Shown piece by piece: positions 1 to 64,000 of a DNA stretch of 64,000 nucleotides (positions within the stretch are counted from its first letter, which is position 1; each line of letters opens with the position of its first letter). A program made the translations under genes and the position numbers. Source of the stretch: Heteronotia binoei (lineage: Eukaryota). The notes below the pieces were generated by a model. The model searched no databases. It saw nothing but the letters and a program-made list of their open reading frames with translations, and was not told where the DNA came from. Location of the stretch: positions 45,694,001 through 45,758,000 of the forward strand of contig NC_083228.1 in the NCBI RefSeq assembly GCF_032191835.1. The letters are read 5' to 3'.

Positions 1-652
1 TGGGAAGGAGGGTGAAACTCCAGGTTAGGCCTACAAATCCCAGATGCCTCTATGGCCAAAAAGTGCGTGAAAGCCAGGGGGCGGAGTCAGAAGATATAAA
101 TGCTCCAGCCAGCCTGGGAGGAGGGTCCTGCAACCCTCAGAAAGGCCAGGAGGCTCTTGCTGCAGATTGCCCACAGGCAGAGAAAGGCCTTGGGGATCAG
201 GGAAGGCAGCAGTGGGAAGGGATCCTTGGAGGGATCCAGAACTACCTGTAAAAGGCAGGAGGCCAGGCTGCAAATTGGTAACTGAACCTCATCCCAAGGG
301 AAAATAAGTATAAGGATCAATTCAGGGACAAAGGAACTTATTTGTGCACGGTGGTGTTTTCCTCTCTGTGTTTGATTTAAAGTGCCTTTTTGTATTTAAA
401 ATCCTGTTACTTATAAATAGTCAATAAAATCTTTGTTCTTTGTTTAAAACCCCGGTCTGGTGCTCTGACCACAGAGTCTCCCCTGCTCTGCCCACTACCA
501 GTGCCTTAAGAAGGGTCCCAGGAGGGAAAAAAACCAAAAATGTGCAGGTACCAATCCTCCAGGAGAAACCCAAAGTTAGGGATTTTCATCTCCAAACCCC
601 AGGAGTCAGCCAGAGGGGTCTCACTGCCCCTCAAGAAAGGCACCTACTTCCA
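1..652 (+). mobile_element. LTR-like insertion (partial, runs off the window start) interrupting the hAT transposase
   Basis: AATAAA at 423-428. The segment ends in ...ACTTCCA (~652), just before the hAT reading frame begins. Family not recognised. Confidence 0.35.
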
Positions 653-895
653 AGCTAGAGAAACAAATAAAAGCAGAACATAAGTACTAACAGCATGTCA
701 TGGAGAGAATTATTGCCGTAATATGTACTCTTGTAGAACAAGGCTTACAATTCAGAGGAGACAATGAACACTTTGGATCTCCAAATAATGGCAAAATAAA
801 GTCTTTTAGAACTAGTGGCAAAATTTGATCCATTTTTACTTGCTCATATCAATCGGTATGGATATTCTGGATCAGGCAATCCCTCTTATTTGTCA

Positions 896-974
896 AAAAC
901 TATATGTGAGGAAATCTATATGTGAGGAAAACTATATGTGAGGAAACTATAATGTGAGGAACTATATGTGAGGA
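896..974 (+). repeat. Five tandem copies of CTATATGTGAGGA (14-16 bp period)
   Basis: Copies start at 900, 916, 932, 947 (one extra A) and 962. The unit is hAT coding sequence (T-I-C-E-E) immediately left of the CR1 junction. Confidence 0.95.
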
Positions 975-1879
975 AATCATTCTAGTTGCCCTTCTCTGCA
1001 CCTTCTCTAAAGCTATAATATCCTTTTTGAGGTGCGGCGACCAGAACTGCACACAGTACTCCAAATGAGACCGCACCATCGATTTATACACCATCGATTC
1101 TCTGCCAGTTCACACCCCTACAAATACAAGTTGATGGGGTGTGAACTGGCAGAGACTGATCAAGAGAGAGATCTTGGGGTCATGATAGATAACTCACTGA
1201 AAGTGTCAAGACAGTGTGCGTTTGCAATAAAAAAGGCCAATGCCATGCTGGGAATTATTAGGAAGGGAATTGAAAACAAATCAGCCAGTATCATAATGCC
1301 CCTGTATAAATCGATGGTGCGGTCTCATTTGGAGTACTGTGTGCAGTTCTGGTCGCCGCACCTCAAAAAGGATATTATAGCTTTAGAGAAGGTGCAGAGA
1401 AGGGCAACTAGAATGATTAAAGGGCTGGAGCACTTTCCCTATGAAGAAAGGTTGAAACGCTTGGGACTCTTTAGCTTGGAGAAACGTCGACTGCGGGGTG
1501 ACATGATAGAGGTTTACAAGATAATGCATGGAATGGAGAAAGTAGAGAAAGAAGTACTTTTCTCCCTTTCTCACAATACAAGAATTCGTGGGCATTCGAT
1601 GAAATTGCTGAGCAGACAGGTTAAAACGGATAAAAGGAAGTACTTCTTCACCCAAAGGGTGATTAACATGTGGAATTCACTGCCACAGGAGGTGGTGGCG
1701 GCCACAAGTATAGCCACCTTCAAGAGGGGTTTAGATAAAAATATGGAGCACAGGTCCATCAGTGGCTATTAGCCACAGTGTATGTGTGTATATAACATTT
1801 TTTGCCACTGTGTGACACAGAGTGTTGGACTTGATGGGCCGTTGGCCTGATCCAACATGGCTTCTCTTATGTTCTTATG
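975..1879 (+). mobile_element. 5'-truncated CR1 LINE with rearranged 5' end
   Basis: ORF2 C-terminus [25 protein letters not shown]...RWNSLP-like...ISGY* (stop at 1772). 3' UTR ends TCTTATGTTCTTATG. 975-1090 is an inverted copy of 1303-1418. Confidence 0.95.
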
Positions 1880-4526
1880 ATTCAACTCATGGAAAAAAAA
1901 GTTAAGGCTGTAATTCTGGCTGATGTGAGAAAGACTGGATATTTCAGCTTTTCAGTAGATTCTACTCCTGACATTTCATATATTGATCAGTTGACTTTAA
2001 TTATCAGATACGTATCACGTGAAGATGGTTTGCCTACTGAGAGATTTTTAACTTTCCTTGAGCTAAAAGACCACTCTGGAGAAAGCATGGCTGATTTAGT
2101 GTTCAACTATTTTACTACTGAGCTTGAAATTGACTTTAGAAAATGTCGCGAGCAGTCTTATGACAACGCTGCCAACATGACTGGTAAGTACAATGGTATG
2201 CAGCAAAAAATCATTGAAAAAAAAACAATTTGCAAGATTTATTCCATGCGCAGGTCACTCTTTAAATCTAGTGGGCGGTTCAGCTGTGGATTGCTGCCTT
2301 GATGCAGTGAACTGTTTTGGCATTATCAATGAAATTTAGATTTTCTTTTCATCCTCCACAAGGAGATGGGCAGTTCTAAAATCATTTTTGCCACCTCAAT
2401 CTAAAGTGCCTAAATATTTGTCAGACGCTAGGTGGGATGCACACACAAAGACCACAGAAGCTGTTTTGGAAAGTTACAGTGCTATCACTGATGGCCTCAG
2501 TCATTTGTACTCTGACATTAATGGAGAGACCAGACTTCAAGCTAACAATCTTTTTGCAGAAAATGGAAGAACTGGAATTTGTGTTTATGCTGCATTTTTG
2601 CACACGTCTGCTAGGACATTTTCACAAGGTCAGCAAAGCCCTTCAGAAATCAGACCTGTTATTGAGTTCTTGTGCAAGTTTGTACAGTTCACTTCTGGAT
2701 TTTTGAAAGAAAATTAGAGAAGATTTTGATGAGCTTGAGAAACAAGCAAAAGCCACCTTGCCAAATGTTAACTACAAAACAAGGCGACAAAGAGTAAAGG
2801 AACAGCAAAGAAATAACAGAAGTGCACCTGATCCTTAGATGCACTTTCTTCAAGAGATAAGTTGAGGATAAAATCCTTTATTCCTATAGTAGATGCACTT
2901 GAAGCCAATTTAAAAAGTACTGTGTATAGTGATGTTGCACAATTGTTTTCTATTCTTGCTAATCTGACAGCATCTAAGCAAGAAATTCAGCAAGGTGTTA
3001 AATTGTTGATGGAAGAATACCCAGAAGGTATTGACCTGAAACTTATTGATGAACTTTTGCACTTTCACCTGTACATGAGACAAAGCCATAGGCTTATAGA
3101 AGAGCACTCTCTGTCTCATACAGACCTTTATCAAATTATATACAAGGAAAAAATTCAGATGCCCTTTCCTAATGTGGAAGCAATCTTGCAACTATTTCTT
3201 AGCTTTATGGTCACTAACTGTTCAGGAGAGAAAAGTTTTTCAAGACTCAAAAGAATTAAAACTGAATTAAGGGCCATGATGTCTCAAGAGAGTTTGCCTG
3301 AGCATTCTGAGAGTGACAAACCGACAAACAAATTTTGATGAAGTTTTGAATAATTTTGCTATGAGGAAGGCTAGAAAAAACATTTTTAGTCTTTCTGTAT
3401 TTGATGGTTGTAGTTTACTTCTTAATATGTATTTTAAAATTGACTGTTTAATGACAACATAAAATAGATTCTAAAAGTGCCACACTGTCATGTAATCATG
3501 ATCATATTAGTTACACTTCCCAGGCAATATAATTTGTAAACTCAAGGTGTTTTTTTTAAAGAATAACATTACAACTTCATTTTCCTAAAAATTAATGCTT
3601 ATTCCACAAAAGGTTTACAAAGTTCAGTTATTACAAAAGTTTTTCAATGTTAATTTTAATATGTATGCATTTTTTTCTAATCCCTATGGTATTTAACAAT
3701 AACATCTTATGTCCTTTAGAGGAGAAATTGTGAATTGCAGAATTTTAAATACTTGTCATCATCCTTGGCTTCACTCAATTTTGTTTATAACACTTCCATT
3801 TTCTTCTAGTTGTGAGGGTGGGGGATTGGGAGGGGCCTCACAAGTGGAGTAGCCTAGGGCCTCCCTTCATCTAAATCCAGCCCTGACCTGATCTGCCTGG
3901 ATATCTATATTTCTTCATGTTGAAATCAAATCACAACTTCTTACTGATTGTTTTAGATAGGCATAGGATCTGCTTTATGTTACTGTTCTAATGATAGAGG
4001 AATTGTTAGTAGGTAGTGATGTACTGAAAAAAATGGCTGAAAAATTAAAGAAATGTTCAGCTATCGTGTTATTGTGATTTTTGGATGAATGAACATTCAG
4101 CATTATAAAGAAACTTAGAGGCCTCAAGGAAAAAATGTATTGTTAATAGCAATATTTCTTAAATTTTTATAGCAAGTCAGATGCCAGAAGCAAAAGTGGC
4201 TCCATTAGTTTATAGTCTGGATTTCTGAACATATAGCATATATTCTCTTGATTAGAGTTATACATAGCTACTGTATCTTGATAGAAACTCGAGTGTTATT
4301 AAGATTCCATATACATGCCTCTTATTTGATTAGTTAGTATGGCACTGATAGTGCTGTAAGGTATATTAATGTGTGCTGTAAGGTATATTAATGATGACAC
4401 AGGCAGACTGTTTTATCAAAATTCTCACAGGGGGGTTGAACAATGAAGCCCAGAAGCAAGTATTGGGGGGGGGGGGGGAAGGGAAGAAAGAAAGAGCACA
4501 ATAAAATTTAGAGGTTCCGGAGCTCC

Positions 4527-4840
4527 TAGGGTTGTTTTCACATGCGTATGGTGCACATGGTGTGCATGGTGTGATGATGTCACTTGCAAGTGACATCATT
4601 GCACTGGTGACATTGCACACCAGCTGCTCTAGGAGTTTCCGAGAAAACTCTATGGTTTTTCCAGATGCTCTAGCAATTTGGGAGGAAAACTAGAGTTTCC
4701 CTCCCAAATTGCGAGAGTAGCTGGTGTGCAATGTCACCGGCATGATGACATCACTTACGAGTAATGTCATTGTGCCACGTGCGCTATGCATGTGCAAAAA
4801 CAGTCTCCCACCAGAGGCCACAGAAGACTTGGCAACTCTA
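4527..4840. mobile_element. hAT-Blackjack-like MITE with palindromic interior
   Basis: Termini TAGGGTTG...CAACTCTA. Internal inverted repeats such as GGTGACATTGCACACCAGCT / AGCTGGTGTGCAATGTCACC. Confidence 0.6.
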
Positions 4841-4884
4841 GGACCTCTGGATCCTCTAAATTTTATTGTGCTTTCTTTCGGATT

Positions 4885-4970
4885 CTGAATAAAATTTTGT
4901 TGTTTTTAAAGGTGCCACTGGACTCAAACTTTGTTCTGCTGCTTCAAACTAATGTAGCTAACTTGACTTG
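4885..4970 (-). repeat. Interspersed repeat fragment (Penelope-like terminus, tentative)
   Basis: Reverse complement of the GGCACCTTTAAGACCAACAAAGTTTTATTC block that also occurs at ~14684 and ~36631. Confidence 0.5.
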
Positions 4971-5715
4971 CCTGATATTCTTATATAGCCAATTTTATGC
5001 TTTATTTGAATTTATCTTTAACAAAATGACAGCGCTTTGATAATATTGTGGGAATGCTGCAACACTGATATAACTCCTTTGAACTTGAAAAAATTGGGTT
5101 CATGTGAGCCCTTCTGCATTAAACACACCATTCTTGTATTTCTTGATGAGAATGTTGTGAACTGTGTGAGAAAACCAGCGACAGAAAAATGTGCCATCAT
5201 CAGAAGGATTTGCTTTAAAAACAAAAGCCAGATATGGAAAGACAGAATTGCTTATGCAGAATTAGAATGTCTAAATTAGTGAATGAGCATATGAAGCTTG
5301 GATTTTTTAAAAAAAGATGATTCTCAAGAGCATTTGTATTTAATAGAATATGCTTGATGAGAGAGGCCCTATTCAAGTATCTGCCTATTCAGTGACTGAA
5401 AACTGTAAATCATCCCAATTATATCTCTAAATTGAGAGCTTGTTCTGTAAGACACAGTATTTAACATTGGGAACCTAGTGAATAATTTAACCCCTTTTCT
5501 TCAAGTCTGGAGGAAGAAGGAATGTCAGAAACATTTATTTAAGATATTTATTTAAAACATTTCTATGACGCTTTCCCACACAATTCAGCATCCCCAAGGC
5601 AGCAAACATTAAAACACTTCAGCCATTAAAAAGTACTTAACACACATACATATAATATGTTCATAATATAAACTTATGAAAGACATAAATGCATAAAACA
5701 CAAACAGGGATGAGG

Positions 5716-5922
5716 GCCAGCATGGTATAGTGGTTAGAGCATAGAGACCCAGATTTCAGTTCTTATCCTGCCATGGAAGCTTGCTATTTGACTTTAGACC
5801 AGATTACCTACACATTCTAACTTATCTCACAGGGCTGTTGTGATGATAAATTTAACAATATCCATTTTGGGTCTCTAGTTGGAGAAAGGTGTGGTATAAA
5901 TGAAATAGATGTAAAAATAATG
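5716..5922 (+). mobile_element. tRNA-derived SINE (degenerate)
   Basis: A-box-like CATGGTATAGTGGTTAGAGC head, CTCACAGGGCTGTTGTG core and AT-rich tail. Confidence 0.7.
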
Positions 5923-6381
5923 AGATTTAGTGAGGAAACACCAAACAAAAAAACCCCACCTGTTTTCATTCACTGGTAGAAGACAATGATAGAGGGTGTC
6001 ATTACCTGCCTCAGTCAACTCAGTGACTTCAAGGACCCAAGATTTGATGACTGAAGAGAGCCAAAGGGGCCAGGAAGGACCAGCACTGCAGAGGCCTTCA
6101 TGAGCCACATGCACCATAGCCCATCTTACCATAGCTTGCAAGAGAAATCTTGCCACTGATCCCTCAGGCAGCTACCAAGTCTCCCAACATGCAGGACCCA
6201 AACTGGACCTGTAGCCCCCCAGAATCCTCTCCCATTCTGGTAGAACAGTGGTGGCAGATGGGACAGGCTGAAGTGTTACAGGACAGATGAAGTGCCAGAA
6301 TGGCTGCATGTAATCCAACTGTTGAGGTTCATTTTGGAGTAGGCAGTCATTCAAGTATGCTGTAACCCAAGTCATATAGGG

Positions 6382-6517
6382 CAGGGGTGGCCAACGGTAG
6401 CTCTCCAGATGTTTTTTGCCTACAACTCCCATCAGCCCCAGCCATTGGCCATGTTGGCTGGGGCTGATGGGAGTTGTAGGCAAAAAACATCTGGAGAGCT
6501 ACCGTTGGCCACCCCTG
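6382..6517. mobile_element. Palindromic hAT MITE with perfect 8-bp TSD
   Basis: CAGGGGTGGCCAAC...GTTGGCCACCCCTG with ~63-bp perfect arms. TSD ATATAGGG at 6374-6381 and 6518-6525. Confidence 0.95.
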
Positions 6518-6544
6518 ATATAGGGCTTTAAAGAAATATCAACA

Positions 6545-6746
6545 CAGGACTTTTTAAATAGAAAAAGCCCAGCAGGGACTCATTTGCATATTAGGCCACA
6601 CCCTCTGATGTCATCATTGTTTCACGCAGGTCTTTTTTGTAGAAAAAGGCCAGCAGGAACTCATTTGCCTATTAGGCCACATCCCCTAACACCAAGCCAG
6701 CCGGAACTGCGTTCCTCTGCATTCCTGCTAAAAAAAAAAAGCCTTG
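6545..6746. mobile_element. Non-autonomous hAT-like MITE
   Basis: CAGGACTTTTT...AAAAAGCCTTG termini. Internal duplicated AGCAGG(G/A)ACTCATTTGC(A/C)TATTAGGCCACA unit. Confidence 0.6.
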
Positions 6747-6749
6747 ATC

Positions 6750-6890
6750 AGCACCATTAACTGGGAGCCAGTATAGATGGAACAAGACTGGAGTGGTATT
6801 GTCTGTGTGACCTACAGCAGTCAGTGTTCCAGCTTCAGCATTTTTTGACATCTGCAGCTTCTGGACAGTATGTGTCTGCAATCACTTACT
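6750..6890 (-). mobile_element. L2 LINE fragment
   Basis: Degenerate L2 ORF2 C-terminal peptide ...DNTTPVLFHLYWLPV. Confidence 0.65.
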
Positions 6891-7489
6891 GAAAAATCAT
6901 ACAGAATCAAGGCTTACTCATTTTGTTATATTTTAAAGCACTAGAGATTTTTTCCCCCGGCCTAAGTCCATTGCAAAATTCAACTTTTCAGCCATATTTA
7001 ACTTGGTATGCACTTTAGGATTCTGTCATGGGACCAGTGAAGCGCTAACAATATGCCTGCAACATAGAGGTGAGTTTAAATTGTTCCCAGTGGTGGTCAT
7101 CTCCAAGTATCAAGCCATTCTCATGCAGCAATTTTGTCCACACTACTACAAACTCATTTCCTTCCCCTCCCCAAATGGAGGTCTCTGGTGTGCAGTAAAT
7201 CAGCCAATACATGTAAAGCTAGTGTATACAAAGAACTTGCTATATGTACAAATATGGACTTGTAATATAGAAAGCTGTCTTATACTATTGTTCCATCTAA
7301 GTTAATATTGCTCAATTTGATTGGCAGCAGTTCTTTGGGTTTAAAAAGGGGATAAAAAGTATAGTAGCTTCATCTATCTCAGATCCTTGAACTGAAGATG
7401 CCAGGGGTTGAATTTAGAACCTTATGTATGCAACACCAACACGTCATAAGCCATGGCCCACTGAAGATCATCACAAGGAATTTATTTCA

Positions 7490-8330
7490 ATTTTGTGTTA
7501 TTTATTTTACAAAATTTATATCTCACATTTCATAAGGACCCCCAAGGCCAATTCAAACATACATTATAAAATCACATTTGAAAGCCATTAAAACTAACCA
7601 AAAAGAACAACAGATCATTACAACAATTTAAACTTGAACTAAAATAAGTACAAAGATAATAAAAATAAGAAAGCATTGGGCAGGAATCAGGGATCACTGA
7701 GGGAACATGGCAACAGGACAGACAAAACTCCCTAGGGAGAGAGTTCCAGAGTTTTGGTGCCACAACCAAGAAGGTCCTCATCCAGGCCTAATCTCAGAAG
7801 GTGAGGAACCTGAAGCAGGGCCTCTGAAGAATACCATAACAGTTGGGTGGGTTCATTAAAGAAGTAATTCAGGTATGTTGGTACTAAACCATATAGGGCT
7901 TTGAAGGTTCACCCCAGCAGCTTGAATTGTGCACAGAAAGAAATTGGAAGCCAATGAACATGACCAAGGCTTGACCAATATTGTCTCTGCAACCCACTCC
8001 AGTCAACATCGAGGCTGCAGGATTCTGCACCAACTGAAGTCTCCAAACACTTTGAAGTTTCCAAACGACACATAGTTCATTGCAATAACCTAATCTAGGT
8101 GTAACCAGGGCATGTACCACAGTGACCAAGGAAAGGTCCCAACTCATAAGAAGCAACTCTTGACCACGGCTTCCAGCTGCTTATCCTCCAGTAGGCAACC
8201 CCATACAGAAAGGGTGGCATCTTAAATGCTGGGGCAGACTTTCCACTTACCAATACTACTTCCAATTTAATGGGATTGAACTTCGGTTTATTAGCTTGCA
8301 TCCATTCCAGAAGGATATCTTAAAGTGGCC
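7490..8330 (-). mobile_element. L2 LINE 3' fragment
   Basis: VHALVTPRLGYCN, LQLVQNPAASMLTG and FLVVAPKLWNSLP motifs, with an AT-rich tail. Confidence 0.85.
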
Positions 8331-9446
8331 CAAAATTAGGGATTGTATTGTGCATGCTAAACTATACTGAGAATTAAATAGATAAAATTGGTAGTACACA
8401 TGACAGGAATAATGCAAGGACCTGAAGTACTCTTTAAACAGCATCTCATGAGAACCAAAACTATTATATTCCAACTTGTTAAGTTTTATCATTTTGTTCT
8501 TTAAAGAAAGAAAGCTTTGTGTATATACTACATTCTTGTCTTTGCGCCAGGAGTTTTTAAAGGGATACCTGAATCAGCATTTTTTCACAGAGTACGTGGA
8601 TCACATATTCAGGGAATTTTAATGTATTCTATTTTAAATACTCAGAGGCTGGTCCTTGGATATGTGGCCACTATGATGATGATAGCAATACTTTTGCATG
8701 TTTAGCAGCACCACCCCAAGCAATGTTAGATTCTTCCAAGCCTGCTGCCTTCAATGGATTTTTATAGGAAGTTATACATCATAAGCAAAGGTGGCTTTAT
8801 TGGTTTATGCTCAGTGTTGTTGAACATACAGCATACATTCCCCACATTAGTGTTACATATAGCTATCTGGATAGAAACTAGAGTGCTATTAGGATTCTAT
8901 AAACCTACCTAATATTGGTCTGAAAATTAAAATTTTATCTAGCTCGATACAACTGTAATTTTTCTCTCTGCCACATTAACTATAATTGACTCTGCATAAC
9001 GAGGGCAAGAGAAATGTGCTTGAAGAACAGTATATTCAAAGATATAATGTTATGAAGTTCACATAGCTTGTCCCAAGGGTAGAATCATCTCCTTTCACCC
9101 TTCCCAATCACTAACCATTGTTATCTTTTTCGACTGACTCCTCAGCATGTGTTGCTACTGGCCTTGTTAAGAGGCATTAGTTCCTCTTTATTCTGAAATC
9201 AAATAATCTGTTTCTTTCCCTCTTCTTGGGAATGTTAAGTCTGTTTCTAATCCTATTTTGATCAATAAGAAATTGATATAACCCTCTCCCCCCCCCCTGC
9301 CAGCTGGCTCTGGACTCTGGCTCAGAAGCCTTGGAGGAGGAGCCTGAGTAGTCACAAATATAGCCTGGGGGAGAGTGGAAAACCCATGCATGGTAGAAGA
9401 TTTTGCCCCATTTGTTCCAGAGGCTGCCCATGAGGAGCCTGCAGTT

Positions 9447-9660
9447 TAGAGTTGCCAGCCTCCAGATGGGGCCTGAAGATTTCCCACTTTTACAACTGAT
9501 CTCCAGCTGGCAGAGATCAGCTCCCCTGGAGAAAAATGGCTGAAGGGTGGACTCTACGGCACTGTTCCTTGCTGGGGCCCGTCCCCTCCCCAACCCCACC
9601 CTCTCCCAGATCCACCCTCAAAGTCTCCAGATATTTTCCAGCACAGACCTGGCAAACCTA
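9447..9660. mobile_element. hAT-Blackjack-like MITE
   Basis: TAGAGTTGCCAG...CTGGCAAACCTA. 8-bp TSD CTGCAGTT/CTACAGTT (1 mismatch). Confidence 0.8.
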
Positions 9661-9741
9661 CTACAGTTTAGCTTTCTCCATTAAAACATCCCTCTCTTAC
9701 CCAGGTCCAAGGCAACTATGCAGCAACCAAGAATCTACCCC

Positions 9742-9984
9742 TAGGGTTGCCAGCCTCCAGGTGTGAGCTAGACATATCCTAGAATTACAAATAATCTCCA
9801 GACTACATAAATCATTTATTTATTTTAAATATTTATTCCACTTCTCCTGGAGAAAATGGCTGCTTTGGAAGGCAGACTGCATGACATTATATCCTAACAA
9901 AGTTCCTCCCCTCCCTAAACCCCGTTCTCCCAGGCTCCTCCCTCAGATCTTCAGGTATTTCTGAACCTAGAGTGGGCAATCTTA
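9742..9984. mobile_element. hAT-Blackjack-like MITE, same family as 9447-9660
   Basis: TAGGGTTGCCAGCCTCCAG start and shared CCTGGAGAAAATGGCTG core. Confidence 0.7.
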
Positions 9985-11879
9985 CCCAGCCCACGAGCCC
10001 ACAAGTATTTGCCTCCACCCAGAAGGAACAGCAGAGGCAGCAGGTTCATGCTAGGTAGCTGAGAGGAAACACAGTGCAAAGTTAGCAGCCCATGCATCAG
10101 CTGTGGAACCAGACCTAGTTCTCTGCAGGATTCTAGCCTGCTTAAGACCTCACCAGGAGAGTTCCAGAAACAGTCTCCCAGAAGAGCTAGGTCTGTTTTC
10201 CTCAGTCTATTTAAGCTAAGGACAAGCACTACTAGATCAATTGATTGATAAGCCATTACTAGTGATACACTGCTCTAGACCCTACCAAGTAGTAATTTGT
10301 AGGGAGAATCCTGGGTCTCAAGGAAATTGATGAACCAGGAATTCTGAGGCCAGAAAAGGCAGGAAAGGAAGCTTTGTAAAATTTCAGAATTTCCCTCTCA
10401 GATGCTCAGAGGTAAGCAATGCTTTCCCTAACCTTCCTATCCTCCTCCTACAGGACCACCCTGTGGTATGTTAGCAAGAGCTCAAGTTACAAAAAAGTGC
10501 ATTAATTCCTCTTGAAAGAGAAACAAAAGAGAAATTCTTCTTTTGAAAGAGAAGAATGATAATAAGAGAAATCAATGGCTAAAAAAGTGAAATTTGGGGA
10601 AAGAAATTCTACTCCCTGTAACTATGCTAATTGCTACAAGGTTGCTTAACATTGGATGAGATGGATCATGCTTCTTCTTATGATCCTTTGGTTTTTACCC
10701 ACTGTCTGTGACTTGGTTGGAACATAACACAAACCCATGCTTTATTTTGACTATAGGTTAAACCATGCGTGAGGTCAGATGGGCAGGTTACCATGGCAAT
10801 ATCTTGGCTTTAAATAAGCCACTTGAGTTCAGGGTGGTTTCTCTTGATCAGACAGAGCCCCCTAAATTGGTATTATAGTGCTGCAAGCCCGTAGTTGGTC
10901 ATCCACATTGCTAACATGCTGGAACCATGGATTTGTGACTGGGTTGGTGGCTGTGTTCTATAATGGCACTGAAATGCACATCAGAGTGAGGTTGTTTTTT
11001 TTATTTAAAGGATGCACTGGAAATGGAGTGGAACAATCACACCACTCATGTATTTCCACAGTGCACTCTGGCAAGCAGACACCCAGAAACCCATTATTGA
11101 AGCGCTTCACCAAAGTATTTAATCTGCATAGGAGTCATTTTAGCATGAGGTAGGGATGAGTGGGACATGGGAGCCAGATGTGTGCATTTAAACACACCCA
11201 TTTGATCCAGAGGGAGGGGTGGCTATGTCAGGCCAAACTGCTTGTGTGATTGCATCTCCTGACTGACCTTACAGATGATCTTTTCAGATTCTGGTTTCAT
11301 AATTTTTGTTCTTTTGTACCACAGAGATTTCACTAGTGTCCGCCAATATTGTTATGAAGTTGATGCTTGGAAGCAAGCCAGGTGAAGCCAGTATGGTCTG
11401 GTCTTGTACTTTATGTAAAACTATAATTGCAAACCAATTATGGCTAATAAACAAACTTTAAATTTTGTTTTCAGATCCTGGTCTGACCATCATACTCTAG
11501 CAGTAGCTAATAGTCCTGCATTTGTATGATCACACTATCCCTAGTATTTTAGGAGAGCTATGTGCAACATCTGGATTGATCCCAAACTTTTGATGTGAAA
11601 CTAATTTGATGTAGTTCTTCTAAGCAATAAGAATGAACAATCATGTTTTTGAAGGAGACCTTTGCATATGTGTGTATGGTTGACTGGTCGCATTCTGACA
11701 GAACTTTAAACCTTGGGAGAGGGGAGGAAATTTGTTTGCTTTGGTGTACTGTAATTTTGATGGTTTTGTTGACAGTGTTAAAAGTGCCTTGAAGTAATAG
11801 AAAAATTGTACCAATAAATAAAAAAAAAATGCACAACATAGAGCTATGTGGTGCATATAGCCCAGACATTTTCCTATTA

Positions 11880-12116
11880 GGAGAAGGAGAAAAGATTGGA
11901 TTTATACCCCACCCTTCACTTGGAGCCTCAGAGCAGTTTACAATCTCTTCCATTCTCCCCACAACAGACATCCTTTGAGGTAGGTGGGGCTAAGAGAGTT
12001 CTTTTGAGACTGCTGTTAAGAGAACAGCTGTTTCACTCAGAAGGTGTATGTGGAGGATTGGGGAATCAAACCTGGTTCTCCCAAATTAGAGAATTTAACC
12101 ACAACACAAAGCTATC
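11880..12116 (-). mobile_element. tRNA-derived SINE
   Basis: Reverse-strand tRNA-like head (...GGGGAATCAAACCTGGTTCTCC...TTAACCAC on +) and TTTATACCCCACC tail. Confidence 0.75.
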
Positions 12117-12190
12117 TCTTCACTAGCTCCAAATTGGCTAAGGACTTGACCACGATAGTAAATAAAAATGTCCCTCAATTTAGTTATGAT

Positions 12191-12396
12191 NNNNNNNNNN
12201 NNNNNNNNNNNNNNNNNNNNNNNNNNNNNNNNNNNNNNNNNNNNNNNNNNNNNNNNNNNNNNNNNNNNNNNNNNNNNNNNNNNNNNNNNNNNNNNNNNNN
12301 NNNNNNNNNNNNNNNNNNNNNNNNNNNNNNNNNNNNNNNNNNNNNNNNNNNNNNNNNNNNNNNNNNNNNNNNNNNNNNNNNNNNNNNNNNNNNNNT
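12191..12396. other. Assembly gap (206 N)
   Basis: Run of N. Confidence 1.
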
Positions 12397-13019
12397 TCTG
12401 TTGTTATGGCCACATGCTTATTTCCACACCGCATACCAGATTGCACTGACTCATAGGAAATAAAGAAGGGGTAGGCAATAAGTCTATCCTACACCTGTCC
12501 TTGGCTGCTGTTATTTTATGGTTCATCAAGTACTCATTTATTTTATGGGTCTTTTCCTCTATTATTTACACCATCTCCTTTGCACAGTTCTAGCACCTGT
12601 ACTCTCCCTTATCCTACCTGGATTTTGAAGACTAATGTATAAATATTCTTAATCTTCGTAGTGTAAAATAATGTGACTGATGAGGTGACACCTTCATTAG
12701 TTTGAACCTAATATTTCATATGTTGCCAGCAAAGTCAGAAAATACGGATGATGAAGACATGTCTTCATAAGGGTTGATACATTATCCTATTTCACGGAAA
12801 AGGGAAATGGTGGTTGCCTTTTAAGACACAAGAACCATCACTGCATTCTGCGTATTAGGATATGAGGCATCTGTATTTCTTAAACAAATTCAAGCAATGG
12901 AAAATTAGTGTTGTCCATTTCAAAATCCTAAATAGCTTTTGCTGGAGCAGATTCCCATATATATATACACAGCACAAAGCAATACATAATTGCTCAATCC
13001 AACTTGAAGTATAGGCAAT

Positions 13020-13660
13020 GGGCCTCACCACACATTCCCCACTGATTCGTCCCTTTGCTGCCCTTGCCCAGTACCCATCAACCCTGTGGCAGGCTGACCT
13101 TGTCCCCACCCCATTGAGAGCCCCCTAGGCGTGGGTGCTGCCAAGGCCGGTGGTGGTCCACTGGCTGCCCCTACCCCACTCACCCCCAAGGACTCACTGC
13201 TTAGTGTCCATTTTCCTGTTGCTGCTCCTGCGTCTGTTGTCTCCTTAACTGCCTCGTCCTCCGACTCCTGCAGCTGGGCCAACCTGGCATAGAGGGCTTG
13301 CCGCTCCTGCTTGCATGCCATAGACCTGGTGCATTTATCAGGGGCGGCTGCCTTAGATGTGCCAGTATCGCTCCTCTTACGCTTCTCAGCCTTGGCTCTT
13401 TCCATGGCCTCGATCTTGGCTGCCAGGTTCCACAATGAGGGCCCTTCCTCATCCTCTGAGGAGGATAGGGCTACTGGCACCCGTCTGGGAGCCCTCTTAG
13501 CCAGGCCACCCTTCTTCTGTACTGCCTTCTTGGCTGGCATTCTGCGTCTGATGGGGAAAAAGAGGGGGGGAGGGTGGCCAAAATTAATAAAGCATAATAT
13601 GCAGTAAGCCATCGGGTCCTGGTCCCCTGCTCCAGCAACAGCCCCCTCCCACATCAGTAG
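13020..13660 (-). mobile_element. 5' fragment (leader plus gag N-terminus) of a DIRS/Ngaro-like element
   Basis: ORF MPAKKAVQKKGG...SSSEDEEGPSLWNLAAKIEAME...ALYARLAQLQE. Its basic start, acidic patch and L-x-x-L-x-x-L-Q helix parallel the gag N-terminus at 37430-37720. Confidence 0.6.
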
Positions 13661-13761
13661 TCTGGCACTTTAGCCAGTGCTGTAAGACTGCCCTGGCAGC
13701 CCTAACAATGCAAGTTCAGTTGTAGGGATGCTGGGTCCATGCTGGGAAATTACCTGGGGAC

Positions 13762-14014
13762 CAGTGCTCCCTCTAAGCTGAGTTAGCATGAGCTAGTTTT
13801 AATTCTTATTCACATTCTAATTCTCATTCTCCTTTTTAGCATTATTATTTAGCCTCCTGCTATGCGTTTGTCATAGCTCAGGAAGGGTGACCCCAGAGCA
13901 CAATAATTTATGCAGTAGCTCGCGACTTCACTGCTAGCGACTTACAACTTTAATACTAGTAACTCACAAAGTAGAATTTTGCTCATAAGACTCTACAGCT
14001 GGGAGGGAACATTG
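13762..14014. mobile_element. hAT MITE (CAGTGTTCCCTCT family)
   Basis: CAGTGCTCCCTCTAAG...GGAGGGAACATTG. TSD CTGGGGAC/CTGGCGAC. Other copies at 53882 and 61183. Confidence 0.85.
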
Positions 14015-14673
14015 CTGGCGACTTGTGGGGTAAATGCAGGGGCGGGCAGGGTTTGTGGAGGCGAGGGTCCTTGGCCAGGTACCATTCTCCAAGGTCCGCC
14101 ATCAAAGCATCTAGTTTCTCCAGCAGAGCCAACCCTTGCCAGTTGGTGCTTAGTTGTAAAAGTGGACAATCTCCAGGCCACCCCTGGAGGTTGCCACCCC
14201 TCACTGTGATAGTGTCGAGATGCCCTGTATGAACCTGGGATCCTCTTTGATGGCTGCCAGAGCACTGCCACTGATCCCAAACCCGTGGGAGGAATAGATC
14301 TCTGCCATCTGGTTAAAAGCCCTGCCTGAAGGTTGGCAACCCCAGCTGCAGCCATGTCCAGGGGCCTAATGCTGAGCCAGACCCTTAGCCCTTCTAGGTG
14401 GTATTTCCCCTCCTGTAGCCCCCTCCCTGCCAACCTTTTTGTTGCTGAACTGAAGATGCCTCAGAACTGAAGATGCCTTTGCTGCACCAGTTCCTGCAGC
14501 AATTTATTTGGCTCCCCCCACTCTCCTTCAGGCTCCTGTTAACCCAGGATTGCTCCTGCTCAGCCACAGCTGCAGAGTTAGGTGGCTGCTGAGAAATGTG
14601 CTTTCTTTGGCCTGTGACTTCAGCTTCCAGTTGGCCCCTGGGCAAGCTGGGGGGTGGCTTTCGTCTTTGGGAA

Positions 14674-14795
14674 GTAGACAAGTGCACCTTTAAGACCAAC
14701 TAAGTTTTATTCAGAATGTAAGCTTTCTTATGCTCTTAAGCAGAGTTGTCTCCTGCTTTGTTCTATTGCTTCAGACCAACATGGCTGCCTACTGG
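14674..14795. repeat. Penelope-like terminal fragments (tentative)
   Basis: GCACCTTTAAGACCAACTAAGTTTTATTCAG and TTGCTTCAGACCAACATGGCT blocks shared with 4885 and 36575. Confidence 0.5.
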
Positions 14796-17700
14796 GATCT
14801 ATTCTTTGGGAAGTGTATTCTTCCCTCTGCTTGGCTTCCCCAGGTAGGGAAAAGCTCACTCCCCCTTCATGAAATAGCATCCCTGCCTCAAGCCCCAGCT
14901 TCTCAAGAGAATGTGCTCTCCAGCTCACACAGTTCCCATATGCTAAAAGCGCAAGGATTGTGCAAAATGACTGTAGAAAGGCTGGAAGGGGGAAGAGAGA
15001 GAGGCGCTGGTTCCAGCTGCTTTTCCCCTCACCTGCGCTCCAACTCTGCATGCAGCACTTCATGGCTGCTTTGTCATGGGCGCACCTGCCTCTTTGGCTG
15101 CCAGACTCTGCATGGGGAAGGGGGCTGCCATCTGCTTCATTTGCCCCTGCTCCTCCCCCCCCACTGCCCCTGCAACGGCCACGCCTGCTGGACAAGTTTC
15201 CCCTAAGGGAAAGGGGAGGTTGCCTTGTTGCCTGCAGCAGCGTAGCGACCGAGGGGAAGGGAAGGAGAAAGTGCCGCCATTTGCCTTACGCCAGTGGTGA
15301 CCTCGAGACCCCTCATGAGGAAGTGGGTGCTTGCCACCAGTCTCCCTCCTCCCCTGCTTGCCCTGGCTATGTCCCGCCCGAGTGCCCTGTTGCCATTGCT
15401 ACAAACTACGGGCCTGAAAGTGCCTGCCACCTGTAGAGGCAGAGAGCCTGGGAAGGAAAAGGGGTCCCTTAAGCCTCGTTCATGCTCTGGCACCCACTTT
15501 GGCCGACTCTCCCGCAGGCAAGTGCCTCCAGCGAGAGACTACCTTGGTGGGGAAAAACCACTCCCAAGGCTGCCCCTCTTCCCCCAAAAGTTGCTGAGCT
15601 TCCCTTGGGACCTTCCCCTGGAGTCCCTCCAACCTCACAAATCCACTGTAATAACACCACATGGCCCGACGAGAGCTCCATCTGCAATGTGCATGTCTGT
15701 TTCCAAGCTTGCTTTGGGAGAGACTGATCCAGTAATGGCATTCGCCGCCCTACCTGGCCAGCCAGTCACCTCCCAGATTGGCTAGATCTCCCGTGCCATA
15801 TCTGAATAGGCTCATTCAACCCCTTGTGGTTTCATTTGAGAAAATGGGGTGTGGTCAATCTCCGCGGCTGCTCTATGTCACCCACTGGATTTTATAATAT
15901 ACCCATTAATCTTGATTGTGTAATATCTAATGCTAAAAGAATCTATCCTCTGCAAGCCAGCACATTAAGCTTTTCAATGACAGCTTTGTATCCATTTATT
16001 CTTTTGCATAAGGACTGTCCTGTATATCTAAGATATAATAGAGAGTAGCTGGACATTGCTGATATATGATGGCATTTATTAAGGTGGAGGACGGACAAGA
16101 GGATGAACCTAAGACAATATGACTTATGCTACTGGGTTCTGTAATAACGTTGTCCAGTTATATGTGGGGAGAAAGCTGACATATCGGTTTGTTACAGGTT
16201 TTGTTTCATCTTTACATTCATCTCTAAGACATGTTTCAGAATCCACCAGGAATCCTGGAAGGTTTTTACTTCCTCCTTCAAGATGACTGTGTCTTTATTT
16301 TCTATGTTGTTTGATACTGCTGAGGTTCTTCCCACTATGGAAAGCATTAGAATGGTGGGAACATCCAATATAATGACTTACTTTTTCAAGGCTTATGCCC
16401 GATAATATACTAGCATGCAGTTTGAGAATCATTAGCTTACCTGCTGTATGCTTTACTAGACTGCATTGGTTTATTCTTATGGTGACTCTTTTTTATTTTT
16501 AAGAAGTCTAATAAAAGTTTCAAACCTTAAGTGGAATGGACAATGGTATAGATCATAACACGTATTTATTCATTTTCTCTTCAGAAGAAAATGAAGACCT
16601 TTTCTGCCCATTGTTTTAGGTCCACCTGTGGCTGAAAACAGAATATTTCCAGAATGGCATTACTGTGAAGTATCAGCATGTTTACATTATTGGATATTTA
16701 TCTTAACTGAGAAACAGCTGTGTGATGGGGCAGATGCTGTTACACTTTGAAAGAAATGGCACTCTACATCTACTGTGCTGCTAATCAATTGGATGTCAGT
16801 TCTGATCAGTGATGCTCTGATAACAGGTAAGTAAAGAACACAATAAGAGTGCAGAAGCTTCAAAGGTATATTTACTAACACAGCAGTATGAATCACATGA
16901 CATATCTGTAAAACACATAGATGGTTAGTGGGTATAAACGTTAACTATCACAGCTTGTACATTTAAAGGTGCTCTGCATACATTCAGGTGAACATGCACA
17001 GGGTGGGAATTGGGAAACTGTATACTTGATTGTGGCTGGACGGTAGGCTAATGTCCTTTGCACATGTTATTCTGCCCATGAAGAATACAGAGCTAACACA
17101 AACCATGAATAAAAAATGCAACCTGTTACAGAGTTTGGCTGTTCTTAGAGTTTCATCCTAAACAGAGGTAACCCTTATAGGTCTGTCGATTTAATTGATC
17201 TTAAAAGGGCATAAATCTGCTTAGGGTGGCTCTCTAATTGACCTTGACTCAGTCTTTTTTCTTGCCTGCTTCACGCTGCAGGGTGGGGAGGAGCTTACAA
17301 TGAAATATGCCTGGTCAGAGTAGACTGGTAAGACCTTGATTAGGATGACAGGTTTGGTGCAGGCTCGTTAATATAACAATATTGGTAACTATCCTGAAGT
17401 ATTTTAAGATAGGGGGAGGTAACTAAACTGGACCCATTCAGCTGTCCAGTCCAAGAATTTGGGCGAGGAAGGAACTTTCTTGGTGCTGTCATTAACACCT
17501 GAACTTCCAGCTGACTGTTATAGAGGAATAACCTTTATTGATAGTATCTTGCATTACAATTTCGATGTGCAGGCAAGGACAAGTGAAGAACAGCTGTGTA
17601 GCAGTCCTGGATGGCCCAAACACTGTAGAACCTCTTAGGGTGAAGGAACAAAAAGAGGGGAAGAAAAAACTTAACCCCAAAAGATGAATTAAGAACCTAG

Positions 17701-18773
17701 AAAGTTAAATGAATCCAAATCAACAGGCCCAATATTTAACTAAATTTAAAAAATGCAAGTATATATTGCAAGATATTTTTTAAAATGTTACAGGATATAG
17801 TACAGCCTCAATTTAGATTAAAACATGCAGTACTCACAAAGACCTTATGTGACCCTGAACAAATGGGTTTCAGCCTTATGGTCTTTTTCAGTGGTCAGGC
17901 ATTAACAATTATACAATGGTTCCAGACACTAAAGAAATATTACAATCATAAATCAATATAGGGCAATGTTGGGATTCTGTCTTCATCAATATTCATGGCT
18001 TTACGCATAGATATGCTAAGGAGGCCTCATTTGAAATCACCTCCTGCCCAAATCTGGTGCATGTATCCTGAATGGTAGTTCAATTGTGTACCATCCTAAT
18101 ATTGGTCCAAGGAACTCAATCCAAAGTGCAGTATGGAACCCTGTTTCAGTATGATATTTTATTGCTGGCTCAGCCCAGGAACTCCAGGGAATTGTTGGGA
18201 TTTCTGTTTAAATTAAACTACTAAAATGGCATTTCAGACATTTTAAAATTCAAAATTAAGTAAATATTTTATTCAACATAGAGGAGAAAGGCCAGGTGAA
18301 ATCATGGTTTGAACTTTCTGAAGTAACTCAATATAGATAACGTGAAGGTAAAAATAGTACATGCACAGAGTTTAGTTCTTATGTTTCAGGCTAATGAGTT
18401 TCGTAAGCTATTCTCAGTTACTTTATGTTGAGAGGCTTTTGTTCAAATGTTTTCCCAAACACTCCAGTACACTTTCTTTGAATATTCTCTGGATCTTTGT
18501 TTTCAGAAGGCTGATACACTATTTCCAGTACCCAAATCCCTTCTCTTGAAACACCAGTACTTGTCTTGAGTTTTTAACTGACTCTCAAGGTCTCCAAAGG
18601 CAGTTTCTAACCACACCAGATCAGGGAACTCATCACTCTTCAGAGCTAAGTCCCCATTTGATTGGGTAGGGAAGTTGTCTCACTAGAAGATCAATTCCCT
18701 TTCTTTGACCCAAATGGGAGTCTTTGCCTACATCCCAAACTTCCTTGCCAATTCCTTCCCCCCAGTTCTCCAT

Positions 18774-18954
18774 GGCCGATTTCGCACTAGAGCTTTAATC
18801 CTGGTTTAACTCTATCCCCAAACTGACTTTCTACACTAGAATCATAGAGTCAGAGAAACCAACTTTATGACTCTATGATTCTATGGTTTTAGTGTAGAAA
18901 GTCAGTTTGGGGACAAAGTTAAATCAGGATTAAAGCTCTAGTGCGAAATCGGCC
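18774..18954. mobile_element. Palindromic MITE with 3-bp TSD (PIF/Harbinger-like)
   Basis: TIR GGCCGATTTCGCACTAGAGCTTTAATCCTG / CAGGATTAAAGCTCTAGTGCGAAATCGGCC. TSD CAT. Confidence 0.85.
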
Positions 18955-19620
18955 CATCTGTGTTAAACTGCTCTCATCTAAGGCTGAAATCAGACCCAAT
19001 TCTCATCATCCAGTTCAATCGTTGTCTGTTCAGCTAATGCTAATCAATCAGATTTCTTGGAACAGCCTGTCACTCAAGGCTCTCTGGCTCTGTGAAGAAA
19101 ATGCATCACAATCCTGTAGCTGTTTGTATAGCACTTCTAAGCTTTTTAAAAGTACAATCCATCACAGTAACAGTAAAACATTTTTATCACATGCTCTTTC
19201 ATAATGAGGCAAGAGCCTTGCACCTGTTAGAAAATCTGCCAAATCCAGGTTTTTTCCTAGTGAGTCAATACTCATTTGCAGTCAACACTTATCTTAATTA
19301 ACCCAGCATAATTAACACAGTATGGGAGAAATTCCTAGATAAGTGGCAGTTTGAATCTTATCATATGCATAAGCTGGCAGCTAATAAATTGAAAAGGTGC
19401 CTTAATTGATATATGGGCCCCAGGAGATTCTTATGTGTCCTGAGGAGAGCAATGCGTTCAGGGATATTACTAATATATATTCGGGTAATCCCACAGTGTG
19501 TGTACCTGCTCTGATATCCCAATTCTGTAACACATTCAGAGATGACCTTTAATTTTTATTGATGTAGGTAACAAAGAATAGGCCAGCTAGACACATCTGG
19601 CTGTCTTATCTTGCACTCTC

Positions 19621-20587
19621 GGCTTGGCTTCGCGAACGAAGATTTAAGAAGGGTGCAATAGTCCATGTTTGCTGCAGGCTCGCTGGTGGCTGACAAGACC
19701 AATGTGGGACAGGCAGGTCCGGCCACAGCGGCTGCAGGGAAAAGTCTGATTTAGGGTTGGTCCTGTAGCAGTGCGATTCTTCCTCAATCTCCTTTTGTCC
19801 TCAAGACCAGCTATGCGTGTGTTCTCAAAGGAAGAGACAGCCTGGTGGATGGTGTGCCTCCATGCTTTGCGATCTGAGGCTAGGTCAGACCACTGGTGAT
19901 GGTTGATGTGACAGGTGCTAAGGGATTTCTTCAAGGAGTCCTTGTACCTCTTCTTTGGTGCCCCTCTATTTCGATGGCCGGTGGAGAGTTCGCCATACAG
20001 GGCAATCTTGGGAAGGCGGTGGTTTTCCATCCTAGAAATATGCCCTGCCCAGCGCAGCTGCGTCTTCAACAGCAGTGCCTCGATGCTGGTAACCTCTGCC
20101 CGCTTGAGGACTTCAGTGTTGGTCACAAAGTCACTCCAGTGGATGTTGAGGATGGTGCGAAGGCAGCGCTGATGAAAGCGCTCAAGGAGTCGCAGGTGAT
20201 GACGGTATAAAACCCACGATTCGGAGCCATAGATGAGGGTTGTCATCACAACCGCTTTGTAAACATTGATCTTTGTGCCTTTTTTCAGATGCTTGTTGCT
20301 CCACACTCTTTTGTGCAGTCGGCCAAATGCACGGTTTGCCTTTGCCAGCCTGTTGTCAATCTCCTTGTCGATCTTGGCATCTGAGGAGATGATGCACCCC
20401 AGGTAGCTGAACTGCTGGACTGTCTTCAGAACTGATTCACCCACAGTGATGCAGGGAGGGTGATAATCTTCCTGGGGTGCAGGCTGGTGGAGAACTTCTG
20501 TCTTCTTCAGACTAACTTCTAGGCCGAATAGCTTGGCAGCCTCTGCAAAGCAGGACGTCATATGCTGCAGAGCTGATACCGAGTGGG
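19621..20587 (-). mobile_element. RTE-clade LINE, 5'-truncated, ORF intact over 305 aa
   Basis: FSYLGCIIS, QLRWAGHISRM and RGAPKKRYKD motifs, C-terminal CxxC...H...C finger, and short 3' UTR TCTTCGTTCGCGAAGCCAAGCC. Confidence 0.95.
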
Positions 20588-22559
20588 AGAGGTATAGAGG
20601 TAAAGAAGCACCACTAAAGCAATACTAGGCTTCCTGCTGTTTGTATTGTATTGTGCATGTGCCTTCAAGAACACTTTTTCTTTGACAACTCCTTCATGAC
20701 TGATATGGCCCATTTCTAGAGAGTTACTTAAGTGACAAGCGAGTAAGGTATCTTGAGGCATTTTCATCAGATCTATTAGGGGAGCAGTGGAGGAGAAATT
20801 TTATTGGAACTTTGCTGCACTCAAACTGTGCCTCAGATTTGCTGCCAAAGGTAGAATTTACCAGATTACTGAGTCAACTTCAAATTACATTAAATCCCCC
20901 AAGACATGGTGTAAAGTATTTTACAAACTAGTACTTGGGTATTTAAAGCTTTATTTGCCCCCATACAATGAGGGATGGTTTGTTTGTTTTTCCTTTTCAG
21001 GCTCTCCTTCATGTTCCATCTGTCTTCTGAGCTGAGGAATGGGGCAATGAAAAACAGAGACTTTTCAGGGGCTGCACCCCCACCTTTGGAACTACTCTCT
21101 ATTTTCACATGTATTTCATTTTTACTTGGCGTGTTTCAGCAGAAACCAGAACTTCTTTATTTCAGCTGGCTTTTAATTGAGAGCTTTGTTCCTGGTTGAC
21201 TGTATTTTGCATTTCAGTTTGTTACTCTCTGTGGGTTTAATTATTGCAGTTGTGCTACTGCTCTTATTGTTTTTTAAAAGAAAACCCGTTTCTTGAATGT
21301 TTAAAATATATTTGGTTCATAGTACTTTATTAAGAATAGTGCTCCAGGACAGCAGTATTTGCACTGCTGAAGAAAACTTTGTGTACCTCATTGGTACACT
21401 TGAATCCCCAAGTGGGGCAAACAGCAGGAAAATGGTACTGAGAGATGGCATGCTACATTTCTTATCTGAACTGAGACCTGGGCATTTGAAAATTGAGTTT
21501 CCAGTAGGGAACTTGCAAGTGCATGTGGATCATTCAAACACTGGAGAAAATCTGAATTTATAGTAAACCCTAATTTAAAATATCATTTATACCCTTACCT
21601 TGTGTGGTCTGGATACTCATCACTTTAAATAATCTACACAATCCTAAAGCAGATTCTCATCTGCCCAAAAATTTAAGAATTTTCAAAAGTATTTTAAATT
21701 GTAGTATTTAAGGTTGGTTGCGGGAAGGTATGGTTAAACTAGAAAGAGATTAAATATTTATTTCTAGCTATCTAATTGGACATTGGGGCAAATCAGGGTA
21801 TTAATTACAGTAACCAAAACTTTTAAAGAAAAAAATCAGATGATTAGCTCTTGGGCTAATGTTTTATTATCTGAAAATATAGTGGTACTGTTCCTAGTTA
21901 ACCATTGTTCCTACACAGCAAGAGTGATAAACAAAAGAAGTGATTAATGTACAATATCAATATAACCAACATTTCTATTGCCACAGCTGCTATCCTTGTA
22001 TGCTGCTATCCTCAGGTGAATCATCCCTTGCCATTTATAATAATTTTTGCATTAAACACGTGGAGAGAAGGTGTGTTCAACAGTGTTGGAAAGGAAAGGG
22101 GAATAACCTTCAAAACTCCTGACCACAAGAGATTTATCTTTTCACTGAATCCTGCATATGTCAGTCTGATTATTTAGAAAATAATCAACTGCTGCTTGAA
22201 ATTCATGGGAGGAAAATGTGTTTATCCCAGAAGTTATACTGAATGATTTAACAAGAACCACGTATACTTTTGGTACTGAATTTTCACAAACATTTTGTAT
22301 TATGTCTTGCAAGAATCTCATTGATCTTTAATAATGCACATTTAATTATGCCATATGCTGTTTTATTATATTTCTTTATTTTGTAAGACATGCCCCCCCC
22401 AGGACATTTGGTTGGAAAAGGCAGGAAAGAAATATTTTTTTTAATTAGTTGATAGAATACTAAATACTAGTAAATGTGCATGCTGAAGGGACCCATGCAA
22501 TTTATGTACAGATATTCTGCCTGTTAACATCATAAACCTCAGTCTTATTACTAATATTA

Positions 22560-22772
22560 TTTATTTACTTCATTTATACCCCACCTTTCTCCCCAATGGG
22601 GACCCAGAGCTGCTTACATTGGTCTGTTCTCCATTTATCCTCACCACAACCAGCAAGGTAGTGTGTGACTTGCCCAAGCTCACCCAGCAAGCTTCCATGG
22701 CAGACCAGGGATTTGAATCTGGGTCTCCAAGATCCTTGTCCAACATTCTCACCAATATATCACACTGGATTT
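22560..22772 (-). mobile_element. tRNA-derived SINE
   Basis: TTTATACCCCACCTTTCTCCCCAATGGGGACCCAGAG tail and GGATTTGAATCTGGGTCTCC B-box-like segment. Confidence 0.75.
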
Positions 22773-25700
22773 TTAATTGTGCATGTTACTCCAAGTTTTC
22801 CCATGACCCCATTTTCACATGATCCAGTGGTATTATATGATCTTCACCCACCGCAACACAGTATTTCATGAAACTGGATGCATACAAACCAGACATGGCC
22901 ACCAGAACTGTCCACTGGGTTGTCTGCAATTCTAGGCTTACATCATAGTTTGTGCATCCAGAGAGGTGCAGTATGGAACCAGAGAGCTGATCATTAGCAT
23001 TTCATTATATTTTCCTTAAACTGCCTTATTTTTAGCAATGTATCAACCAAATTATGAAATTTGTTGATGTTTATAGGTGTTTCTTTTAAAAGTCTGCTTT
23101 GAAGGCGAGGGAAATCAGTTGAAGAAAGCTCATGCACAGTGAGTTGCTTCATCATTTTTGCTTCATTATTTTGTTTTTGAGCAGCATAGTGAGACAACTG
23201 AGGCATTATGACAATCAATACTAATCACTTAATGTGTCTGCATGCTGTGCATGTACGCATCAGAGAAGGCCTCATCTCCTATTTAAAGAATTCTTAATGA
23301 TGCACACTGGGTCTTATTCTTATTCTGACCTTGTTGCCACTTAGATTTGTTGAAAATAGTTCTAGAGATAGGAAGAATTTTGGAACAAGGTCTGGCCCAA
23401 GTCAATCACTTTTCACTTTCCCTGCTGGCATCAATGGAAATTAAGCACATACTAAAGCAATAACTTTTTCTGGATCATTCCTTATGTGTGTCCAGTGACA
23501 ATCACAGTACTAATAATCAGCAACATTGTAAATATGTTGCTCAGACTTATGTACTTCATCCTTTTTCAAAAACACAATGCTACTATAGAGACTGCAGTCT
23601 TAAGTTGAAGGTTGTCCTAGTGGGAAGGGGCTTCTCCTAGTGGCAAGGGCCTTTTCCCTCTGACTACTTTTGTGCTACAGCCCCCTCCCCTAGTTGCACC
23701 TGTGTATGTTCAAATTGGTAGGTGGATTTTCTATAGAAATCCTCTGAGTCCAGGAACAGAACGGCAAATGGAATTCCTCCAGTGATTTTGCACATGCCAA
23801 ACCAGGGCTCCTTCTAATCCAACACTTTGCTTCAAGGCAACAAGATTTACATACCAAGCCTCAACAAATCAATCCACACCATCTCCTAAATAACTTAAAA
23901 CATGACAAGATATGTCAGACAGTAGAGATTAAAAAAGAGAGAAACATGATAACACGTCAGAGCACAATTTTTAGCAGTGCAACCTCTTGTCATTGCAAAA
24001 AGCCTTGTCTTCTGAAAATTAATGAATTATTCTTTAAGGCATCACTCATATAGGTCGTTGGTTTCATTGTTTATTTCCCCCCATCCATTTGCTTTATTTG
24101 GGTTCTGAATAGCTCCAGTAGGTGGCAGTGTTAGGACTAAAGAATCAGTAAGCTAATAGGAACCTGGACTGCTGGGGTTACATTGTATATAGTTACTGAC
24201 TGTTCTAAAATGAATTGCCAGTTGTAAAACATTAATAAAAACTTAGATCTCAGATTCCAAGAGGGGTTTTGCTACTTTCATCCACACAGCAGGAAAAGAG
24301 GGAGAGAGAGATCAAGAAAAGAAGTTCTCCCAAGATTAATGAGCTATTAAGGGCATTTTTGCACAGGTGATATTGGACACAGGAGTGCCTGACACTGATG
24401 TCCTAAGCATGATCTTAATGCTGTGGGTATAGGCAGTGAAGATAACTGAAGGTATTAGCTGTAGTGAAGATCAACTGGAGTATTTGGGTGCATGGCAAAT
24501 GATTGTATTAATACACATGGCAGTGATTTTAATGTATTATGTATTTAATGTATTATGAGCCCGCCTTGGCGGGGTATAAATTGAATTAAACATTAAACAT
24601 AAACATGTCTATGTTCAGAAGCCATAATGAACAGCAGCTGACCGTTGTGTCCTCTGAGGCATCTGGCCACTGTGGGAAACAAGGTGCTAAACTAGATAGC
24701 CCATTGGTCTGATCCAACTGTACAAATCACAAAACAAAATGAACCTCCAATTAGGGCAATCAAATAAACCACGGACCAACACAAACCATATTTTCCTGTT
24801 CTGTGCCATCCGTACAGGAACTATGTACCATGTGACTATAGCATGGCTCCATCCAAAAGAAGTATTTGCTGTGGGCGTAAACAATTTTTATACATCCCTT
24901 TTTATATATTTTGCATACACCTTTTTATATATTTTGCATATACCTGCTCTGTGTTGAAAAATTGGCACAGTTTTATTGTTATTCACTTACTGGTGCATAA
25001 TATTCTTATTTCACTTTCATATGTTACCAATGCAACTATAGTGCAGTGAATGCTATTGCTTTGCCTCATCTAGTCCTTTGGATCATTAATTTTAACCACA
25101 TCTGCTTCACCCTCAGTTGCAATATAAAGCACAATCACATTGTAATTCAGAATGTGTTCCACTCAAATGACAATATTTTAGTGTGCTACACTCACAGCAC
25201 AGTGCAATAACAAGTCATAGTCCCTGGCATTTTGTTTCATAACAAATTCATTGCTGGTCAAAAAAGATCAAGTTGGAATGTAAGCCCTGTAATTACTGAT
25301 AATGCAGTTTGAAATAAACCAGAAATTCGCTGGTGAATCAGTGTCATTGTTGAAAATATTTGTGTGGTGAGATGTCTCAATAAATGGAATGGGAATAAAA
25401 TGGAGTGGGTTATAATAATTTCTTCAGCTCTGCATTTTAAAGTGTGTGAGCAAAAGTGCTGCTTGCTCAGTCACTTCTCTGCAAGTGTTAACAATTATAA
25501 TGGTGACAGAATAAAAATTAGAGTTCTGACAATCTTTTTGAACTGATGCAAGATGCAGCAAAATCTCTAATGCTACACATTTGAAAATCGCCGTACTTCT
25601 GGAGCAGGAGGTAAAAAGAGAGAAGGAAACTAACATCTTCACAGCTTGTTTGTGACTACAAAGCAAGAAGATCAAACACCTTATCTATGTGGGGATTTCC

Positions 25701-26449
25701 TCTGACACTTCCCTGACTTTTGATTTTTTGTGTCTGCTTCAGTCATGCAGTACACTCAAAAACCATGGTCATGAAATGCAGATGGCAGAGGATTTGGGGT
25801 TTTAAACTTCTGCACTCTGTCCCACAAAGATGGGCAGGAACCAGATGGCCAAGCATGCTTTCATTTTCCTTTCATTTCCCCCCAAAAAGATATTTATATT
25901 TAATTCATTCCACCCAGGAGTTAGGGTGACATTTACATGGATTGTAGTCTGATATAGTAAATTTATATTCTGTGGGCACCCAAAGAGGGTGCCCCTATCT
26001 CTCCATTATTCCCCATGGGCCATTGAAGTCAATGGCAAAATAGGGTATAATGAAGTGCGGCTGGGGGGCAGGGGGTTTGAGGTAGAGGCCCCAAATTTGC
26101 AGTTGTGATAGAAAAGGAACGTCTCTCTCTTTGGGAATGTGCCATGTCAGAACCAAGATGTAGAATAAGTATGATGCAATGACAGGTGCCCAAGATACTT
26201 GCTTTTAAAATAAGACTAGAGGTGTTATCTATGCAACTTATTGCCGCATAAGTTAAGTTTCCCTTGAGCAGCCTTGTTTTTTCATCAGCTTCTTTTAAAA
26301 CCCAAGTGCCCCAGTTTCAGTGACAAACAACAAGTGGAGTGTTGAGGGATTCTACACAGGTATTTCTTCTGTGGGGCTGTGGTTCAGTGGGCAGATGCTT
26401 GACATGCAGGAAATCCATGCCCCATCTCTGCTGCATGGCAGTAGTGCAT

Positions 26450-26672
26450 TCAAAGTACTTGAAGGTGGTCATCATATCATCTCTCAGTTGCCTTCTCTCC
26501 GGGCTAAACATGCCCACCTCCTTAAAACTTTCTTCATAGGACTTGGTCTCCAGACCCCTCACCATCTTCATCGCCCTCCTCTGGACCCGTTCCAGCTTGT
26601 CTATATCCTTCTAAAAATGTGGTGCCTAAAACTGAACACAATACTCCAAGTGAGGTCTTACCAGAGCAGAGT
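26450..26672 (-). mobile_element. CR1 LINE fragment
   Basis: KMVRGLETKSYEE...FSPERRQLRDDM peptide and LGVLCSVLGT. Confidence 0.85.
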
Positions 26673-28575
26673 AAAAAGTATATGGGAACAAAAGATACAT
26701 TTTTTACATATGTGGATCCTAAATTGTGAAGGGATTTAGAGTTTATAAGCAGCAATTTGGACTAGATGAAGACATAAACTTATTACAATAACCAGGCTGC
26801 CACATTCTGAACCAGCTGCAGTTTCAATGTTATCTTCAAGGGCAGCTGTAGTTTTTGAGTTATCTTCAAGGGCAGCTATGACAACCTCATCCTCTTTCCT
26901 TCCTCTCATGCAGGATTTTTCCTCTGTTTTTCTCTTCCTTTCTGACTGAGCAGCCCCTTTATCTATTTTCTTTCTTCCCACTCTCCAGTGGGAAGCCTCA
27001 CCCCAACAACCATGAGCAGGTACAATATCCCAAACATGATGATGTCACTCAAAAGTGATGTCATCACATCAGGAACATCACACATGGTGATATTACCCTG
27101 CCCTCATACTCCTGGAAAGCTCCCTCCCATCTCCCTCAACCTGTCAACCCTACCTAGTAAGAGTTAAATTTTCCACAGTTAGGGCTGAACTCAAACTGAG
27201 TTCTCTTCATCAGTCAGGTCCCAAGTCTTTCTGCTCAATTGATGCTAATAAATCAAATTCCTTTGAGCAGCCTGTCACTCAAGGCACTCTGGCTCTGTGA
27301 AGCATTAAACCTTCATAGTCCTTCACATGTTTGATGCTGTTAGTTGTGCAGCTAACACCACAGTGACACCTAGTGACAGAACACAATCACTATTATATAG
27401 CTTCTAAAAATAGCTTAGAGGTAGCGAAGCATACGTGAATCCCAGTCTTCAAAGGAAACAAACCAAAGTCTGCACTTCCAAAGCAATCACACAAATTCCC
27501 TCCTTGGGTTAAACTTCTCTTAAGGTTTCCAGTAGTCACTGATAAGGTTATACATTTGGAGAACACTGAGCTATAATTCAGCTTCTCATTGACTGTCTGA
27601 CTTATTTGAGCACCTGGTGATTTGATACAATGCTTAGATTCACTTAGGACTTTTTATGACTGCTAATTATGTATGAACATGAATATTTATCTCTGGTCCA
27701 CAAGAATTAAAGCTATTTTTGATTCTGAGTAATAGCAGGATGTCCATCTTATCAACAAAACTGAGTTCTTGGACTCAGAAAATGTTAGTTGTGGGGATTC
27801 TAGCACCCTTCTTCTAAAATACTGATCCAAGCAATACAGATAATTACACGTTTAGTTTTTGATAGCATTAACATTTAAAATCCATTCATATGGAAACATA
27901 CCCTACAAATGATTTGAAATACCAGAATAAAATTGCACTATAAATAAGTGCAAGCAAGTTGCACTATATTATTCATAAAAGAGATGTGAATTGATATACT
28001 TTGTTAATATTGGCATAAATGAAAATCCACTTTTTGTTTACATGTTATGGTTTCAGGGAGAGGATAGAGCAGAACAGTCTCATTACAATTCTAGCACCAA
28101 TGAAATAACTGCTCTCGTAGCTCTGTATTGAAAAAGGAGTATGTTGTAGAAGAGCTATTTTAAGTCTTATCGGTTAAGAAATATATTGCTATTCAGAAGC
28201 AGATGAAAGAAGCGTAAGGCTCCTAGCCTATAAATTTAGCTTCAGATATAGATAAGTCAATGTTGGTCACTCAAAGGATAAGAAGTGAAGGGGAGAGAAC
28301 CTTGAAAACAGTACAAATTTTATAACCTTCTTCTAATGAGTAGGATTTTTTATTATGTGATTCCAGCAGTTGTCAGAGACAAATGTTCAGAAAGCAGGGT
28401 TCCTCTTGAATTGTGCCTTGAATTTGCATTTATATCTTCTTGCAGCTTTCTCATTCAGGCAGTTGCCAAACACCTAGAGTTCTCACAGCCTTTATGGATA
28501 TTTGGTTATTTAATTGAAAAAACTGGTGTTGCCCCTGCCCCATTCTGGGAGGCCTCAATAAGACTAAAAGTCATG

Positions 28576-31500
28576 GGACTTCCGGGGTTAGAAAACAGCG
28601 GGCTGAGTTGTTTTCCCTAATGGGGACAGGCTGGCACTTCTGTTCAGGGTAGTAAAAGGCAAATTAATTCCTTCTGCCTACATTTCTCAGCTAGAGAATT
28701 GTCCAAGATATGCACAGATACTTTGAGGAGACTTATCTTGGCTGAAAGGGAGTCTTGGGGGGGGAGGGGCTCCTTTGAGGCTTTGAGGGATCTCCAGAGA
28801 GAAGTTGCATATTCATTGTCTGCAGAAGTTTCCAGAGTCATCAATTCGACAGGATCAAAACTTTCTTTTACAATTTTAAACATCTAATCGACAAAGGACT
28901 GGTGTTGATTTGGATAAACTATGGAAAAAAGGTACTGATTTCTATCTACTAATTAAAGTTAAACAAAACAAAAGTAAAAGGTGGAAATACTGAAAGCCTG
29001 AAAGGAGAAGAAGATAAGGGGCTAAATTTGAACTTTGTAAACTTAAAAGATAGTGTTAAAAGAAGAAAGGAATGTATTGTTTAGTCTATCTGTGGTTGAG
29101 GAGGCAGCCCCATCATTACAGATCTGCAGCGTTCACAGTCAACACAGGAAATATGTCAGATATCATGAGATTTCTCTACCAGTGAAACGAGATTTGAAGG
29201 CAAGAAAAGCAGGAAGTATTGGAGGAAGAAGAAGGAAGTCAACGAAGTAAACAGCCTACTCTAGGATTATAATACCAGAGAGAAACATCGGTGGCCATTG
29301 TTGTTGGGAGGACTACGTTTTAACATCATTTTTAAAGTGACTGGGACATTAAAAATTGGTGGAGTTAACAGATTTGGCAATTAAAAAATTACTACTGTTG
29401 GATAGTAGATGAGAAGACTTGAACTGGTAAAAGGGAAAAAAGAATTTTTTTTTAAAGTGAAGCAAAAGTTGTGACTGCCATTTTGGGAGAAATAAAAGCT
29501 TTAAACATTAATATCTGAGCCTGGGAGGCTCAGAGGACAGCGAAATTGGGTGCATTGGAAAGGGCAAGCTTCACTTTATCAAACCTGATGGTTCAAATTT
29601 AATTTGTTGAGATCAAAATTTTTGATCTTTTTTTACATGTCAGTCTCAAAACAATCTCATGCTAGGTCTGCTTCAATAGAGAAAATGCAAGCCCAATTAG
29701 ATGCAATGGAAGCTAGGATAATGAAGGGGGTGAAAGAAATGATAACTGCCTCTAAAAAAGAAATAAGAAAGGATATTGAGAACTCAAAAAAGAATTAAAA
29801 AAAGAAATAGAGAATCTCAGAAATGACACTGTGGTAATAACAAAGAAAGTACAAGAAGTGGAAGAGAGAGTGAAAACACATGACTCCACCTTGTTAAAAT
29901 TACAAGAAAAAGTGACAATTCATGACTGCAAACTGATGGAAACTCAGATTCATCTGAGAGGTGTACCTGAAGATGAAGAATCAGGCCTGAAAGAATACAT
30001 AATAAAAATAATTGCAGAATTTTTGGAGGAAGATCCTGAAGAGAATAGAAATATGTATGACTATATGTATAGAGTAAATTCACTCTATGCAAAAAAGAAC
30101 AATCTACCAAGAGATGTGGTCATAAGATTTATGACAAAAGAAATGGTGGGAAAGATCATGAATAGAAACTTTGAAAAGTCATTGATAGTGGGAAGCAGTA
30201 GAATAAGAATTATGAAAGGACTGCCAAGACAAGTGCTAACTGATAGAAAGGCATATAAAAAAATGACAAAAAATTACATGACAATGGAATGAGGTACAGA
30301 TGGATAATACCTGAAGGTTTGAGCTTTGAACTTCAAGGGAAAAGGATTACAAACACAAATACACAGAAACTGCGTAGATTTTATGAAGAAAATAAAGAAT
30401 TTGCACCATAATGGATTGCAAATTGATATCTTGGAATGTAAATGTACTAAATTCACCACAAAAAAGAAAGGCAACATTTCATTGGACAAAAAAACAAAAT
30501 TGTAATATAGTATGTTTACAAGAAGTGCATATTAGACAAAAGGATTATACATTTCTGTGGAATAAACAATTGGGACTAGAATTTTTTACATTGGCTGAAC
30601 AGAAGAACAGAGAAGTAGTCTTTTATATTAAACAAGAATTAGACCCGACATTGGTATTTAAAGATAAAGATGGAAGGTATATAGCGGTAGAAATTACTTT
30701 GAATGCCAAAAAAAAGTTGTTGTTGGGACTTTATGTCCAAATGGTGCTAAAGACATTTTCTTTAAAAATATTACACAACATCTTGATGAAGTGACCTATG
30801 AGCAAATTTTATTGATGGGGGACTTTAATGGAACAATTCAGAACACAATAGATCTGGGAAGAAAAAAAATGATAAAGAACGGAAATTGCCAAAGTCTTTT
30901 TTTGAGAGTTTGGAAGATATAGGGAGGAAGTTTAACCCTGAAGTACAGAACTATACCTTCCTTTCAGCTAGACATAGTTCTTTCTCTAGAATTTACATGT
31001 TGTGGGGTACTAAAGATTTGGGACTTATAACAAAGAAAATAGAGATATTACCTAAAATAGGAGCTGATCATAACCCAATAATGTAGATTACAAAACTGTC
31101 AAAAAAGTCAAGAAGATGGAGATTAAATGAAGATTTACTACAAAATAAAGAAATAGTGACATCTCTAGAAAATGAAACCAAAGTGTACTTCCAAGTAAAT
31201 GACAGAGAAGATATAGAATTTCAGAAGGTATGGGATGCCTACAAGGCAGTAATGAGAGGATTACTAATAACATTGAATAATAAAGACAAGAGAGCAAAAG
31301 ATAAACAGATGTTAGACATTCAAAATGAAATTAAGAAAAAAGAAGGTGAATTAAGGAAAAGGCCAGGGGGAAAGAAAATTATAAGGGAGATTACAATATT
31401 GCAAGCACAAATGAGACATCTGTTAAATAAATAATTGGAATGGAATTTGAAGAAATTAAAACAGAAATCTTTTGAGGGAGCAAATAAACCTGGAAAATAT

Positions 31501-34447
31501 TTGGCCAGGCAATTGAAGAAAAAAAGAGAAAGTAAAATTATTAATAAAATTGTGGCTGATGGAAGAGAGATGGTAGATCAAGAAAGAATAAAGAGAGAAT
31601 TTTTTAAAATATTGTGCTAAACTATTTAAAGGTGTTAAAGTAAAGAAGGAAAAGATGGAAGCATATTTGCAGAAGATTAAAATAGCACCCTTAACTGATT
31701 ATACAGAAAAAGTTTTGAATGATCCAATTGAAAAAAATAGAAATTGAAGTGGCGATTAATGCAATGAAAATTGGAAAGGCAGCTGGACCAGATGGATTTA
31801 CAGCAAAAAAATTAAAAACGTTTAAAGAAGAATTAATACTGAAACTTCAAAAATTAATGAATGTAATAAGAATAAATGGGAAAATACCAAATACAAGGAA
31901 GGAAGCAGTAATTTCGTTGATTCCAAAGGAAGATAGAGATGTCACTAATGTAAAGAACTATAGGCCAATCTCATTATTAAACAATGATTATAAGATATAC
32001 ACAAGAATCTTAGCAGAACAGCTTAAACAATATCTAATAAACTTTATAAAGGAAGACCAAGCAGGTTTTCCCCTAAAAGGCAAATAAGAGACAATAGTAG
32101 AACTGTTGTAAATATTGTAGAATACTATGGAAGATATCTAGAGAAGGAAGTTGCATTATTCTTTGCGGACGCAGAGAAAGCTTTTGATAATTTGAATTGA
32201 GACTTTATGTTTGCAGTAATGGAGAAAATAAAGTTGGGGGAAACCTTTATAAGAATGAGAAAAGCAATTTATACTGAACAACGTGCAAGGTTATGTATAA
32301 ATGCATTTCTTACAGAAGAAATGACAATCAGCAAAAGTACAAGGCAAGGTTGTCCGCTTTCACCATTGTTGTTTATAATGACTCTTGAAATCTTATTGCT
32401 GCAAATACAAGATGATGAAAAAAATGAAGGAATGAGAATTAAAGGATTTTCCTATAAATATAGAGCATTTGCAGATGATATAATGTTTATAAGTGAAAAT
32501 CCTATGCAAGTAACACCTTTGTTGTTAGCCAAATACAAGATTTTGGAGAATTGGTGGGACTTTATGTTAATAAAGAAAAGAAAAAAAATTGTGTAAAAAT
32601 ATGCACGTAAGTAAACAAAATGAATTGCAGAGATTAACGGGATGTGAAGTTACCCCTAAAGTAAAATATTTGGGTGTGGAAATAGAAATGAAGAATATTG
32701 ATCTGTTTAAATACAATTATGAAAAGTTATGGTGTAAAATGGACGAAGATATGATAAAATGGAACAAACTTAATTTGTCATTGCTTGGTAGAATAGCTGC
32801 AATTAAGATGAACATTTTGCCGAGAATAATGTATTTTGACAGAGAATTTATATGTAGTTCTCTGAAGGGGCTGCTAAAGAACAGGAATGGGAACACAGGA
32901 ATTAGCAGACAAGAGACACAACTGTAATTACAGTAAATATATATTTACCAGGACAGCATCCAATATTCAAAGTCGTTGCCAAGCCAGGGTCATACACAGT
33001 AAGCAGTCCAGGAAAAAACAAGGATTAAAATGAAAGGTTTAACAAATGCTAAAGAAAGAGGAGGATTTCAACTACCAGATTTAAGATTATATCATGAAGC
33101 AGTTTGTCTAGTGTGGATAAAAGATTGGGTGACGCTGTTGAATAAAAAACTTTTAACGTTGGAAGGTCATGGAAATAAATTCGGCTGGCACACTTATATG
33201 TACTATGGAAAGAAAAAGTTGGATTTTTTTTCTCACCATTATATAAGAAATAATCTACTAAATATTTGGATGAAATACAAGAAATATGGCGATGAGAGAA
33301 AACCACTATGGATAGTGCCAGCAGAAGTTATAAGAATAACAGCTGAGACAGGAGAGGATAAGGGATGTCATATAATCAATTACTAAAAATACAAAGCGGT
33401 AAAATAGAATTGAAAACTGCTGAAGAGTTGAATAATAAATATGATTGGTTTCAAATGCAACAAATAAAAAGTTTAGTGGAAAGTGATGTTAAAACTGAAG
33501 GAATAAGACGAGAACAAACAGAAATGGAAAAAGTTCTGCTTGGAGATAATGAAAAATTAATTTCAAAAATCTGTAAGTTACTTTTAAAATGGTCTATGGA
33601 AGATGAAGTAGTGAAATCTCAAATGATTAAGTGGGCAATTAATGTAAATAAAGAAATACAGATGGACACATGGGAATATTTGTGGAAGAACTCTATGAAA
33701 CTCTCAACATGTCAGAGTATTAAAGAAAATTGTTTTAAGATGATGTACAGATGGTATATGACTCCTAAAAAGTTGGCAAAGATGAACAATAAGATGCCAG
33801 ATAGATATTGGAAATGTAAAAAACATGAAGGTTCTTTCTACCATATGTGGTGGACTTGTGAAAGAGCAAAAAAGTATTGGCAGATGATTCAACAAGAGAT
33901 TTCTAAGATCTTGGGATATGAATTTAACAAAGTTGCAGAGACTTTTCTGTTGGGATTACAAATGGAAAAATTTCCAAAAGAAGATAGAACTTTAATCTGG
34001 TACTTGCTCTCAGCTGCTAGGACATTGTATGCACAGTTGTGGAAGCAAGAAAAAATACCAGAGAAATGGGATTGGATTGTAAAAGTTATGGCATGGAGTG
34101 AAATGGACAAGTTAACAAGAACCTTAAGAGACTATGATTTAGAAGTATTTAAGATGGAGTGGAAAAAGTTCAGACGATACGTAGAAAAAGAGTGGAAAAT
34201 AAAAGGACATTGGACAATTTTTGATAATGACTAAGTAAAAGAGGGAGGAGGATATTAATTTTGGTTCTTATTAATTAAGGGTACCTTTAATATTAAGATT
34301 TTAAGTATATAACACCAGTGGGGGTCAAGTAACGGGGGGAGGGGTGGGTAGAAAGTAATATATGGGATAGATAAAAAAATAATTATTAATGATGAAAGAA
34401 CTTGAAATTTATTACCATATGTTACTAATAAAATTGTTTGAAACAAA
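28576..34447 (+). mobile_element. Full-length degenerate L1 (non-mammalian type) with 19-bp TSD
   Basis: Starts GGACTTCCGG. ORF1 remnants ~29634-30410. ORF2 ~30411-34234 with APE motifs (ISWNVN, VCLQEVH, GADHNP), RT (TRQGCPLSPLLF, AFADD) and CCHC (WKCKKHEGSFYHMWWTC). AATAAA and A-rich end. TSD AATAAGACTAAAAGTCATG at 28557-28575 and 34448-34466. Confidence 0.97.
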
Positions 34448-35544
34448 AATAAGACTAAAAGTCATGCAAGCATAGGATATGGTCTGGGTTTGTAAGAGAC
34501 ATTCATAACGGGAGCATTTACCTTATTGGCACATTTTGTGAGCACACAGAAAAGAAGTTATTCTGAAGTTTTAACTTATGGTGCTCAAAAGACAGAATGG
34601 AATGTATCCTAGGATCTAGCTCAATGCAAAACAAAGGCAGCTGAGCATACAGGGAATTTCCCTAAGTAACAAAGAAGTGGATGTGTCACAAGGGGTAATC
34701 ATGAGTAGAAAATAATGATCTCCATATGGTTCACTTATGTTGTTGATCTTTTGGATGCTCAAATACCAGCTGTTTCCATATCAGCAAGCTATTCCACTGT
34801 CCCAGAGTTATGGATTCTGAAAGGATCTCCAGATGGAACTCTAGAAAAGTTGCCTTTAGAAATAAGTGCCTTACTGGTGAACATTGCTTAATTCAAGAAG
34901 GGATCAAGAGGAGAAGCAGAATATGTACCACTTTCCAAGACCATATGTATCACAGTAAGAGACGTTTAGCAAGGAATTAATGGTTTTCAAAACAGTTGTA
35001 AGAAAAAACCAAATTCACTAAACCTTATATTTGCCCCAAAACATCACAGCATTTGTTAATGTAATGTAATGTCATGTAATAGATTTTTTTTAAAGAAATC
35101 ACTGTTTCTAAATTCATTTAGATTTTTTAAAGAGAATCAAGGATTTTTTTTCTAAATGCATCTCAAAGAAGTGAGCAAAAGTCACATAGCATACAATATA
35201 GTTTAATGTATCCACTGATCCTGGGGGGGAAATTGTCTGTCTTTGTTTGATCTCTGATTTTAAGGGTATTAATTTAAGTTGAAATCACTTTAATTGGTCT
35301 CATTCAGCTGTTAGATGCATAGGCTTTCAATAAGCAGATGAGACTCATCTTTACACTATAGGGTTCAGAGGACCCTGTTGAAGTTAGGGTCTTACTCGTG
35401 CACTTCTATGGCTGCATTGGACCCTGTATAGGGTCTGCACTGATCTAAACATGTTTAAGAGCAGAGTGTTAGCAAACCACAAAGTGAGGGTGGTTTTTTT
35501 TTTTTTTTGCTTTGGTCAGAAATTAATGTGAATATGTTTAATTA

Positions 35545-36055
35545 AATAATTAATTTTTATTTTACAAAATCTGTGTCCCTACAGAGCTAAAATAAATAAA
35601 AAGGCAAAAATAATTGAAACATTGGGTAGGAAGGAGGGATAACTGAGGAAACACCAAACTAAACAAAAAAGTTTTCACCTGCTAGTGGAAGATGTCAACA
35701 GAAGTGGGTAGATGAATCTCTCTTGGAAGGGAGTTCCAGGGTTTTGGTGCCACTACTGAGAAGGCCCTCTCCTGGGCTACCACCTGCCTAAACTCAGAAG
35801 ACAGGGGCATTGAAAGCAGGGCCTCCGAAGATGTCCATTGGGTGGATTCATAAGGGACTAGTCAGTCCTTCAGGTATGTTAGTCCTAAACCATTTTGGAT
35901 TTTAAAGGTCAACACCAGCATCTTGAATTGTGCTTTGAAACAAATTGAGAGCCAATGCAGATGAGCTAAGATTGCAGTGATATGGTCCTTATGACACAAT
36001 CCAGTCAACATCCCGGCTGCAGCATTCTGCACCTGTTGAAATTTCCAAATTTTAT
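35545..36055 (-). mobile_element. L2 LINE 3' fragment
   Basis: QQVQNAAAGMLTG...HITAILAHLHWLSI...FKMLVLTFK. Confidence 0.85.
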
Positions 36056-36574
36056 TCTTACAGCAACCTGTGAGGGAAAAAAAAAATGTGTTATGTGGGC
36101 AAAGTGTGATTGATTTTCTTTGTGTTTTCTTTAAGTATAAAAAATGATGGGTGGGAGTGCTTCTCCGCCCTGACTGGCTCAAGCCTCTCTGCACCCTCCA
36201 CAAAAGGAAGCAGGAATATCTTGTCTTGAGAATTGTTTTTGTTCTAGTTAGCACTAGGATTGCCAATGAATAGTATATGAAAGACTCTTGCCTTCCTTTA
36301 CTTCCCTGTTCCTCATTGTGTTTCTTGTCCTTCAGTATAATTGATCCTTGATTGGTTCTTTCTTGATTTCTGGATCAGATTCCACAATAGACCAGATTAT
36401 ACAAATACATTTTATGCCTCGCTTAACCTCAAGAGAATCATCCAAACAATACTTTAGGACACTTGGAAGAAAACAGAAAGACATTTCAGAATCAGAAGGG
36501 CAATTCAAGATCCAGAGAAGCAACTTGCAAATGTAAAGCTAAAATGCAACACACAAAATTAGTAAAACAAGATA

Positions 36575-36700
36575 GATTCAGATGAGTAGCCATGTTGGTC
36601 TGAAGCAGCAGAACAATGTTTGAATCCAGTGGCACCTTTAAGACCAACAAAGTTTTATTCTGGGTGTAAGCTTTCATGTGCACACATAGTTCTTCAGGTA
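36575..36700 (+). repeat. Penelope-like terminal fragment (tentative)
   Basis: TAGCCATGTTGGTCTGAAGCAGCAG...GGCACCTTTAAGACCAACAAAGTTTTATTC. Confidence 0.5.
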
Positions 36701-37429
36701 TTCTTTAGTAAAATAAGATTTACTCATATCAAATAGCAATAGCACTATGTGCTGGACCTCCATGGATGGAAGGATCTCCTGTTAGCAGAATGGAACTTCT
36801 CATATTTTGCTTCCACCACAACCACAATGATCTCTGAAACACAGCTCCTGAAGGAAAAGGGAGCCCCAGGAACTGGATGAAGGAAAGTCAGAGATTTGCA
36901 GAAAGAAGGGAAGAATCAGCAACCCTCTTCAGTTAGAACAGAAAACCGGCCCCTTCCCAGCCAGGCCGGCTCACCGGCTAGAGGCTGGGGGCCGCGCTTG
37001 CCCTCCCAGAAGGAGGGAAAGCTGGTCCCCGTTATTTCCAGGCATGTGGGTAGGCTTCTGGGCGAGGCATCAGGGCTATAAAGGCCCTGGCCCCACCCAG
37101 TTCCACACAGTGGAAATTTGGCTCTTGGAGGGAGAGCAGCTGGTCGTCGGTATCGCATGGCTGGAGCCTGGGCGCGGCAGTGCATGCGAGGCCCTTAAGA
37201 GGACACACGGAGGTGCAGTGGGCTCAGTGCGCTAGCGACAGCTTGAGCACTGGGTTGCCCAGCGAACTGCAAGTTGGGGGGGTTTCTTGTGACAAATTGG
37301 GAGTGCTTTTTAGGGGTGCATGTGCCAGGCCAGCAGCTTTTCACACACACACACACCCGGGACCAGGAGTGGGACTCACACCCACCCCCCTTGCACTTAA
37401 TAGGGAGAGGGAGCCTTAGTCTTGGGGAC

Positions 37430-38812
37430 TGCCCCCCCCCAAAAAAAAAGAAAAGAAAGAAAGAGGAGCGTGTGCAGCGGACCCCCTCCTTTTTGGCGCT
37501 GATTGGTGAAGTTGACTTTTGAAAAGGAAGTGCTGGCTCATCTCTCTGCGTTACAGGGCATGGTCGTTGGCTCGGATATGCAGCAGGAATCGGATCAGGA
37601 AGCAGAGGTGGATACAAGAGAGGCCCTTGATGGGGAGCCTGTGGACCCCGGCGCAGGAGGGGCGGTGGTGGAGACAACCCCGGTGGTGGCAGTGGCTGTT
37701 ATCCCTTCGGGGATAGCAGGTAAGTTACCATTGCAACAGCAGCCGCCGACCTGGCCATGCGGCCTCCCCCAGCTGTCGGTTATCCATAATACACTGTATA
37801 TGGCGGGGTCACTGCCTGGGCAGCTGGCCCCTCCTGGGCAATACTGTCAGGCGGGACCTTCTTGGGCTTGGGGTGCACCTTTTGCCCCACTTCAAAGCCA
37901 GAATATGGCGGGTTCTGCCTCACAGCCCCCTTTGCAGTCGGCGGCTATGCCAGCGTCACAAGGTGCATCTACCTCACAGTCCGCACCGGGCATGCTGCCG
38001 TGGGGTGAGCAGCAGCAGTTGCTGCAACAAGGGGCATGGTCGGGGCACCCTTGGGGTGTGTGGCATTATCCACCGAGTCCTTATGGGTCTTGCCATATGG
38101 TGACACCGCATTGCCCCTGGGTGATCATTTGGCAATGGCTACCCAGGAAAAAATACTGAGAGGTGAATGCGGGGATGTTTTCAGTCTCCTATTTAGAGAG
38201 CTAGAAAAGAAAGACAGAGGAGCTAGACGACAAGGAGAAGGAGAAGCTGAAGCCTAGAGAGGTGGACAGGACTTGGGCCAACTGGCTGCCAGGTTTTCTG
38301 ATTTATGCTGGAATAATTGCAAGGGCACAACCTTTACAGGCAACAGCCCTTTTTCAGTATGTGATATTATCCACCATGCATATATGGACTTCGTTGGGGC
38401 CGCATGGTTGCAATATGACGAGGCCTTCAGAATGAGGGGGGCAGTCAATCCTGGTCTTCCCTGGGATCAAATTAATCAGCAACTCTGGCTGCAGTTAATG
38501 TCCCCGGCGAAGCCCAATACAGGTGATAGGGTGGATAGTGGGCATTTGGTGCACAGGCAGCAGAATACGGTTGGTGCCCGCAGTACGGCGGGCCAGTCGG
38601 TTCAACCTTGGCTGCTATGCTGGGAGTTTACCTCCAAGGGCATGTGTGCTAGAAAAGCCTGTAAATTTAAACACTATGCGGGGGGTCACATGCCTTCTCA
38701 GCTTGTAGCAGGTCAAAAACTAAGGGGAATGCCAAGCGCCCCGGTGGAGGGAGCAATCCGCAGCCGCCTGGAAAAGGGGCCCAGCCCCATATGTCTGAAA
38801 GTTCTTAGATAG
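37430..38812 (+). pseudogene. Ngaro gag-like ORF1 (frameshifted)
   Basis: Pieces: PPKKKKRKKEE, VLAHLSALQ, P/Q-rich linker, KILRGE.DVFSLL, AWLQYDEAFRMRGA, and CWEFTSKGMC...CKFKH finger. Confidence 0.85.
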
Positions 38813-39018
38813 TGGTTGGGTAATTATCCCGTGGTTGCCGACAGGGCCTATTTACTAGAAGGATTTAGCTTTGGTTTTAGGATTTCGTATCAGGGACCTA
38901 GAGTCCCTTGTATGGCCCCCAAACTTTGTTCGGTGATTGGGATGGAGCATGTGGTTAGGGCAAAAAAGCCAAGGAGTGTTCGGAGAGGAGGGTTCTTGGA
39001 CCCTTTGACGCCCCACCA

Positions 39019-40383
39019 GTGCCTATGTTAAGGGTATCTCCCTTAGGGGTGGTGCCAAAAAAGGTGCCAGGGGAATACCGTTTGATACACCACTTATACC
39101 CCAAGGGCAGCTCAGTGAATTATTCCATTCCTGACATTCTTTGTTCGGTCAGGTATACTTCCTTTAACCAAGAGGTCAAAGTGGTGCGGGGTTGTGGTGT
39201 GGGGGCTGAAATGGCAAAATGTGACATTAAGTCAGCATTTTGCCTGTTGCCAGTACACCCAGAAGATTTTGACCTCCTGGGGTTTTCGTTTGAAGGAAAA
39301 TATTACATGGATAGGGCCCTACCCATTGGATGCTTGGTATCTTGCGCCACCTTTGAGCGTTTTAGTTCCTTTGTGGAATGGGCGCTTAGGATTAAGTCAG
39401 GGTTAAACAACATGGTGCATTACCCGGATGACTACCTTTTCATGGGCCCTGCGGGGTTGGGGCAATGCGCCAGGTTGTTACAGTCATTTGAAGACCTGGC
39501 AAAGGAACTAGGGGTCCAGTTGGCCCATGAAATAACTGAGGGGCCCAGCTCGGTGATTACCTTTTTAGGCATCGAGCTGGACACTATTCAGCAAGCTTCA
39601 CAGCTGCCTGCAGATAAAGTGGAGGGTCTTAGGGGTCGTTTAGCCTCCCTTAAAAGGCAGTGCAAGGTGTCGCTTTTGGAGTTGCAGCAGTTAGTGGGGC
39701 ACCTCAACTTTGCATGCAAGGTTGTTGCGCCTGGCAGGGCCTTCTTGAGGCGGCTATGTGATGCCATGGGGTCCCTGCGGCTGCCTCAACATAGAGTTCG
39801 GATTACCACAGGTACGTGTAAGGACCTGGAGGTGTGGGAAAATTTTTTGGAATCCTTTAATGGGATTTCATTTTGGCAGGAGGAACTGAAGATAGAAGTG
39901 GAGCTTCAAATTTCCTCTGATGCAGCGGGCGCCACTGGTTTTGGAGTATATTTCCGGAGACACTGGTGCACGGAGCAGTGGCCTGCGGCATGCTTGGCCA
40001 GTAGTCTCTGTCGGGACCTCACCTTTTTGGAGTTCTTTCCCATTGTAGAGGCAGTTTGGCTTTGGGGAGAACAGCTGGCCAACCACACAGTTCATTTCTG
40101 GTGCGATAACATGGCTGTGGTACATGTTATCAACTCCCTGTCATCCAAGTCTCTAGCAGTCATGAATCTGGTGCGGGCATTCACGTTGCGATGCCTTAGT
40201 TTGAACATTTTGTTCCTGGCAAGGCATGTTCCAGGAGTGTGCAATGGGGTGGCAGACACTCTAACCCGTCAACAGATCGAGCGTTTTCGCCAGCTCGCTC
40301 CAGATGCAGATCTGCAGCCAGCACGTATGCCACGGGACCTTTGGCAGCTTGGAAAGCTAAAGCCGGTAGGGCGATTTGATTAG
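39019..40383 (+). CDS. Ngaro reverse transcriptase / RNase H (open 454 aa, catalytic motif mutated)
   Basis: SPLGVVPKK, KCDIKSAF, HYPDDYL (YLDD expected), SSDAAG, LEFFPIV and FWCDNMAVV motifs. Confidence 0.93.
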   Translation: MPMLRVSPLGVVPKKVPGEYRLIHHLYPKGSSVNYSIPDILCSVRYTSFNQEVKVVRGCGVGAEMAKCDIKSAFCLLPVHPEDFDLLGFSFEGKYYMDRALPIGCLVSCATFERFSSFVEWALRIKSGLNNMVHYPDDYLFMGPAGLGQCARLLQSFEDLAKELGVQLAHEITEGPSSVITFLGIELDTIQQASQLPADKVEGLRGRLASLKRQCKVSLLELQQLVGHLNFACKVVAPGRAFLRRLCDAMGSLRLPQHRVRITTGTCKDLEVWENFLESFNGISFWQEELKIEVELQISSDAAGATGFGVYFRRHWCTEQWPAACLASSLCRDLTFLEFFPIVEAVWLWGEQLANHTVHFWCDNMAVVHVINSLSSKSLAVMNLVRAFTLRCLSLNILFLARHVPGVCNGVADTLTRQQIERFRQLAPDADLQPARMPRDLWQLGKLKPVGRFD

Positions 40384-41235
40384 CTCTAGCACCAAGCGCT
40401 CGGAAAGCTTATGATAGGGTGGTGGAGCAATTCCGGGTTTTTAGGAGCGCGGCCAGGCTTTCGGATAGTTGGCTGGTCCCTGTGGCGCACATGTTACAAT
40501 TCTGCATTCATCAGAAGGGCAGAGGGTTGGGGCTCAGGTCAATTAAGGGACAATTGGCTGCACTTTCCTTTATAAGTAAATCGCAGGGCCTGTCTGAAGG
40601 CACTGGCGACTTCAGAGTGAGGAAGATGTTGGAAGGTTGGGCGAGGGAACGCGAGCCACAGGTGGATGCCCGACAGCCCATATCCCCGTCAGTGTTGAGT
40701 GGGCTTTACAAGGTTTGGCCAGATGTATGTTTATCTTCCTTCGAGGCGGCGCTTTTCCATGCTGCCTCTTTGGTGGCCTTTTTCGGCACCCTACGGATTA
40801 GTGAGTTGGTGGTGCAGTCAAAAAAGGATACCTCGGAAAGGGCGCTTCAGGCTAGGGACGTCAAATTCAAAGGGGGGCAAGCTCGGGTGACAGTAAGTCG
40901 GTCCAAGACGGACCAGCATCAGAGAGGCACAGTGATTATAATTGGGCGGTGTGCTTCACCGGATCTGTGCCCTGTCGCTGCATTGGAGCGGTATATACCG
41001 CTCAGGGAGAGAGCAATGGCCCCTTGTTTCGCCATAGCGGGGGTTCCCCCCTAACTAAATACCAATTTTGGGTGGTGACCGGTAAGGCACTGGCAAAGTT
41101 GGGGTCGGGGGGGTTAAATTAGCTACACATTCATTCCGAATTGGTGCCGCATCCACCGTGGCTGCTATGGGTTACACCCCTTGGGCTATACAGCGGTTGG
41201 GGCGTTGGTGTTTGGCCGCCTACCGGTCATATGTT
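40380..41235 (+). pseudogene. Ngaro tyrosine recombinase (frameshifted)
   Basis: FFGTLRISE, RSKTDQ and LCPV; after a frameshift HSFRIGAA...LGRW...YRSYVRP. Confidence 0.92.
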
Positions 41236-41337
41236 CGCCCGTTGGCCTTTCAGTGAGACCAGGGGTGATGGACAGATAGTTGCTATGTTGCTTGTTGGCA
41301 TATATTTTTGGAGTTGTGACTCTTTTCTGTTTTTCAG

Positions 41338-41923
41338 GTGCTGTGGCTCATAGGGAGAGGCGTCGAATCCTCATCTGCAGGCACAGTATGATTTTTTGCA
41401 CCAGGCCAGGAGATTGCTGGTTGGCACCCAGCTGGGTCTCAGTGAGTGGGCGACTGTAGAGTGGCTGGGTTGCCGTTGGCCGGGGATCATGCCACTGTTG
41501 TTCCGCGAGAGGAGTGCACCTCCTCCACACATTTTAGGCATCCACCTTGGGGACAATGACCTTGGGTTTATGAAGGGGAAGGCCCTTTCATTGCAGGCAC
41601 GGGATGATATGCGGGCCATTAAGTGGAGATGGCCAGGAGTTCTGTTGGTGTGGTCAGCAATTCTGCCACGTAGAGTATGGCGGTATGCTTTGTCCCCTGC
41701 TGGGATAGAGCGTGCCAGGCACAAGGCCAATAGGGCCTTGCAGAAGGTCATGGAGGGGGGTTTAGGGATGTTTCTCCCCCATCTGGCCATACGAGTCGAG
41801 GATGCCACCTTGTATAGACCGGATGGGGTGCATTTATCCAAATTGGGTAACCGGGCCTTTTTGGAAGAGATTAGGCTGGGGTTGCGGTTGGCTCTGGGCT
41901 GTCCAGTGGGCGCTAATGCCTAA
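41338..41923 (+). pseudogene. Ngaro accessory SGNH/GDSL-type hydrolase ORF (one frameshift near 41398)
   Basis: Block I-like ILICRHS, block III IHLGDNDL, block V YRPDGVHLS. Preceded by a splice acceptor. Confidence 0.85.
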
Positions 41924-43124
41924 GCAGAGGCTTGGCATTAATGGTGGCAGGATGAGGTATGAGCGACAGTATTTATTCAGGGGAGCACCTATGGCCCTGG
42001 TGCAGGTGGTCTGCATGAACTGCAGATGGGCTGTATGGCTCAATGCATGGAGTGCAGATCACGGCAAAGCCTCACCAGGGCAGATCTTTTCAGAGGGATT
42101 GATGCTGGCCTAGGGGGAGGTGGAGTTTGGGCCTGGCCACTCAGCACCAGCCAGAATGTTGGGCTTGTGCTGGCGGCAGGGTGGCTTGCCCTCCAAGGAC
42201 AAGGCGGGGTCCTGTGGTTGACCCCAGGGCTTGTCCTGTTAGGCCTGTACCCCTTGCCATTCTAGTTGATTAAGTTATCTTTAATAAAGCGGCCCGGTTT
42301 ATCCAATATATTGTGTCAGCCTCTTTATTCCGATTGGGGGGGGGGAAACCGGCCCCTTCCCAGCTGGGCCGGCTCACCAGCTAGAGGCTGGGGGGCCGCA
42401 CTTGCCCTCCCAAAAGGAGGGAAGGCTGGCCCCCGTTATTTCCGGGCATGTGGGTAGGCTGCTGGGCAAGGCATCAGGTCTATAAAGACCCTGGCCCTGC
42501 ACAGTTCCATGCAGTGGAAATTCAGCTCTTGGCTCGCCCACCCGCCCACCCTGTGGCAGTACAGGTCATCACCGGTTGCTTATTAGGGGCCAGGTAGGAA
42601 TTTTTTCATTTTCACAGAATTGGCCTATGTGAATTTGTTTTTCGCCTACCTTGTACTGCCTGATAGTTTCAGGACGTTGTGGTGGAGTTATTAGTTTGGT
42701 CGCTGGGCAGGATGAGGTATGGGCTACAGTGTTTGTTCAGGGGAGCACCTATGACCCTGCACCAGCAGATGCAGGTGGTCTATATGAACTGCAGATGGGC
42801 TGTACGGCTCAATGTGGGGAGTGCAGATCACGGCAAAGCCTCACCGGGGCAGATCTTTCCAGAGGGATTGATGCTGGCCTAGGGGGAGGTGGAGTTTGGG
42901 CCTGGCCGCTCAGCACCAGCCAGAATGTTGGGCTCGTGCTGGGGGCAGGGTGGCTCACCCTCCAAGGACAAGGCGGGGTCCTGTGGTTGACCCTAGGGCT
43001 TGTCCTGTTAGGCCTATACCATTTGCCATTCTAGTTGATTAAGTTATCTTTAAAAAGCAACAAGTCACAGCGGCCCGGTTTATCCAACATACTGTGTTAG
43101 CCTCTTTATTCGGACTGGGGGGGC

Positions 43125-43402
43125 AAGAAGAAGAATTAGAAGACAATGACGATGATGATTGATGGTATTGGATATATACCTTGCCCTGCACTCTGAATCG
43201 CCTTTACCTTCCTCCCCCACAACAGACAGCTTTTAAGGAAAGTGGAGCTGAGAGAGCTCTCACAGAAGTGCCCTTTCAAGGACAGCTCTGCAAGAGCTAT
43301 GGATAACCCAAGACTATTCCAGCAGCTACAACTGGAGGAGTGGAGAATCAAATCTCATTCTCCTGGATAAGAGTTTGCACGCTTAACCACTGCACCAAAC
43401 TG
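43125..43402 (-). mobile_element. tRNA-derived SINE
   Basis: CTTAACCACTGCACCAAACTGG head on the reverse strand and AAG/GAT-rich tail. Confidence 0.8.
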
Positions 43403-43710
43403 GATCTCGATATTTTATTTGATGTTGTCTGTCTTTGCAAAATATTTCACCTGCAAACAACACACTACTAATGCATTTATCTCAGCTTGTATCTCCTTTG
43501 TTATTCATGTCTTTGTCATTCAGTTTGTTTTATCTCAAAGATTTATTATGTGAAAAAATATGGAAAACACAGTTCTGTAGCATATAACAATGGGGGACTG
43601 ACATCATTTGATAATAAATGACAGAAAATAGTTAAGAGGGGTTTATGCTAATGAAGAACATTGGAAGAGAGCAAAATGCTTATTATATACTGACAAGGCT
43701 GTTCAGTAAC

Positions 43711-44451
43711 TGTCACAAAAGAATGTGACTTGTTGCTTTTTAAAGGTATAACAAATAACTATATTTGCAATCTAGCTGGACTTATCTTTTGATAGCAATC
43801 TTGAGACTAAAGCTGCCCAGAATCAGATTAGTTTTGGAGAGCATAAGTACTCTACTGACTAGCAGGCTTGGAGTATCATATACCAGAAGTCAGGCCAGAA
43901 AAAGTCAATCAGTTCTCAGCTCAGGGCTTTAAAAGTCAGGCAAGGCAAAGTCATTCAGTTCAAAAATCAAGGTTCCAGAAAATCAGGCAAGGCAGAGTAG
44001 GTGGCTGAGTGTTTATTGTATACATTGCATCCACACTTAACATCCTCCCTTGGCTGGTTTTTATAGCCATATGCTTAAGGGCCATACTTGCAGACAGCTG
44101 CTCAGGAATAATCCTGTAACTACTCATCTTGGTTATCAGCAAGCAGCTGGCACTGAGCCAGAAGGCGTGAACTTTGCTGTCACTTCTGTAGTTCTGCTCT
44201 TAGGCTCCGTCTGCGGTGCTCAAAGGGTGTGGGTGATACTGGAGGGTTTGGAAACAACCAACTGATTCTCACCTGTTGAATCAGGACTGGAGGGTGTCAG
44301 TGGCTCTTCAGCAGCTGTTAACTGTGAATCCTGACAAGATTGCAGCTCATCTTCCTGCTTACCAGCTTCTGCTGACTCAGAGCTGACTACACAGAGCTCT
44401 TTTTCTCCTGAGGAGCTCTCGCTATTGCTAAGCCCTGGTTGACTCATGACA
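43711..44451 (-). mobile_element. Probable solo LTR (Gypsy/ERV-like)
   Basis: TGTCA...TGACA ends. On the minus strand, TATAAAA (~44058-44065) is followed by AATAAA (~44013-44018). No clean TSD, so the left boundary is uncertain. Confidence 0.55.
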
Positions 44452-44801
44452 AATAAATTGACAGCAGGGCTGGGGGGGGGGAGTCTGATTCTGATCATTC
44501 ATCATTTTCAAAACTTAAGACAGACATTTCAATACTGAAATTAAAATATTAGGAATTCAACCCCAAAGTTGTTTCAATGGAAAACACCTTGACAGATGAA
44601 CTTTCCTACTCACACAACAGGGATGATTTTTTTTTTTGGGGGGGGGGTGTCCATCACCAAACTCACTTTACCTCATTGAACTTCATTGCTTTGAACATTT
44701 TCCTCTCAGGCTTGCAACTGTGGCGTGAGGGGGAAGAGGGGCTCCTATCCCCATGGTGTTTTCCAGAGCTGAAATAGCCCTGGCAGGGAGTTATTGACAT
44801 A

Positions 44802-45538
44802 GAGCTTTTTCACACAGCCTAAGTATTCCGGTATAGCAGCTGGCCAGTTACTGAACAGTAACGGGTTTCTGCTGGCATTTCAGACAGACCCGATTCAGTA
44901 ACTGGCTGCTACCGGAATACTCTCACCTTTTCACACACTCCCGCGGCTGTCCCGGTAGTGAGGCGTGCCTGAGTCATCACAAACAAAGAGCAGCTTCTTC
45001 CACTTTTCAACCCCTCCTTCCGGGTTGAAATCGCTATGGGGTGCTGTGTGAAATGTCCAGTATCTAACCCGGGAGCAGTTTTCGCACCGTTTTTCGCCCG
45101 CCGGCGCGCGCGATCTCCGGCTTTTTTTTTTTTGAACGTCAGTTTAGATTGATATAGCAATATATCGCTATATCGACCTGTCAAAACAGCACCACCATAG
45201 GGATGGCTAGGCTCCGTTGCAATCCCTATGGTGGTGCTGTTTTGACAGGTCGATATAGCGATATATCGCTATATCGATCTAAACTGACGTTCCAAAAAAA
45301 AAAAAAGCTGGAGATCGCGCGCGCCGGCGGGCGCAAAACGGCGCGAAACCGGCTGGCGCTGGTGGAAGCGAGATAAGAGCGGAACAGTGTGAAATGGCTC
45401 GCTTCAATCACGCTTCAATCACGGAACCCTACCGGGGGAAAAAAATGTGTATGAAAACTCCCATCGCTGTCTCGGATTACTGCAAGCGGCACAATACCGA
45501 CTCCCTTCTGGTTTCCACCGGTAAGTGTGAAAAGGCCC
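44802..45538. mobile_element. CpG-rich PIF/Harbinger-like non-autonomous element with long internal palindrome
   Basis: TIR GAGCTTTTTCACAC / GTGTGAAAAGGCCC. TSD ATA. Internal arms ~45079-45204 and 45222-45348. Confidence 0.75.
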
Positions 45539-48332
45539 ATAATGATGTTCTGCCATTGGAGCAGCATGTGGATTATATCAAGCACATGCTGCTCCAAAGT
45601 TATGTGAATAAAATCCAGAGTTTATTTACATAACTTTATTTAAAACCCAGAGTTTCCCCATCATTACAACTAATCTCAAGACTATAGTGATCAGTTCCCC
45701 TAGGGAAAATGACAACCGGGGGGGGGGGGTTGATTCTATGTTACACCATAGATTATAGGTGAAATCCCATCTCGTACTCCACCCCCCCCCCTTCACATGC
45801 ACTGTCCCCAAACCGCCAGGAATTTCCCATGCCAGACTTTCCACTCCTACTCCATTTCCCATCCTTGCTTGTAAATGTATGTGGCAAACTCACTGTAGGG
45901 GGATTTCTGTTTCTCCTCATATTCTGTAATGCACTGTGTATACTGATAATATTATAATCTTAATGTCACTACATGAGATTGGTGTGCAAAAATCATCTCT
46001 CCCATACCCAAAAGCAATATATAAATTGGCCTTTAAAGACATAATGCCAAACTGACTTATTTCACATTTGTAAGAAGTAGGCCAAGACTAGGGAGAGTTA
46101 AACCCTCCTAAGGCAATTTATTTCAGTGGTTTTAGAAGGTTTAACTCTGCTTAGGGTCACATGGTAAGTAACTCTGCATTTTTTCCTATGCATTTTAATG
46201 AAGTTATTTCTTATTTCAAGTATTTTCTGAGTTTGGGAAATATCATCTTAACACAGCAAATAACACTTTCTTTGCTAAAAGGTGTATTCATGATGTGTAT
46301 GTGCCAATTATAAATTGCAAGATGGTGCCAATTAGGCCTCCTTTGTATTTATTATCCAGATTAACTCAGCATATCTCTCTGGTGCCTATTAGTTTTTGGT
46401 ATTATTAAGACATTTTCATTCTGAGTGGTTTGAGTGTGAGGTTATAGGAGCAGGATAGTTTGTACTGAAGGACAGAGGCTGACCCCCTGGAGTCATTTTA
46501 AATTCTAATTTACTTTTTTGTCCTCCTCTATTAACTTATCAGACATTTTTGTGCAGTGCAGAGTAACTACTTTTTTAACTCCATCTCTATGTTTTGGTTT
46601 TAATTATGTCACTTTTAAATGTGAGACCATGTATTCAATGGCTGTTTGACAAAAATATATTTGTCTAAAGTATTTCAGACATTTAAACTGGTTGTTTGTT
46701 TGTTTGTTTTGTCTATTTTGTGGTATGAGAATTACAGCCTGGGCTGCTTCTTTTTTTAACTGGAAAAAAGAAGTGTCAGAACTCCAGGAAAATGGAGGGA
46801 CACATGGTTGCCTCATGAACTTTTAAGCAGGGGTTTTTTTTTAGAATTTTGTTTCCATTAAGAGGTTCTGGAATTCTATTCTGCTGTGTTCCCCTCAGAA
46901 AAAGACCCTAATTACAGCTGTTCCATAATTTGATAAAGTTATGAGGAAATGGAAATCCAGTGTCGGGGCCAAAGTTTTTGCCACTTCACTTGGCGTACCC
47001 TTAGGTTTTGTTTTGTCTTACAGAGGGGAAAAAACTTTAAAAAGTTTCTATCCCCTTTCTTCCTGTTGCTTTTGCCCAAGAATTGGGGTGGGTCTCCATG
47101 CATGAAAGAAGGCTTTGGTTTCCCTCTTTGTCCTTCCCTCTTCTTTCTTCAGTAACTACCATGACTCAGATTTTGCCTTTTCTTTCTCTGCTTGTGGCTT
47201 GAAACACAGGTACAGGTTGTGTGCATGTGTGTGCACTGCTTCACTGCCCCCCTCTGGCTGCTGTTTGTAGCCTGGCCAGAAGTTTCTGGTCAATGTGCTG
47301 ATGAGCAGTCAGGTACCCTGGGTGAGATCTTTGACCACAGAGATCTTTAAAAGGAAAAGAGTTTTATTTATTGAAATACTATCTCAATTCACTAGAGCAT
47401 GGGTACTGGAAAACAATATCAAAACCCTACATGGTGCTTCAGAATGAAGAAAAGAAATATGAAACTAACTAGATTGTAGAATTACTGGTACAATACAGTT
47501 ACCTTGGCATTCCCTTCCATACAATGGATACAAGCACACTGGAATGGAAAAATAGAGGTTGGTCAAAAAAAGACTCCCTTCCCCTTGATTCCCTTGATCA
47601 CTTACCACCAACACCAGCCACCAACACAATAAGTTTGTAAAAAGCATATATATAGCATGGAAGGCAAGGAGGAGAACAGAGAAAACAAGCTTTACATGTT
47701 CAATGTAGTGGGCAAAATAGATAATCCCATTCTAACTATTTTTGTGAAGTGTGCATTCCAAATATTCTATGCAAAAAACTGACTCACAAGACAGATAAAT
47801 ATATGTCAATAGACTACCACCATTCCACTGTGTTTCACAATACTCTGAAAATGATGCTTGGTTATATTTTAGACCCACCACAGTCAAAAACAGCTAAGAG
47901 TCATAAGGGCTTTTTTGAAAAGACAGAGGTGATGAATAATATGGGCTAACAAGAAACATTTGAATGGATCTTGTGACTTTGGCACAGCTCTTTTATCTTC
48001 CCATTACAGACAAGCCTGCCATCCATAAATAAGCTTTCTCCTTTGATACAACCCTCTTGGGTGTAAGGAGATGCATGTGGCTCACTAGACCGCATATTGC
48101 GCCTTCTAACTGAAAGCCTGTGTATGCAAATGAGTTCCTTGAAACTTTAGAATTGTGCCTACATCATTCTCAGTTTCATATTGCATACTGACAAAAACAA
48201 ATCTCATACTGATACAGATCTTCCATTCCAGCCCTGAAATCTTTGTTGTATTTGTTTTTCTGTAAAAAAAGAAAATATTATTATAAAAATTAGATTGCAT
48301 ATAGTTCATTATTTTGTCCTCTATGGCCATCT

Positions 48333-48414
48333 CCTTCCTTCCTTCCTTCCTTCCTTCCTTCCTTCCTTCCTTCCTTCCTTCCTTCCTTCCTTCCTTCCTT
48401 CCTTCCTTCCTTCC
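48333..48414. repeat. (TTCC)n microsatellite
   Basis: About 20 perfect units. Confidence 1.
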
Positions 48415-49764
48415 CAAATATCTATTTCCAAAATCACTTCCTTCACACTTTAAAATATTCCCTGCATCAATATGATTTTTCTTGAAACAGACTTCTTCCC
48501 AACTGTCTAATAATGATATGACAGTGATCAGAATCATATGCCAGCATTACTAGCCCCGTTCACATGTTACAGAGAATGTACATATATCTAGCCTGTACAT
48601 GTGTACATCTGTTTGTAAGAAAGAGTTGTGCATTCACTTTATGAATGAAACTGGTGACCAGAATGCTAGATTTGTATCAGACATTAAATTATACAAACAT
48701 TGACTGTAACAAGAAAATCCCTTAACACACAAAGAATGCTCAAGTGTACCTTTTACATGGATTGTATGTGCATTCATTATAATTTATGAATTGAGCTACT
48801 ATTACACATTATTTTGACCATATGACTGCCATTAAATGCAGTAACTTCTTGTTATTCTTGCCCACCACTACAGATTGGCACAAAAAATTCACTCTGTGGT
48901 CTTGAAAAATCCCATTGAAAGGAACCACAGTCCCTTTCTTCATGGTTTGCAGAAAGCCCCCCCCCCCAAAAAAAACAACTGGGCAGAGGGAAGCACCCCA
49001 CCATACAGCTGTTTTTGGGTTTTCCTGTGCAATCCCTTTAAAGTTTAAAGGGACTGCACAAGAAAGCCCCAAACAGCTGAGTGGCAGGGAGCAGGCTACT
49101 CCCTGCTTCTCAGCTGTTTTTATGGTTTTCATGGGAACAGAAAGCAGGAGTTTAAAAGGAATCAGAGTCCCTTTAAACCCCTGCTTTCTATCCTGTTCAC
49201 AAATTGCTATGAACCACCACTAACTGCTTTAAAAGTTGGTAAAAGTTCATGATGGTAGATCTGTCACAAACTTTGGTTTGTGAACTATTAACAACTATTA
49301 ACTATTATCAAGGTTTGGTTTGTGCCCATCCCTATCCACCATCACTGACACTGGTCACACTGGCTATCAGTACCAGTGCTTCACAGCTATGGAAACATAT
49401 GACTTACATTTACATCTCTGGTGGAAACCAGATGTCAAGAAGGACTCCACAGGGACATCTCTGTGTACATTCTTGCAGGGCTCTGTATCATTAGATCCTC
49501 TTTTCATACTTTGCTCCTATTATAATGAATGTCATTGTGCCAATTATCAAATATACAAAAGCCAATTTATAAAGTTTATCACAGTCTAATGTAACACTTT
49601 ACCCTATTTAAGAAATTGACATATGTATAGCAGCTGTCTCACTTTTCAGTTGCTCTCTTCAGGTGCTTTTGTTGAAAGTAAATTGGTTGAAATTGAGATT
49701 CTGTGGGTAAGATTTTTAACTTTCTTACACAGAAATAGGGATAAGAAAAATTCCCTGTGGTGCT

Positions 49765-49925
49765 GGATAGTGTTGTCAAGTCACCCCCAATTTATGGTGA
49801 CCCCACAGGATTTTCAAGAAACAACAAACAGAGGTACTTTGTCACTGCCTGCCTCTGCATTGTGACCTCGGTATTCCTTGGTGGTCTCCTATCCAAGCAC
49901 TAACCAGAGCCAAACCAGCCCAGCT
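49765..49925 (-). mobile_element. 5S rRNA-derived SINE fragment with RTE/BovB-like tail
   Basis: 49866-49925 (CTCGGTATTCCTTGGTGGTCTCCTATCCAAGCACTAACCAG) matches the reverse complement of the 5S rRNA 3' half. Tail GGGGTCACCATAAATTGGGGGTGACTTGAC on the minus strand. Confidence 0.75.
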
Positions 49926-50157
49926 CTTTTTCCTAAGAGCAGAGGCAAAAGCACCCCATCAGCAGCAGGTTCTTTGTCCCACAGCCAGTTAAGAGCTGAA
50001 TTCTCTCAACTGATACTGGCCAATCAGAGAGTGCATAGAGCAGCCTATAAAACAAGCTCTCCACTTCAGGGAAGATTAACTCCTCACCTCCCATTCTCAG
50101 AACTTTTTTTTTTAGTTTTTTCTGATTACAACAGTGTATTTGTCATTACTAAGCAAT

Positions 50158-50198
50158 ACAGTTGTTGTTGTTGTTATTACTACTACTATTACTACTAC
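50158..50198. repeat. Compound (GTT)n/(TAC)n microsatellite
   Basis: Directly visible. Confidence 0.9.
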
Positions 50199-53100
50199 CC
50201 ACGTTAATCCCAGAACTAGCAGCATTTCAAAACCTGCTTTTCACATGCCATCTGTCATAGCAACACCGCTATATTACTTAGTAATAAGCCCTGGACTTTC
50301 ATACATTACATTTTCACTGTTAAAATAACAAAAAATATTTTCTTCATTCTCAGTATATTTAGTAGAATTGTTTTATTTTATTCAAAGGAAATTTTTATTG
50401 TGGCATCGTGCTTTATACACTTAGTGCCCGACACAGAGCCAGATAAACTGGTATTATTAAACAGAGATAAATCAAAATATTGTTGCCAATGAGGACAATA
50501 TTTGGAGATGAGAACTTGACTTAGTAATATAGAAATTGTAAACCATAAAGTGGAAACATTGATTAGAAAGGAACCCTTTAAGAAAGCTCAACAGAAGAGA
50601 GAAACAAAATCTATTACCAGTACACCAAAGCATGTAAGCTAAATTACAGATGACTAATTCATTACAGTAGTTACAATCTTAACTGAATTCCTTTTCCAAC
50701 TACTTGTAACAATTCTACAATGAAATTTATTAAGATCATCAACTATATTGAGGCATGGAAAACTTAACTATACCTTGCAAAACTATTAAATCATTAAAAA
50801 CCTTGATGAAGTAATCTCAGCATGATCTTAGAACCCGTTTCTCCCCACTTCTTTTAAAGGTTGTTCACAGGTGAAAGGTTATTCACTGTGAAAAATGTAT
50901 AATCAATATTATAGAATTTTTCAAGGAACAGAAATGGGAAAATGCTCTCTTTTTAGCAGTTTATAGCAATGTCCTGATCTTGTTGAATACCAAGAAACAT
51001 TTTCTATGAATTCCACTTTGCATAAGGACATGCTAAGTAATTAAACACAAAGTGAAAGTCTGGTTTTGAGGAGTCAAAATATTCCTATAAATAGCCATAC
51101 CTTTAGGAACATTGAGTTTTCCAAGATTATTTCCAAAATTTTATGCAACTTTGGCCATCATTTTTACCTTTCTCCTTGATGACAAGATCATAATCAGTGA
51201 GGGATAAAGTCATGGTGCCAACTAGCCAATTAGATATTACTGTCTATTGCTGTAAGTGAAAACAAATAAGAACCAATATGACTGTTCTAGTTCTGAACAG
51301 GGATGGTGAGTAGGGTAGGGATATGTCTTCACTGCCTGCACATCTGTGGAACCCAATTTTATGTGCTATGCTGTGTCATTCTGATTGCAACCCTCCAAAG
51401 CTTCTGAGAGTCCACTAGAGAGAAATGTAATCCCTGCTAATGGGCTTATTGTATATAGAGAGAACAGGCAACTTCCTTTTTTACTGAAGTCCTGTGAAAT
51501 GATTGTATTCTGCTCCTAAAGTGGTTGAGTATGCTAACTCATTGAGCAACCACAGGGAATCAATAACTGCCTGCAATTGGAGAGGGAATGCTAAAGGTAG
51601 ATATACAGTCTGGGCTGAATTAAACATGATGAATTATAGGGAGAGAGAGCTTGAAAAGTTTCCCATCAACTCTAAGCACCCAGAAAGCAGTCAGAAGTAG
51701 TAATATGTTGAATTGTAGTTCTATTTAAATTATAGTAATTATAGATAAATTTGTGTCTATGAATGTAAATTAGAAAATATTGTGTGAATGTCTCTTTTTC
51801 TCCTCTTTTGTGAGGGTTCTTATCCTGTTTTACTCAGCTGTAAATGGAAACTAGATTGCCAGCCTCCAGGTAGGGCCTGAAGGTTTTCCAGAATTTCACA
51901 ATTTCATTAGAAGAAAGGCTGAATTCAAAAAGCAAGAAGTGACATACTGCTTTCTCCACCCCCACCCCCCAAAAAATGTTTTCTTCCTTATGTTAACAAA
52001 AGCTTCAGAATTAAGTGCCACATATTCAGCAACTATGGTTTGATGTATACCATCAAAGTATGTTACATGCAGTTTTATATGCAAATTAGTCTCCCTGTTC
52101 AAGCTTTGAAAAAATCAAAGTTGAATAAGACTGTGCAGAACAGATGGGTATTTCTGGGATGTCACATACCAGAACTGCAGACTTTTAAATGGCCCTTACT
52201 GAAATACATTGAAAGTCTTCAAGTTTATTTAAGTTTGCTCTGTTGCTTCCAGCTGAAGCAGATCTCTGGCTTATGAATATGACAAACAGAACACTTTTAA
52301 AGGGAGACCATTGCTTTATGGTTTATCAGAGACTTGCAGATGCTAACATTACGAAGAGACCATTAGGAAAACACTTAAAACCACTCAAGTACAGAAATCC
52401 TGAACAAACAGCCTACCAAAATGCATCCTCCCCTTGCAGTTTTTGTAGCCTTTTCACTTTAGTCTTGCCACTTTGAACAAAAAGCCTCTTCCATGTGTTT
52501 ATAGTCTGATGGACCTACTTAAAACATGTGTATTATGACAGCACGTGTTTCAAAATTTGGGGGACTTCAGAAAAACACAGAGTGCCTTGTGAGGTGCCAC
52601 TCAAGGTTTCATGGTCACCATGACAACAGTAGGGTTTCCAAATGACTAATGATTGTATATGTTTCACTAAACTGGCTAGGTTCTTAGGTGCCATTTTATT
52701 TATTTATTTAGACTAAGATGGCTGCCCTTTGGAATGATTATTCATTTGGTCTGGCTGCTACTGTGATAATAATGAAACATTGAGAAAGCTTAAGGGCAAT
52801 TTTTCCCTCAAAAGTACTGCTTAGTAAAGTCTGGAAGCCTTTCAATAATTGGGGAATGATTAAGAAACAATTATAGAAACAAACAGAAATCTTGAGTGCC
52901 AAGTCAAGCAACAAGAGCACCCCCTCCAAGAAATCACTGTATTTACTTAGCAAAATTATCCACCAAAATACCATTTTGGGCTTGCAGGCCAAAAATAATG
53001 AAATAAACCACAACCTGAAATGAAACAATTTACCCTTTAAAAAAATGGGCTTGATGGATCATACTGTGGCCCATCTAGTCCAGCTTTCTACCAGCATCCA

Positions 53101-53881
53101 GGCAAGTGCCTCAGGATAGCTTACAAGAAGACCGTAAGAGTCACCAGCATTTAGTATTTAAATGCCCTGGATAATGGAAGAGATCATTTGGAACACCTAC
53201 CTAGGCAGTTTTCTCTGGCATCTTTTGTCTTGATTTTTAGACAACAGCTAAAAACATTTTCTTATATGTTTCATTTATTCATGGCTCATTTTTCTGTTGA
53301 ACATTCACCTGACCTGAATCCACTCTTTTCAGTTTTTCCCCTGCCTTTGATTAAAATGGTTTTGATACAATTATGCCTTAAGTTATCACTATTATTTTAT
53401 TGCCTTGTGATTTGTCTGGTGCCATCTCATTTTTTGTTGTTGTTCATTTGTATTGACTTTGATATCGTGTGATCATATTGAAGTAAACTACTTCAGACAA
53501 TGTGAAGAGGGATCTGAATACTTGAAAGAAATAGTAATACAATTTCCTGTCCCAGTCCATTGTCAATATATAACACAGAAGTTGTTACAGTGATCTATAT
53601 TTAGTGGTCTGCTTCACTTTGTGCTATAGTGCATGATGCCAGAGAATATGAACAAGTACCTTAACATCAGGAACTACAGAGGGTGGGAAATCTTGCACCA
53701 AAATTACAACTGCTCACATACAGGCTACAATGGTTATGTTCATCCTGCTACTCTGTGTCAGTTAACAGGTCAGGACAGACTAAAGACTAGATTATTCTGC
53801 AAATGTGTGATTATTCTGCAAATGTCCCCCCCTCCCCCGGAGTTTGTTGAATTATCTGTTTTCTCTCTACATGACCCCAAT

Positions 53882-54070
53882 CAGTGTTCCCTCTGAGTTA
53901 GTGTGAACTAAAGTTACAGTTTTTTAACCACCTGTTCACATATTTTTGTCTTAGCTAGAAAAAATGCCCCCAGAGTAAAGTAATTTATGCAGTAGCTCAC
54001 AACTTTAATGCCAGTAGCTCAAGAAGTAGAATTTTTCCTTACAAGACTCCATAGTTCAGAGGAAGTATTG
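53882..54070. mobile_element. hAT MITE (CAGTGTTCCCTCT family)
   Basis: Same termini and core as 13762 and 61183. TSD ACCCCAAT/GCCTCAAT (2 mismatches). Confidence 0.8.
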
Positions 54071-54310
54071 GCCTCAATCTGCACTTTTAATGATCTTCAG
54101 TCAGGTCTCTGTTGAGGATTTTCTATAATTATGATAGGCCAAGGTAGATAGCTACACACATAAAAGATATGAAGAGGAGGAAGAAATAACTAATATTACT
54201 GTCATCTGCAGAAAATAATTTTTCATGAACTCTGCCTTTGGGATCTATTTTTAGTATGATTCTAATACAGTAAGGAATAAATGTCTCAGTTTGGGTTGGA
54301 TCAAGCAACA

Positions 54311-57300
54311 ACTTCCGGGGGCTGGAAAATGGAGAGCTGAACTGCTTCTCATAAGGGAGGTAGCTGAAACCTCTGTGTGGGGGTAGAAAAGGCAATTTGA
54401 TGCCTACTGCCTACCGTATTTTTGCACCATAAGGCGCTCCTGATCATAGGACGCACCTTCCTCCTGGGGGGCGATCCGCTGCCTCCGCCTCCGATCCCAG
54501 CGCTTCCTTCGCGCCTGCCTGCCTGGCTCCAGCTTCTTCCAGCAAGCGCTGGGATCGCTCCACGCTGCCCCCACCGCAAACACAACGCTTCGCGAGTGCC
54601 GGCTGCGGAGGGGGCAGCGTGCTTCCTCCGTGCCTGTCTGCCTGGCTCCAGCTCTGACGCTTACAGCAAGCGCCAGGATCGCTCCCTCTGCCCTCTGATC
54701 CCGGCGCTTGCTGTAAGCATCAGAGCCGGAGCCAGGCAGACAGGCACAGAGGAAGCACCCGCTCCCTCCGCAAACCCAGCGCTTTGCGAGCGCCGGCTGT
54801 GGAGAGGGTGGCGTGCTTCCTCCATGCCTGTCTGCCTGGCTCCAGCTCTGACGCTTACATCAAGCGCCAGGATCGCTCCCTCTGCCCTCCAATCCCGGCG
54901 CTTGCTGTAAGCATCAGAGCTGGAGCCAGGCAGACAGGCACAGAGGAAGCACGCTGCCCCCTCCGCAGCTGGCGCTCGCGAAGCGCTGGGTTTGCAGTGG
55001 GGGGTAGCGTGGAGCAATCCCAGCGCTTGCTGGAAGAAGCTGGAGCCAGGCAGGCAGGCATGGGGGAAGCTCCGGGATCAGAGGCGGAGGCAGCAGATCA
55101 CCCCCCCCCGGAGGAAGGTACCTTCTCTCCATAAGATGCACACACTTTTCCCCCCACTTTTTTTGGGGGGAGGGGAGTGCATCTTATAGTGCGAAAAATA
55201 CGGTACTTTTCTCATCTAGATAATAGTCCAAGACACGCTTGGGAAACTTGGAGGAGATTAACTTTGGCAGAAAGGGCACTCCAGAGGGGGCTTCTTTGAA
55301 GCTTTGAAGGATCTCCGGCGACAAGTGTGTTACATCATCTGCAGATGGTCTCCAGAGTCATTAAATTGACTTAAATTCACCGGATCCAGCACCTCTATAC
55401 TACAAATAACATCTAGATTACTACTAGGACGGTGTCTACTTGGATAGCTGCTGCTGAGGGTATTGATTTTTATCTTTCACTCCGGGATTAAAATAAGGAT
55501 TTACAAAAATTACTAAAAGGTGGCAAAAGGACTATATCATGCTTATATAAAGAAGAGGAGGAGGGGTGAATTTGGGACTATTTAATATTAAGGAACAGAG
55601 TTTAAAAGTGAAAAAAAAAAGAATGTTTTGAATACCTGTGGTTTCCGAAAAGCACCCCCATCGTCACAGCATTGCTGGTCAATATAATTTCACAGGAAGT
55701 GACATTTTATATCATCGCGTGATATGATTACCAGTGAGAACGGGATTTGGAGGCAAGTAAAGCAGGAAGTAACCATTGGAAGAAGGTCAAATTACAAGTC
55801 AGCCAGCCTACTCTAGGACTGAAATACCATAGAAAAACATTGGCGGCCATTAAAGGAAGGGCAAAATAAAATATTATTTTAAAGTGTTTGGGACTTTGAA
55901 AATTGGTGGAATTGGCATATTTGGACATTATAAAGTTAACACTATTGGACAGTATTGTTGAAAACAACTATAAAGGCCTGAAAAAGAAGAAATTTTTTTG
56001 AAAAGAGGGGTAAGAAAAGTCACGACCATTTTAGATTTTTTAAAAAATTTAAATATTAATATCTCAGCTTGGGGTGCCCCAGGAGTGGCAATTTTAGGCT
56101 TATTGGAAAGAGCAAGATCTGCTCTTTTAAATCTGATACATAGTTTTCAATTTGTTGAGATCAAGTTTTTGAGTATTTTTTAATGTCAGATCACAAGCCT
56201 ATACATATGTACAAGGGCCATTTCAATGGAAAAGATGCAGAAGCAGTTAGAGGCTATGGAAGCAAAGCTGATGAAAGGAATGAAGGAACTTAAGAAAGAA
56301 ATTAAAAAGGACATTGAAGCTAGTACAGTAGCTTTAGAGAAAAAGTTTGAAGATCTTAAAAATGAAACTGTGCTAACATCAAAAAAAGTGGATGATGTGG
56401 AGAAAAAAGTAAAAGAATACGATTCCACCTTAAAAAGTGTGCAAGAGAAAGCTGTATTGCAGGACTGTAAGCTGATGGAAAACCCGGTATGTCTGAGAGG
56501 AGTACCTGAGAATGAACAAGATCTGAAGGATTATATAATAAAAATTATTGTGGATTTTTGGAAGATGATTTAGAAACATCAAAATACCAATATGACTATG
56601 TGTATAGAGTAAATTCTCTCTATACTAAGAAAAATAAATTACCAAGAGACGTGGTAGTAAAATTTTTGACACAGGATATGGTGGGAAGAATTATAGCTAA
56701 AAGCTTTGAAAAGAACTTTGTGGTGGAAGGCAGCATAGTGAGAATTATGAGATAGCTGCCAAGGAAAGTACTGACTGATAGAAAGGCCTATAAAAAATTA
56801 ACAGGAAAATTACAGGACAATGATATAAAGTATAGATGGATTCTACCAGAAAGTTTGAGTTTTGAACTCCAAGGCAGAAGGATTACAATTACAAGTGTAC
56901 AAGAACTGAGAAGATTTTTGGAAGAACATAAAGAATTTGGCGACACAGCTTAAAGAAGAAAACATAATGGATTACAAATTATTATTTTGGAATGTAAATG
57001 GACTAAATTCACCTCAAAAAAGAAAAGCAACATTTCATTGGATTACAAAGCAAAAATGCAACATAATTTGTTTACAAAAAGTTCATATTAAACAAATGGA
57101 TTATAAATTTTTATGGAATAAGCAATTGGGTCTGGAATTTTATTCATTGGCTAAACAAAAAAAGAGAGATATTTAGCAGTGGAAGTAACATTAAATACAA
57201 AAAAAAACACTGCTGCTGGGACTATATGCACCAAATGGTGCGAAAGATTCTTTTTTTTAAAGAAATAATGCAACAGCTTGATCAAGTGTCATATGAACAA

Positions 57301-57561
57301 ATTATGATAATAGGAGATGAACTATAACTGGGTGGGACTTTTTTATTTCTTTGCAAAATTATATTTATATATTAAGATTCTTTTAAAGTTAAAGATACCT
57401 TTTGATATTAGAATTTTAGGCAATTGACACCGGCGGAAGTCAAGATTTGGGGGGAGGGGAAAGCGTAATGTATGGGGAAGGTAGTAAGTGTTTATTAATA
57501 CTTTATTAGTATTGGATATAACTACCATATATTACCAAATAAAATTGTTTAATCAAAAAAA
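54311..57561 (+). mobile_element. L1 with 5' UTR, ORF1, start of ORF2 and 3' UTR; most of ORF2 deleted
   Basis: ACTTCCGGGG start. ORF1 56226-56940 is homologous to 29634-30410. ORF2 YKLLFWNVNGLNSPQKRK runs to about IIGD (~57316) and is followed directly by a 3' UTR ending AATAAAATTGTTTAATCAAAAAAA. Confidence 0.9.
54414..55203. mobile_element. Tc1/mariner-superfamily (Tc2/pogo-like) non-autonomous element inserted in the L1 5' UTR
   Basis: TIR CCGTATTTTTGCACCATAAG / CTTATAGTGCGAAAAATACGG. TA TSD at 54412-54413 and 55204-55205. GC-rich internal direct and inverted units. Confidence 0.85.
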
Positions 57562-59566
57562 GCAATTACAAGCAACAGTGGAAAATTCTCAGGAAAAGCA
57601 GGCTTTCTTTCCAAAAGATCTTTGCTAACTTGTAATTGTTGGTCTAGTCTGTGATTAACTAGAGGCTGCTGGGGACAGTATCTTTTTCTCTTCTTTCTCT
57701 TCATCTTCAGCAATTTTAGCTTTCACCCAGCTCTTTCCAGCTCACCTCCCTGGTGCCTGGAATTCAGCATTAGTGTCCTAGATGCAAAAAGTGCTGAGCC
57801 ATGTAGGGTATGTAACATTAGTTAAACAACATATTTCAGCACTACTGCCATATACGATACTAATGTAGTATACCAGGTAGTATGCCAGGTGCTGGAAAGG
57901 AGAGGCAGACAGAAAAAGAAATTAAAATATTTTCTGCTTCTTCTGTCAATGATGAAGAGAAGTGAAGAGAAAAAGAGACAGTGAGCTGCTGCAGCAGTCA
58001 GCCAATGTGTCGGTAAGGGAGAGTTAGAAGCTGAAGAACTTAGACGGCAATACACATCGTAATATTGAAGGTGAGTGTTACGCATGATCAGAGTTCATAT
58101 TTTAAGCCAAGAAATAATGAACCTCAGGGCATCACTGTTCATGGCTCCATTAACATCAGCAGAAGTACATGGCTGCATAAAAGAGTACAGAAAGTGGTTT
58201 TTAAAAAACTTTCTAAGCCTGTGCAATTCTGAATTTATCATGTTTCTGTGCAACAGCCTGGGTCTATGAATTGTTTTTTGCTGATACAGTAGTTTGTAGG
58301 ATTCAGCAAAAGAATCCCATGGTAGAAAATAGAAGGCCATCTGTCTCTATCTTTTACTAGAGCCTCTGTGTTTGAACTGGTGCTGGTGTGACTGGCCTTT
58401 CCATATCACCCGACACCAGCCAATAGACCCAATCCAGACAAAAGTCAATAGCTGAAGAAAGAAGAGAAAGAGGAGGAGGAGGTTGAAGTTAATTACCACA
58501 GTAGCTAAAAACAAAAAACTGTCAGATAATAGACTGCAATTAAAATCAAAATTATCGATAAGCAGCATTAAAAAACCCCTTCAATAAATAAGCGCAGGAC
58601 CAAACTACAAGTTACTTATAGGACAGCTGCTGCAAGTTCCTATGGAAACTCTAATGAGAAGCACTGCAGGGGCCCTGATTCTGGTTGGGACTGCAGCATG
58701 CCTTCCCCTTATACCATTTTCATGATTTATTCAGAGCACATGCAGCCGCATTGAAGGGGTAAAAAACACCCCCTGGCGCCATCTTGAGTCAGGAAAATGG
58801 AATGACTACATCAAAAAAGTAATGTGTGGTTTGTCCCCTAAACTTAATTCAACCCAGTAAAACTCAATATGGCCTACCATAAAAGAATTCTGGACAATAA
58901 AAATCTCTTGGCCTGGCACAAGGAAATGAAGTGCTAAGCAAACCTCTGTTGGGATAGAGTTGTATAAACTTGGTAACACAACAGAGAAAGCTCTGCTTCT
59001 GGTGCCTCACATCAAGCTGAAGTCAGTGGATTCACACAGAGCAGGGCCACTGATGAAACTGGTGGACTCAAGGCAGGGCAACTGGTGGACTCAAGGCATT
59101 TCACCACTTCAGGTTGTTATCCGTATCCATACCTCTGTGCTCTCACTGCTGACCTGGAGCTCTTTCATAACTAACCTCACTACCACATTTTGAGCCAGCT
59201 GACTTTCCAAAGAATCCCTGCTGGTTGGCCTTGAAATTTATGCCAGTTTGTTTTTGTTGATTGTTGGAAGATATAGCTTAGTTGTCCCACAAATGGTTGA
59301 AATTTGATGCCACAGTCCAACATTTGCTGAATTTTCATAGGAAATTGGTCCTTATCCCCTTTCACCTTGTTGTGTGTAGTTGCACAATCCAAGAAAAAGT
59401 GTAGGTTGACATTATCACATATCATACAGCTCAACTATCTAGTTATAGCTGTCAGATGTTGGCAGTCAATCAGGGATATTACATTCCTCTAAGAACATAA
59501 GAGAAGCCATGTTGGATCAGGTCAATGGCTCATCCAGTCCAACACTCTGTGTCACACAGTGGCCAA

Positions 59567-59581
59567 TATATGTGTGTGTGT

Positions 59582-59614
<33 letters not shown>

Positions 59615-59667
59615 CACACACACACACATATACATACATACATATACACACATATATACACACGCAC
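59567..59667. repeat. Compound (TG)/(CA)/(TA) microsatellite inside the CR1 3' UTR
   Basis: Directly visible. Confidence 0.95.
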
Positions 59668-60149
59668 TGTCAAGCATGTTATTTTATGCATTATTGAATT
59701 CTTATTGCTTTTCCTTTACTCGCTCTTCCCTTTCCCATAGCTGCATATCAAAGCTAAGAACCCCCTTTACTTTCTCACCTCCCTTTCCCATTTCCCACCT
59801 TTGAGTAGCAAATGTAGGAATGCAGTAACTTTGATGATAGAGGAGAAGGAGGCGCCTCCCTTGAACAATTCCCTTTCATTACTTATCAACAGTAACAAAG
59901 AATGCATGGGACCGAGGGAAGTTTTAACCGCAGAGATAGTAAGTTGCATAGTTACCATAGTTCACACATCCTTGTTATGTCTCCAAGCCATCTTCCTTAT
60001 GCTCTTTGATGTAATCCTTAAAACCCTATACTATAGTCAACTCTGTATCACTTTCAAGGTGTTCCACCGTGAAGCAACAATGGATTATCAATAAACTGAG
60101 ACTTTGTATTCAACAACTGCTTGATTATTTGAAACTCCCATGCTTGACA
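59668..60149 (+). mobile_element. Probable solo LTR (482 bp) with 11-bp terminal inverted repeat
   Basis: TGTCAAGCATG...CATGCTTGACA. AATAAA at 60090-60095. Flanks CGCAC/CACAC (possible 5-bp TSD, 1 mismatch). Confidence 0.75.
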
Positions 60150-61182
60150 CACACACACTTATATATATATATACTGTGGCTAATAGCCACTGATGGCCCT
60201 CTGCTCCATATTTTTATCCAATCCCCTCTTAAAGCTGGCTATGCTTGTAGCCGCCACTATCTCCTGTGGCAGTGAATTCCACATGTTAATCACCCTTTGG
60301 GTGAAGAAGTACTTCCTTTTATCCGTTTTAACCTGACTGCTCAGCAATTTCATTGAATGCCCACGAGTTCTTGTATTGTGAGAAAGGGAGAAAAGTACTT
60401 CTTTCTTTACATGGAGCCTGCTGGAGTACCTTATGGTATGGTTCCCCAGAAGAGGGTTAAAAAAACCCCTAGTTACAGAAAGCTTGGAAGAAGAGTGTGA
60501 ATCCAGCAGTGATTCCTGCCATGGGATCCAACTCTTTGATTCATGCCCTTTTTCAGTAGAGAGAGTCAAGGCTGGCCTCCCAATCAGCTGAGTTGTGGTG
60601 GTGAAGCCTTCCCATTCAACACAGTCTGTCAATAATAGAAGGAGGGTAAGTTTGAATCAATTTTGAATGGAAATTGAAGATTACACTCCCTTTGAAAAAA
60701 ATAAAACAGTAAAAAAAAGAGTTGTATTTTTCAAGGTAATGCAGTATTTTCTGCCCTGTAGAATGGGCTTCCTGAAGAACTGAGGAAGGTGTCACCCTTA
60801 GAAGGCTTTAGGAGCTGCTGTGAGGCTGTTGTATTCATTAGGGGGTTTAATGTGGTTTCAGTTGCAGGCATTTTCCATGGGGGTAAGGGGATTTTATTGT
60901 ATTACTCATGGTTATTTATGAGTTAATAATTAATTTAAAATTATAAACCACTATGATCCATTTGGATACTTCAATATATCCATTGATAAGTAGGTGAAAA
61001 TTTTGCCATCAACTTACTTCCTTTTCAGGAAAAAGTTTTACTTGCCAACTATCTATATGTCAGACTGCAGTCAAAAAGCACACGAGTAGTCAGAGAAAAA
61101 AAATATAAGCATTGCTCATAAACTGGGGCCATTCTTTTTCAATCCCTACCCACCCTGCGGAACCTCTCTTTGTTCTCATGAC

Positions 61183-61394
61183 CAGAGTTCCCTCTAAGCT
61201 GAGTTAGTGTGAGCTAGCTCACAGATTTTTAGCCTCCGGCTCACACATTTTTGTCTTAGCTCAGGAAAATTGGCCCCAGAGCACAATCATGCAGTAACTC
61301 ACAACTTTAATGTCAGGAGCTCACAGCTTCAATGCCAGCAGCTCACAAAGTAGAATTTTTGCTCACAAGACTCTGCAGCTTTGAGGGAACATTG
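61183..61394. mobile_element. hAT MITE (CAGTGTTCCCTCT family) with perfect TSD
   Basis: CAGAGTTCCCTCTAAG...TTGAGGGAACATTG. TSD CTCATGAC on both sides. Confidence 0.92.
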
Positions 61395-62825
61395 CTCATG
61401 ACTCCCAGGAATAGAATTTCAGTGGGTTGCGATGGGATGGCATGAAAGCCCTACTTCATGGATTCTTCTCCAGTCATGGATTTTGTAAAATCCAAGCCCT
61501 TCTGTGTTCATTATCACAACAATGAATGTAGTGGACTTTGGTAGGAAGATGTAGACAGTCAGTTATGGCCAACAAAATTTGGTTTTGTTTATACTATTCT
61601 TGGGCAAATAAAAAAGTAATGTTAAGTTTCTTCCAAGGTTCCTGCATCAGGGGAGATTCCTTTCCCTGGAGAATAACACTACTACCAGTGGAACAGACCA
61701 ATTAGATTCTAGTACCAAAAGGAAGTTCCTTGCTTGAGAGGAAAGTGCAACCATTAGTGGTATATATCTGCATATGAAAAACATGCAAGAAGGTGCAACC
61801 TTTTTATGGTTTCCATATGCAATTTATATATCATTTATACATACAATTAGTAAAACAGATTTATTGATATGTAAAAAATGTTGGAAAATGTTTACATTTT
61901 ATGGGGAAAATTCAACGTGAGGGAACAAAGTGGTGTGAAAATAAAGAATCACAGATTATAATCACACCAAGGACAAGTCAAAATAGGAACCACAAGTTGA
62001 AATAATTAGGATAATAAATATGAACATCCTTATACCACCTTCATTGGCAATTTTCTTCTACATACGTAACAGCAAAAGATTCAAAATTAAAGTTTGAAGT
62101 CTTATTAATGTTTTACTTCTATCTTACTATTTGGAATTTCATTTTCTTTTTGCTTCTTTCTCATCAAAGTAACTCCAGCATTGACCTTACTACTGCACTG
62201 AATCAATGTTTTGTTTGATATGACAGCTTCATTGACTTTTTAGTTCATAATAATTTGAAAATATTATCACTTTGCATAAACCAAAAGAAGAAAAGGAGAA
62301 TAATGCACAGGTCCGTCAAAATAATGTATCAGAATAAGAAGCAAAAAGGCAAATTGTTAGGCAGCCCTCCATATATAATGCACAGCAAGCTTTCTTATTG
62401 GAAATGTCATGTCCTTTATCCACTAGGGGCCCAATTTAATAAAAATATATGTCCAGCATCTGCACTATAAAATCCAGAACCAGGGAAGCTGTGCAAATGA
62501 CATTTTGGACGCTTATAGAATGTGCTTGCAGGTGCATTTCTTATTGAATCAGCCCTCAAATTATAGATTTTGAATTTCATACACACAGAACAGAAGCAAA
62601 ATACTAAGAACACGTGGTCCAGCTGTTCCACAGCTGTTCATCAATGTATCATTTCAGCCTCGCCTTTATTTTCTGTTTGTACAGGGTGCTGGAAAAATTA
62701 GGAGAGAGAATGTAGATAAAGCTGATTTGTGTAGTCCTATAAACTCAGGTGATGCTATTGCAACTTGCACTGATTAATTTTGATTAGATCATAGACTTTG
62801 CAGTGTCCAAGTGCAAATTCAAGCC

Positions 62826-62871
62826 TATTGTTATTATTATTACTACTACTACTACTACTACTATTACTACT
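62826..62871. repeat. (TTA)n/(CTA)n microsatellite
   Basis: Directly visible. Confidence 0.9.
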
Positions 62872-63619
62872 TACCTTATAATGAAGAGAACAAGGATGAA
62901 GAAAGAGTCAATGTCATAGCAGAAGAACCAAAATCAAAGCTCAGATATACTAAGTCAACTTTTAACTTTCTTTCTTTGGCTTACAAGGAAACTGCATGAC
63001 ATCACATGATACACGATCTACTTTCAACAAACCGTTATAGGGCTAGAAATGTATAGATATGCCCTTTTCATTTGTTTTTGTGTGCTGTCATCATGAGCCA
63101 TTTCACTTTCACTGCCTGTGTTCCCAATAGGGATAGGCACAAACCGCATGATGTGTCAAAAAATCATGCTGCATTCTGGACAGATTAGGGCTCAGGAGGC
63201 AATGCTTGGCATTTACATGGTCTCAGAAGAAATCTCCAGGCTTTTGAGTGCAGCTTGGAGTGGCTTGGAAAACAAAACTCACCCAGAAACTCTGGTGCGA
63301 AAATGATGGGGATGGTGTTTTCCAGCCTTGGAAACACAAATAAAAACCCTCCAAAGCTTGCCAAACACAAATAAGGACTTCCAAAGCTTGCTGCCTTCGA
63401 AGAACAGGGTTCCCATTCATTACAAAGGAACTCAGATCTATATAAATATACGATGAGTGCACATTTCCTTTGTTGTGGTGGTTTTGGATGGAGAAGGTGT
63501 ATTTACGAAAGAGCTTTGCAACTGAGCATGGTGGGGGGCAATGGTAGAATTGTAGCAGGAGCTCCTTTGGGAGATGTGATGGCCTGTAATGTGGACCCTC
63601 CAAACCAGGGCATGTAGGG

Positions 63620-63946
63620 GAGCATCCCAGGGAGGTCTGTTGTGAGTTTGATGCCTCTAGCTTACATAGGGCCAGTTCTACATACTCCTGAACCCATGCC
63701 TGACATGTCCCCAAAAAAGCACTTTCCCGGTGGGGAGGAAACCTTGTTTGGAAGTTTGTATCTTGGGCACCCCCCAAAAAACCCAATCTGCATATAACTT
63801 ATAGGACATATGGGGGGGGGGGCATCCTGGGGAAGTCTGCTTTGAGTCTGATGCCTCTAGCTTGCATAGGATCCATTCTATACATTCCAGAACCCACACC
63901 TGACAGCTCCCCAAAAAAGCACTTTCCTGGAAACAACTTGTTTGGG
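63620..63946. repeat. Two diverged ~130-bp units at 200-bp period, within an unclassified repeat
   Basis: GCATCC...GTCTG...TGATGCCTCTAGCTT...CCCCAAAAAAGCACTTTCC at 63622 and 63822. Confidence 0.8.
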
Positions 63947-64000
63947 GGTCCAAAATGTATATTCCTCCCCAAGTCCAGTCTTCACCAATCTTGATGGGCA

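Follow-up and report, generated by a model that had tools for sequence, protein, structure and literature searches.

Layout of the element

The window—the whole 64-kb stretch of DNA analysed here—carries at 36943-43123 a decayed Ngaro-type tyrosine recombinase (YR) retrotransposon, a known kind of element, with the following features:

36943..37128, + strand: split direct repeat A1, identical to A2 at 167 of 186 aligned bases
37077, + strand: TATAAA within A1, a probable promoter
37503..37719, + strand: surviving coding part of exon 1, the Gag N-terminal leader (second helix and acidic linker)
37717..37725, + strand: major 5′ splice site CAG/GTAAGT, phase 1, common to both predicted splices
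37720..38808, + strand: rest of gag after the donor (Pro/Gln-rich part, conserved core, Cys/His knuckle), with several frameshifts
38690..38712, + strand: candidate tandem 3′ splice site for reverse transcriptase (RT), its AGs ending at 38708 and 38711, in phase with the RT start
38770..40383, + strand: RT/RNase H (RVT_1, E=6.8e-09), with a stop and a frameshift close to its start
40259..40276, + strand: second 3′ splice site, its CAG ending at 40275 (boundary 40275/40276), inside the RNase H coding sequence and in phase with YR
40276..41256, + strand: YR exon, with a stop at 40377 and frameshifts near 41000-41100
41316..41338, + strand: hydrolase 3′ splice site (branch-like GTGAC at 41316-41320, pyrimidine tract, CAG/G)
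41338..41923, + strand: SGNH hydrolase exon (Lipase_GDSL_2, E=0.0022, below the curated cut-off)
41946..42342, + strand: repeat B1, identical to B2 at 369 of 397 aligned bases
42283, + strand: AATAAA within B1, a probable poly(A) signal
42346..42532, + strand: repeat A2
42706..43123, + strand: repeat B2, which forms the end of the element

The repeats show the Ngaro-like arrangement A1 ... B1 A2 B2, with a 173-nt spacer separating A2 from B2, and gag, RT/RNase H and YR follow each other in Ngaro-like order on one strand. RT was called via Pfam and YR via homology to Pfam phage-integrase proteins, while gag, which has no Pfam hit, was called by its position and by the match of P0174, a protein of the leader class described below, to 38396-38796 (E=2e-32). 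No methyltransferase domain was found after RNase H in the RT/RNase H ORF at E<=1, RNase H running into YR; the absence of this domain separates Ngaro-like from DIRS-like and PAT-like elements. Downstream of YR lies an SGNH hydrolase ORF, as in amphibian Ngaro-like members. The first-pass annotation had noted that such ORFs are reported in vertebrate Ngaro elements, and Xenopus DIRS-53_XT and DIRS-54_XT carry one (PMC9210276). Its view of the copy as decayed also holds: stops and frameshifts affect gag, RT/RNase H, YR and the hydrolase exon, and the present copy is dead. No second full copy was found within the 64-kb window, and none of 144 pattern matches to DNA copies in the genome contig collection was confirmed.

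SGNH/GDSL enzymes are recognised by blocks I (Ser), II (Gly), III (Asn) and V (Asp-x-x-His) together with the SGNH fold. Across 29 relatives of the hydrolase, S154, G187 and N216 are invariant and H308 is conserved in at least 90%. The structure predicted for P0011 finds its matches among PAF-acetylhydrolase-like SGNH proteins (best E=3e-8), and the closest solved relative by sequence is the ZfL2-1 ORF1p esterase (PDB 4c1b, E=0.00054). The family is thus of the SGNH/GDSL type, with a predicted esterase activity; the window copy is broken, with substitutions in blocks I and III and a frameshift near 41396-41399, because of which the block-I frame leaves the hydrolase after some 20 codons and meets a stop after 39 codons.

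One donor and its predicted acceptors

The first-pass annotation had proposed that a perfect donor inside gag is joined in frame to a 3′ splice site ahead of the hydrolase, across an intron of 3.6 kb, and both sites and the match of their phases are confirmed in the sequence. The donor ends its exon at 37719 (boundary 37719/37720), in phase 1 of ORF 37503-38159, and is the sole 9/9 consensus match among the 372 GT sites of the element. Taken alone it exceeds chance only modestly: by chance the 64 kb should hold 0.47 +/- 0.66 such 9/9 matches and holds two, a number that 7 of 100 shuffles reach. The hydrolase acceptor, whose CAG ends at 41337 (41337/41338), closes the 81-nt gap after the YR stop and ranks joint first by pyrimidine count (3 of the 246 YAG sites of the element). 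A pattern modelled on this acceptor, and hence tailored to the site, has four matches against 0.34 expected (0/100 shuffles). The phases of the two sites agree, and the intron would measure 3618 nt.

The acceptor ahead of YR has a weak tract in the window copy, 57 of 246 YAG sites scoring equally high. Its position is suggested by P0160, a leader+YR protein whose alignment to the window begins exactly at 40275 (E=2e-88), and no ATG lies between the TAG at 40197 and the YR core. The start of the YR exon is codon-compatible with the RNase H frame of the window at 7/8 positions in P0160, 6/8 in P0161 and 5/8 in P0173, tied for best in each, although this test is permissive and the chosen junction was not top-ranked for P0163, P0167 and P0170 (3/6). 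For the candidate RT acceptors, 14 and 27 of the 246 YAG sites score equally high.

Fusion proteins in squamate gene models

All external support comes from predicted gene-model proteins. Of nine protein matches, eight are RefSeq proteins of Eublepharis, and all eight carry a leader. At its end each leader has a V-A/L-x-V-x-P-like motif, alignable with the pre-donor peptide of the window; a translated pyrimidine tract is present in none of the eight. The annotated relatives run from a Gag-type leader through a junction glycine into the hydrolase from the acceptor codon onward. Among 14 proteins compared with the block-I frame, seven matches start exactly at 41337, three start one codon earlier and three later, and one protein gave no match.

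In total, 22 leader-bearing proteins were collected (3 from Eublepharis, 2 from Rhineura and 17 from Hemicordylus; four were among the query sequences), of which 15 continue into the hydrolase, six into YR and one into the Gag C-terminus; a leader+RT fusion was found in none of the 22. P0172 and P0173 are isoforms X3 and X1 of a single Hemicordylus locus, LOC128328362, identical over 139 aa, one being a hydrolase and the other a YR fusion. RefSeq isoform variants are generally expected to have transcript support. Likewise, P0159 and P0160 agree at 137/138 aa and P0038 and P0161 at 98/100. The two cleanest pairs diverge first at a residue that is G in one partner and D in the other; codons for both start with G, as expected from a phase-1 donor. 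Cluster sizes of 23 for P0173 (leader+YR) and 24 for P0162 indicate that such gene models recur. The fusion of a Gag N-terminus to the hydrolase foreseen by the first-pass annotation is therefore the architecture seen in RefSeq relatives, but it was an incomplete description, the same donor apparently also serving YR.

Other gene models depart from this scheme. Among 150 hydrolase representatives, leaders of <=25 aa occur in 15, and in 11 the leader falls into a cluster of YR or RNase H fragments. Hydrolases with a short predicted N-terminus contain more Phe/Cys immediately before block I (0.10 in 17 proteins against 0.02 in 79; p=2e-5), which would be expected where predictors read through a pyrimidine tract. 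On distant hydrolases, seven long leaders form a candidate second class, with an R-x-x-P-P-x-R-L/F-S/R-P-type motif that follows an N-terminal amphipathic segment.

The Gag leader

A profile of 11 hydrolase leaders, built without the window sequence, ranked ORF 37503 best of 2092 six-frame peptides (E=0.0012; runner-up E=0.55), the match stopping two codons before the donor; with a broader 13-sequence profile the same ORF ranks poorly (E=17). A basic Gag N-terminus, as claimed at first pass, is found in 10/10 intact relatives checked (7-13 K/R within the first 24-40 aa), but the surviving exon-1 peptide of the window is acidic, its 72 aa including 3 K/R and 13 D/E. Neither a start codon nor the basic segment can be recognised in this copy; when 37100-37500 was searched for the latter, a PPKK-like match near 37435 was all that appeared, and it is insignificant.

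A search for full-length Gag with the Gag C-terminal ORF of the window had no hit among 259 candidates of 323-2000 aa—a weak piece of evidence—and none of the 22 leader-bearing proteins is a full-length Gag, so that only the window sequence and P0174 identify the leader as the N-terminus of Gag. Atlas searches returned no usable match for the P0011 leader and just ‘hypothetical protein’ clusters, with recognition below the mark, for the Gag C-terminal ORF. A homodimer prediction for residues 33-93 of the P0011 leader scored 0.06 against a mark of 0.32 and counts neither way.

Proposed expression strategy and its alternatives

From the sites and phases that the window shows and from the fusions annotated in RefSeq, we infer spliced mRNAs and their translation, and consider it likely that alternative splicing gives squamate Ngaro retrotransposons their downstream enzymes, a single phase-1 donor some 110-200 codons inside gag serving both splices. 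RNA left unspliced would be genome and Gag message. Splicing to 40275/40276, across a 2556-nt intron, would yield a Gag-N/tyrosine recombinase, which in full-length relatives measures 455-487 aa, and splicing to 41337/41338 a Gag-N/SGNH hydrolase of about 300-370 aa; the gag remainder at 37720..38808 would be absent from both spliced RNAs.

Could the fusions instead be prediction artefacts, in which a strong cryptic gag donor is linked to ATG-less ORFs, with YR made by frameshifting and the hydrolase by re-initiation or from an internal start? For YR, frameshifting is quoted as a proposal (PMC13003380), and the RNase H and YR frames do overlap in the window, at 40276-40383; predictors also build other chimeras with the hydrolase exon. 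The hydrolase frame, however, does not overlap that of YR in the window, which excludes a frameshift from YR as its source. The first-pass annotation had stated that no ATG precedes block I, which is true of the interval downstream of the in-frame TAG at 41277; an in-frame ATG is available at 41268, immediately upstream of that stop. The sole ATG in the open hydrolase frame lies 3′ of the catalytic serine, and a start at this Met was rejected, as the product (like P0007) would lose its nucleophile. Moreover, one junction residue joins two different acceptors at a single locus (P0172/P0173), the architecture is repeated across three lizard lineages and many loci, and predictors never fused RT in the leader-bearing proteins. 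We therefore hold an artefact to be quite unlikely.

A mixed scenario, in which the hydrolase is truly spliced while YR arises chiefly by frameshifting and leader+YR transcripts are a minor by-product, appears equally improbable to us. It would accommodate the weak YR acceptor of the window copy, the different acceptor position in P0163 and P0167, and the conserved RNase H/YR overlap, which frameshifting would need too. Yet an acceptor embedded in RNase H explains this overlap equally well, its position is apparently common to a gecko and a cordylid family (P0160, P0161, P0173), and the leader+YR cluster of P0173 has as many as 23 members.

Least probable of all, and only barely credible, is an origin of the fusions from internally deleted, non-autonomous copies with leader and enzyme contiguous in DNA: spliced RNAs, with the terminal repeats still in place, might be mobilised in trans by retrotransposition, but a single locus gives both fusions as isoforms, placing both exons downstream of the leader there, the junctions coincide with the splice-site boundaries of the window, and copies with precise intron loss would prove splicing anyway.

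If the enzymes are spliced onto a shared leader—a basic N-terminus, an acidic patch, two helices and a flexible linker—this leader might act as an address tag bringing both to the Gag/RNA particle or the nucleus, a speculation to which we give an even chance. It would do the job of Gag-Pol readthrough in LTR elements, and the hydrolase might then act on membranes much as the ZfL2-1 ORF1p esterase would. A wider version, hinted at by the in-phase tandem acceptor at 38708/38711 and the second leader class, has one donor and three acceptors supply RT/RNase H, YR and hydrolase of vertebrate Ngaro elements alike as Gag-N fusions, without frameshifting and also outside squamates, which would turn the two-helix leader into a universal packaging tag; this we find doubtful.

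Relation to known systems

The nearest counterparts are Xenopus DIRS-53_XT and DIRS-54_XT, which share the A1...B1-A2-B2 repeats as well as gag, RT/RNase H, YR and SGNH ORFs (PMC9210276). There, the four ORFs overlap and the function of the SGNH hydrolase is described as unproven, whereas the window hydrolase is free of overlap with YR, and YR and hydrolase are apparently second exons on a Gag N-terminus; ‘splic’ and ‘intron’ occur zero times in the available text of that paper. The newt Ngaro-like element Bou1, with reported transcription in testis, also has split direct repeats and an RT/RNase H overlapped by YR in another frame (PMC13003380). According to this 2026 paper, Poulter and Butler 2015 ascribe YR translation to probable programmed ribosomal frameshifting, whereas the evidence here favours a splice acceptor inside the overlap.

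The first-pass annotation had likened the hydrolase message to spliced retroviral env, a loose analogy in that the predicted product is a fusion keeping the Gag start rather than an ORF with its own ATG. What would be shared with retroviral env and foamy virus pol is one major donor with several acceptors, a catalytic ORF on a spliced subgenomic RNA and an unspliced RNA that is both genome and gag message. The foamy major donor, however, lies in the LTR R region upstream of gag (PMC5294762), while the Ngaro donor lies inside gag, so that its products would retain a Gag segment; Ngaro also has no env or DDE integrase and integrates via its tyrosine recombinase. The ZfL2-1 ORF1p SGNH esterase binds phospholipids and likewise follows a basic, helical/coiled-coil N-terminal part (PMC3905857). 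It is encoded in one ORF1, whereas Ngaro would build a similar architecture by splicing, its activity and lipid binding being predicted. Alternative splicing also sets retroelement protein ratios in plant Ty1/Copia, where shGAG splicing makes Gag alone (PMC5580714), and third accessory ORFs of LTR elements, including rotifer GDSL ORF3s, are said to come typically from spliced messages, with no Gag fusion described in the accessible text (PMC5408684). As far as these two sources extend, neither system puts an integration enzyme behind a Gag leader.

Our literature search found no report of Gag-leader splicing in Ngaro, although older reviews, Repbase and supplements may mention spliced ESTs; the available portions of PMC6681497, PMC7192593, PMC8547959, PMC3783388, PMC9341512, PMC6338049 and PMC4157794 describe no such splicing. 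Splicing of the Gag N-terminus onto YR and hydrolase is thus probably a real and undescribed expression strategy of a known element. Frameshifting being the one printed proposal found for Ngaro YR, splicing would offer an alternative for the overlapping ORFs of the DIRS order. If true, the real recombinase and hydrolase would exceed the ORFs of TE libraries by 110-200 residues, and anyone studying the bare ORFs biochemically or structurally would be working with truncated proteins. The orphan hydrolase would gain a context, as a Gag-tagged esterase built like the LINE ORF1p esterases, and many ‘uncharacterized’ squamate RefSeq genes would be spliced transposon transcripts. Some hydrolase gene models carry a phosphatase, RT or Gag-core piece, and the strong hydrolase acceptor may account for the hydrolase domain at the C-terminus of other predicted proteins.

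The Ngaro-type element and its state

A GC-rich insertion carries the remains of a gag, reverse transcriptase/RNase H (RT/RH; Pfam RVT_1, E=6.8e-09), a tyrosine recombinase (YR) and an SGNH hydrolase (Pfam Lipase_GDSL_2, E=0.0022, under the curated cut-off). It was assigned by its layout, which matches that of the amphibian Ngaro-like elements in the accessible text of PMC9210276.

Features of the element (window positions)
36943-43123, plus strand: Ngaro-type element, GC-rich insertion (composition, repeats, domains)
36943-37128, plus strand: split direct repeat A1 (167/186 identical with A2)
41946-42342, plus strand: split direct repeat B1 (369/397 identical with B2)
42346-42532, plus strand: split direct repeat A2 (partner of A1)
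42706-43123, plus strand: split direct repeat B2 (partner of B1)

Since stops or frameshifts interrupt all of its ORFs, this copy is dead. The nearest named relatives of its hydrolase are leopard gecko proteins (60-67% identity). In the 173-nt spacer between A2 and B2 (42533-42705), a donor-like site (42594) and an acceptor-like site (42617) lie close together.

Splice sites in gag and ahead of the hydrolase

The first-pass annotation had proposed that gag is spliced to the hydrolase ORF, and both sites and their agreeing phases were confirmed. The donor, CAG/GTAAGT, ends its exon at 37719 in phase 1 of ORF 37503-38159 and is the sole perfect site among the 372 GT positions of the element; the acceptor ends at 41337, is preceded by a pyrimidine tract with a branch-like motif upstream of it, and ranks joint first of 246 YAG sites. 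The donor 9-mer occurs twice in the whole window (0.47 expected), a count that 7 of 100 shuffles reached, so the donor proves little alone. The proposal requires amendment in three details. Rather than no ATG ahead of block I, the catalytic-serine motif, there is an in-frame one at 41268, shortly before a TAG at 41277; and the supposedly basic Gag N-terminus is seen only in intact relatives, the exon-1 peptide surviving here being acidic. Third, the block-I frame of this copy departs from the hydrolase near 41396-41399.

Another acceptor-like site, at 37403 (within the best 14 of 246), lies shortly upstream of a run of C and A near 37435. This run bears a weak likeness (insignificant score) to the PPKK with which the leader, the Gag-type segment preceding the donor, begins. 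The region 37380-37460 may hold what is left of the gag start, together with a 5′ UTR intron.

Related gene-model proteins join a Gag leader to two enzymes

Searching with the hydrolase ORF gave nine matches among 179 candidates: eight RefSeq proteins from Eublepharis and a single Logan protein, which begins at a Met after the catalytic serine. All eight Eublepharis proteins carry a leader aligning with the Gag-frame peptide upstream of the donor and, past it, resemble the window from the acceptor onward; none of the eight contains the translated pyrimidine tract. When 14 proteins were compared with the block-I frame by tblastn, the match started exactly at 41337 in seven, one codon earlier in three and later in three, with no match in one. 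A profile of 11 leaders, cut ahead of exon 2 and excluding the window sequence, placed ORF 37503 top of 2092 six-frame peptides (E=0.0012, the runner-up having 0.55); its match stops two codons short of the donor. The contrary result came from a broader 13-sequence profile, with which the window leader scored poorly (E=17), as would follow if its first half has been lost.

A leader-alignment search of 8000 scored candidates yielded 22 RefSeq proteins (3 Eublepharis, 2 Rhineura, 17 Hemicordylus), four of which were already in the query. The leader is followed by the hydrolase in 15, by tyrosine recombinase in six and by the Gag C-terminus in one; in none of the 22 does it continue into RT or full Gag. 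P0172 (X3) and P0173 (X1), isoforms of the single Hemicordylus locus LOC128328362, share 139 identical residues before diverging into hydrolase and recombinase, respectively, and the pairs P0159/P0160 and P0038/P0161 share 137/138 and 98/100 residues before the same split. Both P0172/P0173 and P0159/P0160 first diverge at a G/D difference, which fits a common first base from a putative phase-1 donor. P0174, of the same leader class, matches the window Gag C-terminus (38396-38796, E=2e-32), which links its leader class with gag of this type.

The match of P0160 to the window begins exactly at 40275 (E=2e-88), where a CAG ends within the RNase H coding sequence and a phase-1 join leads into the YR frame. 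That frame has no ATG from the upstream stop at 40197 to the recombinase core in the window. In a permissive codon-compatibility test against the window RNase H frame, the YR-exon starts of P0160 (7/8), P0161 (6/8) and P0173 (5/8) were each joint best; the chosen junctions of P0163, P0167 and P0170 were not top-ranked, the next position being joint best in P0170. The YR acceptor is weak in this copy, 57 of the 246 YAG sites scoring equally high.

The gene-model proteins support the splicing reading and would extend it to the recombinase; judging from them, we consider it probable that a Gag leader is spliced onto both enzymes.

Proposed expression strategy

Transcription would probably start in A1 (TATAAA at 37077) and end in B1 (AATAAA at 42283). 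Unspliced RNA would provide Gag and genome, one splice Gag-N/YR and another Gag-N/hydrolase. A tandem AG at 38708/38711 (region 38690-38712), in phase with the RT frame and followed by an in-frame ATG, is a candidate acceptor for RT expression.

In the model of P0011, a natural leader-hydrolase protein, leader helices 32-52 and 74-93 (pLDDT ~67-80) lie inside a low-confidence region; the SGNH domain is confident and matches PAF-acetylhydrolase-like folds. Across 29 relatives the catalytic residues are conserved, and among solved structures the nearest in sequence is that of the ZfL2-1 ORF1p esterase, a protein in which, according to the accessible part of PMC3905857, a coiled coil is paired with a lipid-binding esterase. 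The leader may be a targeting or co-assembly tag.

The Ngaro hydrolase ORF is already known and called functionless (passages of PMC9210276, PMC6681497 and PMC7192593), and Poulter and Butler 2015, as quoted in a passage of PMC13003380, regarded YR as probably expressed via programmed frameshifting. We found no mention of Ngaro gag-to-YR/hydrolase splicing in literature searches or in the accessible passages of PMC6681497, PMC7192593, PMC8547959, PMC3783388, PMC9341512, PMC6338049 and PMC4157794; an earlier mention in print is, in our judgement, unlikely though hardly negligible. Spliced foamy virus pol (PMC5294762), Copia shGAG (PMC5580714) and the spliced ORF3s of LTR elements (PMC5408684) are functional analogues, and the accessible text of these three sources describes no integration enzyme behind a Gag leader. 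The element is of a known kind; its expression strategy appears to be new.

Breadth among database proteins

Profile searching of 1.84 billion representatives returned 2215 proteins (E<=0.001). Among the best 150, the leader exceeds 60 aa in 79, spans 26-60 in 10 and is <=25 in 15; the others are large multidomain proteins (26) or lack a recognisable block I (20). The leader profile matched 15 of these 150, 11 of which had been used in building it, and a second N-terminal motif is common to seven long leaders. Eleven of the 150 group together by having a fragment of YR or RNase H fused to the hydrolase; this cautions that gene models readily attach this exon to other sequences. Proteins with short N-termini have more Phe and Cys ahead of block I than those with long ones (17 and 79 proteins, p=2e-5), as would follow from read-through of a pyrimidine tract.

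P0010, P0030, P0087 and other large proteins (1000-3100 aa) have between one and six such hydrolase domains at their C-terminal end, possibly a domesticated hydrolase exon; their N-termini presumably recall ZNF638/matrin-like proteins. Cold-shock (CSDE1/CSD) and this SGNH domain co-occur in 11 of 32 scanned proteins (P0045, P0069, P0079, P0091, P0095, P0098, P0101, P0105, P0130, P0138 and P0150). A Helitron-captured SGNH gene is reported from platyfish (PMC4021074). In P0014 a dual-specificity phosphatase N-terminus is fused to the hydrolase, a combination that an acceptor trapping host exons would be expected to produce.

Other features of the window

A further ORF, open over 171 codons, lies apart on the minus strand (13540-13025; leader profile E=8e-10) and represents the N-terminal leader of a different family of this type. 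Neither RT, YR, Gag core nor hydrolase was found in its vicinity, and it could be an exapted exon or a copy cut short. Its ATG has a strong 3′ splice site 7 nt upstream, which hints at a 5′ UTR intron ahead of gag; donor-like sites lie at 13380, 13197 and 13183.

The AT-rich stretch 29000-35000 has strong positive GC and AT skew, which would be typical of a plus-strand LINE. At 45074-45354 there is a long, MITE-like inverted repeat with 86-nt arms (95% complementary) and 60-nt outer arms.
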